From positions 1,116,001 to 1,180,000 of the forward strand of contig CAJFCJ010000011.1 of the NCBI GenBank assembly GCA_904063045.1: DNA of 64,000 nt, read 5' to 3'. The notes under the pieces were generated by a model. The model did not search any database, was not told the DNA's origin, and saw only the letters and a program-made list of their open reading frames with translations. Numbering within the stretch: position 1 is the first letter of the stretch; each line of letters begins with the position of its first letter. This DNA is from Dimorphilus gyrociliatus (lineage: Eukaryota > Animalia > Annelida). Positions 1 through 64,000 of the stretch are shown here, in pieces. A program made the translations under genes and the position numbers.

Positions 1-5
1 TACGA

Positions 6-29
6 CTCTCTCTCTCTCTCTCTCTCTCT
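6..29. repeat. (CT)n microsatellite
   Basis: 12 consecutive CT units. Confidence 0.95.
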
Positions 30-898
30 GTTCCGTCTTTTGTCTTTAGCCAAGTATCTCTCGCTACTTTCTCTCTTTTTTCTATACTCTCCTTTATTTA
101 TAACTCTTCCCCTTTCTTTCCAACCAACTTTCATTTAATTTTGAAATGAACTAAAAAGGAGAAAAATGGAATTTTTCTTAATTAAACTTCTAAAATGCAA
201 GACGAAACTGGTTAAGCGACGAGTGAGAAGAGAAACCTCCCACTGCTAATGTAATAAAACAAATAGGCCTAGTATTCGCTCTACTCGAAAATTATTCAAC
301 TGCTATTTCTTGATTATATAAATTTTTCGCGTTCACCTTTTTCTAACCATCTGCTAATATATTAAACGACTAAAGCCTACTATTTACATATTTTCCATTA
401 ACGTTTATAAACCAAAGAAAGCGAAGCTACGGTTAAAAAGAGAATTTGATAGGGGTTAAAGGGTCAGAGAGGATGAGAGCAGGGGAAGGAAAAATGGAGT
501 TTTCATTGACGAAGTTTGTATTTCTACGTGATACGAAAGAAAAAATTACCATAGACTTGTATTTGAGAAGAAAGTATAATGTTATTTATTCGTTTTATAG
601 TCAGAACTGTAGTTATAGTAATTTACATTGTGCTAATAATAAACAATAACAGTGAATTGCGTAAAGAAAACGCTAATTAATTGTCCATTTTAGTCAAAGC
701 ATTAAATAAAAGAGAAACTAATAACAGCTCTTCTTTATTACCATCGAAAGACGAAATAGAAAAACGTCGTTTACAACTCGAGTTTATTGTTTAATGTACA
801 GGCTGGGCGTCTATTATTCTCTAAATCTATCAGGTGGCGCTGTATTGAACTGAGAGAAAAACAGGATTTTCATTACAGCAGGCAAATATTCGAGAGAG

Positions 899-2868
899 AT
901 GCTGGTGATATTTACTTACATTTTTTGTTTATATAATGCAGTTTTAGCTTTCGATGATCGTGTGGTAAGTAAAATAAAATGAAAATAATAGAAAACTATA
1001 AAAGTTAATAGTTTGCTTAAGAAATAAAAAGTAAAAACGAAAAAGACAGTATTGCAAAGCTTCTTATTATTAATTAATTAATAAAGAATACAAGAATTAT
1101 CCCACAGTTAAACGTAGCTTTATACTTTATTACCTATAATTCTGATAGGGACTTTTACGTAAGTATGAATAGAGAGTAATTTGAAAGGATTCAATGATGC
1201 TTGCATGACTGATAGCTTTTTTTATTTTTTTTTTCATTTCCTTGTCTCTCTCTCTATCTCGCTCTCTCTCTCTCTCTTTCTTTCTTTTTCTCTTTTTCTC
1301 TTTTTCGCTCTTTCTCTTTCCCTCCCGCTCACTATACTTTTATTTAACATCAATTTCTGTAATAAAAGAATGGTAAAAAGAAGATATATAAAGACAGATG
1401 TAAAGGAAAGAGAGAGAGAGAGGGAGAGTAAAGAGATAGAAAGACGCGGTTAAAGACAAATACAAGATAGATGTAGAAATTAAGTTTTTTTAAACAGGAC
1501 TCAATTAGTAAATAAAGTAAAAAAGAAACAAACTAAGATGGAGAAAATTCAATTAAACGTTTTTTTATATGTAAAATAATCAAATGAAATATTTACATCG
1601 CTAAATTTCAAAAGGAAAAGATTGACTACATTTTAGAATATTTGTTTAAGTTAAGCTAAAAATTGGATAGAATTTAACCTGGTCAAAAGTCTATTATATA
1701 TAATGCTACTTGGAATATCCCTAAAGAAATTAGTATGCTTTTAGCAGACCGTTTATTCGACGGATATTCGTTGCTAATGACTTTTACCTAGTTAATTATT
1801 AAAGAATATATAGGAAGGATTAATACGAATACATTGACGGTTGCCGACTGGGTATAATCTTTACATTTTCTTATGTTTCATTTCGCTCAGGTGGCTAAGA
1901 TGATCCCCTATTGTCGTGGCTCAAATTCAGTATGTAGAGGTTTATCAAAATTGCTCGATCTTTCTCAAGTTATCGTTGAACCTGGTTTTTGTAAATGTCC
2001 GAAATGTTTCGGCAATTGGACTACTGAAAGACCGTCAAGATCAACGATTACTTGTCAGCATCACGAGTTTCCTGATCGAATGATTCAGTACAAATTCTGC
2101 AGCGAGGTATTATCAGAAGTCACATGTTCTGCCAAGGAGAAATTAGCTTTAGTCCTGGCAGCTAATAAGCAGGGAGAATATTGGTTACCGTATTTGAAGG
2201 AATCAAAATGTTTGTGTCCAAGCTCATATTTTATGACGGTAAGCTTGTTGCTTTCTATCTTAAGAGTATCCGAACCAGCACTAAAACACTTCATACAAGT
2301 TTAACCATTCAATGAATGTTTAGGATCCATTTGTTAAATAAATCCTAATTAATTATTGTTTCAATAAAAAAAAAGGGCTGGCGTCAAGAAAAGATCCATA
2401 ATTTATGGTTATATTCTTTCGGGTGTGAAAGAAGGCACTGTGCCAGATCGTCCTCCCCCTGTGTTCAAAGATATTTGGATAGGGGTCATTCCCATACTGT
2501 TGGATACGAATTTTTGTGCACATGCCCGAATAATTTCAGGTAAATACTCGGTTATATAGACACAATATATATAATATAGGTACTATACTGTGTTTATATA
2601 CAGTATAAATTTTATACAGTAGATTCAGTATATATATACTCGACTGTATATATGGTTTTATTACTTTTATATATAAATTAAAAATTAAAAAGACCATATT
2701 TTCACTCTTTTATTACTTTATTACTATTCTTTCTTATATTTTTTACTCTTGTATTTTAGATGTCCCGTTATACATACTGAAACGCAAGCTTATAACGTTG
2801 ATGGAGAGGACGAACGTGGTCCTTATTTACTCGATCGCTGTAGGCCTATTAATCAGATTGACGATTAG
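899..2868 (+). CDS. argos: Argos/giant-lens-like secreted cysteine-rich protein (putative EGFR-ligand antagonist), about 228 aa, 4 exons
   Basis: Exons 899-964, 1891-2238, 2376-2539, 2760-2868; all GT-AG and phase-consistent (0,0,2). Exon 1 is a signal peptide (MLVIFTYIFCLYNAVLA). Cys spacing follows Drosophila Argos as I recall it: IPYCRGSNSVC...FCKCP; QYKFC...TC...KCLCP; LYSFGC...HC...PC...FLCTCPNNFRCPVIHT...DRC. Confidence 0.75.
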
Positions 2869-4470
2869 CCTCGGATTTACTCGTAAGACAAAAAACAACT
2901 CTTATAAAAATTGTAAGTAATCCAAATGAATTATTGTATTCATACGCGTTAAATTTTAAAGTATTATTAATTTTTAATAAACTATGACAAAGATAAATTG
3001 TGTTTTCCTTCGTTATTTCAAGAAAAGATTTGGGTCTATCTTCTCTTTATAATATACTTGTAAATATGTTGAAAGCGAAACAAAGAGAAACGAGGCAAAG
3101 TTTTACGATACAATTATTTTTATAATGAGAATAAAAGAAATAAAACGAAAAAAATAGCATCCAACAAAAATAAAGGTCAACATATTATTATAAATAGAAA
3201 TTTTGTTCTCTTTATTCACATTTTCTTTAACTCTTTTATACAAAAATTATTAATATTCGTCTCTTTTCTAATCATTTTCTTTACAAATGAAAAATAATCA
3301 GATAATAAAATTTTGAGCTGCAGCAGCCAAAAAAAAAAGAAATAGAGAATACCAAAACAATCTAAATACTGTATATAACAAACTATTGCTCTCTTCTCTT
3401 CTTTTTCTTTTTTTGGTAGAACACATTTAATAAATTTATTTAAACAAAAAAACAATAATTAAAAAAATAAAGGGTAGAACAAAAAGAACTAGCAATAAAT
3501 AAAAGAATATATTTACACAATTATTTTAACTAATGAATGAAACAAAACGTAAAAATGAGACAACTTTGTTCTTTCATCATAAGTCAAGTTTAAGAGCATG
3601 GATCAGAAAAAAAAATGAATAAAAAGGAATGATAAATACATTGCAGGTAAATGTCATGGTAATTAGCAAAGAAATAATTATAAGGAACGAATCATAAGAG
3701 TGTTTCGCTATGATAAAAAATGAGTAATTTAATTTAATTTAAAGAAATGGGCGGGTTAATTGATTACTAGAAAGAGAAGACATGTTTAAGATAAAACAGT
3801 TTTTTGTGGCCAAAGAAATGTTTAAACATACAACGATTGTTTAAAGAAAGTGTACATGAAATAATGTCAAGATACGCGGAATTAATGAATTGATGTAAAG
3901 AAGACGACAGGACAGACGAGAGGAAAGAGAACCAACGTTATAGGTAAGTCGGGATATCTTTATTTTTTCAATTAGAAACAGAATGGAATGTGACAAGTGC
4001 GGATTTTTGCTACTCTTCTCATTTTTCGTTATAAAAAACATATAAGCTTATATATACTGAATAGGAAATTGTTGGCATTTATCGAAAGCGCTTGTAAAAA
4101 AAAAAAGAGAAAAAACGATAACATCTTTCATTTTCATCAAATTCTTCATAAGAGTATAAAATAACTGAAAGCACCTTCAAGCTCCAAATGATTTATGCTA
4201 ATTAGGTTAAAATATATTCAGATTATTTTATCCCTTTCAATTTAGATTTTAATTACCCTGGTTTAATTTTTATCACAACCACAAATTATTTAACCATTTT
4301 AAATTCCCTACTGTTACTTATACATCATCACATCCGCCCCAGGGAGTTGATAGGTAAATTATCAATTTTCTTAGATAAAGCCTTATAAGATATGTGATCG
4401 TTAAGCAAAAAGATGTAAATCGGGAGAAACCGATTAAACAGTCATTAAATCAGTCAAAGTATAATAAGCG

Positions 4471-7400
4471 TTAAGTTTTACTTTGTTTTGCAGAGGACGA
4501 AGCTGTTGGACGAGTTAAACAATGATTTACCAAACTCCCAGTAGATTTTCTTAAATTACTATTTTTCCCTATTTTTCTCCTCTTTTTATCCATAACAATT
4601 TTATCGTGACGGACAAATATTCCATGCCGACTACGGCATTTGAAATATCTAACGCCTTTAACCGAACCATCGTTTTTGCCGTCTGCGTTTTCTAATTCAA
4701 CGCCAATCCAGATTCCAGGAGCAAACTCGGTAGGTCCAACAAATGCAATTGTTCCGGGTTTTTGAGAGATTGATGGATTCGATGATAAAACGTTTACGGA
4801 TACTCCCGTAACTACCCATGCTGGTACAGCGCCTTCCGTTAATCGATTTAAATCAGCCCTCGAACCAAACGAGCACACGCTTACAGAATCTTCATCTTCA
4901 ACAAAGTCTTCGTGATTGTCATGCTCCAGCATCGATATCGGTCTATAGGTTGCTTTCATGGGAGATACTTTGGCTGTGCCACCAGGATTAGATTTTAATT
5001 TCTTTACTTCTTCCTTATTCTTTTTTGTATCTTCTTCTCTAGATTCTATATCATTCTCCTCCGGTTGTTTTTCCTCTGTATCGGAATGTCCGTTTTGACC
5101 AGTCTCTATACAAGATTCTGAACTTAAAGTATTGGTTGATACAGATCCATAACCACTAGATTCAGGTGTATTGTCGATAGTAATTATTTTACCAAGTGGC
5201 TTCGGACCTTTGAAGTCTTCTATATCTAAATCGGATGAAGAGGGTGAAAGTTTCTTTTCTGTTTCAGCTTGAGGTTTCTCAACTTCCTCCTTCTCTGTTT
5301 CAGAATCGGACTGAAATAAAAAAAATATTTCTTCACTTAACGGATCATTCTATCGATCTCTTATTAGCTGTCTTATTGTTATTTTTATAACCTCAGCCTT
5401 TGTAATTACTGGCTTTTGTTGTTCTTCAACTACTGTACTCATAGTTTGTCTTGGGTCAACCTTGGCAGTAGTAATAGAATTTTGACCGGGACTTGAACCA
5501 AAACTTGAACCTGTATATATTTAAAAGTTAAATTAAGAAGAAATTGATAGAATAGGGTGAATACTATCTATTTGGTGACGAAGATAAATTGTAAAATAAA
5601 AATATAAAAATATAAATAAATCTAAGCTATAGTAATTGTCGTGCTTTAGTGAAAATTGAAAAAAATATATATATACTGTATATACAGTATATATATATAT
5701 AATCCTTTCCGTTGATCTACAATTTAAAGAGAGAATAGAATAATCTACATACTTCTTTTATATGCAATAAATGTAGCTAAGTGGAAAAGAAGACTAATAA
5801 AGGGAATAGTTAAGTGTTGTATTAGATCATTCGCCGCTATCGTTAGCATTGGGAAGTAGAGTTGTGGCTCATCAGTAATGTTAGGCCGGACACAGGACTA
5901 GTGACTCGAGACTAACCAAACAGCCTATTAAATTTCATAGTCCCTAAACAAGCTGACTTCCTCAATACGACTGACTATTTATCTCTAATAAAAGGATAAG
6001 GCTTAGAGTAGGATTTATCTCTAAAAATTTATACGCTTCACCTTCTGATTTAGAAAAATTCAGATCTCAATTTAAAAAGATTTAACTTGAAAAAAAAAAA
6101 GCATGCAAAACTATAATAAAAACTAAATCTTCCAACAAACAACAGCGGAACATACGCTTGGAATTTGTCAAATTTCCTCTTAAATTTAGGAAATTCGGCC
6201 GAGCTGAGCGCAATATTATGAATATTTTTAATATCTTATTAAATTTTATCTTTTACAATTAGTAAAAGTATTTTTATCATCTGGTTATTGAATTACAAAC
6301 CTTTGTTGAAAGTAGGTTTTGACGGAAGAATTGATGCAGGAGTTGATTCCATTTGATTCCTATTTGATGATACTTTTGCCACACCCTCATGTGCTGATAC
6401 GGAATGAGTCAAGTCTTGAATACTATCGGATCGGAACTGTACATTTTAAGCAAGATATAAGCGATATTTTAGGCGTAAATATTATTATACAAAATCAATG
6501 CATTATATAAACTATAGATGGCAGCACTTGCCTCGATGCAGGAAAGGTTGTGCATGGATGACGATAAAATCTGTTTTTCAGTGAGTGATACGACATTCGA
6601 GGGGAGAAGGAAAAATTGTTGTTGTGCGTATATATAAATATTACGAACATGCAAAAAAGTGTAAAACAAAAAATAAGTCCAAATTTTTTACTGGTGAGAC
6701 GTTCAAACTTACGTTGTGGATATTAGGAACGCTAGTGGCTTTACGTAGAGGTCTACCTCTCTGAGCCAAAAGTTCTTTAACAGCAACATCTTGTCTTAAC
6801 CTAAAATTATTATAAAAGGTTAAATCAAAACAATTAGGAAATTTAAAAGATTTATTATGATTTCAAACCTATCCAATGTCAAAATGCTTTCAACTGCACT
6901 AACGCCTTTAAGATATTTCTCGATGTAACTCTCTCCATCATTGGCACCGGTAGCGGCCATCTGCGCTAATGTTTCTCTATCTTCTAATTCCTCAGAAGCC
7001 TAATTTAATAAACAGTTCATTAAACTTGAATTAGAAAACTCATCACAATTAATATCTGACTTACTTTTGGAATGCTGTTGACGATATCGTATGTGACGCC
7101 TGAAGACACTGCGCTTTCCTGGGAAGGTGAATCGCCCGTAAATGGACTCCACATCTATATTATTTAACACGACAAATAGTTGGAGCATGCAAAAAAAAAG
7201 AACCAAACAACAAAATAAAGTTTTGAATATGTGAACGAATGCGTATGTTAACTTTGTATAGAAGAAATGAAAGAGAACTTTTTTACCAATTGAAATGATA
7301 GATGAAAAAATAATACATAAAATAATATTTACCGTCTTTCCAATCCTCTTTTTAAGCCTGTCCGTTATAGATTGCCGTTTATAAACGTTAATAGCAATCC

Positions 7401-10400
7401 GTTTTCTCAGCACCAAATCCAACGGAGCTGGTAAAGATAATCGCGCAATAACCTTAACTATTAGATAAACCCTTTCCCCTGGAGGGGTAACTCGATTCAA
7501 ATGAGGTGAGTTATGAATAGATGAATCCCAAGAAGCGGTGATGGCAACATTAGTGGAACCTTTTTCTAAACCGTTCCAAACAGTCGGTAAAACACAAAAT
7601 TTTCCCCCATGCTCTTTTGGTAAAATAGCATTCATGCCTGGTGTTGGTCTGGCTGAGTCGACGCCCTCGAGGGCAGTTTGACCTATACCAAGCTCTTGCT
7701 CTTTTAAATCAAGAAAAATTAACGGAATGTGTTTTTCCATCCCAACGGGTGGAGTCCAATCAGCAGGAGCACCAGGTACACCTGATAAAGGAACTTGTAC
7801 TGCGTTCCTCTCCTCTGTTAACCAGATCCATTGTTGAATAAGTGCCCTTTCTCGTTCGACATCTGCCTCACTCTTGTCATCCCCTTTCTGCATTATACGT
7901 TGTAAATGTTCGTCTAAATAGTTGCGACGCTTATCAAGGGCTTCTGACCATTGCGATCGGAGAAGCTGTAGTTCATCTTCTTGATAAGAGTCTAATCCCT
8001 TTTGTAAAGTTGAGGATCTAGCACAAATGCAACCGATTGAAACATGATCAATAGAATCAACTAAGAGAGGCAGAGTGCCTGCATCGTTTCTCCTTGATCG
8101 ACTTAGACGTACGTGAATTCTTCTGGAATGTCCTTGCCTTAGTTGAAATACCCCCCCAGAGAATATATCAGGCTTTTGGACCAGTTCAACGGGGGCATAT
8201 TCTCCATTATCTGCCAGCTCGTGAATTTCCACCCACATCTCCAATTGTCGTCTCACTTCGGACCACCTTTCGGCTAGACTACGACTGTTTGCGGAGTCTG
8301 ACGGGGCTGATGCAGTTAAAGTAGGAAGAACATTGGAAAAGCCATGGGATCTAATAGTCATAATGTTCACATTAGTTTCGCCTTAGTAATCTGTCGATAG
8401 TATAATCGATAAAAAAACTAACCTGTGACCCCAAACTTCAATCGATAATGCACCATCACTGACATGCTCCAAAAATTCGTCGTTAATTTCCGCTTCATAC
8501 TCTTCGGAATGATCAAAACGAAATCGATTCGAATCCTGCTGATCGACTAAGGGAGGGACAACGACAGGTTCTTGCTCATTCCAAAAAGTATATTGGCAAA
8601 AGACAAAGTGTGAGAGAGCCGGGGGAAGTCCCCTTGCTTCTTTAATGCCAATCCTGCATCTGACCCTTTCACCTTCAAGATTGCCCTCTAAGCTGCCAGC
8701 AGTTCGGCTTATAGTGACGCTGAGCCTTCCAGCTACGTCACCTTGCTGAGAGATAATCGGAACCTGATATTCCAGAGTGACATCATGAAATAATACCTCG
8801 AGAAACACGTTGGCAACTCCAATGAGATTATGATTCTCTTGAGCTTCATAGAAGGGATCGGTGCTCCCAGGTGAAGATTCTGTTTCTAATTGTCGAAGTT
8901 CATAAAGTTCTCTCATTGAAATTACTTTATGTTCAAATTCTTCTAGACTGCAAATATTTTGCTCTCGGGTTGCTCGTCTCACAACAATGGCTGGTTCTGT
9001 TACAAAGGCTCCCCGTCTTCTGTGAGGCGTTAAATTGGCGGCTGGAATTTGTAAAGTCACTCCAAACTCTACGCTCTTTCCTAACTCCTTAGCTAAGACA
9101 TTGGCTTCTCTTGCCAAGGAATTAGCCTTGAGGACATCCTCTTTCAAACGAACTAGAGCCTGTTTCAGTTCCGCTTCACGTTCTTCCATTAATTGCTGAT
9201 ATCTACCTCTCAAAGCTCCTCCTGTAGGCGTAATAGGTGTCATGTTTCCAAAATAAGGAGTAAAATTAGGTGTTGATGGTGACATTAGCTGAGATTTCAA
9301 CATTCGCATTTGTTTTTCGTACATCGCCCGTTGCCTGGCCAAGGCCTCTTCTTTATCGTCTCTATGTTGCCTTTGTAAAGCATCTATAGCCTCTCGAATG
9401 GGATCAGATCCCTCACTCAAGAGTTCTCGCTGAGCAAACTCATAATCGACCGGGTTAGCCGGTGAGTTTTGAGCAGTTGGACAATTTACCCTAAAATAAT
9501 GATTCATACCCCAGACTATTCTATCTCCGTGTTTAATTTTTATTTTTTCTCGAATTTCCCTACCATTTACACAAGTTCTTGCGTCCTTTTGCGGGGTCAC
9601 GAATACTTCTCCATCGACAATTTCTAAATCAGCGTGATGAGCTGCAATTCCCAAACCACACAGTTGAATGTCAGGTTCAATATCTCCTCCCTCTCTTCCA
9701 ACTATTGTCTTGTCTTCCTTAAGATAATAAACAAGTAGCTCGTTTAAACTAGGATCGGCATTTAGGTTAACTAGGTAATATTTTCCTCTCTCCACTTTTA
9801 TACCAGACGTTTGGACGGAAATTCCCATCTTTTCCAACGCAACATGTCTTTCCTAAAGAAAAGAAATAAATCACATTAATATTCTTTCCAATATTTTATA
9901 AATACGTTTTCCGGTAATTAAGTTTTTAGGTTGCTAGAGTTTTTCTTTTATTAAATTAATCTACGGGGTGCTAAAAAGAGCGTCTAATTGAGGTTCGTAG
10001 GAAACCATTAAACTAAAAGTTTATTTTCATCATGCAGTCTTCTCAATCAATATAATGTTTAAAATGGTATAAAAGCACTTGACTTTTCTTAGATATTGGT
10101 CCTATTTTTTTTATAATATGAAGCGGCTTTCTGTCCTTCATAAAATTTAAATTCGATTTCATTACCAATAAAAGAAAAATTCTGTACACGAACCAGGCGC
10201 TTGAATAAATCTACATATTTATACAAATATTTCTTTAGCAATTTTAATAAATAAGACTTTTTCGAATTATCAACCACCACTATTGGCTACCTGATCAACA
10301 ACCCTTGCTTAAATTAATCAGAATTGGTTGGTCAAGGAAATCTGGCTTATAGAAGCTCTTTAGTGTGTTCATTTATTTATTTACGACTGTGGCAAATCGA

Positions 10401-13400
10401 TTATATATTTGCTTTTTTTTTCACAGCTTTAGTTGTTACCCTTTTCGGTCAATACCCAATCATCTAATGGTTAAAAGCGATCACGTGCTGTACTGTAAAT
10501 CGCAGGTGCTCGAACAGTATAACTATGATAAAAGCCCTCAAAATGTAAAACGTTAGGATGTTTGAAAGAAAATTAATTTAAAACTCACAAGTCTGGAACA
10601 AAAATTATGTAGAAAAGTTGAAAATATTAAAAACTCACTTGATGTAATTTTTCCGTTTCCATTAATTTTTCTTCCCATGTTTTGCTCATTTCTTTCATTA
10701 ATTTTTCGCTTTCTTCAAGTCGATCCTTTAATTCAGGAGCTTTCATGCTCTGTTAAAACAAATAAGTAAAGCTTTAGAACGAAGAAAGCTCGCAGGATAA
10801 CCAGAAACAAGGGATTCAGTAAAAAAAAGCTGTTTATTTTTAATAGAACCTTTAAATGAGAAGGTGAATTACGCCTATTACAATTCGGAGAAAAGCTAGT
10901 AAATCCGATTAACATATTTTTGCAGTATTTAACAATTAGTCACTTTTGCAGTGTTATCGGCCATAAAATCCTATATCCGTTTCGATCGTCAATCTTGCAG
11001 TGCTTTATGCAACGCTTTAAACAGCGACGCCTATCGTCAACATTATTTCGGTGAGAAAATGTATATCGACATTAGGATGTTCTAAGTATCAGCTAAGTAC
11101 CCTAGTTGAAGTTTCTACAATTTCTCTCGCGGTGAAATTAGTAACTTAAGGGAACGGAAATCAAAAGCCTTCATAGTCTTAGGAAGGCCAAAAAACAAAC
11201 AGGTATGGGCTAGATATGAAGGAATACAAATAAAAGCTTAGTTTATGATGTTTATACAATACGTAGTCTTATAATTTTGTGCAGTAGAAAGCAAAGACAA
11301 ACACAAGTATTTTGTAAGCCATACAGTTGTTCTCTCTAGAATAACGATATAATTAAATGAAAGCGAGGCTTTGTACAAGAAACTTTTCTCTTTTCGTTAA
11401 ATCAGGACCTCATCACCTTCACTGCATCATAATGAAGGTTTTATATATTTACAAATCTTAGATATTATTCGTAATGGAATATGGTTTCTGTGGGAAGGAA
11501 AATAGGCCGCAAAAGGCTAATAAAAAAGAATTATGTTGAAAATTTAATTACAGCTAACTTGAAAAATAATCCGTCAGGAACTATTAACTAACTAGAATAG
11601 AAGAGAAGCCGAGTATAGATAGCCGATTGAGCAACAACAGGCTTGTGACATCGTTATTAAATTTTCGGTAGCCCAAAGGCCGAGTCTCATTATGTAAATT
11701 TTTCTGGGCGCTACGAGATCCTTATCAAATATATTAACAGTACTAGTAACAAGTTTCGCTAAACGACCTTTCTTTTCTTCAAAAATCTAATATGAACTGA
11801 ATTGCTCTGCTGCAAAAATCGATTTTTTTCTACGCTATCAGAATTGTGTAATTAGTTTTTGGACTTCTTCCCCTCCCCTCAACACTATTCTCCCAACCAT
11901 TTGCTCCTAATTTCCACTCTTTCCTATCTTTTTTTACTTAACACCAACAGCAAGAAACCGATTTTACATCCCCCAAAGACAAACTTTGAACTTTTCAAGT
12001 TTTTCCCCTCATAGTAGAGTACCCTCTTGCAGCCTTGCAACAGCTGAGACGAGTCCTTAGAAATCTTAACAGTATACTGTGTACAGTGTATATATACATT
12101 AGTGTATAAACTGTAATGTAATATATTTTGGCCAATAATGTATTATTCCATAGGATAATATAAAGAAATAAGAGTATCGTCATATTGTTACATAAAAGAC
12201 ACTAATTTTTTGCTTTAAATTGACATAATACCAAGAAATGTTCTCTTGGAACAACCTAAGTGGAGGGAGAAAGAAGTATGGAAAATTCCATATTATTGTT
12301 AACAAGTAACTACTTAAGAAATGCTTACAAATTTTTCGCGACTGCTAATTGATGGATTTAAAAGATGTCTGATTTATAGGACCAACGATAAAAAAGAATG
12401 TCGAAAGGGAAAAGGAAATCTAATAGACGAAAGTATAGTAAGCAAAGAAAATCCGGCTGAGGTTTAGTGAAGCATATAAACGACGTCGTTTCTACTCGTT
12501 CCGCTCGCCTTGACGCCAGCGTCCATCGTTCATCATTTTTAGGCTCCTGTATTACAATTTCTTCTCCCTTTTGTATAGATCGATACGAAAGGCAAAATAG
12601 AGAGATGAACTGGATCGATAAAGGACAAAAGACGATTTTTAGGCCTAGTTGGTAAAAAGCGGTCGACGCCCCGGATATTAGGAAATTTAGTCGTGGGAAT
12701 TTGCTACAGCAGAGGATTTTTCTTCATCTCAAACATTGATTTATATTTCAATGTTATAAATTGAAAAATTTCATTTAAAAAAAACCCAATCAGTGTAAAT
12801 AACACCAGAATAATTACTTCTTTAGTGTTTGCGCATCTTATCAATGAAACGTTGGGAGACGCGTGGAAATATTTCGCCTATCTGCAACTACAATCAGAAT
12901 GCGATATTGCAGATTGCCTCCTCAGTCAACAAGTAAGCCGTTATTTGTTAGACGAGATTTTCTACTTGTACGAGTCGGAGCGTCTCTAAATTCCGACTCA
13001 TCGACAAATTCGAAATTTAGGTCATATTCTTGTTTTGCCTTAAAATTTCTAAAATTTCAAATAAGATGTTTATAATTGAAAAGATAAACAAACCAAATTG
13101 TTTGTTTACATTGTTATGGAATATGATTTTGCGAATGCTACTGCAAAGACTTTACGTTTTGTTTATACATCTCCCTTTTTTCAAACACTCTCCAATCAAT
13201 CATTGTTAGGAAGTGTGGAATTCAACAAATGGTCTATTATTACTGTTTCTATTCCACTGACTTTTACAACCTTTGTTCTTGGATTCCTATGCTATTTAAG
13301 AAACAAAAAGAGAAGGTATAGAAGACGCCAATTTAGAGCGAAGAGAGTGCGTCATACTAAAAAAGATGTTGCAGTGCCCAGAGAGACTTTCCAGACTAAA

Positions 13401-16400
13401 CCACTGCCATCTAGTGTAACAACGTTGTCAACATTTCGAGATAAAGTGAAAGTAAAGAGGAGAGTTAAAAAGAAAGTGCCGAAGTTAAGTGATCAAACAG
13501 CGGAAACTGATCAAAGTACGTACGACTACAGTTACTGCTTCGTAGTGACTCTTCAAAAAATTCTTAATTTTAATATATCAACGATAAACCGAGACACTAA
13601 CCTGTGCTTCGTTTAGCATCCTTCTTAACTGATCCACTTCATCTCTTAATTCTCTTATTATTCTAGCGTTAGGATCTTCGTTAACGACAGCATGGCAAAC
13701 AATTCTCTTAGCTCGATCAGCGTATCGTAAAGTTGATAATGTTTCATCATAATTATCGGCCGAAGGACTAACTGTAGCCAACATAACTGTTTTGGAGTTT
13801 CCTCCGAGATTGTCTTTTAATAGCCATGTTAATACAGAATCTCTATATGGTACGAATTTTGATGACGCTGAATCCTGCTCAGCAAGAGCAGATATAACTA
13901 AACCAAGAGTTGTTAATGACTTGTTTATATTTGAACCTTCTTTCAGGCGCTCTCCAACCGCCCCAGTCTTTTGTGCTCGTTCCGATCCGGCAAGATCGAC
14001 CAGGGAAAGTTTACTCACTTTTTCACCAGACACCTAGGGAATAAAAATGTTTTACAAATAAGAATAAATAATATAGAGTAGAAATAAAATTCAATTCGCG
14101 ATCTATTATCTTCTTTTCATTTCGATAATGGTACCGTCATTTTTTTTATAAATTATTTCTAATTTGGGTTATAATGCTTAAATTACCCATAAAAATATTT
14201 ATTACATATCCACCAGATGGCGTGTCGAGCGGTCAAAGGTCACTATAGAGTATTATTTAAAGGTGTTGTAGTATTATACAGGGCCAAGCGAAGGTTCGGA
14301 CAATCGAAAATCAACTTTAGAAACATCTTTCAATAATTATTGTAAGTAAAATTGTACATAATATGTATTTAATTCGTCTTGTAACAGTGATTGAGGTCTT
14401 AATGGGTAAAAAATCTTTAAACCTGTGAACAATATCTATTTATTTTGAATAGGCCTAGACAGGTGGAAAAATTTTTATTTTAAAAATCATATTTAGCGTA
14501 AAATGCTAAATACAAGAAGAAAGAGACAATTTTATTCTCGTATACGTTAATCTATATAGCAGCTTGCTGAAAAATTAACAGATCTCCTTAGCTGTCGATT
14601 AGTCATCTACTCTTTTTTTCGTTTCCTATTAATAAAAACTTTTGTTTTTTGTTTCTTGGTTCATAAAAGCGAATACGAATTTGTGAAATACGTTTTTTGG
14701 ATAAAACGAATACCTTAATAAATTTACAGGTTGAATAGAAATATACTGTATACATATATATATATATATGTATATATAAATTTATATATATTATACGCTA
14801 TATATCCGGTATATAACCTGTGTGTATACCTTTACTACATACAAACGTATATGCAAACTCACTTGCTATATTTATTACGTTTGATATGGATCATACGTGT
14901 TTATTTGGAAGGCGACTTATCGAAAAATAAGTTCTAATACGAGTGGATTTAATGGGTTCTTATGCAAATTTTCTGGTTTCCTAAAATATTTTAAGTATAG
15001 GATTTCAGCGCAATTACTTTGAGAAGACAATACACACAAAAGGAAATAAAGAATCCATTCAAACTATTTTACATACGTCATAATAACTGCTCTACTATTT
15101 GAGATAACTTATATCACTTGTCAATCGAGAGGACTAGCTACTAGCTACTCGGATTGAACTTACATTAATAAATATACATTTGTTTCTAATTAACTAATTT
15201 CCTCATTTAAACAAGATTAATATATATCCGTGCACCGGCAATTACTAATGAAAGAAATAAGATTTGTAATAAAATTCCGACCTCTTCAGCCTAATCACTT
15301 GCGTCGGTATATAGTGTTTACAAATTCGTAATTTCAAGAGATCCTTCTTCAGAGAAAGATAAAAAAAAAGTGCTTTTTTTGCGTTTTACAAAATATCTTA
15401 ATTGGTTGGTTAATTAGTTTGTGTTTTTTTTACAAAATTCAATTAGAATAATACTGTTAAGTACTTTTTTAATATTAAAGCCAGGTGTTTGCCAATTTTG
15501 TCAACTGATATTCTCACAGCAGAAACATTTTTGTTTTTGATCCTCTTAAACAGTTAAGTTAAAAATAAATAGCTATAATAGTGGGATTAAACACCGGTAA
15601 TATTTTTAGCGTGACAAACAGTCTCGGCTTGACATAGGTTAAAAGTTCGTTGTCTTGGTAACGTATAATAAGTAAGCAATGGACATAAGGTGTTGCGCGA
15701 CTCTTCATCAAGATTCAACAGTTATAAGCTGCTGGATAGAAATTATCTTTGCTTAAATATTGTTTAAGCCAGTATGATTTAAAAATTGTAAAGAAAAAAG
15801 TTTGAGTAAACACCGATAAGAGATAAGAAATACTACCATTAGTTGCTTTTGCAGGTTATGACCTGGTTAGGTGCGTTTTTCGGCTTTTTACTGTTTTATT
15901 CTGATTTGGTTCTGTGCGAGGACTTCTCAGGAGCCGCAATTGATATTTATGGTTAGTGTTTAGGAAACAATGTTACAAATACCTTATATAAATAATGATT
16001 ATAAGCTCATCGATATCAAATAACTTTTGCAGACTCAAAAAGGGATATGACACAAAGCACTAGTCAACCGATCATACAGCTTAACAATGTAACTGTATCG
16101 CTTACAAATACCAATGAATCAGACACAACGGCTAACCTATATGAAACACAGACTGCACATAAACAGCCCAGCGTTTGGCAAACAACAGATTCGGGCCAGA
16201 GAAAACAAACGAGTTTAAATACTCAGACTACGCCCGAAAAGAGTACCATCACCACCTTACAAAGTCGCTTAACAAGCAAGCGCGTAAGCCAAACAATATT
16301 TTATCGTCTGTTTGAAGCACTTACAACTGAAAGACAAAGGACAATGTTGAAATCAACTCAACGAACAACCCAAGTTGAAATTAGTAGCGAGGCAACAACA

Positions 16401-19400
16401 ATTGGTTTTAAAAGTTCGATCCAAAAGAAAACATCGATAACCTCTCTTGGCACAGAATTTCCACTAGAAAGTAGCACCAAAGAGAGAGAAAAAGCCTCTT
16501 CAAGGCAGACAAGTACGCTTTGTTATTCCTTAAATTTGTTTATTTACCTCAAAAAAATTTTTTTGCTCATTCAGACAGAATAACTACTGCTACTCAATCG
16601 ACTATTAAAGAGGTTCGGACGACGGTTCCTGCTGTGAATCCAGATCATTCAAGAACAACATCTGAATCAGAATTGCTATCAAATGGAGCTTTAATAGCAA
16701 TAGTGGCTGGCTCCATAATTATATTCGTGCTTTTAATGACTGTGTGCATTTTATTATGTAAGTGTAGGAGTCGGAACAAGAAAATGCACTGCGAAAGAGA
16801 GGAAAGAAAAATGTTCATAACACCCACCGATCTAGGAGAGCACTCTCTCTTTATGGAGACAGCAAGGGCTAGTGTCATAAAAACTGACTTTGAAAAAATA
16901 ACATCTGACTACGAGTTGCCAAACGAAGAAATTGACGAAAAAACACCTATTAATCAAAATGAAGACGATCAAGAAATTGACTTAAGAGAATCCTCGAAGT
17001 TTGTCTTAGAAGTCTTTCATGATCTCAATCTTGATAACGATATACCTCAATTCAATTACGAATGCAACACGTTTACAAGGAGAAAACCTGAAGAAATTCA
17101 ACAACCAAAAATTCGTAAAACGACAGAAAACTTTATTACTACTCATTTATGACAAAAATGTTAGTCGAATGAGATTCCAAAAACGGATTTTTTTCCATTA
17201 TTGTTAAGCATCTGCATACTATTTTGAAGCTGGTTTTTCGTATCTAACTTGTTACACTAACTTATGTTATTCGTTCCAATGCCCCAAAAGTAAAAAGATA
17301 CTTTTACTCCATAAATCAAATGTAGTCAATCGCACACAATAGGCGGTTGTAGAGAACGAAAAGTGCCGTTTCGTACTTACCGTCTAAACTAAATTCCAAA
17401 GATACAAGAAAATAAAGTGGCCCACTTTATATCACTACCTTTATTTTATCATAGAGGCTGAACATATTTTTGTTCAAGAGATACTTTTATGAGAGAAAAT
17501 TGAAATACTTCCCGTCACAATAGTAGCTCTCCTATTATCATGCTAATTTGTAGGGAAATAGGCGAGATATTTAATTTTACTACTATTACTATATCCTGAG
17601 GAAGAAGAGATAAAGAAAAATCGAAAATAAATTGGTTCCAGCACGAATCTTTCACTATTTATCTCTATGTATCTTTCCAAGTGATCAAGAAAAGAAACTT
17701 CTCTCTCGTATTAAAGTATGCAGATTCAAAAAGATGAAAATTTATATATGCATTTGAGATATTTTTTTTGCATGACTTCTGCCAAAATCTACTCCATAAA
17801 CCATATTTTGAATTCCTCCATGTAATCCACTTGAATCTATCTGAGATTCTTTATTACCAACTTTTTTCTTTTTCTTGAATAGTTTACATTTAGCGCACCA
17901 TTTGATAAAAACCACACAGGCATGAACTAATATAACAATAAGAAGAAGTGACCCTAAAATTACGGCGACAACAATTTGAGTTTTTGAAGCTTCTTGAGAG
18001 GATTTTTTTGATGTTGATAACATGGACGTCATCCTAATAATGAGAGCTACGGGAATTGTTCATATTGATTTTGCAATTGTCGCTACTGGAGTTTTTATTG
18101 CATTAAGGTAATTTAAGATTTTAGGCTAAGTCTTAAGGGTTTAGGTAATTGGAGGAAACATTATTTATCGAAGAGGTAGATGAAATTTAGTTATACTCTC
18201 TATAATTGTCGCCCGGCGAGTATACTCGTGGCTAGTAGTGACATCTGCATTCAGTTAGAGTGTTACTCTGTCAAGGAACTTCACAGTTCACTGCCTTCTA
18301 ATCCTAGAAGAATTGGATTGAACAGATGCGACAGAGCGTAACAATTGCTGCTTTACGGTTTTTTTATCCTTTAAGTGATGAGATGATCCAATTTCCCTTA
18401 AATATAGATGGCAAATAGAGTCATAAGCGAATCCTTATTAATACCAGAATTTTGAGCAAAAGATTGGTTGTTCGAAGGAACAGTATAAATTTTTATAAAT
18501 ATTTATACTCGTATGTATTATGCATGTAATTTCTTTTCTATATCGCGAGATACTTTACTATGGAATAATCTCAGCTTCTAAATTTCGATAAATGGCCTCC
18601 AGTGAGTAAAAAACTGCTAGATAAATGTGTTCCATTTGAGAGGGAGAGAAATAACAGCGCTAGCCGTTTAAAAGTCGATTGGTTTACTTCGTTTACAGTG
18701 AAAGGTAATTATATTTACGCTACATATTTTACTACTTACTCCAAAACTATACACATGTTACTCTTTATTCAGTTGTTAACTAAATCTTACCAGGAAGCTC
18801 AGTTGATTCAATTCGCTTCCTACCGGATCTTAACTATCATTCCATTTAAGTGGCTGCTCACAAATTTTCTATGGACTGCGAAATTCTAAAAAGAATTCCA
18901 CATGACTATACTAGAGAATGCTTTGACCCGATTGACACGTCCGTTGTCATAGAGACGCTTTTACAAGATTAGCCTACCATTTCGTTCTGAGCGTAGTCGC
19001 TCTACTGGAAACCTTATAAAATAGAAGGACGCCCTGAGCGCCTAGCTTACTTCCTCTTTTTAAAAATGATAAAGGAAGCGTTATGTATCCATGGGAACTC
19101 TCGGGGAAGTTGAATGCGCAAATTTTTCCGCAAGGTACTTACCCCTGTTTCTTTATCCGTCAATGTCTGAGTTAAGGTAATAGTAAAAACTGCATGCGAC
19201 CTTGAGCTTTCGCTATTCATATTTGTTGCAGCCACTGTTCGTGATTTATTGCCTTCCATCATCAATTTGTCAACATCCTGTTGCAAGAGAAATACAATGA
19301 GAAAGTTAATTCTAATTACTCTTATTAAATTGATTTTTTTCTGAAATTATATTTGTTTGATAAACATTTGTTTGAAGAAAAAAGCGTTTGAAGCCAGTTG

Positions 19401-22400
19401 GAGAGTTCGTATATTTGCTAGATTACAAGCTAGTTTTGTATAAATTGGAAATTAATTGTAAATTTTTTAAATGACTATTATAAAGCTGTCAAATGTTGAA
19501 AATGTTCTATTAACGACTGAACATAAGGTAATGAAAAAATTTTAAAAAGGAACACTATATTTTTTTTAGGATTACTACAATTACCCATATGAAAGATAAA
19601 ACAAAAATTCGATATTGTGTCTAAAAATAAAATTCACTTAAAAGTAGCATCGGGTAAATACGGGATAAATCGTGCTACGAACAGTCGCGTAAACTAATGA
19701 AGTCGATAAGAATAATAGTAGGAAGAAAATTATTCGATATTATTTCTCTTACAGTAATATTATCGAAGAAAAAAGTGTTTTTTTTAACAGTTTCAAAAAA
19801 CCAGCGAAATAATAATGTAGTAAGTTAAAGGAAAGCGTTACGTTGTTATAATTAATATAGTAAGAAGGTTACACAGTTCAAAAAAAACTTACATCAAAGC
19901 TTGAAACTGCAAGAGTCGATAATCCATCAACGTAGGGCCCAAGTATGTTATGCTCCCTAACCTTAAGATTATGTTTTCTGTGGTATATTAACACATACAA
20001 TATTAATTTTCATAAAGCATAAAAGGGTCATAAGGTTTTGACATATCATCAAACTACATCTTTTCGACGGGGTCTTTGACGTAAAGTACTAAAGTTATAT
20101 AAATTGTCATTAACTACCAATTCAGAGCCGGTTTTATTTTTCACAAAGAGAAAGAAAACCTGGCCTTTTTCCTACATGAGACTGTATCATATTTGCACAT
20201 TTTTAAGTGATTAAATCTTTACCCTTTCGGATCCAAGAGATCTCTGACTTTTTCACAATAAATCTCCATATAAGAGACTTCAGTTTTGTATTCAGTTTCA
20301 ACATCATTGGCTTCACTTACAACGCGAACGAACAACTGATCGCATAATCTTGGAATTAGACCCTTATCTTGCATCGTTCCCATCATCGTATAGCTTTTAC
20401 CCGATCCTGGAAGCGGAAGAAAGAAATAATGTGTATTAAAGATACAAAGATATTTAGATGGAAACAAACCGGTTTGACCGTAGGCAAATATACAAGCATT
20501 ATATCCCTCAAATGCCCTTTCTAGTATATCCGACCCTAACTCGTCATATACTTTCATCTGGCTAGCGAATTTATCTAAAAAGTAACAATAAACAGAGAAT
20601 TAATATAGTCAATAAAACCAATTTAAAATTAAGAGGATAAAAGTGATATCCGGAGGCGTTTTCCGCCCAAATTTTAAATTGAAGAGATTGTGATAGATCT
20701 TACCAGGATTCTTCGGGTCCATTGACCAGAAACAATGATCAAATGCAAACGTTTTAGGGGCCTTTTTACCGCCACTATTAGGTGTAGATACTTCATTGCT
20801 GTAGGGAATGTATAAAAACACAAAGTGAACTTCTTGTCTGACAAGTAAGCCAACAAATGCATTATAGTTGCTATTCTAGTTTCGCTACAGGAACTAAATT
20901 TCCTACGAAAGAATTCTAATTAATGATAGTGGGCTCTACTCTACTTTGGACGTACTATGATCACCGGAACCTTGTCAGTTAAGTTATTGAATCACATAAG
21001 ACATTTTACATCCTAGATCACTTTTCCTCTCTTGCAATTTTCAAATAACCATATCTTTGTTCGTTAAGGAGGGTAGAGGAATAATAGTCACGTAATGTAT
21101 CAACTATATAATAGATATTGCGAATAATAAAAAATGCGAACAAAATTGTATTTTCTTCAGCAAATAAGCTGATGCTCAATGATTTTTTTGTATTTCATCT
21201 ACATTCAGACTTGAAACGATATACCACTTTGCAATCATCAATCGCCATACTAACATTTTTAAGTTACAATGTAAAGTATCGTTAATATCTTTATCTGGTT
21301 TTATAAATCAGATAATCCTACGACTTGACACAACTCTTACAACGCAAGAACTATAGAAAAATCAATCATTATTTCCTAACTTGGGCATTCTCGTCATTTT
21401 TGAAGCTTAAATAAAATCAACATATCCGAAATTATTCTATGGACGAATTTTAGAGAAGAGAAGAAGAACTCAAATAGGCTTTAAAATCCGTAAATTACAT
21501 CAATTTTCTTCAGTAAAAGGTCGAATTCGTTAGACAAACCAGCTTTAACCTTACTGCAATCCCCTAATTAGGTTTGTCAACAAACAGATGTTTGTACAGA
21601 GATTTTGTTTAGCTTTCTTAACTAAATGGAACAAACAACCTCGTTTTCACAGATTTTCATTCTTAAGAGAGACAGTAAATATAATATAACTGTATACTCG
21701 TCATACAACCGTAAGAAAACGGTCTTCAGCACTGACATATTCCCTATTCGAGACATAAATTGGATAAGAATTTATCGGTAGATTAAACTGAAGGCAACTT
21801 TATCCCTAACTTCTTTTTTATTATGTGCTATCTACTTAATCATTTAAGATAACCTTGCTGCTAACAATAACGCGATGGGTACACTAACGTAAGGACTGGA
21901 TAAAATATTTGTAATGTCAAGGCCATGAAAAAAAGTCGATAACTTTGCAGTAGACGCTCTGTGATGCCGCAGTGACCGATTAGATGGACCTAATCGGCAT
22001 TAAGTTGACAGGAAATTTTCTTAAGTAGAACGAACAAAAAATTGGAAATACATTATTTTCATTGATAAATCCGTACATGAAGCCTTAAGAAAAGAAGAAT
22101 AATTCAAGAGTTATTTATTTAAGCCATCCGTGTAAATGTCTGCTACTCTCTCCCTCAAATAAGTGTTGCTTGAGGAGTAGAGCTTCAGGGTTTATTTCCA
22201 AAAATGTGCAAAATAAAAATATGATATTTAAGAACACGCAACAGTACAATTAAATTGAAATCAATCAGGCTAACATAGCTAATAAAAACTAATCAATAAA
22301 GGCGTCTGGCTTTAAAAAGAACAACCGACGACGCTCCTGCAAACTTAATCAATCCGGGGTAATATATCAGAAATCCTTGAAAATGTCTTATTAAATAATT

Positions 22401-24331
22401 AAATAAATTTAAAATACTGTGTGTAACAACTAAAATAATTAAATACGTTGTTATAGACAATGGGCTGATCAAGAACAGCAAAAGTGGCTTAGAGATTACT
22501 TTTTAGAAATCAATATCTTAAGATATTGTATAGACCGTTATGTAGCCCCATTTAAACGTCTATCCAAAGAATTAAGGCCTAAAGCCATTTACACAAATTT
22601 TCAGAATCTGAGTACACTTGATATTACGATAAGCATACATATAAATATTCTATATACATATTTTTATTGTTTATATAAATATAATAGGATGTATGGGCAA
22701 TAAATACGGAATATAATTATGAATGTATTGATGTGATTTGAGTCGGGAAAATGAATTTGATTATATATATATAGTATATATATATGTATTTACTATTTAA
22801 GTTTGTATGTATATATAGATATGCTACAAATATTTCTCTAGCTTCTATTCTGATTTATAGCTCAAGACATCAGTGCGCACCTGCTCTAGATGATAATAGA
22901 AAGAAAATTTAATATGAAAAAAAAGAAAATATTAGTTTTCCTATGCTCTTTAGCGTTGTCAGTCATTCCATGAAAAATATATTTTTAATTAGTATGTTAT
23001 GATTTTAATTAAAGAATGTACATTTAGATTTTGGCCTTATGAACTGCAGAATGTTGCATTGCTTACTTAGGAAAGATATCAGATAAACTCTAATTGTCAA
23101 AACTAAACCGAAAAAATAGAGAAAAGGCGTCTCCATAGCGACGTTCGTCGAAATAACTACATTCTGTCACAGTCGCTTATTAAGTTAAGTATTGAGGGTA
23201 TTACAGTGCCCGTCTCCTTTTTTACTGACTGATGTTCTAAATATAAGAAACTTTGCCATAGATCATTAGGGTTAATCGAAAAGGGGCGTCGAAAGTAGGG
23301 AAATGAAGACGACACATGTTATTGAGCAAGCATTATTGATTATGCTGAAAGATGACGGCGATAGTTTGTCAAAACGTGTCAGAATCTCCGTGAGTAGAAT
23401 TTTTTGTCTATTCTTTACGAAAGTCTTCGCTAACGTACAATACTTCTCACAAATGGAACAAGAACGTAAACAGGTGTCACTTTCCTCTTTTCCAAAGCCT
23501 ATGCTCGTTCTAAACAAAGGCGAGTAACTTAAAAGGAAAATTGCCGAGTAAGAGACACGTAAAGGTAGTTTCTATATTTACTAGCCCAATAAACGTAACG
23601 AATCGACTGAAAATCCATAAAACTGACTAGAATCCCCTTTGATGAAAAGCAACAAAAAAGAATGAAATGAAAAATTTTATAGAAATATCGATCACGTGGT
23701 CAGACTGTCAAGATGTATCAATTTTTGAGGAAAGGATGAAAAAGAAAATATTTGGAAAGCTCGTATATGTTTACTAACATTTTTGTATATTTATTTTACG
23801 GATCTTTATCTGCAGAAGGTAAACTGAGTTCAGGCCTTGTATTTTATACAAAAGCTCAAAGACTTTAAGGCTTTTGTATCTGCTTTAAGTTGTTAATCAT
23901 TTCAATAGATCGTTTTTTGACACTAACAACCTTTTCCTTAAAAAGAATCTAATTGCGTTTTCAATGTTTGAAATTACCTTTCTTTAATCTTACAAGCTGA
24001 AGGATGATAAAGGAGAGTTTGTCTAAGTTCCATATCAACCACGCATTTCGTTCCAAGTTCATTTTCTAAAGGAAAAAATGGAATATTGCATGATTTTATG
24101 CTAATTACAAAATGCTAGTTTTAAAAAAGTATTATAAGCCAATTCGGATATTTATTTTTTACATTATTATTATCTACAGCAATGTGATTTTATTAAAAAG
24201 TTATTACAAATGGATATTTTTAATTCTACTTCTGAGAAGCGAACAAAATAATATTCTAGCAGACGACACTTACCTCTTCTATTAAAAGGTCTTACGCGAA
24301 CGGCAACTTTAACTTTATCCGTCGATGTCAT
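4471..24331 (-). CDS. KIF13B: Kinesin-3 motor, KIF13B/Khc-73 type (motor, FHA, MAGUK-binding stalk, C-terminal CAP-Gly), about 1730 aa, 18 exons
   Basis: Exons (minus): 24331-24274, 24065-23978, 20798-20704, 20574-20470, 20406-20223, 19977-19893, 19277-19143, 14033-13602, 10749-10639, 9852-8423, 8350-7333, 7154-7065, 6999-6869, 6800-6713, 6436-6301, 6203-6156, 5510-5392, 5310-4471; sum 5193 nt, in frame. Motifs: [15 protein letters not shown]-loop GQTGSGKSY, switch [10 protein letters not shown], switch [30 protein letters not shown] plus FHA, CAP-Gly GKNDGSV. Confidence 0.95.
13098..13616 (+). CDS. Probable last exon of a nested single-pass membrane protein (upstream exons unresolved)
   Basis: 172-codon ORF in KIF13 intron 10750-13601 with a hydrophobic segment ([23 protein letters not shown]) followed directly by a basic stop-transfer ([10 protein letters not shown]). 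The last 15 nt overlap a KIF13 exon antisense. No phase-consistent 5' exon identified with confidence. Confidence 0.4.
14210..14224 (+). promoter_or_regulatory. CTCF-like binding motif
   Basis: CCACCAGATGGCGTG, a close match to the bilaterian CTCF core consensus, in a KIF13 intron upstream of the nested mucin-like gene. Confidence 0.5.
15858..17152 (+). CDS. Nested mucin-like type I membrane protein, about 383 aa, with C-terminal class I PDZ-binding motif (TTHL)
   Basis: Exons 15858-15951, 16033-16512, 16575-17152 (phase 1,1; 1152 nt). Signal peptide [20 protein letters not shown], Thr/Ser/Gln-rich ectodomain, [25 protein letters not shown], basic juxtamembrane CKCRSRNKK, about 95-aa tail ending FITTHL. 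Lies in KIF13 intron 14034-19142 on the opposite strand. Confidence 0.75.
17742..18032 (-). CDS. Possible small single-pass membrane protein or its last exon, nested in a KIF13 intron on the same strand
   Basis: 96-aa ORF with TM ([24 protein letters not shown]), basic cluster KLFKKKKK and a tail containing IQNMVYG. A candidate acceptor (ttattag) lies just before the ATG; no upstream exon resolved. Confidence 0.4.
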   Translation of the reverse strand: MTSMLSTSKKSSQEASKTQIVVAVILGSLLLIVILVHACVVFIKWCAKCKLFKKKKKVGNKESQIDSSGLHGGIQNMVYGVDFGRSHAKKISQMHI

Positions 24332-24475
24332 GATTAACTAAATATATCCACGACCACCTAATCAGTTCGGTTCAATATAAAAGATTAGCGTTAATCCAAA
24401 AACTGGGCGGTTTCACTTTGTTTTATCCATTTTTGAAAGGAAGATTCATGAGCTGTACGTCGTCGAATTATTCAC

Positions 24476-24531
24476 GCCGCCATTTTGAATACGAAAATAA
24501 CGGTGCACTGAGAGAAAAAGTAGTCACATGA
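24476..24531. promoter_or_regulatory. Probable KIF13 promoter elements: YY1-type motif and E-box
   Basis: GCCGCCATTTTG at 24476-24487 (CAAAATGGCGGC on the KIF13 sense strand) and GTCACATGA at 24523-24531, 145-200 nt upstream of the KIF13 ATG. Motif match only. Confidence 0.4.
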
Positions 24532-24794
24532 TTAACTATCTGGTTGATTTAGCATTGAATAAAATCTTATTTTAGGCTAAAATTTAGACATTTTACAAAT
24601 GAAAAGTGCAAGATTTCTATTTTTTCTATTCAGATTAATAGTTTTTTGCATACTTTATAGTTACTTGTAAAGATTCAGATTATTCTTCTAATTTTCCCTT
24701 GTAGCATATAATTTGTCAGTTTGATTTTTCATCTTTGCTTGTATATGGTAAAAAAGAGAAAGAGTTACACATCGCTCCTTCCTCTTTATATGTT

Positions 24795-25327
24795 TTATAT
24801 TCTTTTAAATATCCCTTCGTACAATATGTCTAAATTACTTCGGAATGTATGCCAATTGGGGTTGGAGAATTCGTTAATTAAGAGTTGTCGTATAAAGTCT
24901 CCATTTTTAGACGAGTGAAGGACTCCTTCAACATATATGAACAACTTTTCGAAAGGGTCTTAAATATTTCCTTATTATTGACTCTCTTATACACTTTCCG
25001 ATACTTGATATACTATTTAGCCCTAATTGAAGTTGAAGAAACTGGACGGAACGTTTATGGATTAATACACTTAATAATTCACAAGTTCGTTCTGGTCTAA
25101 TCAGATGGTGCATCCTCTATAATTAAACTTGAAACAAACATGATATAGCTACGCTTCTCAATACCTTAAGTTATATCTTCAAGTTAGATGAACTTTAGTG
25201 TATCGAGCTCTCAACTGGAATTTTTTCCAAGCTTTCCTGTTTGCAAAGGGGAAGAAAGGGATGTAGGTTTCGTTTGTACTATAAAAAGTCGACAACCTCC
25301 GAGAAATCCTACTTCTTTTATCATCTC
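24795..25327 (-). CDS. Candidate 3' exons of an unrecognised spliced gene
   Basis: Exons 25327-25194, 25116-25014, 24958-24795 join in frame (about 130 aa, ...YSTNETYIPFFPFANRKAWKKFQLRARYTKRMHHLIRPERTCELL...FEKLFIYVEGVLHSS...LYEGIFKRI*). One donor (GTTCAT) is weak, no start exon was found and no family was recognised. Confidence 0.25.
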
Positions 25328-28300
25328 CTTACAAGTCGAACGATAATTTAGCTAATCTCTTGTATCTTCTTGTATTCTATACTATCTAATGATACTATTT
25401 ACAACTCATCATCAATTTTTGTCTACTACCCTACTAAAACTCTATTATGGATAAATATATCTTTTACATTCATCTCTTCCACTTCCCTTACGCCTAGTTT
25501 GCCAAAACAAACACTATAGAGAATGCTTACTTTATTGCAACATTTTTCTGTATTGACTTTCTTGTAATAAATATGCTTTTTAAGGTAATCCATTCAATTC
25601 TAACATAGAGTATATTAATTATCTGTAGTTATTTTTCCCATATATGATATATATTAAATGGAAAACTGTTTCCGATAGAGCATAAAGTATATTTATGACA
25701 CTATTTATTCTGAGAGAACTAAATTTAGTATATAGAAAAACAAAACTCTGAAAAAGCTTGAATAACAACCATAAACTGTTTAAATTAACATTTTTTCACA
25801 CAGTAAATGAAATTACATCATTTTTTTCTCATATTTTTTTTTGTTCCATATGGTGTTTTTTCTCTAGTTTTTCTATTCTTACATTCACTCACTCATGTGC
25901 TTTTCCTCTATTTCTCGATCGAAATATAAAATAATTTAGGCCTAGAGATTATATTGACAACCATTATATAATGTTAGCATATACGATTTTTGTTTATTCC
26001 CAACATTTACTCTGTTATTTAAAAAGAATTACACAACAGAAAATACAATAATTAATGACTTATTAATCATTTACTCTAAGTATAAGTCGAATTAAAGACA
26101 GTAGATAACTGCCTTGGTAGGATCTCATAATCAATTTATTAATTGATAGAACCATAAAAGTAACAACAATAGACAATGTTTTTGTCTAGTAATTAAGAAA
26201 AAATGCCAACTATTCTATTCAGATTATTGATTAGAAAATATTGTGTTATTTTTTTTGGATAACAGACTTACCTATTTAATCACCGTTCCGATATGCATTT
26301 ATATATAGAATCGATGTATATAAAAATAGAAAAAATAGTATTGACATAGCTTAGTCCCCACAAATTCCTCATACATTTAAAGTGTCGACATCTACAGTAA
26401 ATTGACGATGATAAGAATTGAAATAATCAATAAAATTCTTCTATGAATATTTTCAATCAATTTTGCCATTTTCCGAATGATTTACATTCTTCTTAATTTA
26501 TTAATAAATTCCTGAAAATAGTTTTTTTTTTGTTTTTGGTAAAAAAAAAAAGAAATATTTGTTAATTATTTCATTTTCTTGATTTTTTCATTTTGTTTTT
26601 GGAATAAACCTTACAGGCTTTAATAAAATTTTCCAAATTCTTAACTCTTTTATAGTTTATCAACCAAATTTTGAAGTAGAGGGTGGGAATAATGATAAAA
26701 AGACATAAATCTCCTTTTAATACTCCGAATTACAATTTCAATTTATTTCTGATAGATTCCTTAGAATATCACAGATGCTACCGCAAACCTTATTACGTAA
26801 TTACCTAGCCAACATGTAACACAAATGAAAAAGTAATATAAACTGAATGGTTTGCCTGGGGGATAAACATTTTGAATGATGTAATGTAAAGTGGATTATA
26901 AATTCTGATATACCTGGATATTTTGTATGCGTATATAACTTGATTAGTTTAAAATGTTTGTAGTAATATATGAATGTTATTGGCAAAACATGAAAGCTAA
27001 ATATTATTTCAATATTGTTTCATATTTTTTAACCTGTTTCATAAATCCTATTCGTACAGTCTATGTACAATACAGATTTTTTAAAACGTCCTATATTTCA
27101 TCTCAAATATCCTTTTAAAGCGGATATTCATGTCTATCTAACAATCTAAAGGTATTGTCTAAACTTTGCTCTTTCTTCTTCAACTAATAGAATAACAAGT
27201 TATTGGATCTTCAAACTAAAAAGATGAAGATGATAAAGAATATGGGAAGAGTAAGGAGGAGGTAGGGCGGGAAACGAAATGAAAAGAATAAATATTTTAC
27301 CAAACCAAAAAAACACTGAATTACAGTGGTGAGACGAACTAAATCTATTTTTCCACAATCGAAAGTTTATGCATAAAAAAGAAAAAGGTAAAACAAACAA
27401 TTATGATTTAAAAAAAAAATATAACCATGGAAAATAGTCAGTTAAGGTTGAAAGTGAAAAAAATTCCAGTAATAATAATATGATAAATAATTAAACATAT
27501 TAAAAAAATATTTACAAGTGACATTTCTTAACTCAATTTGATAAGAGAGTTTATTGATTGAAAAAAGCGCGCAAAAATATAGTCATGTGACAGAAGCGTA
27601 TTGAATTCTAATCAGGGGTACACCTATATAGTATAGCTGTATAGTGTAGAAAAGATCATACTGATCGATCCTTAGATGCAGAGCTACAGTCAGCGGCGCC
27701 GAGGCCTGTATTACACTGTTCTGGTGCACTCTGCTCACACATATGCTTTCCCTGTGTGCAGTTTGCTGCTTTTATAATCTTTCTTTCTCTCATATTCAAA
27801 AATTCGGAGTATGGAACACAAGAGTCGATTTTCTTTTATATTTGAAATTTACCACTTTGATAAATTCAATGGATATAACTATTTGTAAATCTACATTGGA
27901 TACTACAGCCAAAGTTCAACAGGATGTTTAGGTGAGTAGTAGAAACGATGGATTAAGGAAAGAAAAATAATTCCTTTGTGTCTTATTGATTATCAAATTA
28001 GAAAGCTATCTGTTGCTATATATTTTTTCAAGCGATTGCCTATTGATTTTGGTGCGTGAAAAAAGGGACCTGCAGCTATACCAATTGACAGGTGTTATAT
28101 GTAAAAAAAAAAATAGCTGAAGAATCTTCTGATCTCTTTTTTCTCATTTATCCTCTAAACAGTTCAGTTTGTTTTGCTACTACCAGTCTCCGGTACCAAT
28201 GGTACCAGTCTGTTCAATCAATAAAAATATGTTCTATCTACGGTACGAAAATCAATGGTCATGTTGCCTGTGTGAAAATCGAAGCGACGCGTCTTGACAC

Positions 28301-29300
28301 TAGGTGGTGCTATTAAAGCTCGAATTTTTCTAATATGTTATTAGTATGTTATAATAGGTTAGGCTTAGTTTCAGCTACTATGGTATACGAGTTGTTTCCA
28401 GTTGGCCGTACGCTTTCTTTATTTTTATCTCTTTAATGAATTTATTTTGCAGTACAATGACGTCATGCATCTCCAGCGTTCGGTTGTTGTAAAGTCAGTA
28501 GAGAACATTATATATATATATATATATATATATACAGTATATGTATAAATTTCCTTTATATAAACATATATATGCAGTATATACTAATATATATATATAT
28601 ATATGTAAGTGTACTAATATATGTACATATATGTTTACTGTAGGTTTACAGAGTAAATTTTTCTCTTGATTTTCCTCCCCATTCCTCTAAATATCATATA
28701 GCAATGACCTGCATTTTTATATGCATATATATATATACCTAGTTACTTAGGCGAATTCTTAGATATTGTATTCAGCAAAAATCTTAATCTATGACTATTT
28801 ATACTAAAATTATTTATAGATAATAGTACATTAACAAAATATTGAATTTATTGTGTATGTTCCACAACTCTATTGATATGGTAGGCGAATAGTATTGGTA
28901 AATATCTTTAAATTGATAATATTATCCGTTTTGGTTATAATTCTCACAACATCATTAAACAAATTCAAAGATTTTGATTTATTACATGATTTTTTTTATT
29001 AAGGGAGAGCAATGAGTAACTTTTTTTTTGTATTTTGTGTTAAAACATTTTTTATTATGAATACTGATGTAATGCAGAACTGAATCATATAGGCTTGAGT
29101 TATCATGTGTATCAAATGATTAACTAATATTTCATAATAAACAATATGTTAACTACCGACTTATCCCAAAGATGTCGCTAGTGATACTATTTATAATTGT
29201 TGTTCGTGCAATAGCCGCACGAGGACGCCAGCGCCGTGACCTAATTTGAATGCTAGAAAGAATGTAGTAGTGAAGACACAGTGGATTTTTTTAGAAAAAC

Positions 29301-32300
29301 ATGAATTTAGAGGATTATACTCGTGAAATCCATAGATTATTACGTTCTCCGAATATTGATGATAACCTAGCTACCGTTTGCGGCGAATTCAAGAAGGTAA
29401 AAATGGCGGAAAATCGACGAAAATCCGTCTTTTTTCCAGGCTAGATTGCGCGCGGCCGAAAAATGCAAATGGCGACTAGGCGAAAGCTTTATTCCACTCA
29501 ATTTTTTCACGAATTTCCTCACTTACTTTTTTTCGAAGGATAATAGAGATGTATTAGAAATTGATTTAAGCATAGGGCGACAAATAATGTAAATATCGCT
29601 AATCGGCCTTCGTTGACCTTATTTAGACATTGTTCGCCTTTCGCCTTAATTTTTAAAAATTTATTTTCTTTGAAATTTAACCGGTATATCGTGTTTAGTT
29701 CCCGTTTATCGTATTATTTCGGTCATACTATCAAATATATGCTTTCGTTCTCAAGATAATTCTTTTATATTGTTGACAATATAGGCTCTTCATTGTTTTC
29801 TCAATTTATATGTTATTTAATATTTTAAAAGTAATTAATAAAGGATTTTGCGGAGATGGGTATAAAGTGTATTGTGTAACGGCGTCCGATGGCCAGATTT
29901 GTTCTGTAAATGCCATCTTCAAATTATCATCTGTCAGGAATTCGCGTAACGTTTTTATTTATACTCGATCGGAGAAAAAAAGATATAAAGAGAATTTCTG
30001 TTTTATAATCTTTTCATTGATATTGCTCGAAAATTCGAATCAATGACAAATTCTAGTAGTGACCTATATAATAGAAAAATACTCTAGCAATTTTCTGAGA
30101 ATTGATATTGTTTTTTTATTATGAGAAGAGGAAAAATTCGTTAAGATTCTTGTGGAAATTGTTTTTTAAAAAGTTATTACCGTGCTGTTCGAAAATTAAC
30201 TCGAAAATTACTTTAATGGCTTAAGCCGGCATCGTTAATTTAATGTAATTGCGTTTTTTTTTAAACAGTTTACCCGAGATTTCATCGCCAATACTGAATT
30301 AGCGTTCGAATATCGTCTAATCGCCTTTCAAAATGCCGTCGAAACTTTCACAAAATTCCGAAAAACCTATCCGAATCGAACGGAATTGGATGATTTGGGA
30401 AAATATATTTTTATGTAAGATATTTTTTAAATATACAATGTATTTAGTTTGTATAAATAAATACTATATATATTTATATATACATATTTGTATAAGGACA
30501 ATATGCTATATATATATATATATATGTATATATAGATATGGATTCATTTTATAATTAAATACTGTACAGACAGACAGTCTAAATATTAAAGGTGATTTAA
30601 TTATTTGGTGTAGTGGTAATTTTTTCTTGTTTTTCTCCTGCAGCGAAATCGCCCGACTAGTATTAGGTATTGAATTTCACAAGCTAAACGAATCGGAAGA
30701 GCCACGAAGGAGCTTCAAGTCGAGCATAGTTAACGCCTATTCAGAATTGACGACTGCCAAATTAAAATGCGCTCACGATTTCCTAGTTTTACAGGTTAGT
30801 TGAGACTGTTTCGAGTTCATTCGAGATAGCTAAAATTCTGCTAATCGCCTTCTTGTCTGCTTTGCCTTGTTTTTCTTTTTTATGTAATCACGTTTCTCTG
30901 TGAGAGACCGCCGCCTATACGCTAATCCGCCGTATACAGCGAACGTCTTTGCTGCAGAATGGATTATATGTCTTAACCAGTCTTTATCATTTCCTTTCTC
31001 CTTTTTAATTAGCCCGCCGTTTCTCTTATTCCTGTTAATATCTTTTTTAATACTTATGTTTCTATATATAGAGACAGTATAATCTAACTTACAGACTTCT
31101 TTTCCCTCTCGGTGAAATTCGATACGCCAACCGCCCTTTTTTGCGCGTCTTATCAGTAACAGCTGTGTATGTTAGCTACGTCTCTAACGTTCCCGCGACC
31201 TAGTTTTCTTCTTTTTTGTCAGCTCGCCAGATAGCTTTGAGAAACGAAGTTAATTTAACGTCTTCTTTTTTCTCTTTACCCTAACCACAGTGGTTGATGG
31301 TCAATTATTGGACGCATCCGACGCTAGTAGGTATGATGCAAGGAGAGGATTTTGACGAGGAGAGAGCCTTGACTTATTTGAAGATGGGCGAATATCCCGA
31401 ATTATTTAAATTACGAATTGAATTGCTTATAGAAAGCGGTTGTGAGCCTCAGGCTCTAAATCTTTGTAAATGGTGTGCTAGAAGTCCAGTTTTTGCAACG
31501 GATGTCACAGTTAGGTTAACACAGTTACTTTTGCTCCATCGACTTGGAAAGATGCAGGATTTCTATAGTCAGTGTTATGAATTATCTTGCTGCGTCGGTG
31601 CGAAAATTATAGCCAACTTAATGGAGCGGAGCGGCGAAGCGGAACAAGCTTGTGCCGATATGGCTCGAACTTTTCTACTACAGGATTGGACTAAACCAGC
31701 TAATTATTGTTGCACGGCTGAATTACTTCGCATGTGGATTTTGGTACAGAGAAAAGCATCTGATGTCGAGACATTTCTGCATGAAGTATCTAAAGTCGCT
31801 CATACTTTTCGCAATACGAAACAGCTTAATTTACTCTGCGACGTTCTGCATAATTTAGTAAGTCTTTAGAATTTTTCTTTCTCAAATCCTTACTTATAAA
31901 TATCTGACAATATTTCATTCTAACATCGCAGTATGAGGACGAATTTATCGACTTTTGCACCGACGTCGAATTACAAGCGCTCAAAAACGACCGCAACGAA
32001 CTAAATAGCCGACGCCCATCTCACAATTCATCTGTCGTCTCTTCTCAACCAGTATCAGGAGATGATCCTGCAATTGCCGCTGACAACCTAGCTCAAACAT
32101 GTCGTCAGTTGGCTCGCCTTTATCAATCATCCGACGTCCGTATGTCGTTTAACTGCTTATTGACAGCTTTATACCTGGATCCAAGAGATGACACATATAA
32201 AGAAATTTTACGTTGTATTCAGGTATTTATTTAACTAAAAATATATATCTTTTGTGTATATTATTTATCTACTTTTTTCATTTTTTATCTTATCAGGAAA

Positions 32301-35300
32301 AAGGAGAAGAGATTGTAGAGCAAGCTGTGGTGGATAAAAATGATAACATGGAGAAGACATCTTTCGAAGAAGTCTTAGATGTGGTGGTAAGTCTTCGACC
32401 GTCTGCTTTTGCCCCAAAGTCTGGCGTCAATGGTGGTTGGAAGGCTTTAGATGCCCAATGTTTACACTACTTAGAAGAGATAGGCCTTAAATATAATAAA
32501 AAATCAGACTCATTCACTAAACTCGAACAACAAGTCAGGGATAGAATACGACATGACGGTAATGTACCCCAACTTAGGGGTAAAGTTTGGAGAGGCGTCA
32601 AATTCTGTGGTCGACCAATTGCAGCTAACGAATCTCCAAAGAAGGAACCTGGTAGCGGAAATGAACAAAAGAACGCAGTATGTACTCATTGTCAGAGAAC
32701 TTTCAATTCACCATGGCATTTAAAACGACATATGCGCAATGTACATGGAGGGAATAGTGGTGGTAGTGCTGTTGGTGAAGAGGCAGTATCTAATACGGAA
32801 GACGATCTAGATCAATCCGACTGGCCCCTTATTGATGATCAAGAAATAAAGGAATACTTGGACCATGAAGATGATATCCTGCCAATATTAGACATTATGG
32901 ACGTTGCTAACGAGCCTCCCCCTACAACTACTCCTTCAAACGATCGACTCATGCAATTCCAGTGCCGTTACTGCCAAAAAGAATTTTTAACAATGCGTGA
33001 TCGTAGGCGGCACGAAGAGTGGTCTTGCCCCAAGAGAAATGCTACTAACAATGTCGCCAAGCGAACTGACTTTGGTCATCAATGCCCAATCTGCCATAAA
33101 CTATTATCAACAAAAGGTTCATTAAATCGCCACATAAAATTGGTACACAATGCGGAAGTTCCGGGAAAGACTTCTCCAGAAAGTAATGAGAATAATAATG
33201 AAAAACCTGTCAGCCCAGTCTCTGAGGACGATGGAGGAGATTTGCCGTCTGAGGAAGAGCTAGAAGAAAAGGAAAGGCTAAAGTGTAAATTCTGTTTTCA
33301 GCGATTTGAGTCTAACTCAGCATGTCTACGCCACGAAATGATTTGCGCAGAAGGGCCTACGAAGCCAAAAAATATTTGTGAATTATGCGGAAAAAGTTGT
33401 AGAGATGAAGAAGAGAAGAGAACTCATTTAGAAGTCGAACATGCTGACTCAACGGGAGAAGCGGTTGCAGGAGATTTCTTTGGAGAGGGTTTAATGAACT
33501 TGTTAGCAAAGGAGGCCGAAGAAGCAGATGTTAACCAACAACCAGCAGTTATTAACGTCAGATCTCACTCTACAAATTCTACAGCAATATTATCACCCAG
33601 GTCAACGTCTACAACTTCTACAGCTAATGAAACACCACCATCTAAAAGTAGACCTAGACCACGAAGGCCTAGCTCGAAGCCATCTCTCATTCAATTAAAT
33701 AAGGGCAAGGATGAAGTACATGTTGATCAGCATAAGGATTTTCCTGGTATGACAAGAACTCTAATCACAGTTAAAGATGAACCTGCATATAAAGGTTCAA
33801 AAATTACTTGCGAAGTATGCTCCTCTCAATTTGTCGACTCTCAAACGGCACATAATCATGCTACTATTTGCGCTAGCCCCGGTTCTAAACAGGGAAAGTT
33901 GAAACGGAAGTTTATATATTTCTGTCCATTTTGTGAAACGGTGATTAATAATGCCAATTCGGTTCCGAAACATGTCAGGCAATGCAAGGTACGTTTTAAT
34001 AATTTTAAAATACCGCTTTTGACGTTTGTATTTTCCTATACTTAATTTACTGAGTCGTCATTTTGATTTCAGGTGCAACCTCACGACTTGGAACCAAACT
34101 TAATGGAAAAGCGTTGTTCTCTTGCTGATTGTGGGAGGGTTTTTTACACATGGCCCAGTCTTCAAGCTCACATGAATTGGCATCAACGTCAAGGAGATCT
34201 ACCTAACACTGACCCTCAACAACCAGTTTCGTCTCCATCATCCAACGCTATCGAATCACCTCCCGGGAGTGCACTTGCAACTCCAGCTAATATTGTTTAT
34301 GGAAACGAAAACCTTATGAGCCCAGTCAACAAAGAAGAACCAACGCCTTATAATGACTGCCTCCTGCCATCAAATGTCATTAGTCCTCCGCCTGACCTAA
34401 GCCAGGGTGTCAAGAAAAATCAGCAGCAAATGGCAATGACCGCCCAATTACCCAGCTTGGGCACAATGCTAGGATGGGGATTTGATCCTGCATCAGGCTC
34501 AAGTTTAGACGTGTTACCAGAACCCGCGGATCCACCCTATTTAGCCCATCCTCAACCGTTTTCTGAGGTAAATATCCTCTTATATTGCAGCTCTCGACTA
34601 AACACTTTATCAAGCGAGTTTGAGTAATCAAAAGTTTAAGAAAAGCCGCTTCGCAAGAAGCCGCTCGTATCATATTACCAGTTCTAAAAATAACTCTTCA
34701 AGATTTGTCGCTAGATGTCGCTAAATTATTATTTCTTGTTTGTTTAGGTGAAAGAAAAGCAAAGTCAGGATTGGAATTGTTTCCGGGAATTTGTTAAACA
34801 AACAATCAGTCAACACGTTTTGGGACGCATGTCTCACACGACTCCTGTTTCATCCTCAGGGACTTATCAATCGCGCCATCTGTCGGACGCTGAAGCTAAT
34901 GAAGAAAGATTAGCAAGAGAGGGAAATAGTTACGTTGGTGAAAATAATAAAAGAAAGGTTAAATTGCTACACGGCGAACCCATTGTTAGTCAATACGTCG
35001 TTGAATGTACTGGTTGTAACACTATGTTTGCCTCGCAAAAAAGATGGAAAGTGCATAAAGAGAAAAGGTTAGTTAATGATCATAACTTACAGATGGTGGG
35101 GAATTAAACCTGCTAACAGATATTTATTGGATAAAATATTTTGATTATTTCCTTCCTTTTCAGATGTACAGAAGATGCGGATTCTACTTCGGTTGCAGTG
35201 TATGAGTGCCTGTTTTGTAAAAAATGTTATAATGCTATGATGGATTGTCGAAGACATCAACTTAACTGCGATAAATGTCGAACTATCCAATTAAAACCAG

Positions 35301-38300
35301 CAGACGTTGTACCTGAATTTTTCTACGTCTGTGAAGAATGTAGTATGCTATATACCAAATCTGCTAACTATATTACTCATCGTATTGCTAAGCATGGTGT
35401 CGATCGGGATTTAGCAAAGCGTATGAGCATAGAGAGGAGAGAAAAGTACAAACGGTTTAATGAAGAAGAAAAACGCAAAATGATGGAAGATGAAGGAAAA
35501 AGGATTATCGAAAAATGGAAATCCAAATGGTCTGGTGAGCCAGATAAAAAGAGGAAAAAAACCATAGAAGAAAAAGTTGTAACGGAAACCATAGAAGACG
35601 AAGATGAGTCCTGGATGAACTCTCACCCTCATCAACAAAGCAGCTGGCTGAGTTTTTTGCAAGATGATGAGTACAAACCTCCTCCTTATAGTGAAGTTGT
35701 TCGAGAAACTCAATCTGAAACTCGAAAAGTTGAAGAAACTAATGAATTAATAGCATTAGCAGATATTGCGTCATCAGCCGTACGTCTTTCTGTAGTTGCG
35801 ACGCCGACTACACAACAAGATCCACAAACCGCCCAGCAATATTCAACAGGCCTTAATGAACTAGCAAAGGCTGCCGCCAAGGTGCATCATCAATCAGCTG
35901 CTGATAAAATGCCAGAAACTGCAAATCTACTGCAGCGAAGCCAATCTTATGAAGAAAAGGATAAAGTTGTGCCATCAGTTGTTCAGCAAAAGCGTCATAG
36001 CCTACCGGAACAGAATCCCTTACTCATGCAAGTTTTGACTTTGGGAAGAAGTGAAGAAAAGCAAAAGGAAGAATGCGAAGAGGAAGTAGAAAGTATAGGC
36101 GGTGGAGGAGAAGTAATGGGAGATGAAGAAGACGAAGAAGAACCAGAGCAAGAACAAGAAATTGAAGGAGAGATAATTGAGGAGGAAGACGAACCTGAAA
36201 TACCACAACAAGTGCAAGAGCCAGTATTAAAAAATGCTCAAGTTCATCATATAAAGACCATACCCGAAAAGGTAGAAGCTCAACCAAAGAGTGAAGGATA
36301 CCAACAACAAGCAACCTTGAATACCGTGACAAACAAAATGACGAATGTTCAAAACCAAACTGTCACAGCAATACATGTCTCGCCTAAAGTAGTAACCCCT
36401 TTGTCTGTAAATGTAACAATACCTTCAAGTTTATCATCGGTTCCTGTTGACACTTCGAAACTGTTACTGCAAACGCTCAGCCCGACGCAAAAATCACCGG
36501 GAGCGAGGAAAGTCCCTTGCTCATCTGGTAGTCGAAGAAAGTCGCGTCCCGGAAGTGGAAGTCAACAATATTTTCCAATGCCTGAGGCAACCATGCAATT
36601 AAGAGAAGAAGAAAGACCCATGAATTGTGAATGTCATCGGATAGATGCTGGTGACAAATGCCGACCTTGCCAGGATGCAATTGTAGCCCGAATTGTCGCT
36701 AATGTAAGAAAGCAACTTGATGAAGAGAAGAAGAAGCAAACAGAAGGTAAGGTTGAAATTTCTAAATGAAGTGTACATTTTTCATCCATTCTTTCTTAGG
36801 AGGACCAGTTGGAACCACTACAACATCAATGAATGTTTTACAAAGAAATAAAAGAAACCGTTCAAGAAGTACAGGAACACCAACGAGATCTCCTCGTGCC
36901 AAAGTTGTAGAAGGAAGTTCATCCACCAGAAGTTCAACTCCTAGTCAGGCATCTCCACGACCATCGGCTCCATCTCCAGCTGTTTTAACATCCAATTTAG
37001 TTAGAACAACAGCTCCCATTAAAAGATCTGGAACAGAAGAAGATAATGACCTAACACTTGTTGATACGGTAAATGCTTCCCTTGGTGTATCGAGTAGCTC
37101 CGAAGTTCCTCGACCAAACGAGCGTCAGACAGCTGTAGCTGAAAGAGTTTATATGCACGCTAATATCATTACTGCTAACATTGCTGGTAGACCATATAAT
37201 AAATTACAATGTAGACATTGTATGAAGGAATATGATACATTTATGAATTTGGCTCAACATATTCAAAATGATCACCGATCCGCTTTTGTCTCAACATCTA
37301 TTCAGCCTACAAAGAAGAATTCTTTAGAAGGTGAAGAAGATGCGGAAGTTGAACAATTTACTTGTCACAAATGTCGAGATGTTAAATTCGAACGAGAAAG
37401 TTCATTAAAGAGTCATATGAAAGTGTTCCATAAAATGGAATGGCCAGAAGCAGTTGCCGAAATGGAGGACAAAAAGAACTCGCCAGTTGTTCTTAGAGTG
37501 TCTCAAAATTCTATAGTTGAGGGAAGTGAACAAGTTCCTGACAGCGTACGGCAACTTATAAAGACTGTTACCTCTGGTCAAAAAAGTGTGGTGCAAAATC
37601 TGACAAACGTTACGATTGTAACAGTTCCTTACACTATATCAGTCACAGCTTTAAAAAATGTTTCTAAAGTTATATTTACAACATCAAAGAGTGGTCCGAT
37701 TAGTTCAATAACTTCAAGTACAACAACAACCACCACCCCTAGTCAGATTCATTCTGAGAAGAAGTTAATCAAAACTGAGGGCGAAGATCTGCTAGATGAT
37801 AAGAGGGATGAAGAAGCCGTTGTAAGAAGATCACGGCGATTGGAACGATTGGAAACAATTGATTATGCAGCAAAAGAGTATAGTTCGTCTTCGAGAGAGA
37901 GTACTCCACAGACTAAACTTTTGAAGTCTTTAGAATTAACAAGGAAAAGAAAAGTAAGCGATTGTTCAGAAGGAAATTCAACCAGTTCGGAGGACAAGCG
38001 CATTTCAAAGTTGCATTTGCAAAGGTCCTTGACTCCGCCGGACGAACGTAAAGGGCCCTTAAAGAAAAATAAGAATGATGACGATGAAGGTTGTAGTTCT
38101 GAGGGTAGCTTGGAAGAACGTCGCTCTACCCGTAACTCATCTCAGAGATCTTCAACACCTCTTGAAGATCGAAAAATAACAAGAAATAAAAAAGACGATA
38201 ACGTAGAGGAACAATTTGAGGAAGATGGTCGAAATTCTGGGACGCCTACTCAATTAAGTCGATCAGATGACAAAAGGAGCTTGAGAAAAAGAGATGACGA

Positions 38301-38700
38301 TGACGATGTGTTTTCGGAAGAGAGCTTAGATGACAAACGATTAGCTAAAGTGTTAATGCCAAGGTCAAGTACCCCTCAAGATGATCGAAAGTGTTTGACT
38401 AGGAAAAGGAAAGAGGACGAAGAAGATGCCTGTTCTGAAGGTAGCTTAGAAGACCGCCGAACTACTCGTCAATCAATACAAACAAATCCGCAATTAAAGG
38501 AAAGACCTTCTACTCCACAAGAAGAGAGAAGATGTTCTTTACGAAAACGAAAGGAAAAAGAGGATGACGACGACGACGACCATAGATTAACCAGGGGTTC
38601 TCTTGCCGCAAAAAAAAGTGTAAAAGTAGTACCGAAGCGATCGGCTGAAGAATCAATAGCAACTAGACAGTCAAAAAGATTAAGAAAAAAGACTGAATAA
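29301..38700 (+). CDS. ZNF292: ZNF292/RLF/ZNF654-family zinc-finger protein, about 2413 aa, 10 exons
   Basis: Exons 29301-29396, 30269-30414, 30644-30794, 31291-31857, 31932-32222, 32297-33988, 34073-34567, 34748-35067, 35164-36746, 36800-38700 (7242 nt, in frame). The N-terminal helical region (YWTHPTL...FKLRIELLIE...QALNLCKWC...YCCTAELLRMW) resembles the shared N-terminus of ZNF292/RLF/ZNF654; 13 dispersed zinc fingers follow. Exact orthology within the family cannot be decided here. Confidence 0.75.
38020..38585 (+). repeat. Imperfect coding repeat (about 40-45 aa unit) in the zinc-finger protein C-terminus
   Basis: Four R(S/P)(S/L)TPx(D/E)(D/E)R(K/R) units (RSLTPPDERK, RSSTPLEDRK, RSSTPQDDRK, RPSTPQEERR) interleaved with three SE(G/E)SL(D/E)(D/E)(R/K)R units. 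Confidence 0.7.
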
Positions 38701-39163
38701 ATAATAAGTAATTATTCCTATTGTTTTGAAAAAAATCAAAATTTCGATGTGTTCAAGATGTTGCACAATTGTACAGTTTGGTCATGCATGCATATTGGAT
38801 TTTTTCTATATACATTTATGGAAATATATGTACGTACTTTCAGTATGTAGATATAATACGTGTATATATGTACGTGTATATGGTATATAAATATATATTG
38901 ATATATATGTATATATGTATATACAGTATATTTATATGTATTTATGTAGTGTGTACGTAGGTATATACGTGTGGGTTTTTGTGTGTGGAAAAAATATATA
39001 CTTTGTTTTCTTTTATGTATATACTTCTGGAGTTTTTGCTTACTTCTTTTTTTTACTAACCCTTTTCTCTTTACTCAAAACTTAAAGAAAAGTTAGCAGT
39101 TTGTACAGTTCAAAAAACAGAGCGTGAAGTTTTTCTTCTGTCAAAATACAATGATAGGAAAAT

Positions 39164-39786
39164 TTAAGCATTTCTTTCTACAACAATTGCAGACGCTCCA
39201 TAAGTTTGAGGCTCTACCATAAGTAGACGGCAGACGTAATATGGATCGGAGGTTGACTATTAGGACAAATAATTAATAAGCGGTTGTTAAAAAAAGGTGT
39301 TGAACGTACCTTTGTCATATAGAGCCGAGCTTTTGCAGTCGCTTTCGATCCTTTAATATAAAAAACCATTTGGAAGTGCTTTACTCCATCTTTCTCAAAT
39401 TCTACATGGGTTGCCCCTCGCAACTCGCTTCTTCTGGCTCTCTCTCCATACCCGATTATAGGATCACCTAAAGCTCTCTGAACTTCATAATTTTCTCGAC
39501 ATTTTTCCAAAGCATCATTGAACAAATGTTGAACGCTCGAAGAGGAGAATAACTCTTTTAAAAGCACATAACCGATAGCTCCAAATAAACCTAATCCTAC
39601 CAAGATTACTGTACCATATGCAGCTGTCTTATTAGCTTCTTTAAATTTTTGCATTCTATTTGATAATTGCTGTTCGGAACTTTTTTGAAGTTGATTAGAC
39701 ATACAACGAAGAAGTAATGCATTTGTCAGCGATTTTCGTTGTTTAAGAATATCTCTTGTCAGATTGCACATGCGGTAACTATTCAT
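39164..39786 (-). CDS. TIMM21: Mitochondrial import inner membrane translocase subunit Tim21, about 189 aa
   Basis: Exons 39786-39310 and 39256-39164 (phase 0). Basic presequence-like N-terminus, TM YGTVILVGLGLFGAIGYVLLKELF, Tim21 motifs LGDPIIGYGE and HFQMVFYIKG. Confidence 0.92.
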
Positions 39787-40084
39787 TGCTAAATATGATT
39801 AATTATCCCTTATTTCTGAGAAAACGTTTGATATACAAATAGATAGATTTTGTCGCAGCTTTCCAATTGGTTGGATGAATAAATAAGATTTTATTTATGA
39901 TATATATGTATTACTCTTTCAATAAAATAGTCTAACCTCTAGCGGTTTTAACCGGATATTTACGCATTTCGAAATGCATTCATTATTTTCGCAATGTCCA
40001 ATTAATGGACATTTCCCGCCATTGAGAAATTTGCTATATTTCGAAGTTCTTGCTAATTATTTCACGCTATTTTTCAAAACTGCT

Positions 40085-43000
40085 ATGGATCAGTTGGAAG
40101 ACATAATTAAAAATACAAAATTAGACGCGAGTAATATTACAGCCATAAATGAGCAGTTTCTACCAGGTATTAACGATAAATAGTGTTAGTGAAACCTGCA
40201 TATTCTTGTTTAGCCTTATATCAACATTTATCAAGGAAAAATTATTAGAAAAAATAGTGATTACCATAAATTTATGATGAAAGATATTACATTTTGCATA
40301 TGAGCAGGTTTTAATTTTTTTAGGTATTACGTTACGAAATTATCAAGTGAATGGAATAAACTGGATAGGGAGATGTTATTCAAGAAAACAGGGTTGTATC
40401 TTGGCAGATGAGATGGGTCTTGGTAAAACATGTCAAACAATTGGATTTCTGAAACAAATTGAAGGCATACATTTTATCTTAAGTCCTCTATCTGTTTTGG
40501 ATAATTGGAAAAAAGAACTTCGCAAGTTTTGCCCAAGCAATTTCCGCATATTCTATTTCGTTGGAGACAAAGAGAAGAGAAAAGAACTAAAATCCTCTTT
40601 TAAATCCTCAAATTATCGTATTGTACTTTCAACGTACGAAATATGTTTGAAAGAGGAAGAATTTCTTCAAAGAATTAACTTTCAGTAAGTAAAAAGTATA
40701 ATATAAACCTTTCACAGATATTTTTAATGAACTAACTGTTGTTTAGAGCTATGGTAATTGATGAAGCTCATAGACTAAAGAACAAAGAATCGCTTTTACA
40801 TAAGATGCTTTTAAATTTTTCTTGTTTCCGTCTATTATTGACTGGAACACCTATTCAGAATAATCTCAACGAATTGTACAACCTTTTATCTTTTTGCAAT
40901 CCGAAGATATTTAGGCAGCACTTTGCTGAACAATTTGTTGCTGAAGCCGTACACGATAAAAGCAGACTCAAGAATATTATGGAACCATTTATGTTAAGAA
41001 GAACTAAAGGGGAAGTTTCACTAGGAATACCTCCAAAACTTGAAACTGTACTTTACCATGGTTTAACTGGAACACAGAAGAAATTATATAAAGGAATATT
41101 ACGTAAAGATCCAACAGCTTTTCAATCAAACTCAAAAGTGAACTTAATGAATATTCTCATGCAACTCAGAAAAGTCGTTGCTCATCCTTATCTATTCGAC
41201 GGAGTTGAGCCGGAACCTTTCGAAATAGGCGAACATATTGTGGATGTAAGTGGAAAACTCTTTTTGCTTGACGCACTTTTGAAAAGATTACACAATGAGG
41301 GTCATAAAGTACTCGTTTTCTCACAAATGACTCGAGTTTTGGATATATTGCAAGATTATCTTGGCTTTAGAGGTTATTCGTACGAACGTCTAGATGGATC
41401 AATCAGAGGAGAGGAACGATATTGCGGTTGTTTTTCTTTTTTGCATTATCTATTTGACGGCTGGTGTGATTTTAAACAATTATTTATGTTTTGCAGCAAT
41501 CAAAAACTTTGAAGAAGAAGACGATGTGTTTGTTTTTCTTTTATCTACCAAAGCAGGAGGAGTGGGCTTGAATCTCATTTCGGCTGACACAGTTGTTTTA
41601 TTTGATTCCGACTTTAACCCGCAAAATGATGCACAGGCTATGGCGAGAGTACACAGAATCGGTCAAGTTCGTCCGGTTCGAGTATTTAGATTAATTGGAA
41701 AAAGTACGGTTGAAGAATTGATGCTTGCTAGAGCGGAACGTAAACTAAAACTCACTGAAGAAGTAAGCGGAAGTGATGAGGACGTTGGGGATGTTTTGAA
41801 ATTTGGATTAAATAAATTGTTTTCGGATGATGAATTGTATAGAATGACCGATGAGGAACTTGATGGAATTTTAGGCGAAAGCAAGGATGGAAGGTATAGC
41901 TAAATCACTTTTTATTGTCTTGTATATATTAGGAATTAATTTAGGTGGATTTTGGATGAAGAATCAGGGAAACACAATAGGAAAGATGAAAATTCTGAAG
42001 AAACAAAGGAATCTATCTACGTTTTCGAAGGATACGATTATTCGAAAGATGGAGCTATTTTAGATGAACTTCTTAAAGATTCTAATAAACAAAATAAAGA
42101 AAAAGCAGAATTAAGTAAGCGTAACTCTGTACGAGCTCTCAGATATGGAATCGATGATTTAGAAAAAATAAAACCAATCAGGAAAAAGTTAACCAAAGAA
42201 GAAAGAAAAATAAGACAACAACAAAGATTAGAAGAACTTTGGAGGAAAAATAATTATCAATCTGTATCTGAAACTTTGGATGACTCTAGTAGTGATGAAG
42301 AGTTCGAAGAAGACCTTAATACAATTAACTATACGGTAGGAGATGTTACAAAACCGGTAATGGGCAAGTCTGACAGAGGATCTATAATAGTACAATGTGT
42401 TGATATTAATGGGAAATGGGGAAGTGGAGGTGTTTTCTCTGCACTTGATACTTTATCAAAAGGTATAGGGGAACAATACGAATTCTCAGAGAGGATGAAG
42501 GATCTATTCTTAGGCGATACTCACATCATAAAACTAAATAACGTAAAGCATATTAAACATTCTTAAAAATAATATAAATACTAATTATTATATAGAATAT
42601 AAATATACCAGAATGTTTAATGTGCTTGAAAGAAATTATACGTTGGCCTTGTAGCTTGTCAAGATAAAAAGCGTCAGGTAAAGATGGACTCGTTGGAACT
42701 TTGTCTAAAGAAGATCAAACAGGGATCCCAGCGTCTAAACTGTAGCGTCCACTTACCTCGTATTGGTTTTGGAACCCCATCCTTCAACTGGTATGGAGCT
42801 GAACGTATCATTCGGAAAATTCTCACGAATAAAGGAGTCGAAACTTGGATTTATTATTTCAAGAGAAGAAAGAGATATATTCGACAATCCAGCTCTGATG
42901 GCGATGGAGCCACCGCAGATAAAAAGAGAAAACCAAATCTTGACCTGAGTAAATTTTGCATATATTTTTACAATATAGACGAAAAACGACGATCCGAATT

Positions 43001-43211
43001 GACGAAACGCTTAATTCGTTTAAACGCCGACATTCATTCAAGTTTAGAGGATTCAACAAGTCATGTGATTGTTGATAAGTATGATGAAGACAACTTAAAC
43101 GAACTACTGGATGGATTTGATGAGTGTGTTGTTGTTAAGATAAATTGGTTGCAGCAATGTCTGGAAAAGAACGAAATTGTTAAATTATCTGACGATTACA
43201 AAGTTAGATAA
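40085..43211 (+). CDS. CHD1L: Chromodomain-helicase-DNA-binding protein 1-like (ALC1): SNF2 ATPase, macro domain and C-terminal BRCT-like domain, about 898 aa
   Basis: Exons 40085-40166, 40324-40684, 40747-41426, 41497-41893, 41945-42542, 42633-43211 (2697 nt). Motifs [58 protein letters not shown]; ALC1-type macro domain ([33 protein letters not shown]). No chromodomains. Confidence 0.95.
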
Positions 43212-45134
43212 TTTATGTTGAAGGCGTTTACTAATTACAACTTAATAAAAAAAATGAAGTACGAAAATCCATTCAAAGACTATAGTTTATAACTACAGTA
43301 CTATCTTGATAATTTTTGCACTAGTATATAATTATTACTAAAAGTACACTTAAAGCACCTATATGACAATTTTACATTTATATAAAGTGTAGCTGTATGA
43401 AAAGAGATATTGTAGCCTAAAATATACAACGTATTCTATTTATGGAATTCTCGCTTATAATGCATAGGCAAAGCCGTCAAACATCAGCTTGTTGATAAAA
43501 GACTATACTTCTACAATTAAATTGATTTGTAAAGACATTTTAATTAAATCTTTTTGTTCAGTCAGCGTTGGTGTTGTTACGACTATTAAATATTAAACTA
43601 ACTATTTAGGAATTAAAGCAACAAGCCTCTCAAGCTTTTCAAAGATGAAATTTATAACAAATGGTATCAAATTGATAAGAACGAAACAAAAAGTACGAAT
43701 AAGAAATTGAATGACAAATTGGTGAATCATAAGTTTTTTTATAGAAGAGTATGATATGCTATTTATTAAACTAGCGTTTCATATTACTGTTTATACTGTA
43801 TATATTATATGTATATATAAATTCATTTTGTTATATTATTTTGATATTTCCGAGCAAAGCTCTAAGTTTGTCACGAATTATCTTACAATATCTATAGTTA
43901 GATAAAAAAAATGTATATTCATATCAAATTATAAACTCCTAACGACTTTTAAGGTAGCTGGTTATATGAAACTTAAAATATATTATTATAAAGATTTACT
44001 CAAACACAAAGCAAGAGTGATTAAAACTTGATTAAAATATTGAATAATAGAACTTCTATTCTATTAGTTTTTCTATTGAAATTAATGACAGGATTAGTAG
44101 TCTTAAGTCACATTCGCGCGAAATCATTCTAATCGGGGCACTGTCCACTGTCAGATAACAATCCTGGTATAGAAGGTGTCAGATGAAAAATTACAGAGAG
44201 TTTAAGATGTAAAGCCAGCGGGATGAAAATGATATTTTACGGAAATATGTTGATTTACGAATTATATGAAGGAATAAGACTGAACTTGGCGAACCTGAAC
44301 CTTGATAACTATCACGATATCAACTGACAAGATATTATTTTTCAAAAATGGCGATTATGATACAAACTCTTCACTTTAGGAGGGAAAATTACATCGTGAA
44401 AAAACTGTTCTTCATCTGCAAAGATCTAAAGTATATAGGAAGGACAAGATTAACTAAATCAAAATAGTAAAAGAGTTTATGCTCAGGCCCAACAGAAACG
44501 TTTCTTTCCATAACCATAGACTGTTTATATGCAACGATTGTGTAAAGTTATTAATAAATAAGCAGTTATTCATACACATATATCTTATAAAGATTTGGTA
44601 TTATATCTAACTTGTATTTAAAGTTTCATTTACATTATTCCTTCCGTTGTAGAACTATGAATACAAGATAATTATGTAAAGATTTATCTTACATAGATGT
44701 TAAAATTAGTCTATTAAAAGAGTTTTTATTTCCTCTTCGCAATCCTTAAAATAGACCATAAATCTTTTTATTCCATTCAGCTACGTTTCCTCTTGAAAGA
44801 GATCACAAAAGGCTTGGGTTCGTTTAAGTGATTCAAGATTGTTTAAACGATAATTTTTAATTGGCAATATAAACGATGAAAGGGTTTATTGGAATTATTA
44901 AATCAAAGATTTCACTTAGTTTGTTCGTGCGTTGTGAATAGTTGAAAATATTCCCTAAGGAGCTTATCTAATTCAACATCAAAGTACGTACGGGTGTTTT
45001 ATACCAATTCAAAGAGTTCACAGTGCACAATTTGAAGTAATTAATACAATTTCATAGAATATTTCTCTCCAGATTTACTCTTGTGAATAATCTAACTAAT
45101 AGTTATCTTTTCGGCTAATTCTGGGATCTTTAAT

Positions 45135-46378
45135 TCAATTTACGGTGGCAATATTGGCGTCAGTCTCTGTTGAAACTGGTTCTGCTTTATTTTTACAAAA
45201 CAGAATCTTAACAATTGCTTTTCTCATATCCTTATTGCTGAAGGCATATACGAAGGGATTAAATGTACTATTTAAATAAGTCATCCAAAAAGTTGCCGTG
45301 TATAACCTAGAATCAGAGAATAGTTGTTAAATCTATTAATTGATATAAGTTAAACTCCAACAGTGACGTCTAATCTACCAAATTTCATCAAAACAAGAGA
45401 TTTTCTTCTTATAAACTTTGTTTCAATTAGAATATATGCTAAGTTTTAACTTTAATAGATTTTTTAAGTTAATGATAGTCCATCAATATATTACTTTTCT
45501 ATATCTTAATAGAATTAGAAGGTTTAGCTATTATTACAAGTTAAAATCTCTGATTCTACGTTACTGACCATTCAGGAACCAATTTCATGTCGACAGCGCT
45601 CAAGTCGAAGATAAAATGAAAAGGAATCCAACAAACAGCATATGCAAGTACTACGTATGACAATGTAGCGAAGGCCTTTTTCTCTTTAATTCTTTTTCTT
45701 TCTACTATCTGATCATTTGTTAAAGAGCTAACAGTTCTTTTCATTTTTATTGCTACCGAGAAATAGCATACAAGAATTAAGAAACATGGTAGATGATGAC
45801 CAACAGATGCTATAAATATAACAAACTCTGGATGATTATTTGGTTCCCATTTACATACGTTAGGTTCGGTATAATCGAGACGATCTTTGATACAAGGCCC
45901 AAGCCAAACAGCTAAGACTGCTGCCCAGCATACGATAATAATGTATATAACCCTCTTTTTAGTACTATGCTATTATGAAAGAAATATATAACATTTATAG
46001 GTTTAAGGAAGAATAAGAGCAAATCATACAAACCTGTTTATATTGTATTGGTCTCTTTACAGCCCATAGCCTGTCAACTGAAATGGACACTAATGTGAAT
46101 ACGCTTGCAAAAGTCATTCCATAATCAAAAAAAATCCAAACTCCACACATAAATTCACCAAATGGCCAGTAACCAAGTATAACATCAAAAGTATAAAAAC
46201 TCATTGCAGTCAAAGCAACTGCAGCATCGGTAATAGCTAAATTGATCAGATAAAATGTGAACGTGGTCCGTAATTTCTTCGTCATGAAAAACGCAATTAA
46301 TACAACTAAATTACCCCATAGAGTAATTATAGTAGTACAACTAAGGAATAAACCAAGAACAACGGTACTTGCTTTCAT
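45135..46378 (-). CDS. Class A aminergic GPCR (muscarinic/histamine H3-H4-like motifs), about 305 aa, 3 coding exons
   Basis: Exons 46378(first ATG; a further 5' exon is possible)-46034, 45969-45569, 45306-45135. TM1 GN, TM2 LAITD, TM3 CGVWIFFDYGMTFASVFTLVSISVDRL (Asp3.32), TM6 CWIPFH, TM7 FWMTYLNSTFNPFVY. Confidence 0.88.
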
Positions 46379-46425
46379 TCTCACTTTCAAATAATATCCA
46401 TTGTTGAGACATCTTCTAAATAATG

Positions 46426-46442
46426 ATCACCAGGGGGCACTA
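46426..46442 (+). promoter_or_regulatory. CTCF-like binding motif
   Basis: ATCACCAGGGGGCACTA just upstream of the GPCR ORF; a second match GACACTAGATGGCGCT lies at 46786-46801. Confidence 0.5.
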
Positions 46443-47686
46443 AAAAAGTTTTACGTTGTTTTCATTATCACGTTACCCCTTATCACTAGAGATTATTGGA
46501 CAAGGTATGATTACTGTTTACTCTGAAGATTACCAATTTTCTTTTATTTCATTATTGCTAGTGACATTAAAAATCTATTATGTTATCATTTGGGAATATG
46601 AAAAAATGATCTTTATCTTTTAAGAAGAGATTTATCTTGCATCCATAACATTCATCTTTTCGCATGACTTTTCCCCCCTTGTTGTTTCTATTGCACTATT
46701 GCACCCACAAAGCAACAAACTTGTATCTTCTCTATATTCTTAAAGTATAATAACATGTAAAGATTCTTCAATTAGCTAAAGTATCGACACTAGATGGCGC
46801 TTTGTAAATACGCCCTGTACTCAAAACAGGGATAATTTTCAAGTTAGAGCCGGTCTTGTGTAATTTACAATACTTATTTAACCTAATATTCCAAATTTCG
46901 CTTCTTCATTATGAAGATTCTTTTCGGGAATGACGTTTAGTTTCCTTTCCGAAAGGCTTCAGGCTATACAGTGATGTTGGAGTCTAGAAAATTTGTACAA
47001 AGTAGATGAACTGATCAGAAGACACATAGTAAGGAAGGATGTAAAAGAAAAGCGGGAGACATTCTAGTCACATAAATAAGGCTCACGATAATACAGCCTT
47101 TATGCGTACAACAGCAAACTATTTGTCACTGTCATACGAAAAACTGAAATTGCATTAAATATAGGCCTATTTATAGCTTTTGTGACAGAAAATGAAATAT
47201 CTAAGCTTTAAGAGTAGTTAATAATAAGAATAAATAATGTTAAGTGTTCGATATGGTTAAGAAGCGCCTTGTGAAAAGTTTTAAACGAGTTTTAATCTTA
47301 ATTATCGACAAATACGGTATTATTCTGTAATTCTTACTATATTTATTACTTTTATATAATAAAAGGAAGAGGCAATTAATAAAGTTTTATCTACTCTCTT
47401 TTATATTTTATTCTATTTTTGAATGATTCAGAGAGACTTAATACAATTTTTATTATAATTTGTTTTGTCTAAGATTAACTAAATCTGCATATTAAACTCA
47501 TCAAAAGGGGTTTTGGTTAGGGATTATTATCTTGTTCGATGTCTATAAGATTTAAGATAATGAATTAGTAATCTTTCGAGTAGTCGTTAATAATTTCTGT
47601 ACTAAATCTTCCAATAATCAATAGTAATATTTCTAATAAACTAGATCAATTTTAGTAATTTTACCGGAAAAGGATTAATTGAAGAG

Positions 47687-47690
<4 letters not shown>

Positions 47691-47716
<26 letters not shown>
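47691..47716. repeat. (AG)n microsatellite
   Basis: 13 AG units, followed by degenerate AGAT/AGAC units. Confidence 0.95.
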
Positions 47717-47717
<1 letters not shown>

Positions 47718-48748
47718 TTAGATAGATAGACAGATAGATATCGACATAGAGAGGAGGAGAAAGAGACAGAGAAAGTGGAGAAATATTCACCTTCCTGTAT
47801 TCTCATCTTCGAAGGTAAGAGGCAACTTAAAACTCGCTTAAAATGACTAAATAAATGCAAATTTCTATAGGTAATTAAATGAAAGCAAGTTTATATTTTT
47901 TAAGAAATTATTCTACTAAGAAGAGATAAAAATAATAGAATTTAAATACTTCAATATGCTTTAATAGCGATGTTTAATTAATAATAAACATTAGCACATG
48001 TTACGGTTATTTATTATGTCTATAACATTTACCTATCTAATGGAATTTTTATTAAAAATCTTACACTTTTTTCTAAATCCACAAAGGGATTAACCAAAAT
48101 AATAACAATACAGATGGCGTTAGGTAAAGCATTTTAATCCTATATGTAACGGGAAATCATGTATTACCGGAGTAAAAAGGAGTGGTAAATAGATACGAGA
48201 AAGGAAAGTTACTTTCGAAGAGAGAAGTAAAATTATCTAGAAATATCTCACTTTCAAAAAATTACAAGGTATTAGAATAAGAACGTTTCTGAAGCTGCTG
48301 ATAGCGTTAGTAAATATAGAATAATGAAAGAGAAGGATAGTAGAAAAGAGGGTGGAGCTAATTTTTTTTTTCGGTTGGGAATAGAAAAGAGTATTCGACT
48401 ACTTTAATAGGAGAATACTAAGCAAGATTAAACTAAAAGAGCGTTTATTTATACAAACTAGCCAATAAACATAACGCGTACAAAAAAAAAACGCAAAAAT
48501 GGCACGTGTCTACATCACTCACTCAACTCGTTGCAGTCTGGTGAGCGGCACGGTTCTCTCCCTTCTCTCTATGTATACTTTATATATGCAGTTCCTACGG
48601 TTTCTGGCCGACTTTTGCAGTTAAAAATCTTACGAAGAGGAAAAGAAAGAGAAGAAAGAAAAAATTTTGTGTTGGAGCTCTAAAAGCCCGAAAAGAAGAG
48701 AGAGAGAACTGTCTGTGAACGAGTGAGAAAAATAAAGGCTAAGGCTGC

Positions 48749-48779
<31 letters not shown>

Positions 48780-48804
48780 ATATATACATATGTATGGATA
48801 AATA

Positions 48805-48837
<33 letters not shown>

Positions 48838-48977
48838 AATTTATATATTTATATATTACATATAAAAATTTCTAAAATTGCATATATATATATTCATAGT
48901 GAAGAATCTGGATCAAAGGGACAAAGATAAGATTTTAGGAAAGACTATAGAATATATGTCAAATATATAGGGAAAAT

Positions 48978-51900
48978 ATGATCAGCCTCCTCTTCATCGT
49001 TCTCCTTCTTCATCAGAGTTTGGCTAAGACTGAAAAAGGTAGGAGAATTAATAATATTCTCTCATTATTTCAAAAAGTGAATAATTTTTTAAATATTTAC
49101 CAATAGTATGTATACTAAAAACGCAGGAACAAACTATAATCATTCTATCATCATAGAATACAGCTGTTCTTGTAAAAATAGATAAACTTTAATAGTTTAT
49201 AATTAGGACTATGATACCAATTAGAGTAATAAAAGCAATTATAAATTATATTCATAAGTTAAAATACTAAAGGAAATGTTTACTTAAAAGAAAATTGTTA
49301 GAATAGTAAATGACATTTTCGGGAAATTTCACCAATGAGCTATATCAGAGATTGCGTCAAATCAGGCATGTCTACCCTCTAAGGGACAGCCTGGTGTTTA
49401 CAACATAATTTATGTAAGATATCATATATATATATAGTTTCACTTAACATTTTATATATCTTTTGTTAAAAATCCTTTTCTCTGGTCAATATTACATAGT
49501 TCCACTTATTCTCTTTCCCCCTCTCTCTTTCTCTCTCTATCTCTCCTACTCGCAACAATTAACTTCAAAGAGAGAAATTCACATGATAAAAGTGTATAGT
49601 ACATAGAATGATTGTATTTTGATGAAATAGTAATCTAATACGACTATATGATCGAATGCTTAGATCAAAGTTTGAAGGAGAAGGGTTAAAGTTTACTTTC
49701 TTTCATATTAAAAACTTTTAAAATTGGAGCGTTAAGGAAAAGATAAAGAGTAAGGAGACTTTTTAAAATTTTAACGACTACTAATCAAAAAAGAAATAGA
49801 AAGCTGTTTCTAGCAAATTTTTAGAATCTTTCTGTGTCGTGGCTGTAATATGATTTTTGAGAAGTTATTATATATGTTAGAACAAAAGTGCTAGAGATTG
49901 ATTTATCTTCGCATAGGAAAACTTGTCGAGATAAAGGTTTCTTTCACGAAGAGAATTACATCCTAAATCCTGCCTTTCTATCCCCTCCTTTTTATTTACA
50001 GTGTAAGACCAATCGATAAGCAACATTTGCGCCTGTCTAATTCGGCAGCGTCCCTTTTCACCCGTCCGCCTTCTCTTCTCTTTTTATATAGTATTGGTCG
50101 ATAAATTTCCTAGGCGAATGACCCTTTCGGCGAAGATAAATCGACTGCAATATAGGACAGCAAGCGGAACGATTGATCCTACTTAAACGTGCCTTTATCT
50201 TTCTTTTTGTTTAGTGTCTAAACTCCCTCCCCCCACTTCTAAAAACTCATCTTGTACTACCTTATCTTTCCCATCTCGATTATGTGATTTTCACTCTTTC
50301 TATTTCTCTTTAACGACATATAAGAACCTCCGGCACCCACAAAGAACCATACAACTACAAACGTCCGGTGCCGTTGTTGGATTATCACCGAAAACTACGC
50401 TTATAAATGAAGCTATTGAAAAAGAAATTCAATGTCTATAAATCATTTATTGAGGCGTACGAACGATTAGTAATTTAGTTCCTTAAAACGTGAATAATAA
50501 ATTAGGCGATCTCAAATCTTTCCCGTCCCTTTCTCTCCCTCCCTCCCCCTCCCTTCTCTCTCTCTCTCTCTCTTCCTGTACCCCCTTATTCAAAGCACAT
50601 TAATTTTTACATATATTTGCGCAAATTCATTGAACAGGTGTATTTATTGCAATTAACTATTCATATTTAACAAAGAATATAAAGCCTACACATTTATATA
50701 AAATCATTGAAATATTGAAATAGATACTGCATTGTATTCCAATAAAAAAAATATATGAAGTAAAAGGAAGAATGACGCCAGTGAAAAAAAATAGATAGAC
50801 AAATTAGCTAGAATTATCCAAAGAGAGGATTAGCAAATGTATTGCCTAGAAAGTAACGGAAATGAATATGAGAATACACGACGAAGAAAAAACAGTTCAG
50901 TAGAGTAGATAATATTAGTGGATTGTTGAGAAGTGACGCGACAAACTGTAAATCCCCTAAGGGATGGAAAGCATATTTGGAAAAATGCGCAACCGCAAAT
51001 TACTAGTCGTAAAAAATAAATTTTTGCTTTTTCTACCTCTATATTTACTATATTCCTTCGATTTTCCCCACTTTATGCTCATTTCTGAAGTTTGATATGA
51101 TAGAAAGGGGAAAATATGGGAAAAGGCAGAGAAAAAATCTACAAAGATATATGGAAAGAAATGATAAGTTAAAGAGGGAGAACTTTTTTCTTATGTTATT
51201 TTTTTTCTAAAAATAAGAAAGCGCAAAGAGGTAGGAAGATAACTAGAAACAGGCGTTAATCAGAGGCAACAAGTTCATCTTGTAACACAAAAAAAACGTC
51301 TGTAGGCAATTAGAGTTAGGCGTCTACTAAAACGGATTCGTTTCAATTGAATGCAAATGAAGTGAGAGGTTTTTCTTTCTGTATGAGCGACCCAAGAGAA
51401 ATTCTTGTTAGAAACGTTTTCTCCGTTGATCTACTTCTCTTTAAAACTCAATATGGCTCGGGATAATCTTATTGCTCTGTAGCATTTAAGTTTCCATTTT
51501 AAAATGTAATATTCTTCTAGTTTCAAAGAGGAATTCCATTCTCTTCTCAGCCCTTTATAAGTAGATAATTATCGAACACAAAGGCCAATTCGTTATCGGA
51601 AAAATGTTTGATCTATAAGCAGTAAATACAAGCATTTATTTTTAAATATCGCTCAAAAGAAACATTATAAAAGAATTTAACTGTATCAATAATAAATAAA
51701 TTTTCATATATAAGAAATGCTTGTATTGGTGACATTAATAATAATAAAGTATAATTTCAAGCATAGATGAAACCGTTTATCTAAGTTTGTTTAGGCCTAT
51801 TTACAGCCTATTACGAAGAGAATGTTTTAGAATCCATACTTCAGATCGAAAAACGCCGTGAAAATTGCTTTGGCAAACACAACTCGACCTTTACGAAAGT

Positions 51901-54900
51901 TTACAAAAGCGTTCCGTTCTCCGGCGCTTCTGTCGAGCGTAAATTGCATAAACAATGTATATCTTTGAGGATTTTTCACGTATTTTCAAATAAAAGGCCA
52001 CTATATAAAATGTAAAGGAAAAAGGGATAGAGTAGAGTTAAAGGAACTCTGTTTCTATATCCGCCCACACCCATCACCACTCTTCCTCCCGAATCATCGC
52101 CTCCAATCTATTTCCTCAATTTATAAATTAGACGACCAAATTTCTTCCATCAAGGTGACGCAATCGGATTTAATGGAGTTCAGGCGTCTAGTTTTTATAC
52201 TGTTTTTTTTCTTATTCTTCTTTTTTCCAGTCTTGTCAATATTCTATATTTTATAATTTTCTTCGAAAACAGATTACGCAATCAAAGCCAGATTACCGTC
52301 TGACGAAGAGGAATTGATGGAAATGTTGTTGGACGGCTATAATCCCTCTGCTCGTCCTGTATTGAATTCATCTCACACTGTTACGGTTCAAGTTCGATTC
52401 TCACTGCTTCAAATTCAGGACTTAAATTTACGTAATCAAGTGTTAACGACAACGGGTCTTTTAATCTTAGATTGGGTAGATGAGCGTCTTCGTTGGGATG
52501 AGGATCAAATTGCTTTAAAGGACATTGTAATAGAAGCGAGGAAGTTATGGCGTCCCGAGTTCGCTTCAATAAACGGAGCTGACGGAATCTACGGTGATTA
52601 CGGTCAATTTCGTGCACTTGTCAAATCAAATGGCTCAGTCCATTGGGAACCTGGAGGTGTTTTCAAGACAGTTTGTGAGATTGATATAACTTATTATCCA
52701 TTCGATGAACAAAACTGTGAGCTAAAATTTGGAGCTTGGTCCTATCATACGACAAAAATGAACTTAACTAGCACTGGTGATGAAGTAAATAAGGATTCTT
52801 ATGAACAGAACGGAGAATGGGAGATTTCGTCTACGAGTAAGTCTTGATTTGTTCTCCTCTTAATATTAATGCTGTGCGGCTAAAGATAGTCTGCGATAGA
52901 TAGATAGATAGATAGATAGATATATTATATTTAGAGCAAACAAGGAAAAGACATAGGCTAATATTACATTATTTGTGAGTCTGCCTTTCTGGCTGACCCT
53001 TACATACAACACTTCTGTACAGAGGATAGGGGAATCTATTGATCATGGTCAGTGAATGTAATAGAACCTTTGTGCTTGTTTGCCACCTAAAAACAAATTA
53101 TTTTGTAATCACTAATATTTTCTCAGTCACTCTAAGTGACACATGATTTTCTTTTACTATTATTCCTTTGTCCCTGAATTTAATTTCAAATGCTAAGCAT
53201 TACCAACTAGAGTAAGCTCTTAAACAAATATAGCTTCCTCCTCCTTAATTAAGCACTATCAATTTAATTAATCAGCCCGTTACTTGAATCTTCTTAAAAC
53301 ATATTACGATGAGTTAAAAAAAATTATTTCTCTTTATAAAGTCTTTCTTCTCTTCTTTCTCTTCTTAATTTGCTTTAATTACTTTCCTACCTATATTCTG
53401 AGCTGGATGACTTTTTGATTAACGGATTTGCCATTTCTAAAAACCTTCTGCAAAGAATTTCTCTTTCAATAATTTCCAAGCCTCTCTTGCTTGTTCGCTT
53501 TCTCACCCACACTCGCTCAATTTACAAATCTTTTTTCTCTCCCTGCTTCTTTCTTCAACGCTATCTTTCTTTTTTTTTCTAATGTTTTTACTATTCCTCT
53601 TACCTTTACACCTCTTAGCCCTTTTCGATAATTGATGAAATCCACAAAAAGCTATTAATTTTGGTTATAGATTGATGAAGATTTGGGTTAATAGAGTTTT
53701 ATCCCAGGCTAAGAAACCCATCATCTATTCCCAATATAATTTTTTTTTAAAAGCATTTACTCCGAATAAACAAGAAAGGGTGATATCAAACGTATAGACA
53801 ATTTAACAACAGAGAAGTAACTATTGTTTATATTCCTTTCGAATCCACTTAAAAAGTAATTTTTATTCATTTGTCCCTTTTTTTATGCTAAAAAAAAGAT
53901 TCTTATAAAAGCGATAATGATTCGGATAGGAGCTATTTTCTTTTTACTGAAATCAGCTCTTTTATTCATTTAAGGGACAGCGAAACTAATAAATAATAGA
54001 TTGGTAACTTTTGCAAAGGCAACAAACCATAAAAGACTAGGAGACAAACATTTCCACATACTTCATTTTCAAGTTTCTTTCAATTATTTTCCTTTCTGGT
54101 GTGGTTCATCAAGACCATACTAATTTTCATATATATGGAAATGAATGAGTGTAAGCCTAAGAATCGCGTGTTCTCGCTTTATAAAGAGTGATAATCGATA
54201 TATATATATTATCAGTTTATAAATAAAAGAGATATTTTCTTGCTTTGATATCTTGTTCTCCTTAGACAAACTGTAAATTCATCTTCATAAAGGGATCGTC
54301 AACTGTCAATTTACTTTTGTTTTTACACTATAACCTCGTGTTTGTAGATTAAAGTTCTTTTTTCTTAAAAAGTATAAGATATCCTAAAAGACAAACAAAT
54401 TCTCGATGACGTAGTTTTTTCAATGCACTTTATATGTTTAATTTTAATTAAGTAATTAAGTGTATCGGAAAGTTTTGATGTAGACACGTGTTTTTACATA
54501 TTACAGGAAAGACTTACAGCTTAGGAACATTATCACTTTTAGTATACTTATATTGCAGCCAAATACATGTATATACTATATATATATGTAAATGCTGCAT
54601 ATTTTATTGTAATACATGTTTTAGTAATTTTTTCTTTTAATCTTTATCCCCACTGTTTCTGGCTGCCTGAATTACTTACTCCTACAGTCAACCCGACGTA
54701 AGACGTAAGTCTTTTTCTCGCGTAGGCCTAATAATTTATTGCTCTCAGCTTTGACGTAATTGCTGTAGCTCTGTCAATAGTTTTGTCAGTATTCTTTATA
54801 TTGGTTTTTGCGAACTTATCTACTGCTAATTTTTAGATATAAAGACTTTTATTTCAGTTTAAAGATGAGAGGTACCAAAACTCTTTCATTATTTGCTCAT

Positions 54901-56831
54901 ACTACAGTTTATCACTTTTTTTGTTCCATTTCCCTTAGACTTTATCCCTTTCGTCATAGCTTAACCAATCTAATCTTTATCTTTCTTTTATTGTTCCTAT
55001 TCTATTTGTCATTCTTCTTCGATTCAAGTAATTTTTTCCTTCTTAATCTGGATCAAAAAAAAAGAAAAACACTAAGATTCGCCCTTTACTTAGACCGTAC
55101 TATTCTTTCTTCGCATAGATTTTTTTTCTTTGCAGTAATACAAAAAAAAACTCATTTACAATTATATCCCCCCCCCCTTTTCGGCAAGCAAGTATCTGGA
55201 TATAATAGGCCTAGCTTGAAAGCAAAGAAATTATTGAAAGGTTTAGCGTTACAGTGTCAAAATGTTCGTAGGTAATGAAATTTTAAAAACTCATCAGATC
55301 GAACTGGTTATTTTAGAAGACAAGAATAAGAAAAGACAGGTGGCGCTGTTGAGATTTTACTTTTTTTTTAGTGTAAAATATTTATTTTTTACGTTCCTCT
55401 CTTCCCGGTTTGACTGGCGGTGAGAGGCTAAAGGGGGCGAAGGGGCACGTTCGATGTGCAGCTTAGTTCTCCCTCTATTTTCTCCCTCTTTCCAATCCAA
55501 GTCAAATTCTCAATGGGGGCGGCTATGGACTGCTGAATCTTCGATGGGTAGGATACGCCAGACTAATTAATCGATTACGTTTATTTAACTTGACTATAAA
55601 CTTTATAACTATTAGGGCATTACTAAACACTTCTTTAACGAGGTTAATTAGGTGAAAGATAAATAGGGAAAGTATCGTGTTAATGCCTCTGTAAAATAGT
55701 TGACGAAGAGAAAAAAAAGAGGGAAAATAGTGCAAGGAAATGAACATGTGCAGAAATAAAAGTGATGGTTTTTTTATTTAGAAAAAAAGATATACAGACT
55801 TTAGTATATATAAGAGTTATATTTGTGTAGGTAACATTCTCAAGAATAGGTAAGAGTAGTCGAATAGGAAGAGATAGTGTAGAAGAATAAAGAGAGGGAA
55901 AGAGTAAGAGAAAGCATTTACAAGTGACTGAGAGAGCAGAGGAGATTGAGGGAAGGGAAAAAAACACAGTTGATTGATTTTTTTATCTGTCTTCCTTTCC
56001 TTGTTCTTCAAATGTCTAAAGCTGAATGTTTTCTTTTTTTTTGAAAAAACAGAGGCTAGCAGAGGAGAGTTTTACTTCGCTTGTTGTGAGAACGAACGTT
56101 TTAGCAATGTGAACTTTGAACTTCGTCTCAGAAGACGCTATACATTCTACGTCATGAACGTTATTTTGCCGTCTATGATGACATCCGTTCTTCTATTGAG
56201 TATCTTCTTTTGTACGCCAGCTCAAAAGGTTCAAATAGGCGTCGTCGTCCTCCTCTCATTCCGCATCTTTCTTCTAAACGTTACAGATTCAATTCCGAAG
56301 ACTAGCGATCACATTCCGCTACTAGGAATTTATTTAACGTTAACTATGGCCATAACAACGTTATCTATGGTGCTTACTGTCTTTATACTCAACCTGCACC
56401 ACATTACAGACCGTCCTGTACCTACCTGGGCAAAAATCCTTGTCCTCAAATACTTGGCGCGGCTTATGTGCATGTGTTCTTATGAGATATACGCAAAACT
56501 CGATCAGGATCCTCAAATTAGAGACGGGCACAGGATTAGCGAATCTGCCTCATTAGGCAAGGCTATAGGAAAACAATTGAATTTATTGACAAAATTGAAT
56601 GGTTCCTTATCGGGGTCAAAGAACGCCAGAATGAGTAGACGTTTCCTATTACCCGGTAAGAAAACGCAGGAGGATAAAAAGAAAGAGGAAGAATGGACAA
56701 GAGATTGGCGGTTGTTAGCCGAGGTCGTCGATAGACTTTTCTTTTGGATTTTTTTATCGGCCATTGTTATAACCACTCTTTTATTGTTTCATCCATTGAC
56801 AAAGGGTTATTTTTCCATTTATTCTCGTTAG
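48978..56831 (+). CDS. Nicotinic acetylcholine receptor alpha-like (Cys-loop) subunit, atypical, about 467 aa, 3 exons
   Basis: Exons 48978-49038 (signal peptide MISLLFIVLLLHQSLA), 52273-52836, 56053-56831 (phase 1,1; 1404 nt). GYNPSARPV, Cys-loop CEIDITYYPFDEQNC, loop B FGAWSY, vicinal CC in loop C (YFACC, 56082-56087), four TM helices, MA/M4 DWRLLAEVVDRLFFWIF. Confidence 0.92.
52895..52922. repeat. (GATA)n microsatellite
   Basis: 7 GATA units in nAChR intron 2. Confidence 0.9.
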
Positions 56832-57898
56832 CCTACGATTTTTTTTGTCCTAACTTTTTCTATACAGTTTACTTGTATTAAATGTGTATCTCAGTCTGTA
56901 TACTATAATTAAAGAAAAGGGAAATTACTAATTAACCAATTTTGTGTATAAATATGAACATAAATAAAGATACATATACTGTATATATAAATATATATAT
57001 ATATATATATACTTGTATACAGTATTTATATATAAAAAAAATAATTATCAGTAATTAGTTTTTATTAAAGATGAGAGAGTTGTAACGCCTAACTTTGACT
57101 TGAAGATAATAAAAGGACGTTTTCCTCATTAATATTAATTATAAATTTGTTATATCTATTACTTAAATATTTATTTATGGAGTCTTTAACACTGTGTCTC
57201 TATATACAATTGTTTTCTTCTTTTTTATTTATTTTCCTGCAATTTGTAAATCAGTCATCATTTTGTAGAAAATTAGAAGAAATTTTTAATTATTACACTA
57301 AGAAAATTAATATTATTAACGTCCTTTTCTCCTTGATAAATTATAATTTGAAAATGATACACCTTGCTCTTCGAAAATGGAGTAGGGGCGGAAGAGGGAT
57401 TAACGATTGTTAACCAAGGTTATCTTTAAGCTCTATAATGACTAAAGATTTTTATTTCATATTATATCTATTAAATAGGCTTCTCCAAAAAGTCACGATT
57501 CAGCTATGTATGATTTTTAGTATAAAAAGACTTTTACCTGAAACTGATATAGATACGCGTTCTACATAATATAAATTATTAAGGCCTATATACTCGTGAG
57601 AAGATAACCCTATACTGATGAATAACTCTATTCAGATAAAGAAAATATAAATAAGATTAAACAGATTTTTTAAATATTTATTCAAATTTACCCTTTTGAT
57701 TAAGTGTTGTCTCATGTAAAGGATATTACGGATAAGGAACATGTAATTACGAAATAATAGTGATCTATATCCTTTAAATAAATGTAGTTTCTTATAAGAA
57801 ATATGCAAAGTCCTTAAGACTTGGTAAATATGGAGGAATATATACTACATCTATTGAAAGTGCCAGGTTATTTATAAAATTAATATAGTTTCAGTATG

Positions 57899-57900
<2 letters not shown>

Positions 57901-57943
<43 letters not shown>
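57901..57943. repeat. (AT)n microsatellite
   Basis: About 21 AT units just downstream of the Ly6 stop codon. Other AT tracts occur near 28508-28534, 48748-48840 and 62152-62178. Confidence 0.95.
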
Positions 57944-57945
<2 letters not shown>

Positions 57946-57981
57946 ACATAATTAATAGAAGCTTTATAAATGGTTTTGTAA

Positions 57982-58603
57982 TTATTTGAATCTGAAAATC
58001 AGAGAAATTAGTAAGGGTACGAGCAGCCATATCGACCAATTGACGACTGGTGCAGTATTACAAAGTGGTTGAATACATTCGCAGTTAATCAATTTAGCAC
58101 CACCACTTGCTTTATAATATTCACAATAAGACCTGAGCTGTCGAACATCAGCACAGCCTCGTGTTACATGTGTATCTGGATTGAAACAAAAGTATCTTAT
58201 AATAATCAAAATATTACTCTTTAAGTGATTTTAAGTAGTAGTAGACTTACAATTTGAATTCTGAAGCTGAGATTTGGTACAGGCATATTTTGCTACACAT
58301 TTGTACGCGTCGTCTGTATTTGATGGAGGTTTGCCTTCTAAACACCAAGAGTCTGTTGTTGAGTTACATTTGAAACAGCTCATCTCTGTTAGGAAAAAAT
58401 ATATATGTAATACATTAAGCGTTATTTTATTTAATACATATACTTTAATATACATGTATCTATATATATATATATATATATATCTCTTTTATTCGTTTTT
58501 TTAAATACTTGTATACTGTATATAAAAGGGCTTATTTGTTTCTCTTACCGGAACTGGCCAAGGCCACTAGAGTGGAAAGAGTGAAGAGGATAACAGCTTT
58601 CAT
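57982..58603 (-). CDS. GPI-anchored Ly6/uPAR three-finger protein (quiver/sleepless-like), about 127 aa
   Basis: Exons 58603-58549, 58385-58251, 58175-57982 (phase 1,1). Signal peptide MKAVILFTLSTLVALASS, 10 cysteines starting CFKC and ending CEC...LCN, hydrophobic GPI-type tail (WSIWLLVPLLISLIFRFK). Confidence 0.85.
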
Positions 58604-61600
58604 AGTCGTCCTTTTTCGTTGCTAATACAGTCAGTTTTTTGCTTGAAAATGTTTGAAATTAAATAAGCGACAGGCGACATATGACTAAGAATGTATATCG
58701 ATTTGATTAGATTAGATATGGGGACCTATGTCTAATACTACCTTTTGCCGATAAGACGATAGAGGGCGCAAAAGTTATTCTTTGTAAACCCTTCTTCTTT
58801 TGCACTTTGGAAAAGTTGAATAAATATAAAGTGGCAATAAAAATTTTTATTATACTTCTATTAACAATAATAACGAATTATTATGGCTGTTGTTATTGTT
58901 ACTTGAAAGTGATGCCTCAAAATTATTCTAGATTCGCTCTGAGCTGGATTTAGGAAAAAAAATTTGCATACTTCACCTAGCACATTTCTCGAGGTTACAG
59001 ATACATACTCTACGTACTATATTCATTATCTCCCTGACTGATTGGAAGCGGATGGAGCGCCAGACGCTTAATAGGGCGATAATAGGAGTTGGCTACAGTA
59101 AAAATTTTCACGAATAAGACAAGTGGAAAAGCTTATTTCGCGCTGAATTATATCGAATCATTAGGAGATCTGAGAAAAGGGTAAAGCTATATTGAGCTGG
59201 AAGGGTACATCGTCTCTCTGCCTAAATTAATTTTACAAATGCCTCTAATTCCGATTTAGTTTATTAGTTCATTTGTTATAATTAGTTTTGCACGGTGTTC
59301 TAAGGAGAAATAAAAGGAAAAAGTCAACAATCAATTGTTATAGTTATTACGTAATAATATTGAATTTTTCAATTGAATCGCCTACTCTTGACACTAAATA
59401 TTAATGAAAAGATATCAAAATAAGAATGGATGGAAAGATGGATAGAGTAGTAGTAGTAATAGTAGAGAATGTCTTTTTTTTTCTTGCCAATTTTCCCTAT
59501 AATATTCCAGTTTTTACTGGACTCTAAGGAATAATATTTATTACGCTTATCCATTTGAACGTGAATAAATCATAAAAAATAAGGAAAAGTACGCTTATGT
59601 ACACATTATTGCTTTTTTCTTATTTTTTCCACTTTTCTTTCTATCCCCGAAAAATACTTTCTCTTTAAAAAAAACAACTGCCTCAAGATACGTATATAAA
59701 ACGTCATATTAAGCCTCTTTTTGCATTATTAATCGAATTTTTCTTTTTTATTCGTGAGCAAGAAAATTTTTTACAATAAATGAAATCAAAAAGAAAATTT
59801 TGCCTTAGGAAGAAAACTACGTGGGGAAAATGCTTAAAGATCGTGAAAGTTATCGTTAGTTGGAAACATATATATGGAATTAGTTCAAGGGAACAGGTAT
59901 TACGTAATCTATAACTTTATTTATCTTTCGATAAAGGTTTTCTTTAGTTACTTCTAATTTACTCTCTATCTTAAAATCTTCACTTACTCTTTTCTTCTTC
60001 TCTTTCTTTTCTTCATTATTGAGTTAGACGTTGCTAATTTTACCACATAAAGTCAATATTTTCCGATTTAACGTCGCAAGTATACATTTAGCCTATCACA
60101 AGTGATGTTTGCCTAAGATGAATTCTAAAAAAGGATCAGATGTATGAACTTTCTTCAGAATATATAAAAGCACAAAACTAGAATAAACCTCTGAAGGAAT
60201 AAATGTTTTTAAATAATTTATTAACTTATAAACGGCGCTTGTAAGGCTACAATGTAACTGTTGCTGTTCTATTTTACGTTCTGCGTCTTTGAAAGGTTTT
60301 CCGGTAATGTCATTAACTATTTATAGAATTACAACGAGTAAAAGAAGAGTTTTAACTATATATTGGTAGGGGAGAGGTAAAAATAAAAATAAGTGAGTAT
60401 TATCATTTTACTTCAACAGGATATTAATAAATTGTCAATGAATTAATTAGTTAGAATACAACAATGAAACTATTAATTGACAATTGACTTTTACATGGCA
60501 TTGTTACTGAATGTATTATATTTATATGTATGTTTACCGAACCAATGAACCATATAGAGTAATGTGACAGAGGTATAGTGACAAGACAAAAAACGCCTAC
60601 GTTTATATTCAGACAATTTTTTTTCTAACAATCACAGTACATTAGTGGTAAAAATAGCTTGGAAATGGAAAGGGCGATATCGCAGTAGGAAGAGTTAAGA
60701 ATCGTGTAAAAGAGACGCTTCAACTCTCTCTATCTATCTATCTATCTATATCTCTCTCCCCTAGTCCCATACTCAAATAGGAAGAGAAAAAAAAAGCCAA
60801 TACGTAAAGTTACTTCAATAGAATTGATTCGACTGGAAAACCGAGTTTAAAATTAGATGAACTTTAAAAAATATATATTTACAATATATGGTTGATATGG
60901 TAACATAAAGGAAACAATATTGAAACTTTATTTATATTTATCAATAGGGAAAAAGTACATTACGTGGAAATTTCGTTACAAGGAACATATGTTAATGAAT
61001 ATTTTTAAATGAATATATATATAGATGACTGCTATTTATGAGTGAGATATTTTTAAATGAAATTATAAGCAGCTATAAAGGAAATAACGTACAATATTAA
61101 AATCATTCATTCTTTTATACTTGTTTTTTCTTAATAAATCAAAATTAATTATAATAAAACTTTCATATACGTCAGAAACAAAACAGAGCATCATAGCATA
61201 AGGTTCAGTAATTTGGTAACAAATGTCTATTAAACAAAATAGAAGGTTAACTTTTATTAAATATGTAATATATAAAATTTCATTTAAAGAAATAATATAC
61301 ATTTTTCTTATTTATCAATAAAATTAATGAATAAAATTTTATTACTGGTTAAAGTTACGTCCATTCTGTTATATGTTTTTTGCAGACGATAACAAGCGCA
61401 AAAAATTATCATGGTGAAGAGAACTATCACTCATTCATGCCAACTAATTAAACAAGTCTTGTGAGATGTCTCAATTTTCTTTTTATTCATAAACATCAAT
61501 TTCTTATCATTTACCTCAGGTAAAAAAGAACTATTAGATTCCTTGTTTACTTAACACTTTGTTACCAATTCAAAGCAATATATACTATAAAAGATAAGAG

Positions 61601-64000
61601 GAATCAGTATAGGTAAACGGATACTTTGGGTAATTGGGGTTATTAATCGAATAAGGGGAAACGTGACTAGTTTAGAAAGGTAATACTCATAAGAAAAATC
61701 CAAACTGATCTAAGTATCTAAGTATTATATTGTTTTAATAAATCTGCTAAGATAAAGACAATTCCAGTAGTTCTTTATCAATTAAAAATTGATACTTGGA
61801 AACAAAAATATTGAGAGTAAGCTATTTTCTAATAGAATTTATACAATATATGTTATAGTACTGTATATTTGCAGTTAATTTATTTAGTATTATGTACATT
61901 TGTTTACTTTTAAAGGAATTTTGCAGAGTAGTTTTTATCTAGGTGAAAAATTACTGTACCTTTTTTAAAAAAAAAACATAATCAAATTTACTAATACAAG
62001 TATTACTTTTAGAATGATTTCTAATCATATAGTATTAACCCTAATCGAAAAAAAAGCTTTGTCTGCAAAGTAGTGTAGGGAGAGCGAGAGAAAGAGAGAT
62101 AGAGAGAGTGAGTGAGAGATAATTCTAGTTCACTACTTCTGCTGTATCGTCTATATATATATATATATATATATATATTAGTATATATATATTCTAATAT
62201 ATTAGCTACAACATTAACTTCATTTTGCAGTTTTATTCAATTTAATCATACACAATAGGTGTTTTGTTCTTTTCTTCATCCATCATAGAACTGTTTCAAT
62301 CATTGAGATACAAAATAAATTATTGTTACACTATCAAGCATACGTGAAAGCAATATGGCGGTTAACTTATACTTCTTTTATCCTTAATACCTTTCGTTTA
62401 ATCTTCCTCTTTCAATTTTAACTTTCTTGCTTCATTTCCTTTCATATTTTGTCCAGCTAGTGTCTCTACTAATATATACAGTATATACAATCTTTATATA
62501 TATATATATATAAATTTCTCCTTGTCCTTTATGTTCAACTTTATTAATAAGAAAATTGATCTAGTAAAATATTCTATTGGAAAAGAGATGTTTATACTAC
62601 GAAAGGTTTACATAGCTAAATTAATTTTTGGTCTTAATATTTAATAGTGTCTAATTTATCTATAACCTTGATTTTAATAATAGAGTATATGTTTAAAAGA
62701 AGTTATTTCGATACTCTGAACGTCATAGGCAATTTTATATAGTTAATGTAAATATCACTCATAAAATAGGGTGAAAAATTGTGTTAAGTATTCCAGAAGG
62801 GAAGGGGGGAGCGGAAAGAGAGAGAGAGAGAGAGAGAGAGTAAGAGAGAGGGAAAAGAGATAAAGAAAGATAGAAACAGAATGAGCTGGTGAGGGAAAGT
62901 GGGAGAAGGAGAAGAAGTTTTATATGTGTATTTCTACGATTGCTAGTATGTATATACGGATAAACGTGAGTGTAATCTCTCAAAAAGAAAGAGTAAAAGA
63001 GAGAGAGTGAGAGAGAGAGAGAGAACAACTAGATAGAAGAAGAGATAAATAAAAAATGGGCAAAATCATCGTTATACAAGCATTTTACACTGAAACTATT
63101 AATATATAAATAATTTATGTAATTAGTAAAATCTACTTTAATTAGAGGAGAAGGTAAATATGTCGTTGACCTTTTTAACATGAATGTTTAAAAATATATT
63201 TTAGTAAATTCGTAGGTTAACTTTGCTAAAGCTGCAATGTAAAAAAACTCTGTCCTATTTATAGCCAAAATATAAAGAATTTCAAACGCCAAGCGATTTG
63301 TAGATTCTCAATATGAACCAACGAAAAAAATTCTAAGCCTACTTTTCCTTTAAAATCCAGGATAGCGTAAAAGTCAAAGATGAGTTGTAAACTTCGGCAT
63401 TTTAGTTGCATTAATTTCAATAAATGCTTAACATATATATATATATACAGTATTAAATAGCTAAAAGGTAAATATCTGTATATTATTTTGTATATTCTTT
63501 TATTTATATTGATATTTATGTTATTTATTAGCGCTTGCCTTTTAGTTTTACCAAGAAATCTTTAGATCTAAATTCGCCGAAAATTTAACATTATGGAATT
63601 GTTTATTATACCCATTGTTCAATTGTCCTATGTTTCGATTGGGGTTTTTATCGCTAAGCTCTTTATGAGCCACAGTTCTCGAAAGACTAAAAATCCGACT
63701 GACTGCTTCATCTGGTCTCTGTTAACCTTTATACGTTCGTTTATACGCTGTATTTTTTTTTTTATATACTGAGCATTTTGTTTTATAACTTGGTTTTTAT
63801 AATCAAAAAGAATAAAGTATTCATAAAACGTAGACGAAATATAGGATAGTAATTTCATCATTTGGTTTATTCTATTTCATTCCTCCTACTCTTTTTTTTC
63901 TCGATTATTTTCTCCTCCTATTTCTCTTCCATCTTTCCTTCTTTCTCTTCTTCTCTTCACTCCCTTACCTATCCTTCTATCCCTACCCATAATCTTTTCT

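What the first reader, a model, noticed from the sequence alone, without database searches (positions are those of the whole stretch)
56053..56290. nAChR-like subunit with a non-canonical pore: no -1' Glu, short M1-M2 linker, Gln at 2', Arg at 12'
Seen: M1-M2/M2 reads IFFCTPAQKVQIGVVVLLSFRIFLLNVTD. With K as 0', this gives Q at -1', Q at 2', V at 6' and R at 12' (codon CGC, 56262-56264), and the linker is shorter than in alpha7 ([26 protein letters not shown]). Established: the -1' Glu ring sets cation selectivity in nAChRs, and molluscan (Lymnaea/Aplysia) anion-selective nAChRs lack it. Inference: this may be an anion-selective or otherwise atypical channel subunit. An Arg in mid-M2 is unusual in nAChRs.
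Basis: partly seen in the sequence, partly recalled or inferred. Interest (0 to 1): 0.7.

Follow-up and report, generated by a model that had tools for sequence, protein, structure and literature searches.

The report
Annelid nicotinic-type channels with pore arginine
This worm gene belongs to a conserved, apparently annelid-only group of nicotinic-receptor-like channel subunits whose pore lacks the usual cation-selecting glutamate, has an unusually short inner loop and always carries an arginine halfway down the pore helix, which suggests, without proving, a channel that passes chloride rather than sodium.

Summary
Window 56053-56831 (+) is the last exon of Dimorphilus gyrociliatus gene DgyrCDS8593 (467 aa, three exons). 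HMMER alignment to solved alpha3/4/6/7 receptors shows a 2-residue deletion in the M1-M2 linker, Gln at -1', Lys 0', Gln 2', Val 6' and Arg 12' (CGC, 56262-56264).

It is neither an assembly error nor a one-off. The same pore occurs in 104 database proteins (74 distinct M1-M2 segments): 70/74 have Arg at 12', 71/74 Gln at -1', and none an acid there. Six paralogues in this genome carry it, using four different Arg codons. None of 90 other nicotinic-type hits has Arg or Lys at 12'. The group is one clade (support 100; 99 without the pore columns). Every named member is an annelid or the orthonectid Intoshia. Its weakly supported nearest neighbours mostly keep the normal Glu pore.

Function is untested. 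My best inference (about 45%) is an anion-permeable or cation-excluding channel. It is not a member of the known Pro-Ala nicotinic chloride channels. Rival readings are a cation channel with a buried Arg, or a modulatory subunit. No transcript evidence could be obtained. I found no description of this clade in the literature I could search. I class it as a new variant of a known kind.

The parts
48978..49038 (+). Exon 1: start codon and signal peptide (20 codons plus 1 base, donor GT at 49039)
   Evidence: Exact match to the N-terminus of the public model DgyrCDS8593 = P0298
52273..52836 (+). Exon 2: ligand-binding domain with the Cys-loop (Cys codons 52674-52676 and 52716-52718, 13 residues between); donor GTAAGT at 52837
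   Evidence: PF02931 3e-46. Sequence read. Identical to P0298 residues 21-209. HMMER alignment to solved beta3/alpha2 domains
56053..56831 (+). Exon 3: loop C, M1-M4, intracellular loop and stop codon. The junction codon A|AG = Lys209
   Evidence: identical to P0298 residues 209-467
56082..56087 (+). Vicinal cysteines of loop C (Cys219-Cys220): alpha-type signature
   Evidence: Translation; aligned with the CC of alpha3/4/6
56139..56210 (+). M1 helix (residues 238-261)
   Evidence: AlphaFold2 secondary structure, pLDDT about 90
56211..56225 (+). Shortened M1-M2 turn and cytoplasmic mouth: Cys-Thr-Pro(-3')-Ala(-2')-Gln(-1')
   Evidence: 2-residue gap against alpha3/4/6 and against all other nicotinic-type genes of the genome. 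-1' is Gln in 71 of 74 family segments and never acidic
56226..56288 (+). M2 pore helix, 0' Lys to 20' Asp (2' Gln, 6' Val, 9' Leu, 12' Arg, 13' Ile, 17' Asn)
56262..56264 (+). Arg 12' codon CGC (Arg279)
   Evidence: Arg in 70 of 74 family segments. Codons CGC, CGT, CGC, CGA, AGA, CGA in the six paralogues of this genome
56319..56402 (+). M3 helix (residues 298-325)
56658..56786 (+). MA-M4 helix (residues 411-453)
   Evidence: aligned with the M4 region of alpha3/4/6

Best explanation
Shown: the stretch is the pore-coding part of DgyrCDS8593 of the miniature annelid Dimorphilus gyrociliatus. It is an alpha-type (vicinal-Cys) subunit of a monophyletic clade of nicotinic-receptor-like pentameric channels, apparently restricted to annelids. 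On the stem of that clade the pore was rebuilt. Two residues were deleted from the M1-M2 turn. The changes were -1' Glu to Gln, 2' Ser/Thr to Gln (His in one subclade), 6' Ser/Thr to Val/Ala, 12' Ser/Thr to Arg and 17' Leu to Asn. These have been held almost invariant since. Inferred: family members assemble with each other, because the genome has both CC and non-CC members. A pentamer would then carry five arginines about halfway down M2 and no acidic ring at the cytoplasmic mouth. The positive potential in a pore that is otherwise hydrophobic from 6' to 16' should exclude Na+/K+/Ca2+ and favour Cl-. On this reading the receptor is an inhibitory (anion-permeable) ligand-gated channel that reached this state by a route different from the Pro-Ala route of GlyR/GABA-A and of the molluscan and schistosome nicotinic chloride channels. 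The ligand is unknown. Loop B Trp and two loop C aromatics remain, but loop A Tyr (Ile here) and loop D Trp (Leu here) are lost.
For: Identity and gene model. Conservation: invariant pore motif in 21 aligned sequences. 104 proteins and 74 distinct segments give R 12' 70/74, Q -1' 71/74, never E/D at -1', and L 9' 74/74. Four synonymous Arg codons, with many silent changes around them, occur in six paralogues. Clade: SH-aLRT 100, and 99 after removing the linker and M2 columns, with stem length 1.13. The nearest neighbours (support only 85), P0131 and P0187, keep the canonical Glu-type linker and M2; the third, P0179, has Gly at -1' but a full-length linker. P0131, the only one of the three placed in the LBD alignment, shares the WEPGG and FGAW features and the loss of loop A Tyr, so the pore, not the binding domain, is what changed. 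Both alpha-like (CC) and non-alpha members are present in the genome. Precedent: two arginines at 9' of the human muscle receptor (alpha1 L251R) cut the cation current to about 3% and give a chloride conductance at positive potentials, even with the -1' Glu ring intact (PMC6800317). Removing the -1' charge is part of every engineered cation-to-anion conversion cited there.
Against: There are no functional data for any member. 12' is not one of the classical lumen-facing positions. By my own helical arithmetic (100 degrees per residue) it lies about 75 degrees off the 2'/6'/9'/13'/16' stripe. From memory it was not labelled in cysteine-accessibility studies. The Arg could therefore sit at the M2-M2 interface, perhaps paired with the family-specific Asn 17' of the neighbour. 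This subunit keeps an Asp at 20', a cation-type outer ring, though other members have Gly or Ala there. The defining Pro-Ala(-2'/-1') anion motif is absent. The L9'R precedent gave only a partial, voltage-dependent conversion. Alpo1 (Alv-a9) of Alvinella is an annelid nicotinic-type orphan reported to lack the -1' negative charge. It gave no current with 33 compounds (PMC4801368). If it is a member, the family may be hard to gate or may not conduct. Transcription of this gene was not verified here.
Confidence: 0.45

Rival explanations
1. Cation channel with a structural arginine. Arg 12' packs at the interface between neighbouring M2 helices, for example hydrogen-bonded to Asn 17' or Ser 10' of the next subunit. 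It tunes gating or stability rather than selectivity. Cations still pass, attracted by the 20' Asp ring and the vestibules, probably with low conductance and low Ca2+ permeability because the -1' ring is neutral.
For: 12' lies off the pore-lining stripe (my own helical arithmetic). Asn 17' arose together with Arg 12' and is equally conserved, 69/74. Asp 20' occurs in 49/74 segments. In alpha7, neutralising the Glu ring alone leaves the receptor cationic (stated in PMC6800317).
Against: Five uncompensated charges within about 10 A of the axis in a low-dielectric region would still raise the barrier for cations. No buried acidic partner is conserved in M1-M3. 2' and 6' lost their hydroxyls, and one subclade has His at 2', which is not what a cation path usually keeps.
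Confidence: 0.25
2. Modulatory or non-conducting subunit. Family members co-assemble with ordinary Glu-type nicotinic subunits, or form silent pentamers. They act as built-in brakes: they lower conductance, add rectification or trap receptors, much as one or two Arg-bearing alpha1 subunits silence the muscle receptor.
For: Receptors holding even one alpha1 L251R subunit had negligible Na+ conductance (PMC6800317). The binding site has lost two of five aromatic box residues. The possible member Alpo1 was unresponsive to 33 compounds.
Against: Several subtypes have been conserved across annelids, with CC and non-CC members in one genome. That looks like a self-sufficient receptor family. The extreme conservation of the whole M1-M3 region, 77-86% identity to the full-length named annelid members, argues for a working pore.
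Confidence: 0.2
3. Artefact: an assembly or annotation error, or a decaying pseudogene.
For: No read-level RNA evidence was obtained.
Against: All three exons have open frames with consensus splice sites, matching an independent public gene model. The same residues occur in about 100 proteins from many assemblies and in independent contigs of the same species. Synonymous-only variation surrounds the Arg codon among paralogues.
Confidence: 0.02

Closest known systems
Cation-selective nicotinic acetylcholine receptor subunits (e.g. human alpha3, alpha4, alpha6, alpha7; solved structures 6pv7, 6ur8, 8zrn, 7koo)
   Same: Same fold (Foldseek TM 0.68-0.74 by the query, 0.76-0.87 by the target, probability 1.00) and both Pfam domains. 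It also has the 13-residue Cys-loop, the vicinal Cys in loop C, Lys 0', Leu 9', Ser 10' and an outer-ring acid at 20'.
   Different: The M1-M2 linker is two residues shorter. -1' is Gln instead of Glu, 2' Gln, 6' Val, 12' Arg and 17' Asn. Loop A Tyr is Ile, loop D Trp is Leu and the loop C tyrosines are Phe.
Nicotinic-type acetylcholine-gated chloride channels (Lymnaea anion-selective LnAChR subunits; Schistosoma SmACC-1/2)
   Same: They are nicotinic-family subunits of lophotrochozoans that have lost the -1' Glu. Some are alpha-type with the YxCC motif (PMC4055736).
   Different: Those are defined by Pro-Ala in place of the Glu. Here the order is Pro(-3')-variable(-2')-Gln(-1'), the linker is shortened rather than lengthened, and there is a mid-M2 Arg that the paper does not mention for them. 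No Pro-Ala-type protein appears among the 150 nearest cluster representatives. A direct tree with those sequences could not be made.
Human CHRNA1 L251R (9' Leu to Arg) congenital myasthenia mutant
   Same: Arginine side chains in the middle of a nicotinic M2. Experimentally they suppress Na+ current and admit Cl- (PMC6800317).
   Different: That is a pathogenic single change at 9', with two copies per pentamer and the Glu ring intact. Here it is a natural, conserved residue at 12', presumably in all five subunits, with the Glu ring gone and 9' Leu kept.
Alpo1 (= Alv-a9), orphan Cys-loop receptor of the annelid Alvinella pompejana
   Same: It is an annelid protein grouped with nicotinic subunits and the only one of Alpo1-4 without a negative charge at -1'. 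It oligomerises alone and no agonist was found (PMC4801368).
   Different: Alpo4, which is solved (8bx5), is not a member: it scores below the vertebrate subunits.
GlyR/GABA-A/GluCl-type anion channels (PAR motif)
   Same: They may share a functional outcome (anion permeation), and they have a basic residue at 0'.
   Different: They belong to a different branch of the superfamily. They have Pro(-2')-Ala(-1')-Arg(0') and 22 residues from the M1 Pro to 0', as seen in this genome's own genes, against 19 here. They have Thr at 12'/13' and no mid-pore charge.

Membership tests
Pentameric ligand-gated ion channels (Cys-loop receptors) | Extracellular ligand-binding domain followed by a four-helix membrane domain | tested here: met
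   PF02931 7.8e-53 and PF02932 5.9e-25 on P0298. AlphaFold2 pLDDT 82 with M1-M4 helices. Foldseek best matches are nicotinic receptor chains.
Pentameric ligand-gated ion channels (Cys-loop receptors) | Two cysteines 13 residues apart (the Cys-loop) | tested here: met
   Cys155 and Cys169, codons 52674-52676 and 52716-52718.
Nicotinic receptor alpha-type subunit | Vicinal cysteines in loop C | tested here: met
   Cys219-Cys220 aligned with the CC of alpha3/4/6.
Nicotinic receptor alpha-type subunit | Complete aromatic box (loop A Tyr, loop B Trp, two loop C Tyr; loop D Trp on the complementary face) | tested here: not met
   Loop B Trp is kept. Loop A Tyr aligns with Ile, loop D Trp with Leu and both loop C Tyr with Phe. 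The loop A, B and D states are the same across the family.
Cation-selective nicotinic pore | Glu (or Asp) ring at -1' in a linker of standard length | tested here: not met
   Gln at -1' and a linker two residues shorter.
Nicotinic-type ACh-gated chloride channels (Lymnaea, SmACC) | Pro-Ala motif replacing the -1' Glu | tested here: not met
   The sequence is Pro-Ala-Gln-Lys, so Pro-Ala sits at -3'/-2' and is followed by Gln. The Ala position varies in the family (A30, G24, S13 of 74). Definition taken from PMC4055736.
Nicotinic-type ACh-gated chloride channels (Lymnaea, SmACC) | Placement inside their clade in a tree | not testable with these tools
Indirect evidence: no Pro-Ala type among the 150 nearest representatives.
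GlyR/GABA-A-type anion pore | Pro(-2')-Ala(-1')-Arg(0') signature | tested here: not met
   Compare this genome's own PAR-type genes with the window sequence.
The Arg-12' annelid clade described here | Short linker (M1 Pro + 19), Gln/His at -1', Arg at 12', Asn at about 17'; monophyly | tested here: met

The most novel reading that the evidence does not exclude
Annelids possess a family of ligand-gated channels, so far undescribed in the literature I could search, that became anion-selective or acquired another non-classical permeation mode. The mechanism would be a conserved ring of arginines in the middle of the pore helix plus a truncated M1-M2 turn. That would be a third, independent solution to charge selectivity in the Cys-loop superfamily, gated by an unknown transmitter.
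Probability: 0.4. Interest if true: 0.8.

Novelty: new variant of a known kind. Interest (0 to 1): 0.62.

Why it matters
Charge selectivity in pentameric channels is textbook-attributed to the first turn of M2: the -1' Glu ring versus Pro-Ala-Arg. A natural, deeply conserved family may instead place a full positive charge at mid-pore and shorten the inner turn. Such a family would test whether selectivity can be set elsewhere in the pore. The human L9'R disease mutant hints that it can. The finding would also point to an unrecognised inhibitory, or otherwise unusual, fast transmitter system in annelids. It supplies ready-made constructs (six paralogues in a 78-Mb genome) for electrophysiology and cryo-EM. 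If Alpo1 is a member, purified protein and nanobodies already exist.

Tried and rejected
Expression is therefore unverified.

2. My first guess for exon 1, an ATG at 52173, was wrong. The public model and the sequence place it at 48978-49039.

Full-length work used the public record P0298.

4. A degenerate DNA pattern for the M2 motif over the genome was no better than its control (40/39 hits against 29/23). Paralogues were taken from the protein search instead.

5. van Nierop 2005, Cymes & Grosman 2008 and 2016, and Juneja 2014 are not held. The Lymnaea pore sequences, the experimental accessibility of 12' and the Alv-a9 sequence could not be checked.

6. I looked for the 'P-D-R' nicotinic family that another note places in this genome, to use it in the tree. 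I did not find it in the loci I fetched.

7. The ESM Atlas returned only generic nicotinic clusters.

8. The Ly6-like neighbour had no Pfam match at E up to 0.1.

9. Complex prediction was not used. No specific binding claim is made, and it gives no coordinates for judging where the Arg points.

Full report
OBSERVATION. The exon carries PF02932 (1e-25) and the exon at 52273-52836 carries PF02931 (3e-46). HMMER alignments to solved human alpha3, alpha4 and alpha6 chains open a two-residue gap in the query between M1 and M2. They align Gln with the -1' Glu, Lys with Lys 0', Gln with the 2' Thr and Arg with the 12' Thr. The Arg codon is CGC at 56262-56264.

GENE AND ORGANISM. Three public Dimorphilus gyrociliatus proteins match other loci of this 78-Mb genome at 99-100%. 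The gene is the public model DgyrCDS8593 (CAD5120010.1, 467 aa = P0298), which surfaced as a member of the 90% cluster of the exon's ORF. Its exons are 48978-49038 (signal peptide), 52273-52836 and 56053-56831, with GT/AG borders. AlphaFold2 with a 30-sequence alignment gives pLDDT 82. It places M1 at 238-261 and M2 at 264-286, so only two residues are non-helical between them. Foldseek returns nicotinic receptor chains, with TM 0.76-0.87 by the target.

THE PORE IS A FAMILY HALLMARK. In a first alignment of 21 sequences the linker and M2 are almost invariant. Over all proteins fetched, 104 (74 distinct M1-M2 segments) share the short linker. At -1' there is Gln in 71/74, never Glu or Asp. At 2' there is Gln in 57 and His in 15. 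At 6' there is Val in 60 and Ala in 14. 9' is Leu in 74/74, 12' is Arg in 70/74 (Lys 1, Met 2, Pro 1) and 17' is Asn in 69/74. Among 90 other nicotinic-type hits, 85 have Glu at -1', and 12' is Ser/Thr/Ala, never Arg or Lys.

PARALOGUES. This genome has six members: this gene, C2:917k, C2:4392k = DgyrCDS1923, C6:3717k, C27:379k = DgyrCDS13725 and C6:4525k = DgyrCDS5352. Their Arg codons are CGC, CGC, CGA, CGA, AGA and CGT, with many silent differences around them. That is purifying selection on the residue, not a copying artefact. Three members have the vicinal cysteines, two lack them and one was not checked. All 13 other nicotinic-type genes of the genome that I inspected have the longer linker and Glu.

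DISTRIBUTION AND PHYLOGENY. Every named member is an annelid (Capitella, Helobdella, Ridgeia, Lamellibrachia, Paralvinella, Dimorphilus) or the orthonectid Intoshia. From memory, orthonectids are now regarded as derived annelids. This held in two word searches, in a third restricted to M1-M3, and in cluster look-ups. Mollusc, flatworm, rotifer and Owenia best hits have ordinary Glu pores. An exhaustive HMMER scan of 1.84 billion representatives gave only family members or Glu-type subunits among the best 150, and no Pro-Ala type. In a maximum-likelihood tree of 55 sequences the family is one clade (SH-aLRT 100, stem 1.13). Support is still 99 when the linker and M2 columns are removed. The closest relative of this gene is the Paralvinella gene that is split into models LSH36_78g04014 and 04013, at 76% and 61% identity.

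THE NEAREST OUTSIDE GROUP. P0131, P0187 and P0179 sit closest, but with support of only 85. P0131 and P0187 keep the canonical Glu-type linker and M2. P0179 has Gly at -1' but a full-length linker. P0131, the only one of the three I put into the LBD alignment, already shares the family's odd binding-domain features: WEPGG, FGAW and loss of the loop A Tyr. So the pore was remodelled after the binding domain had diverged.

HOW IT PROBABLY WORKS (INFERENCE). From the conserved M1 proline to 0' there are 19 residues here. There are 21 in this genome's Glu-type genes and 22 in its PAR-type anion channels. The inner mouth must therefore be built differently from both known classes. The lumen-facing stripe becomes Gln(-1'), Gln/His(2'), Val/Ala(6'), Leu(9'), Ile/Leu(13') and Leu(16'). 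That is a long hydrophobic stretch with no acidic ring below it. Arg 12' and Asn 17' are the only polar additions. By helical arithmetic 12' lies about 75 degrees off the stripe, which is close enough for a 6-7 A side chain to reach the lumen or the neighbouring M2.

Two arginines at 9' of the human muscle receptor suffice to cut cation current to about 3% and to admit chloride at positive potentials (PMC6800317). Five arginines and no -1' Glu should do at least as much. I therefore rate an anion-permeable or cation-excluding channel as most likely, at about 0.45.

The alternatives are a cation channel whose Arg is buried at the M2-M2 interface (0.25) and a modulatory or silent subunit (0.2). 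This subunit keeps Asp 20', 12' is not a classical pore-lining position, and no member has been recorded from. These points keep the alternatives alive. The ligand is open: loop B Trp and two loop C aromatics persist, but loop A Tyr and loop D Trp are gone.

COMPARISON WITH THE KNOWN. The known nicotinic chloride channels (Lymnaea, SmACC) are defined by Pro-Ala in place of the Glu (PMC4055736). That feature is not met here, so this is not a member of that group, although it may work like one. The Alvinella orphan Alpo1 (Alv-a9) is reported as the only nicotinic-like Alpo without a -1' negative charge, and it has no agonist among 33 compounds (PMC4801368). It may belong to this clade, but I could not obtain its sequence. 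The papers I could search, including the survey of lophotrochozoan nAChR expansion (PMC6896357), do not mention this pore type.

Transcription therefore rests only on the public gene model and on small, unlaid word shares in RNA-labelled runs. Key papers on 12' accessibility and on the Lymnaea sequences are not held. The tools give no coordinates, so the direction of the Arg side chain could not be measured.

VERDICT. The anion-selectivity reading is plausible but unproven, and the molluscan analogy is functional at most. I class it as a new variant of a known kind, with interest about 0.6.

Noticed in passing
window 52273-52836 and 56082-56110: The ligand-binding site keeps loop B Trp, but loop A Tyr is Ile, loop D Trp is Leu and both loop C Tyr are Phe. 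The loop A, B and D states hold across the whole clade. Loop A Tyr is also lost in P0131, a Glu-pore neighbour, so the agonist may not be acetylcholine.
   Followed up: partly
window 58231-58455 (-): A small Cys-rich ORF lies tail-to-tail with the receptor gene. Another note calls it Ly6/quiver-like. It had no Pfam match at E up to 0.1, so the idea remains untested.
   Followed up: partly
L005 (G000:C2:4392k), L007 (C27:379k), L014 (C6:3717k), L004 (C2:917k): The paralogues have introns that this gene lacks. One falls in or just after the linker Gln-Lys codons, and one falls after the Leu-Leu-Gly of the M2-M3 loop. The many unnamed database fragments also end at that Leu-Leu-Gly. Here loop C to M4 is one exon, which suggests intron loss.
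   Followed up: no
L002 (G000:C6:4525965-4526714, DgyrCDS5352) and P0008-P0012, P0122-P0124: A subclade has His at the pore-lining 2' position, and one unnamed member (P0167) also has His at -1'. That would be a titratable ring at the narrow end of the pore, with possible pH or Zn2+ sensitivity.
   Followed up: no
P0299-P0301 against window 52317-52844: Independent Logan contigs of the same species carry amino-acid polymorphisms in exon 2: Gln to Leu and Ile to Val near the Asp-Glu-Asp stretch, and His to Arg before Trp-Glu-Pro. All are unspliced exon ORFs, so they give no transcript evidence.
   Followed up: partly
P0143 and P0002 (Paralvinella palmiformis LSH36_78g04014 / 04013, same contig): The closest orthologue is annotated as two neighbouring genes, binding domain and membrane domain. 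This is probably one gene split by the annotation.
   Followed up: no
P0179 (unnamed, 483 aa): A member of the nearest outside group has Gly at -1' (Ser-Thr-Ser-Gly-Lys) with a full-length linker and no Arg at 12'. This may be an intermediate or an independent loss of the Glu ring.
   Followed up: no
They were left alone and nothing is known about them.
   Followed up: no
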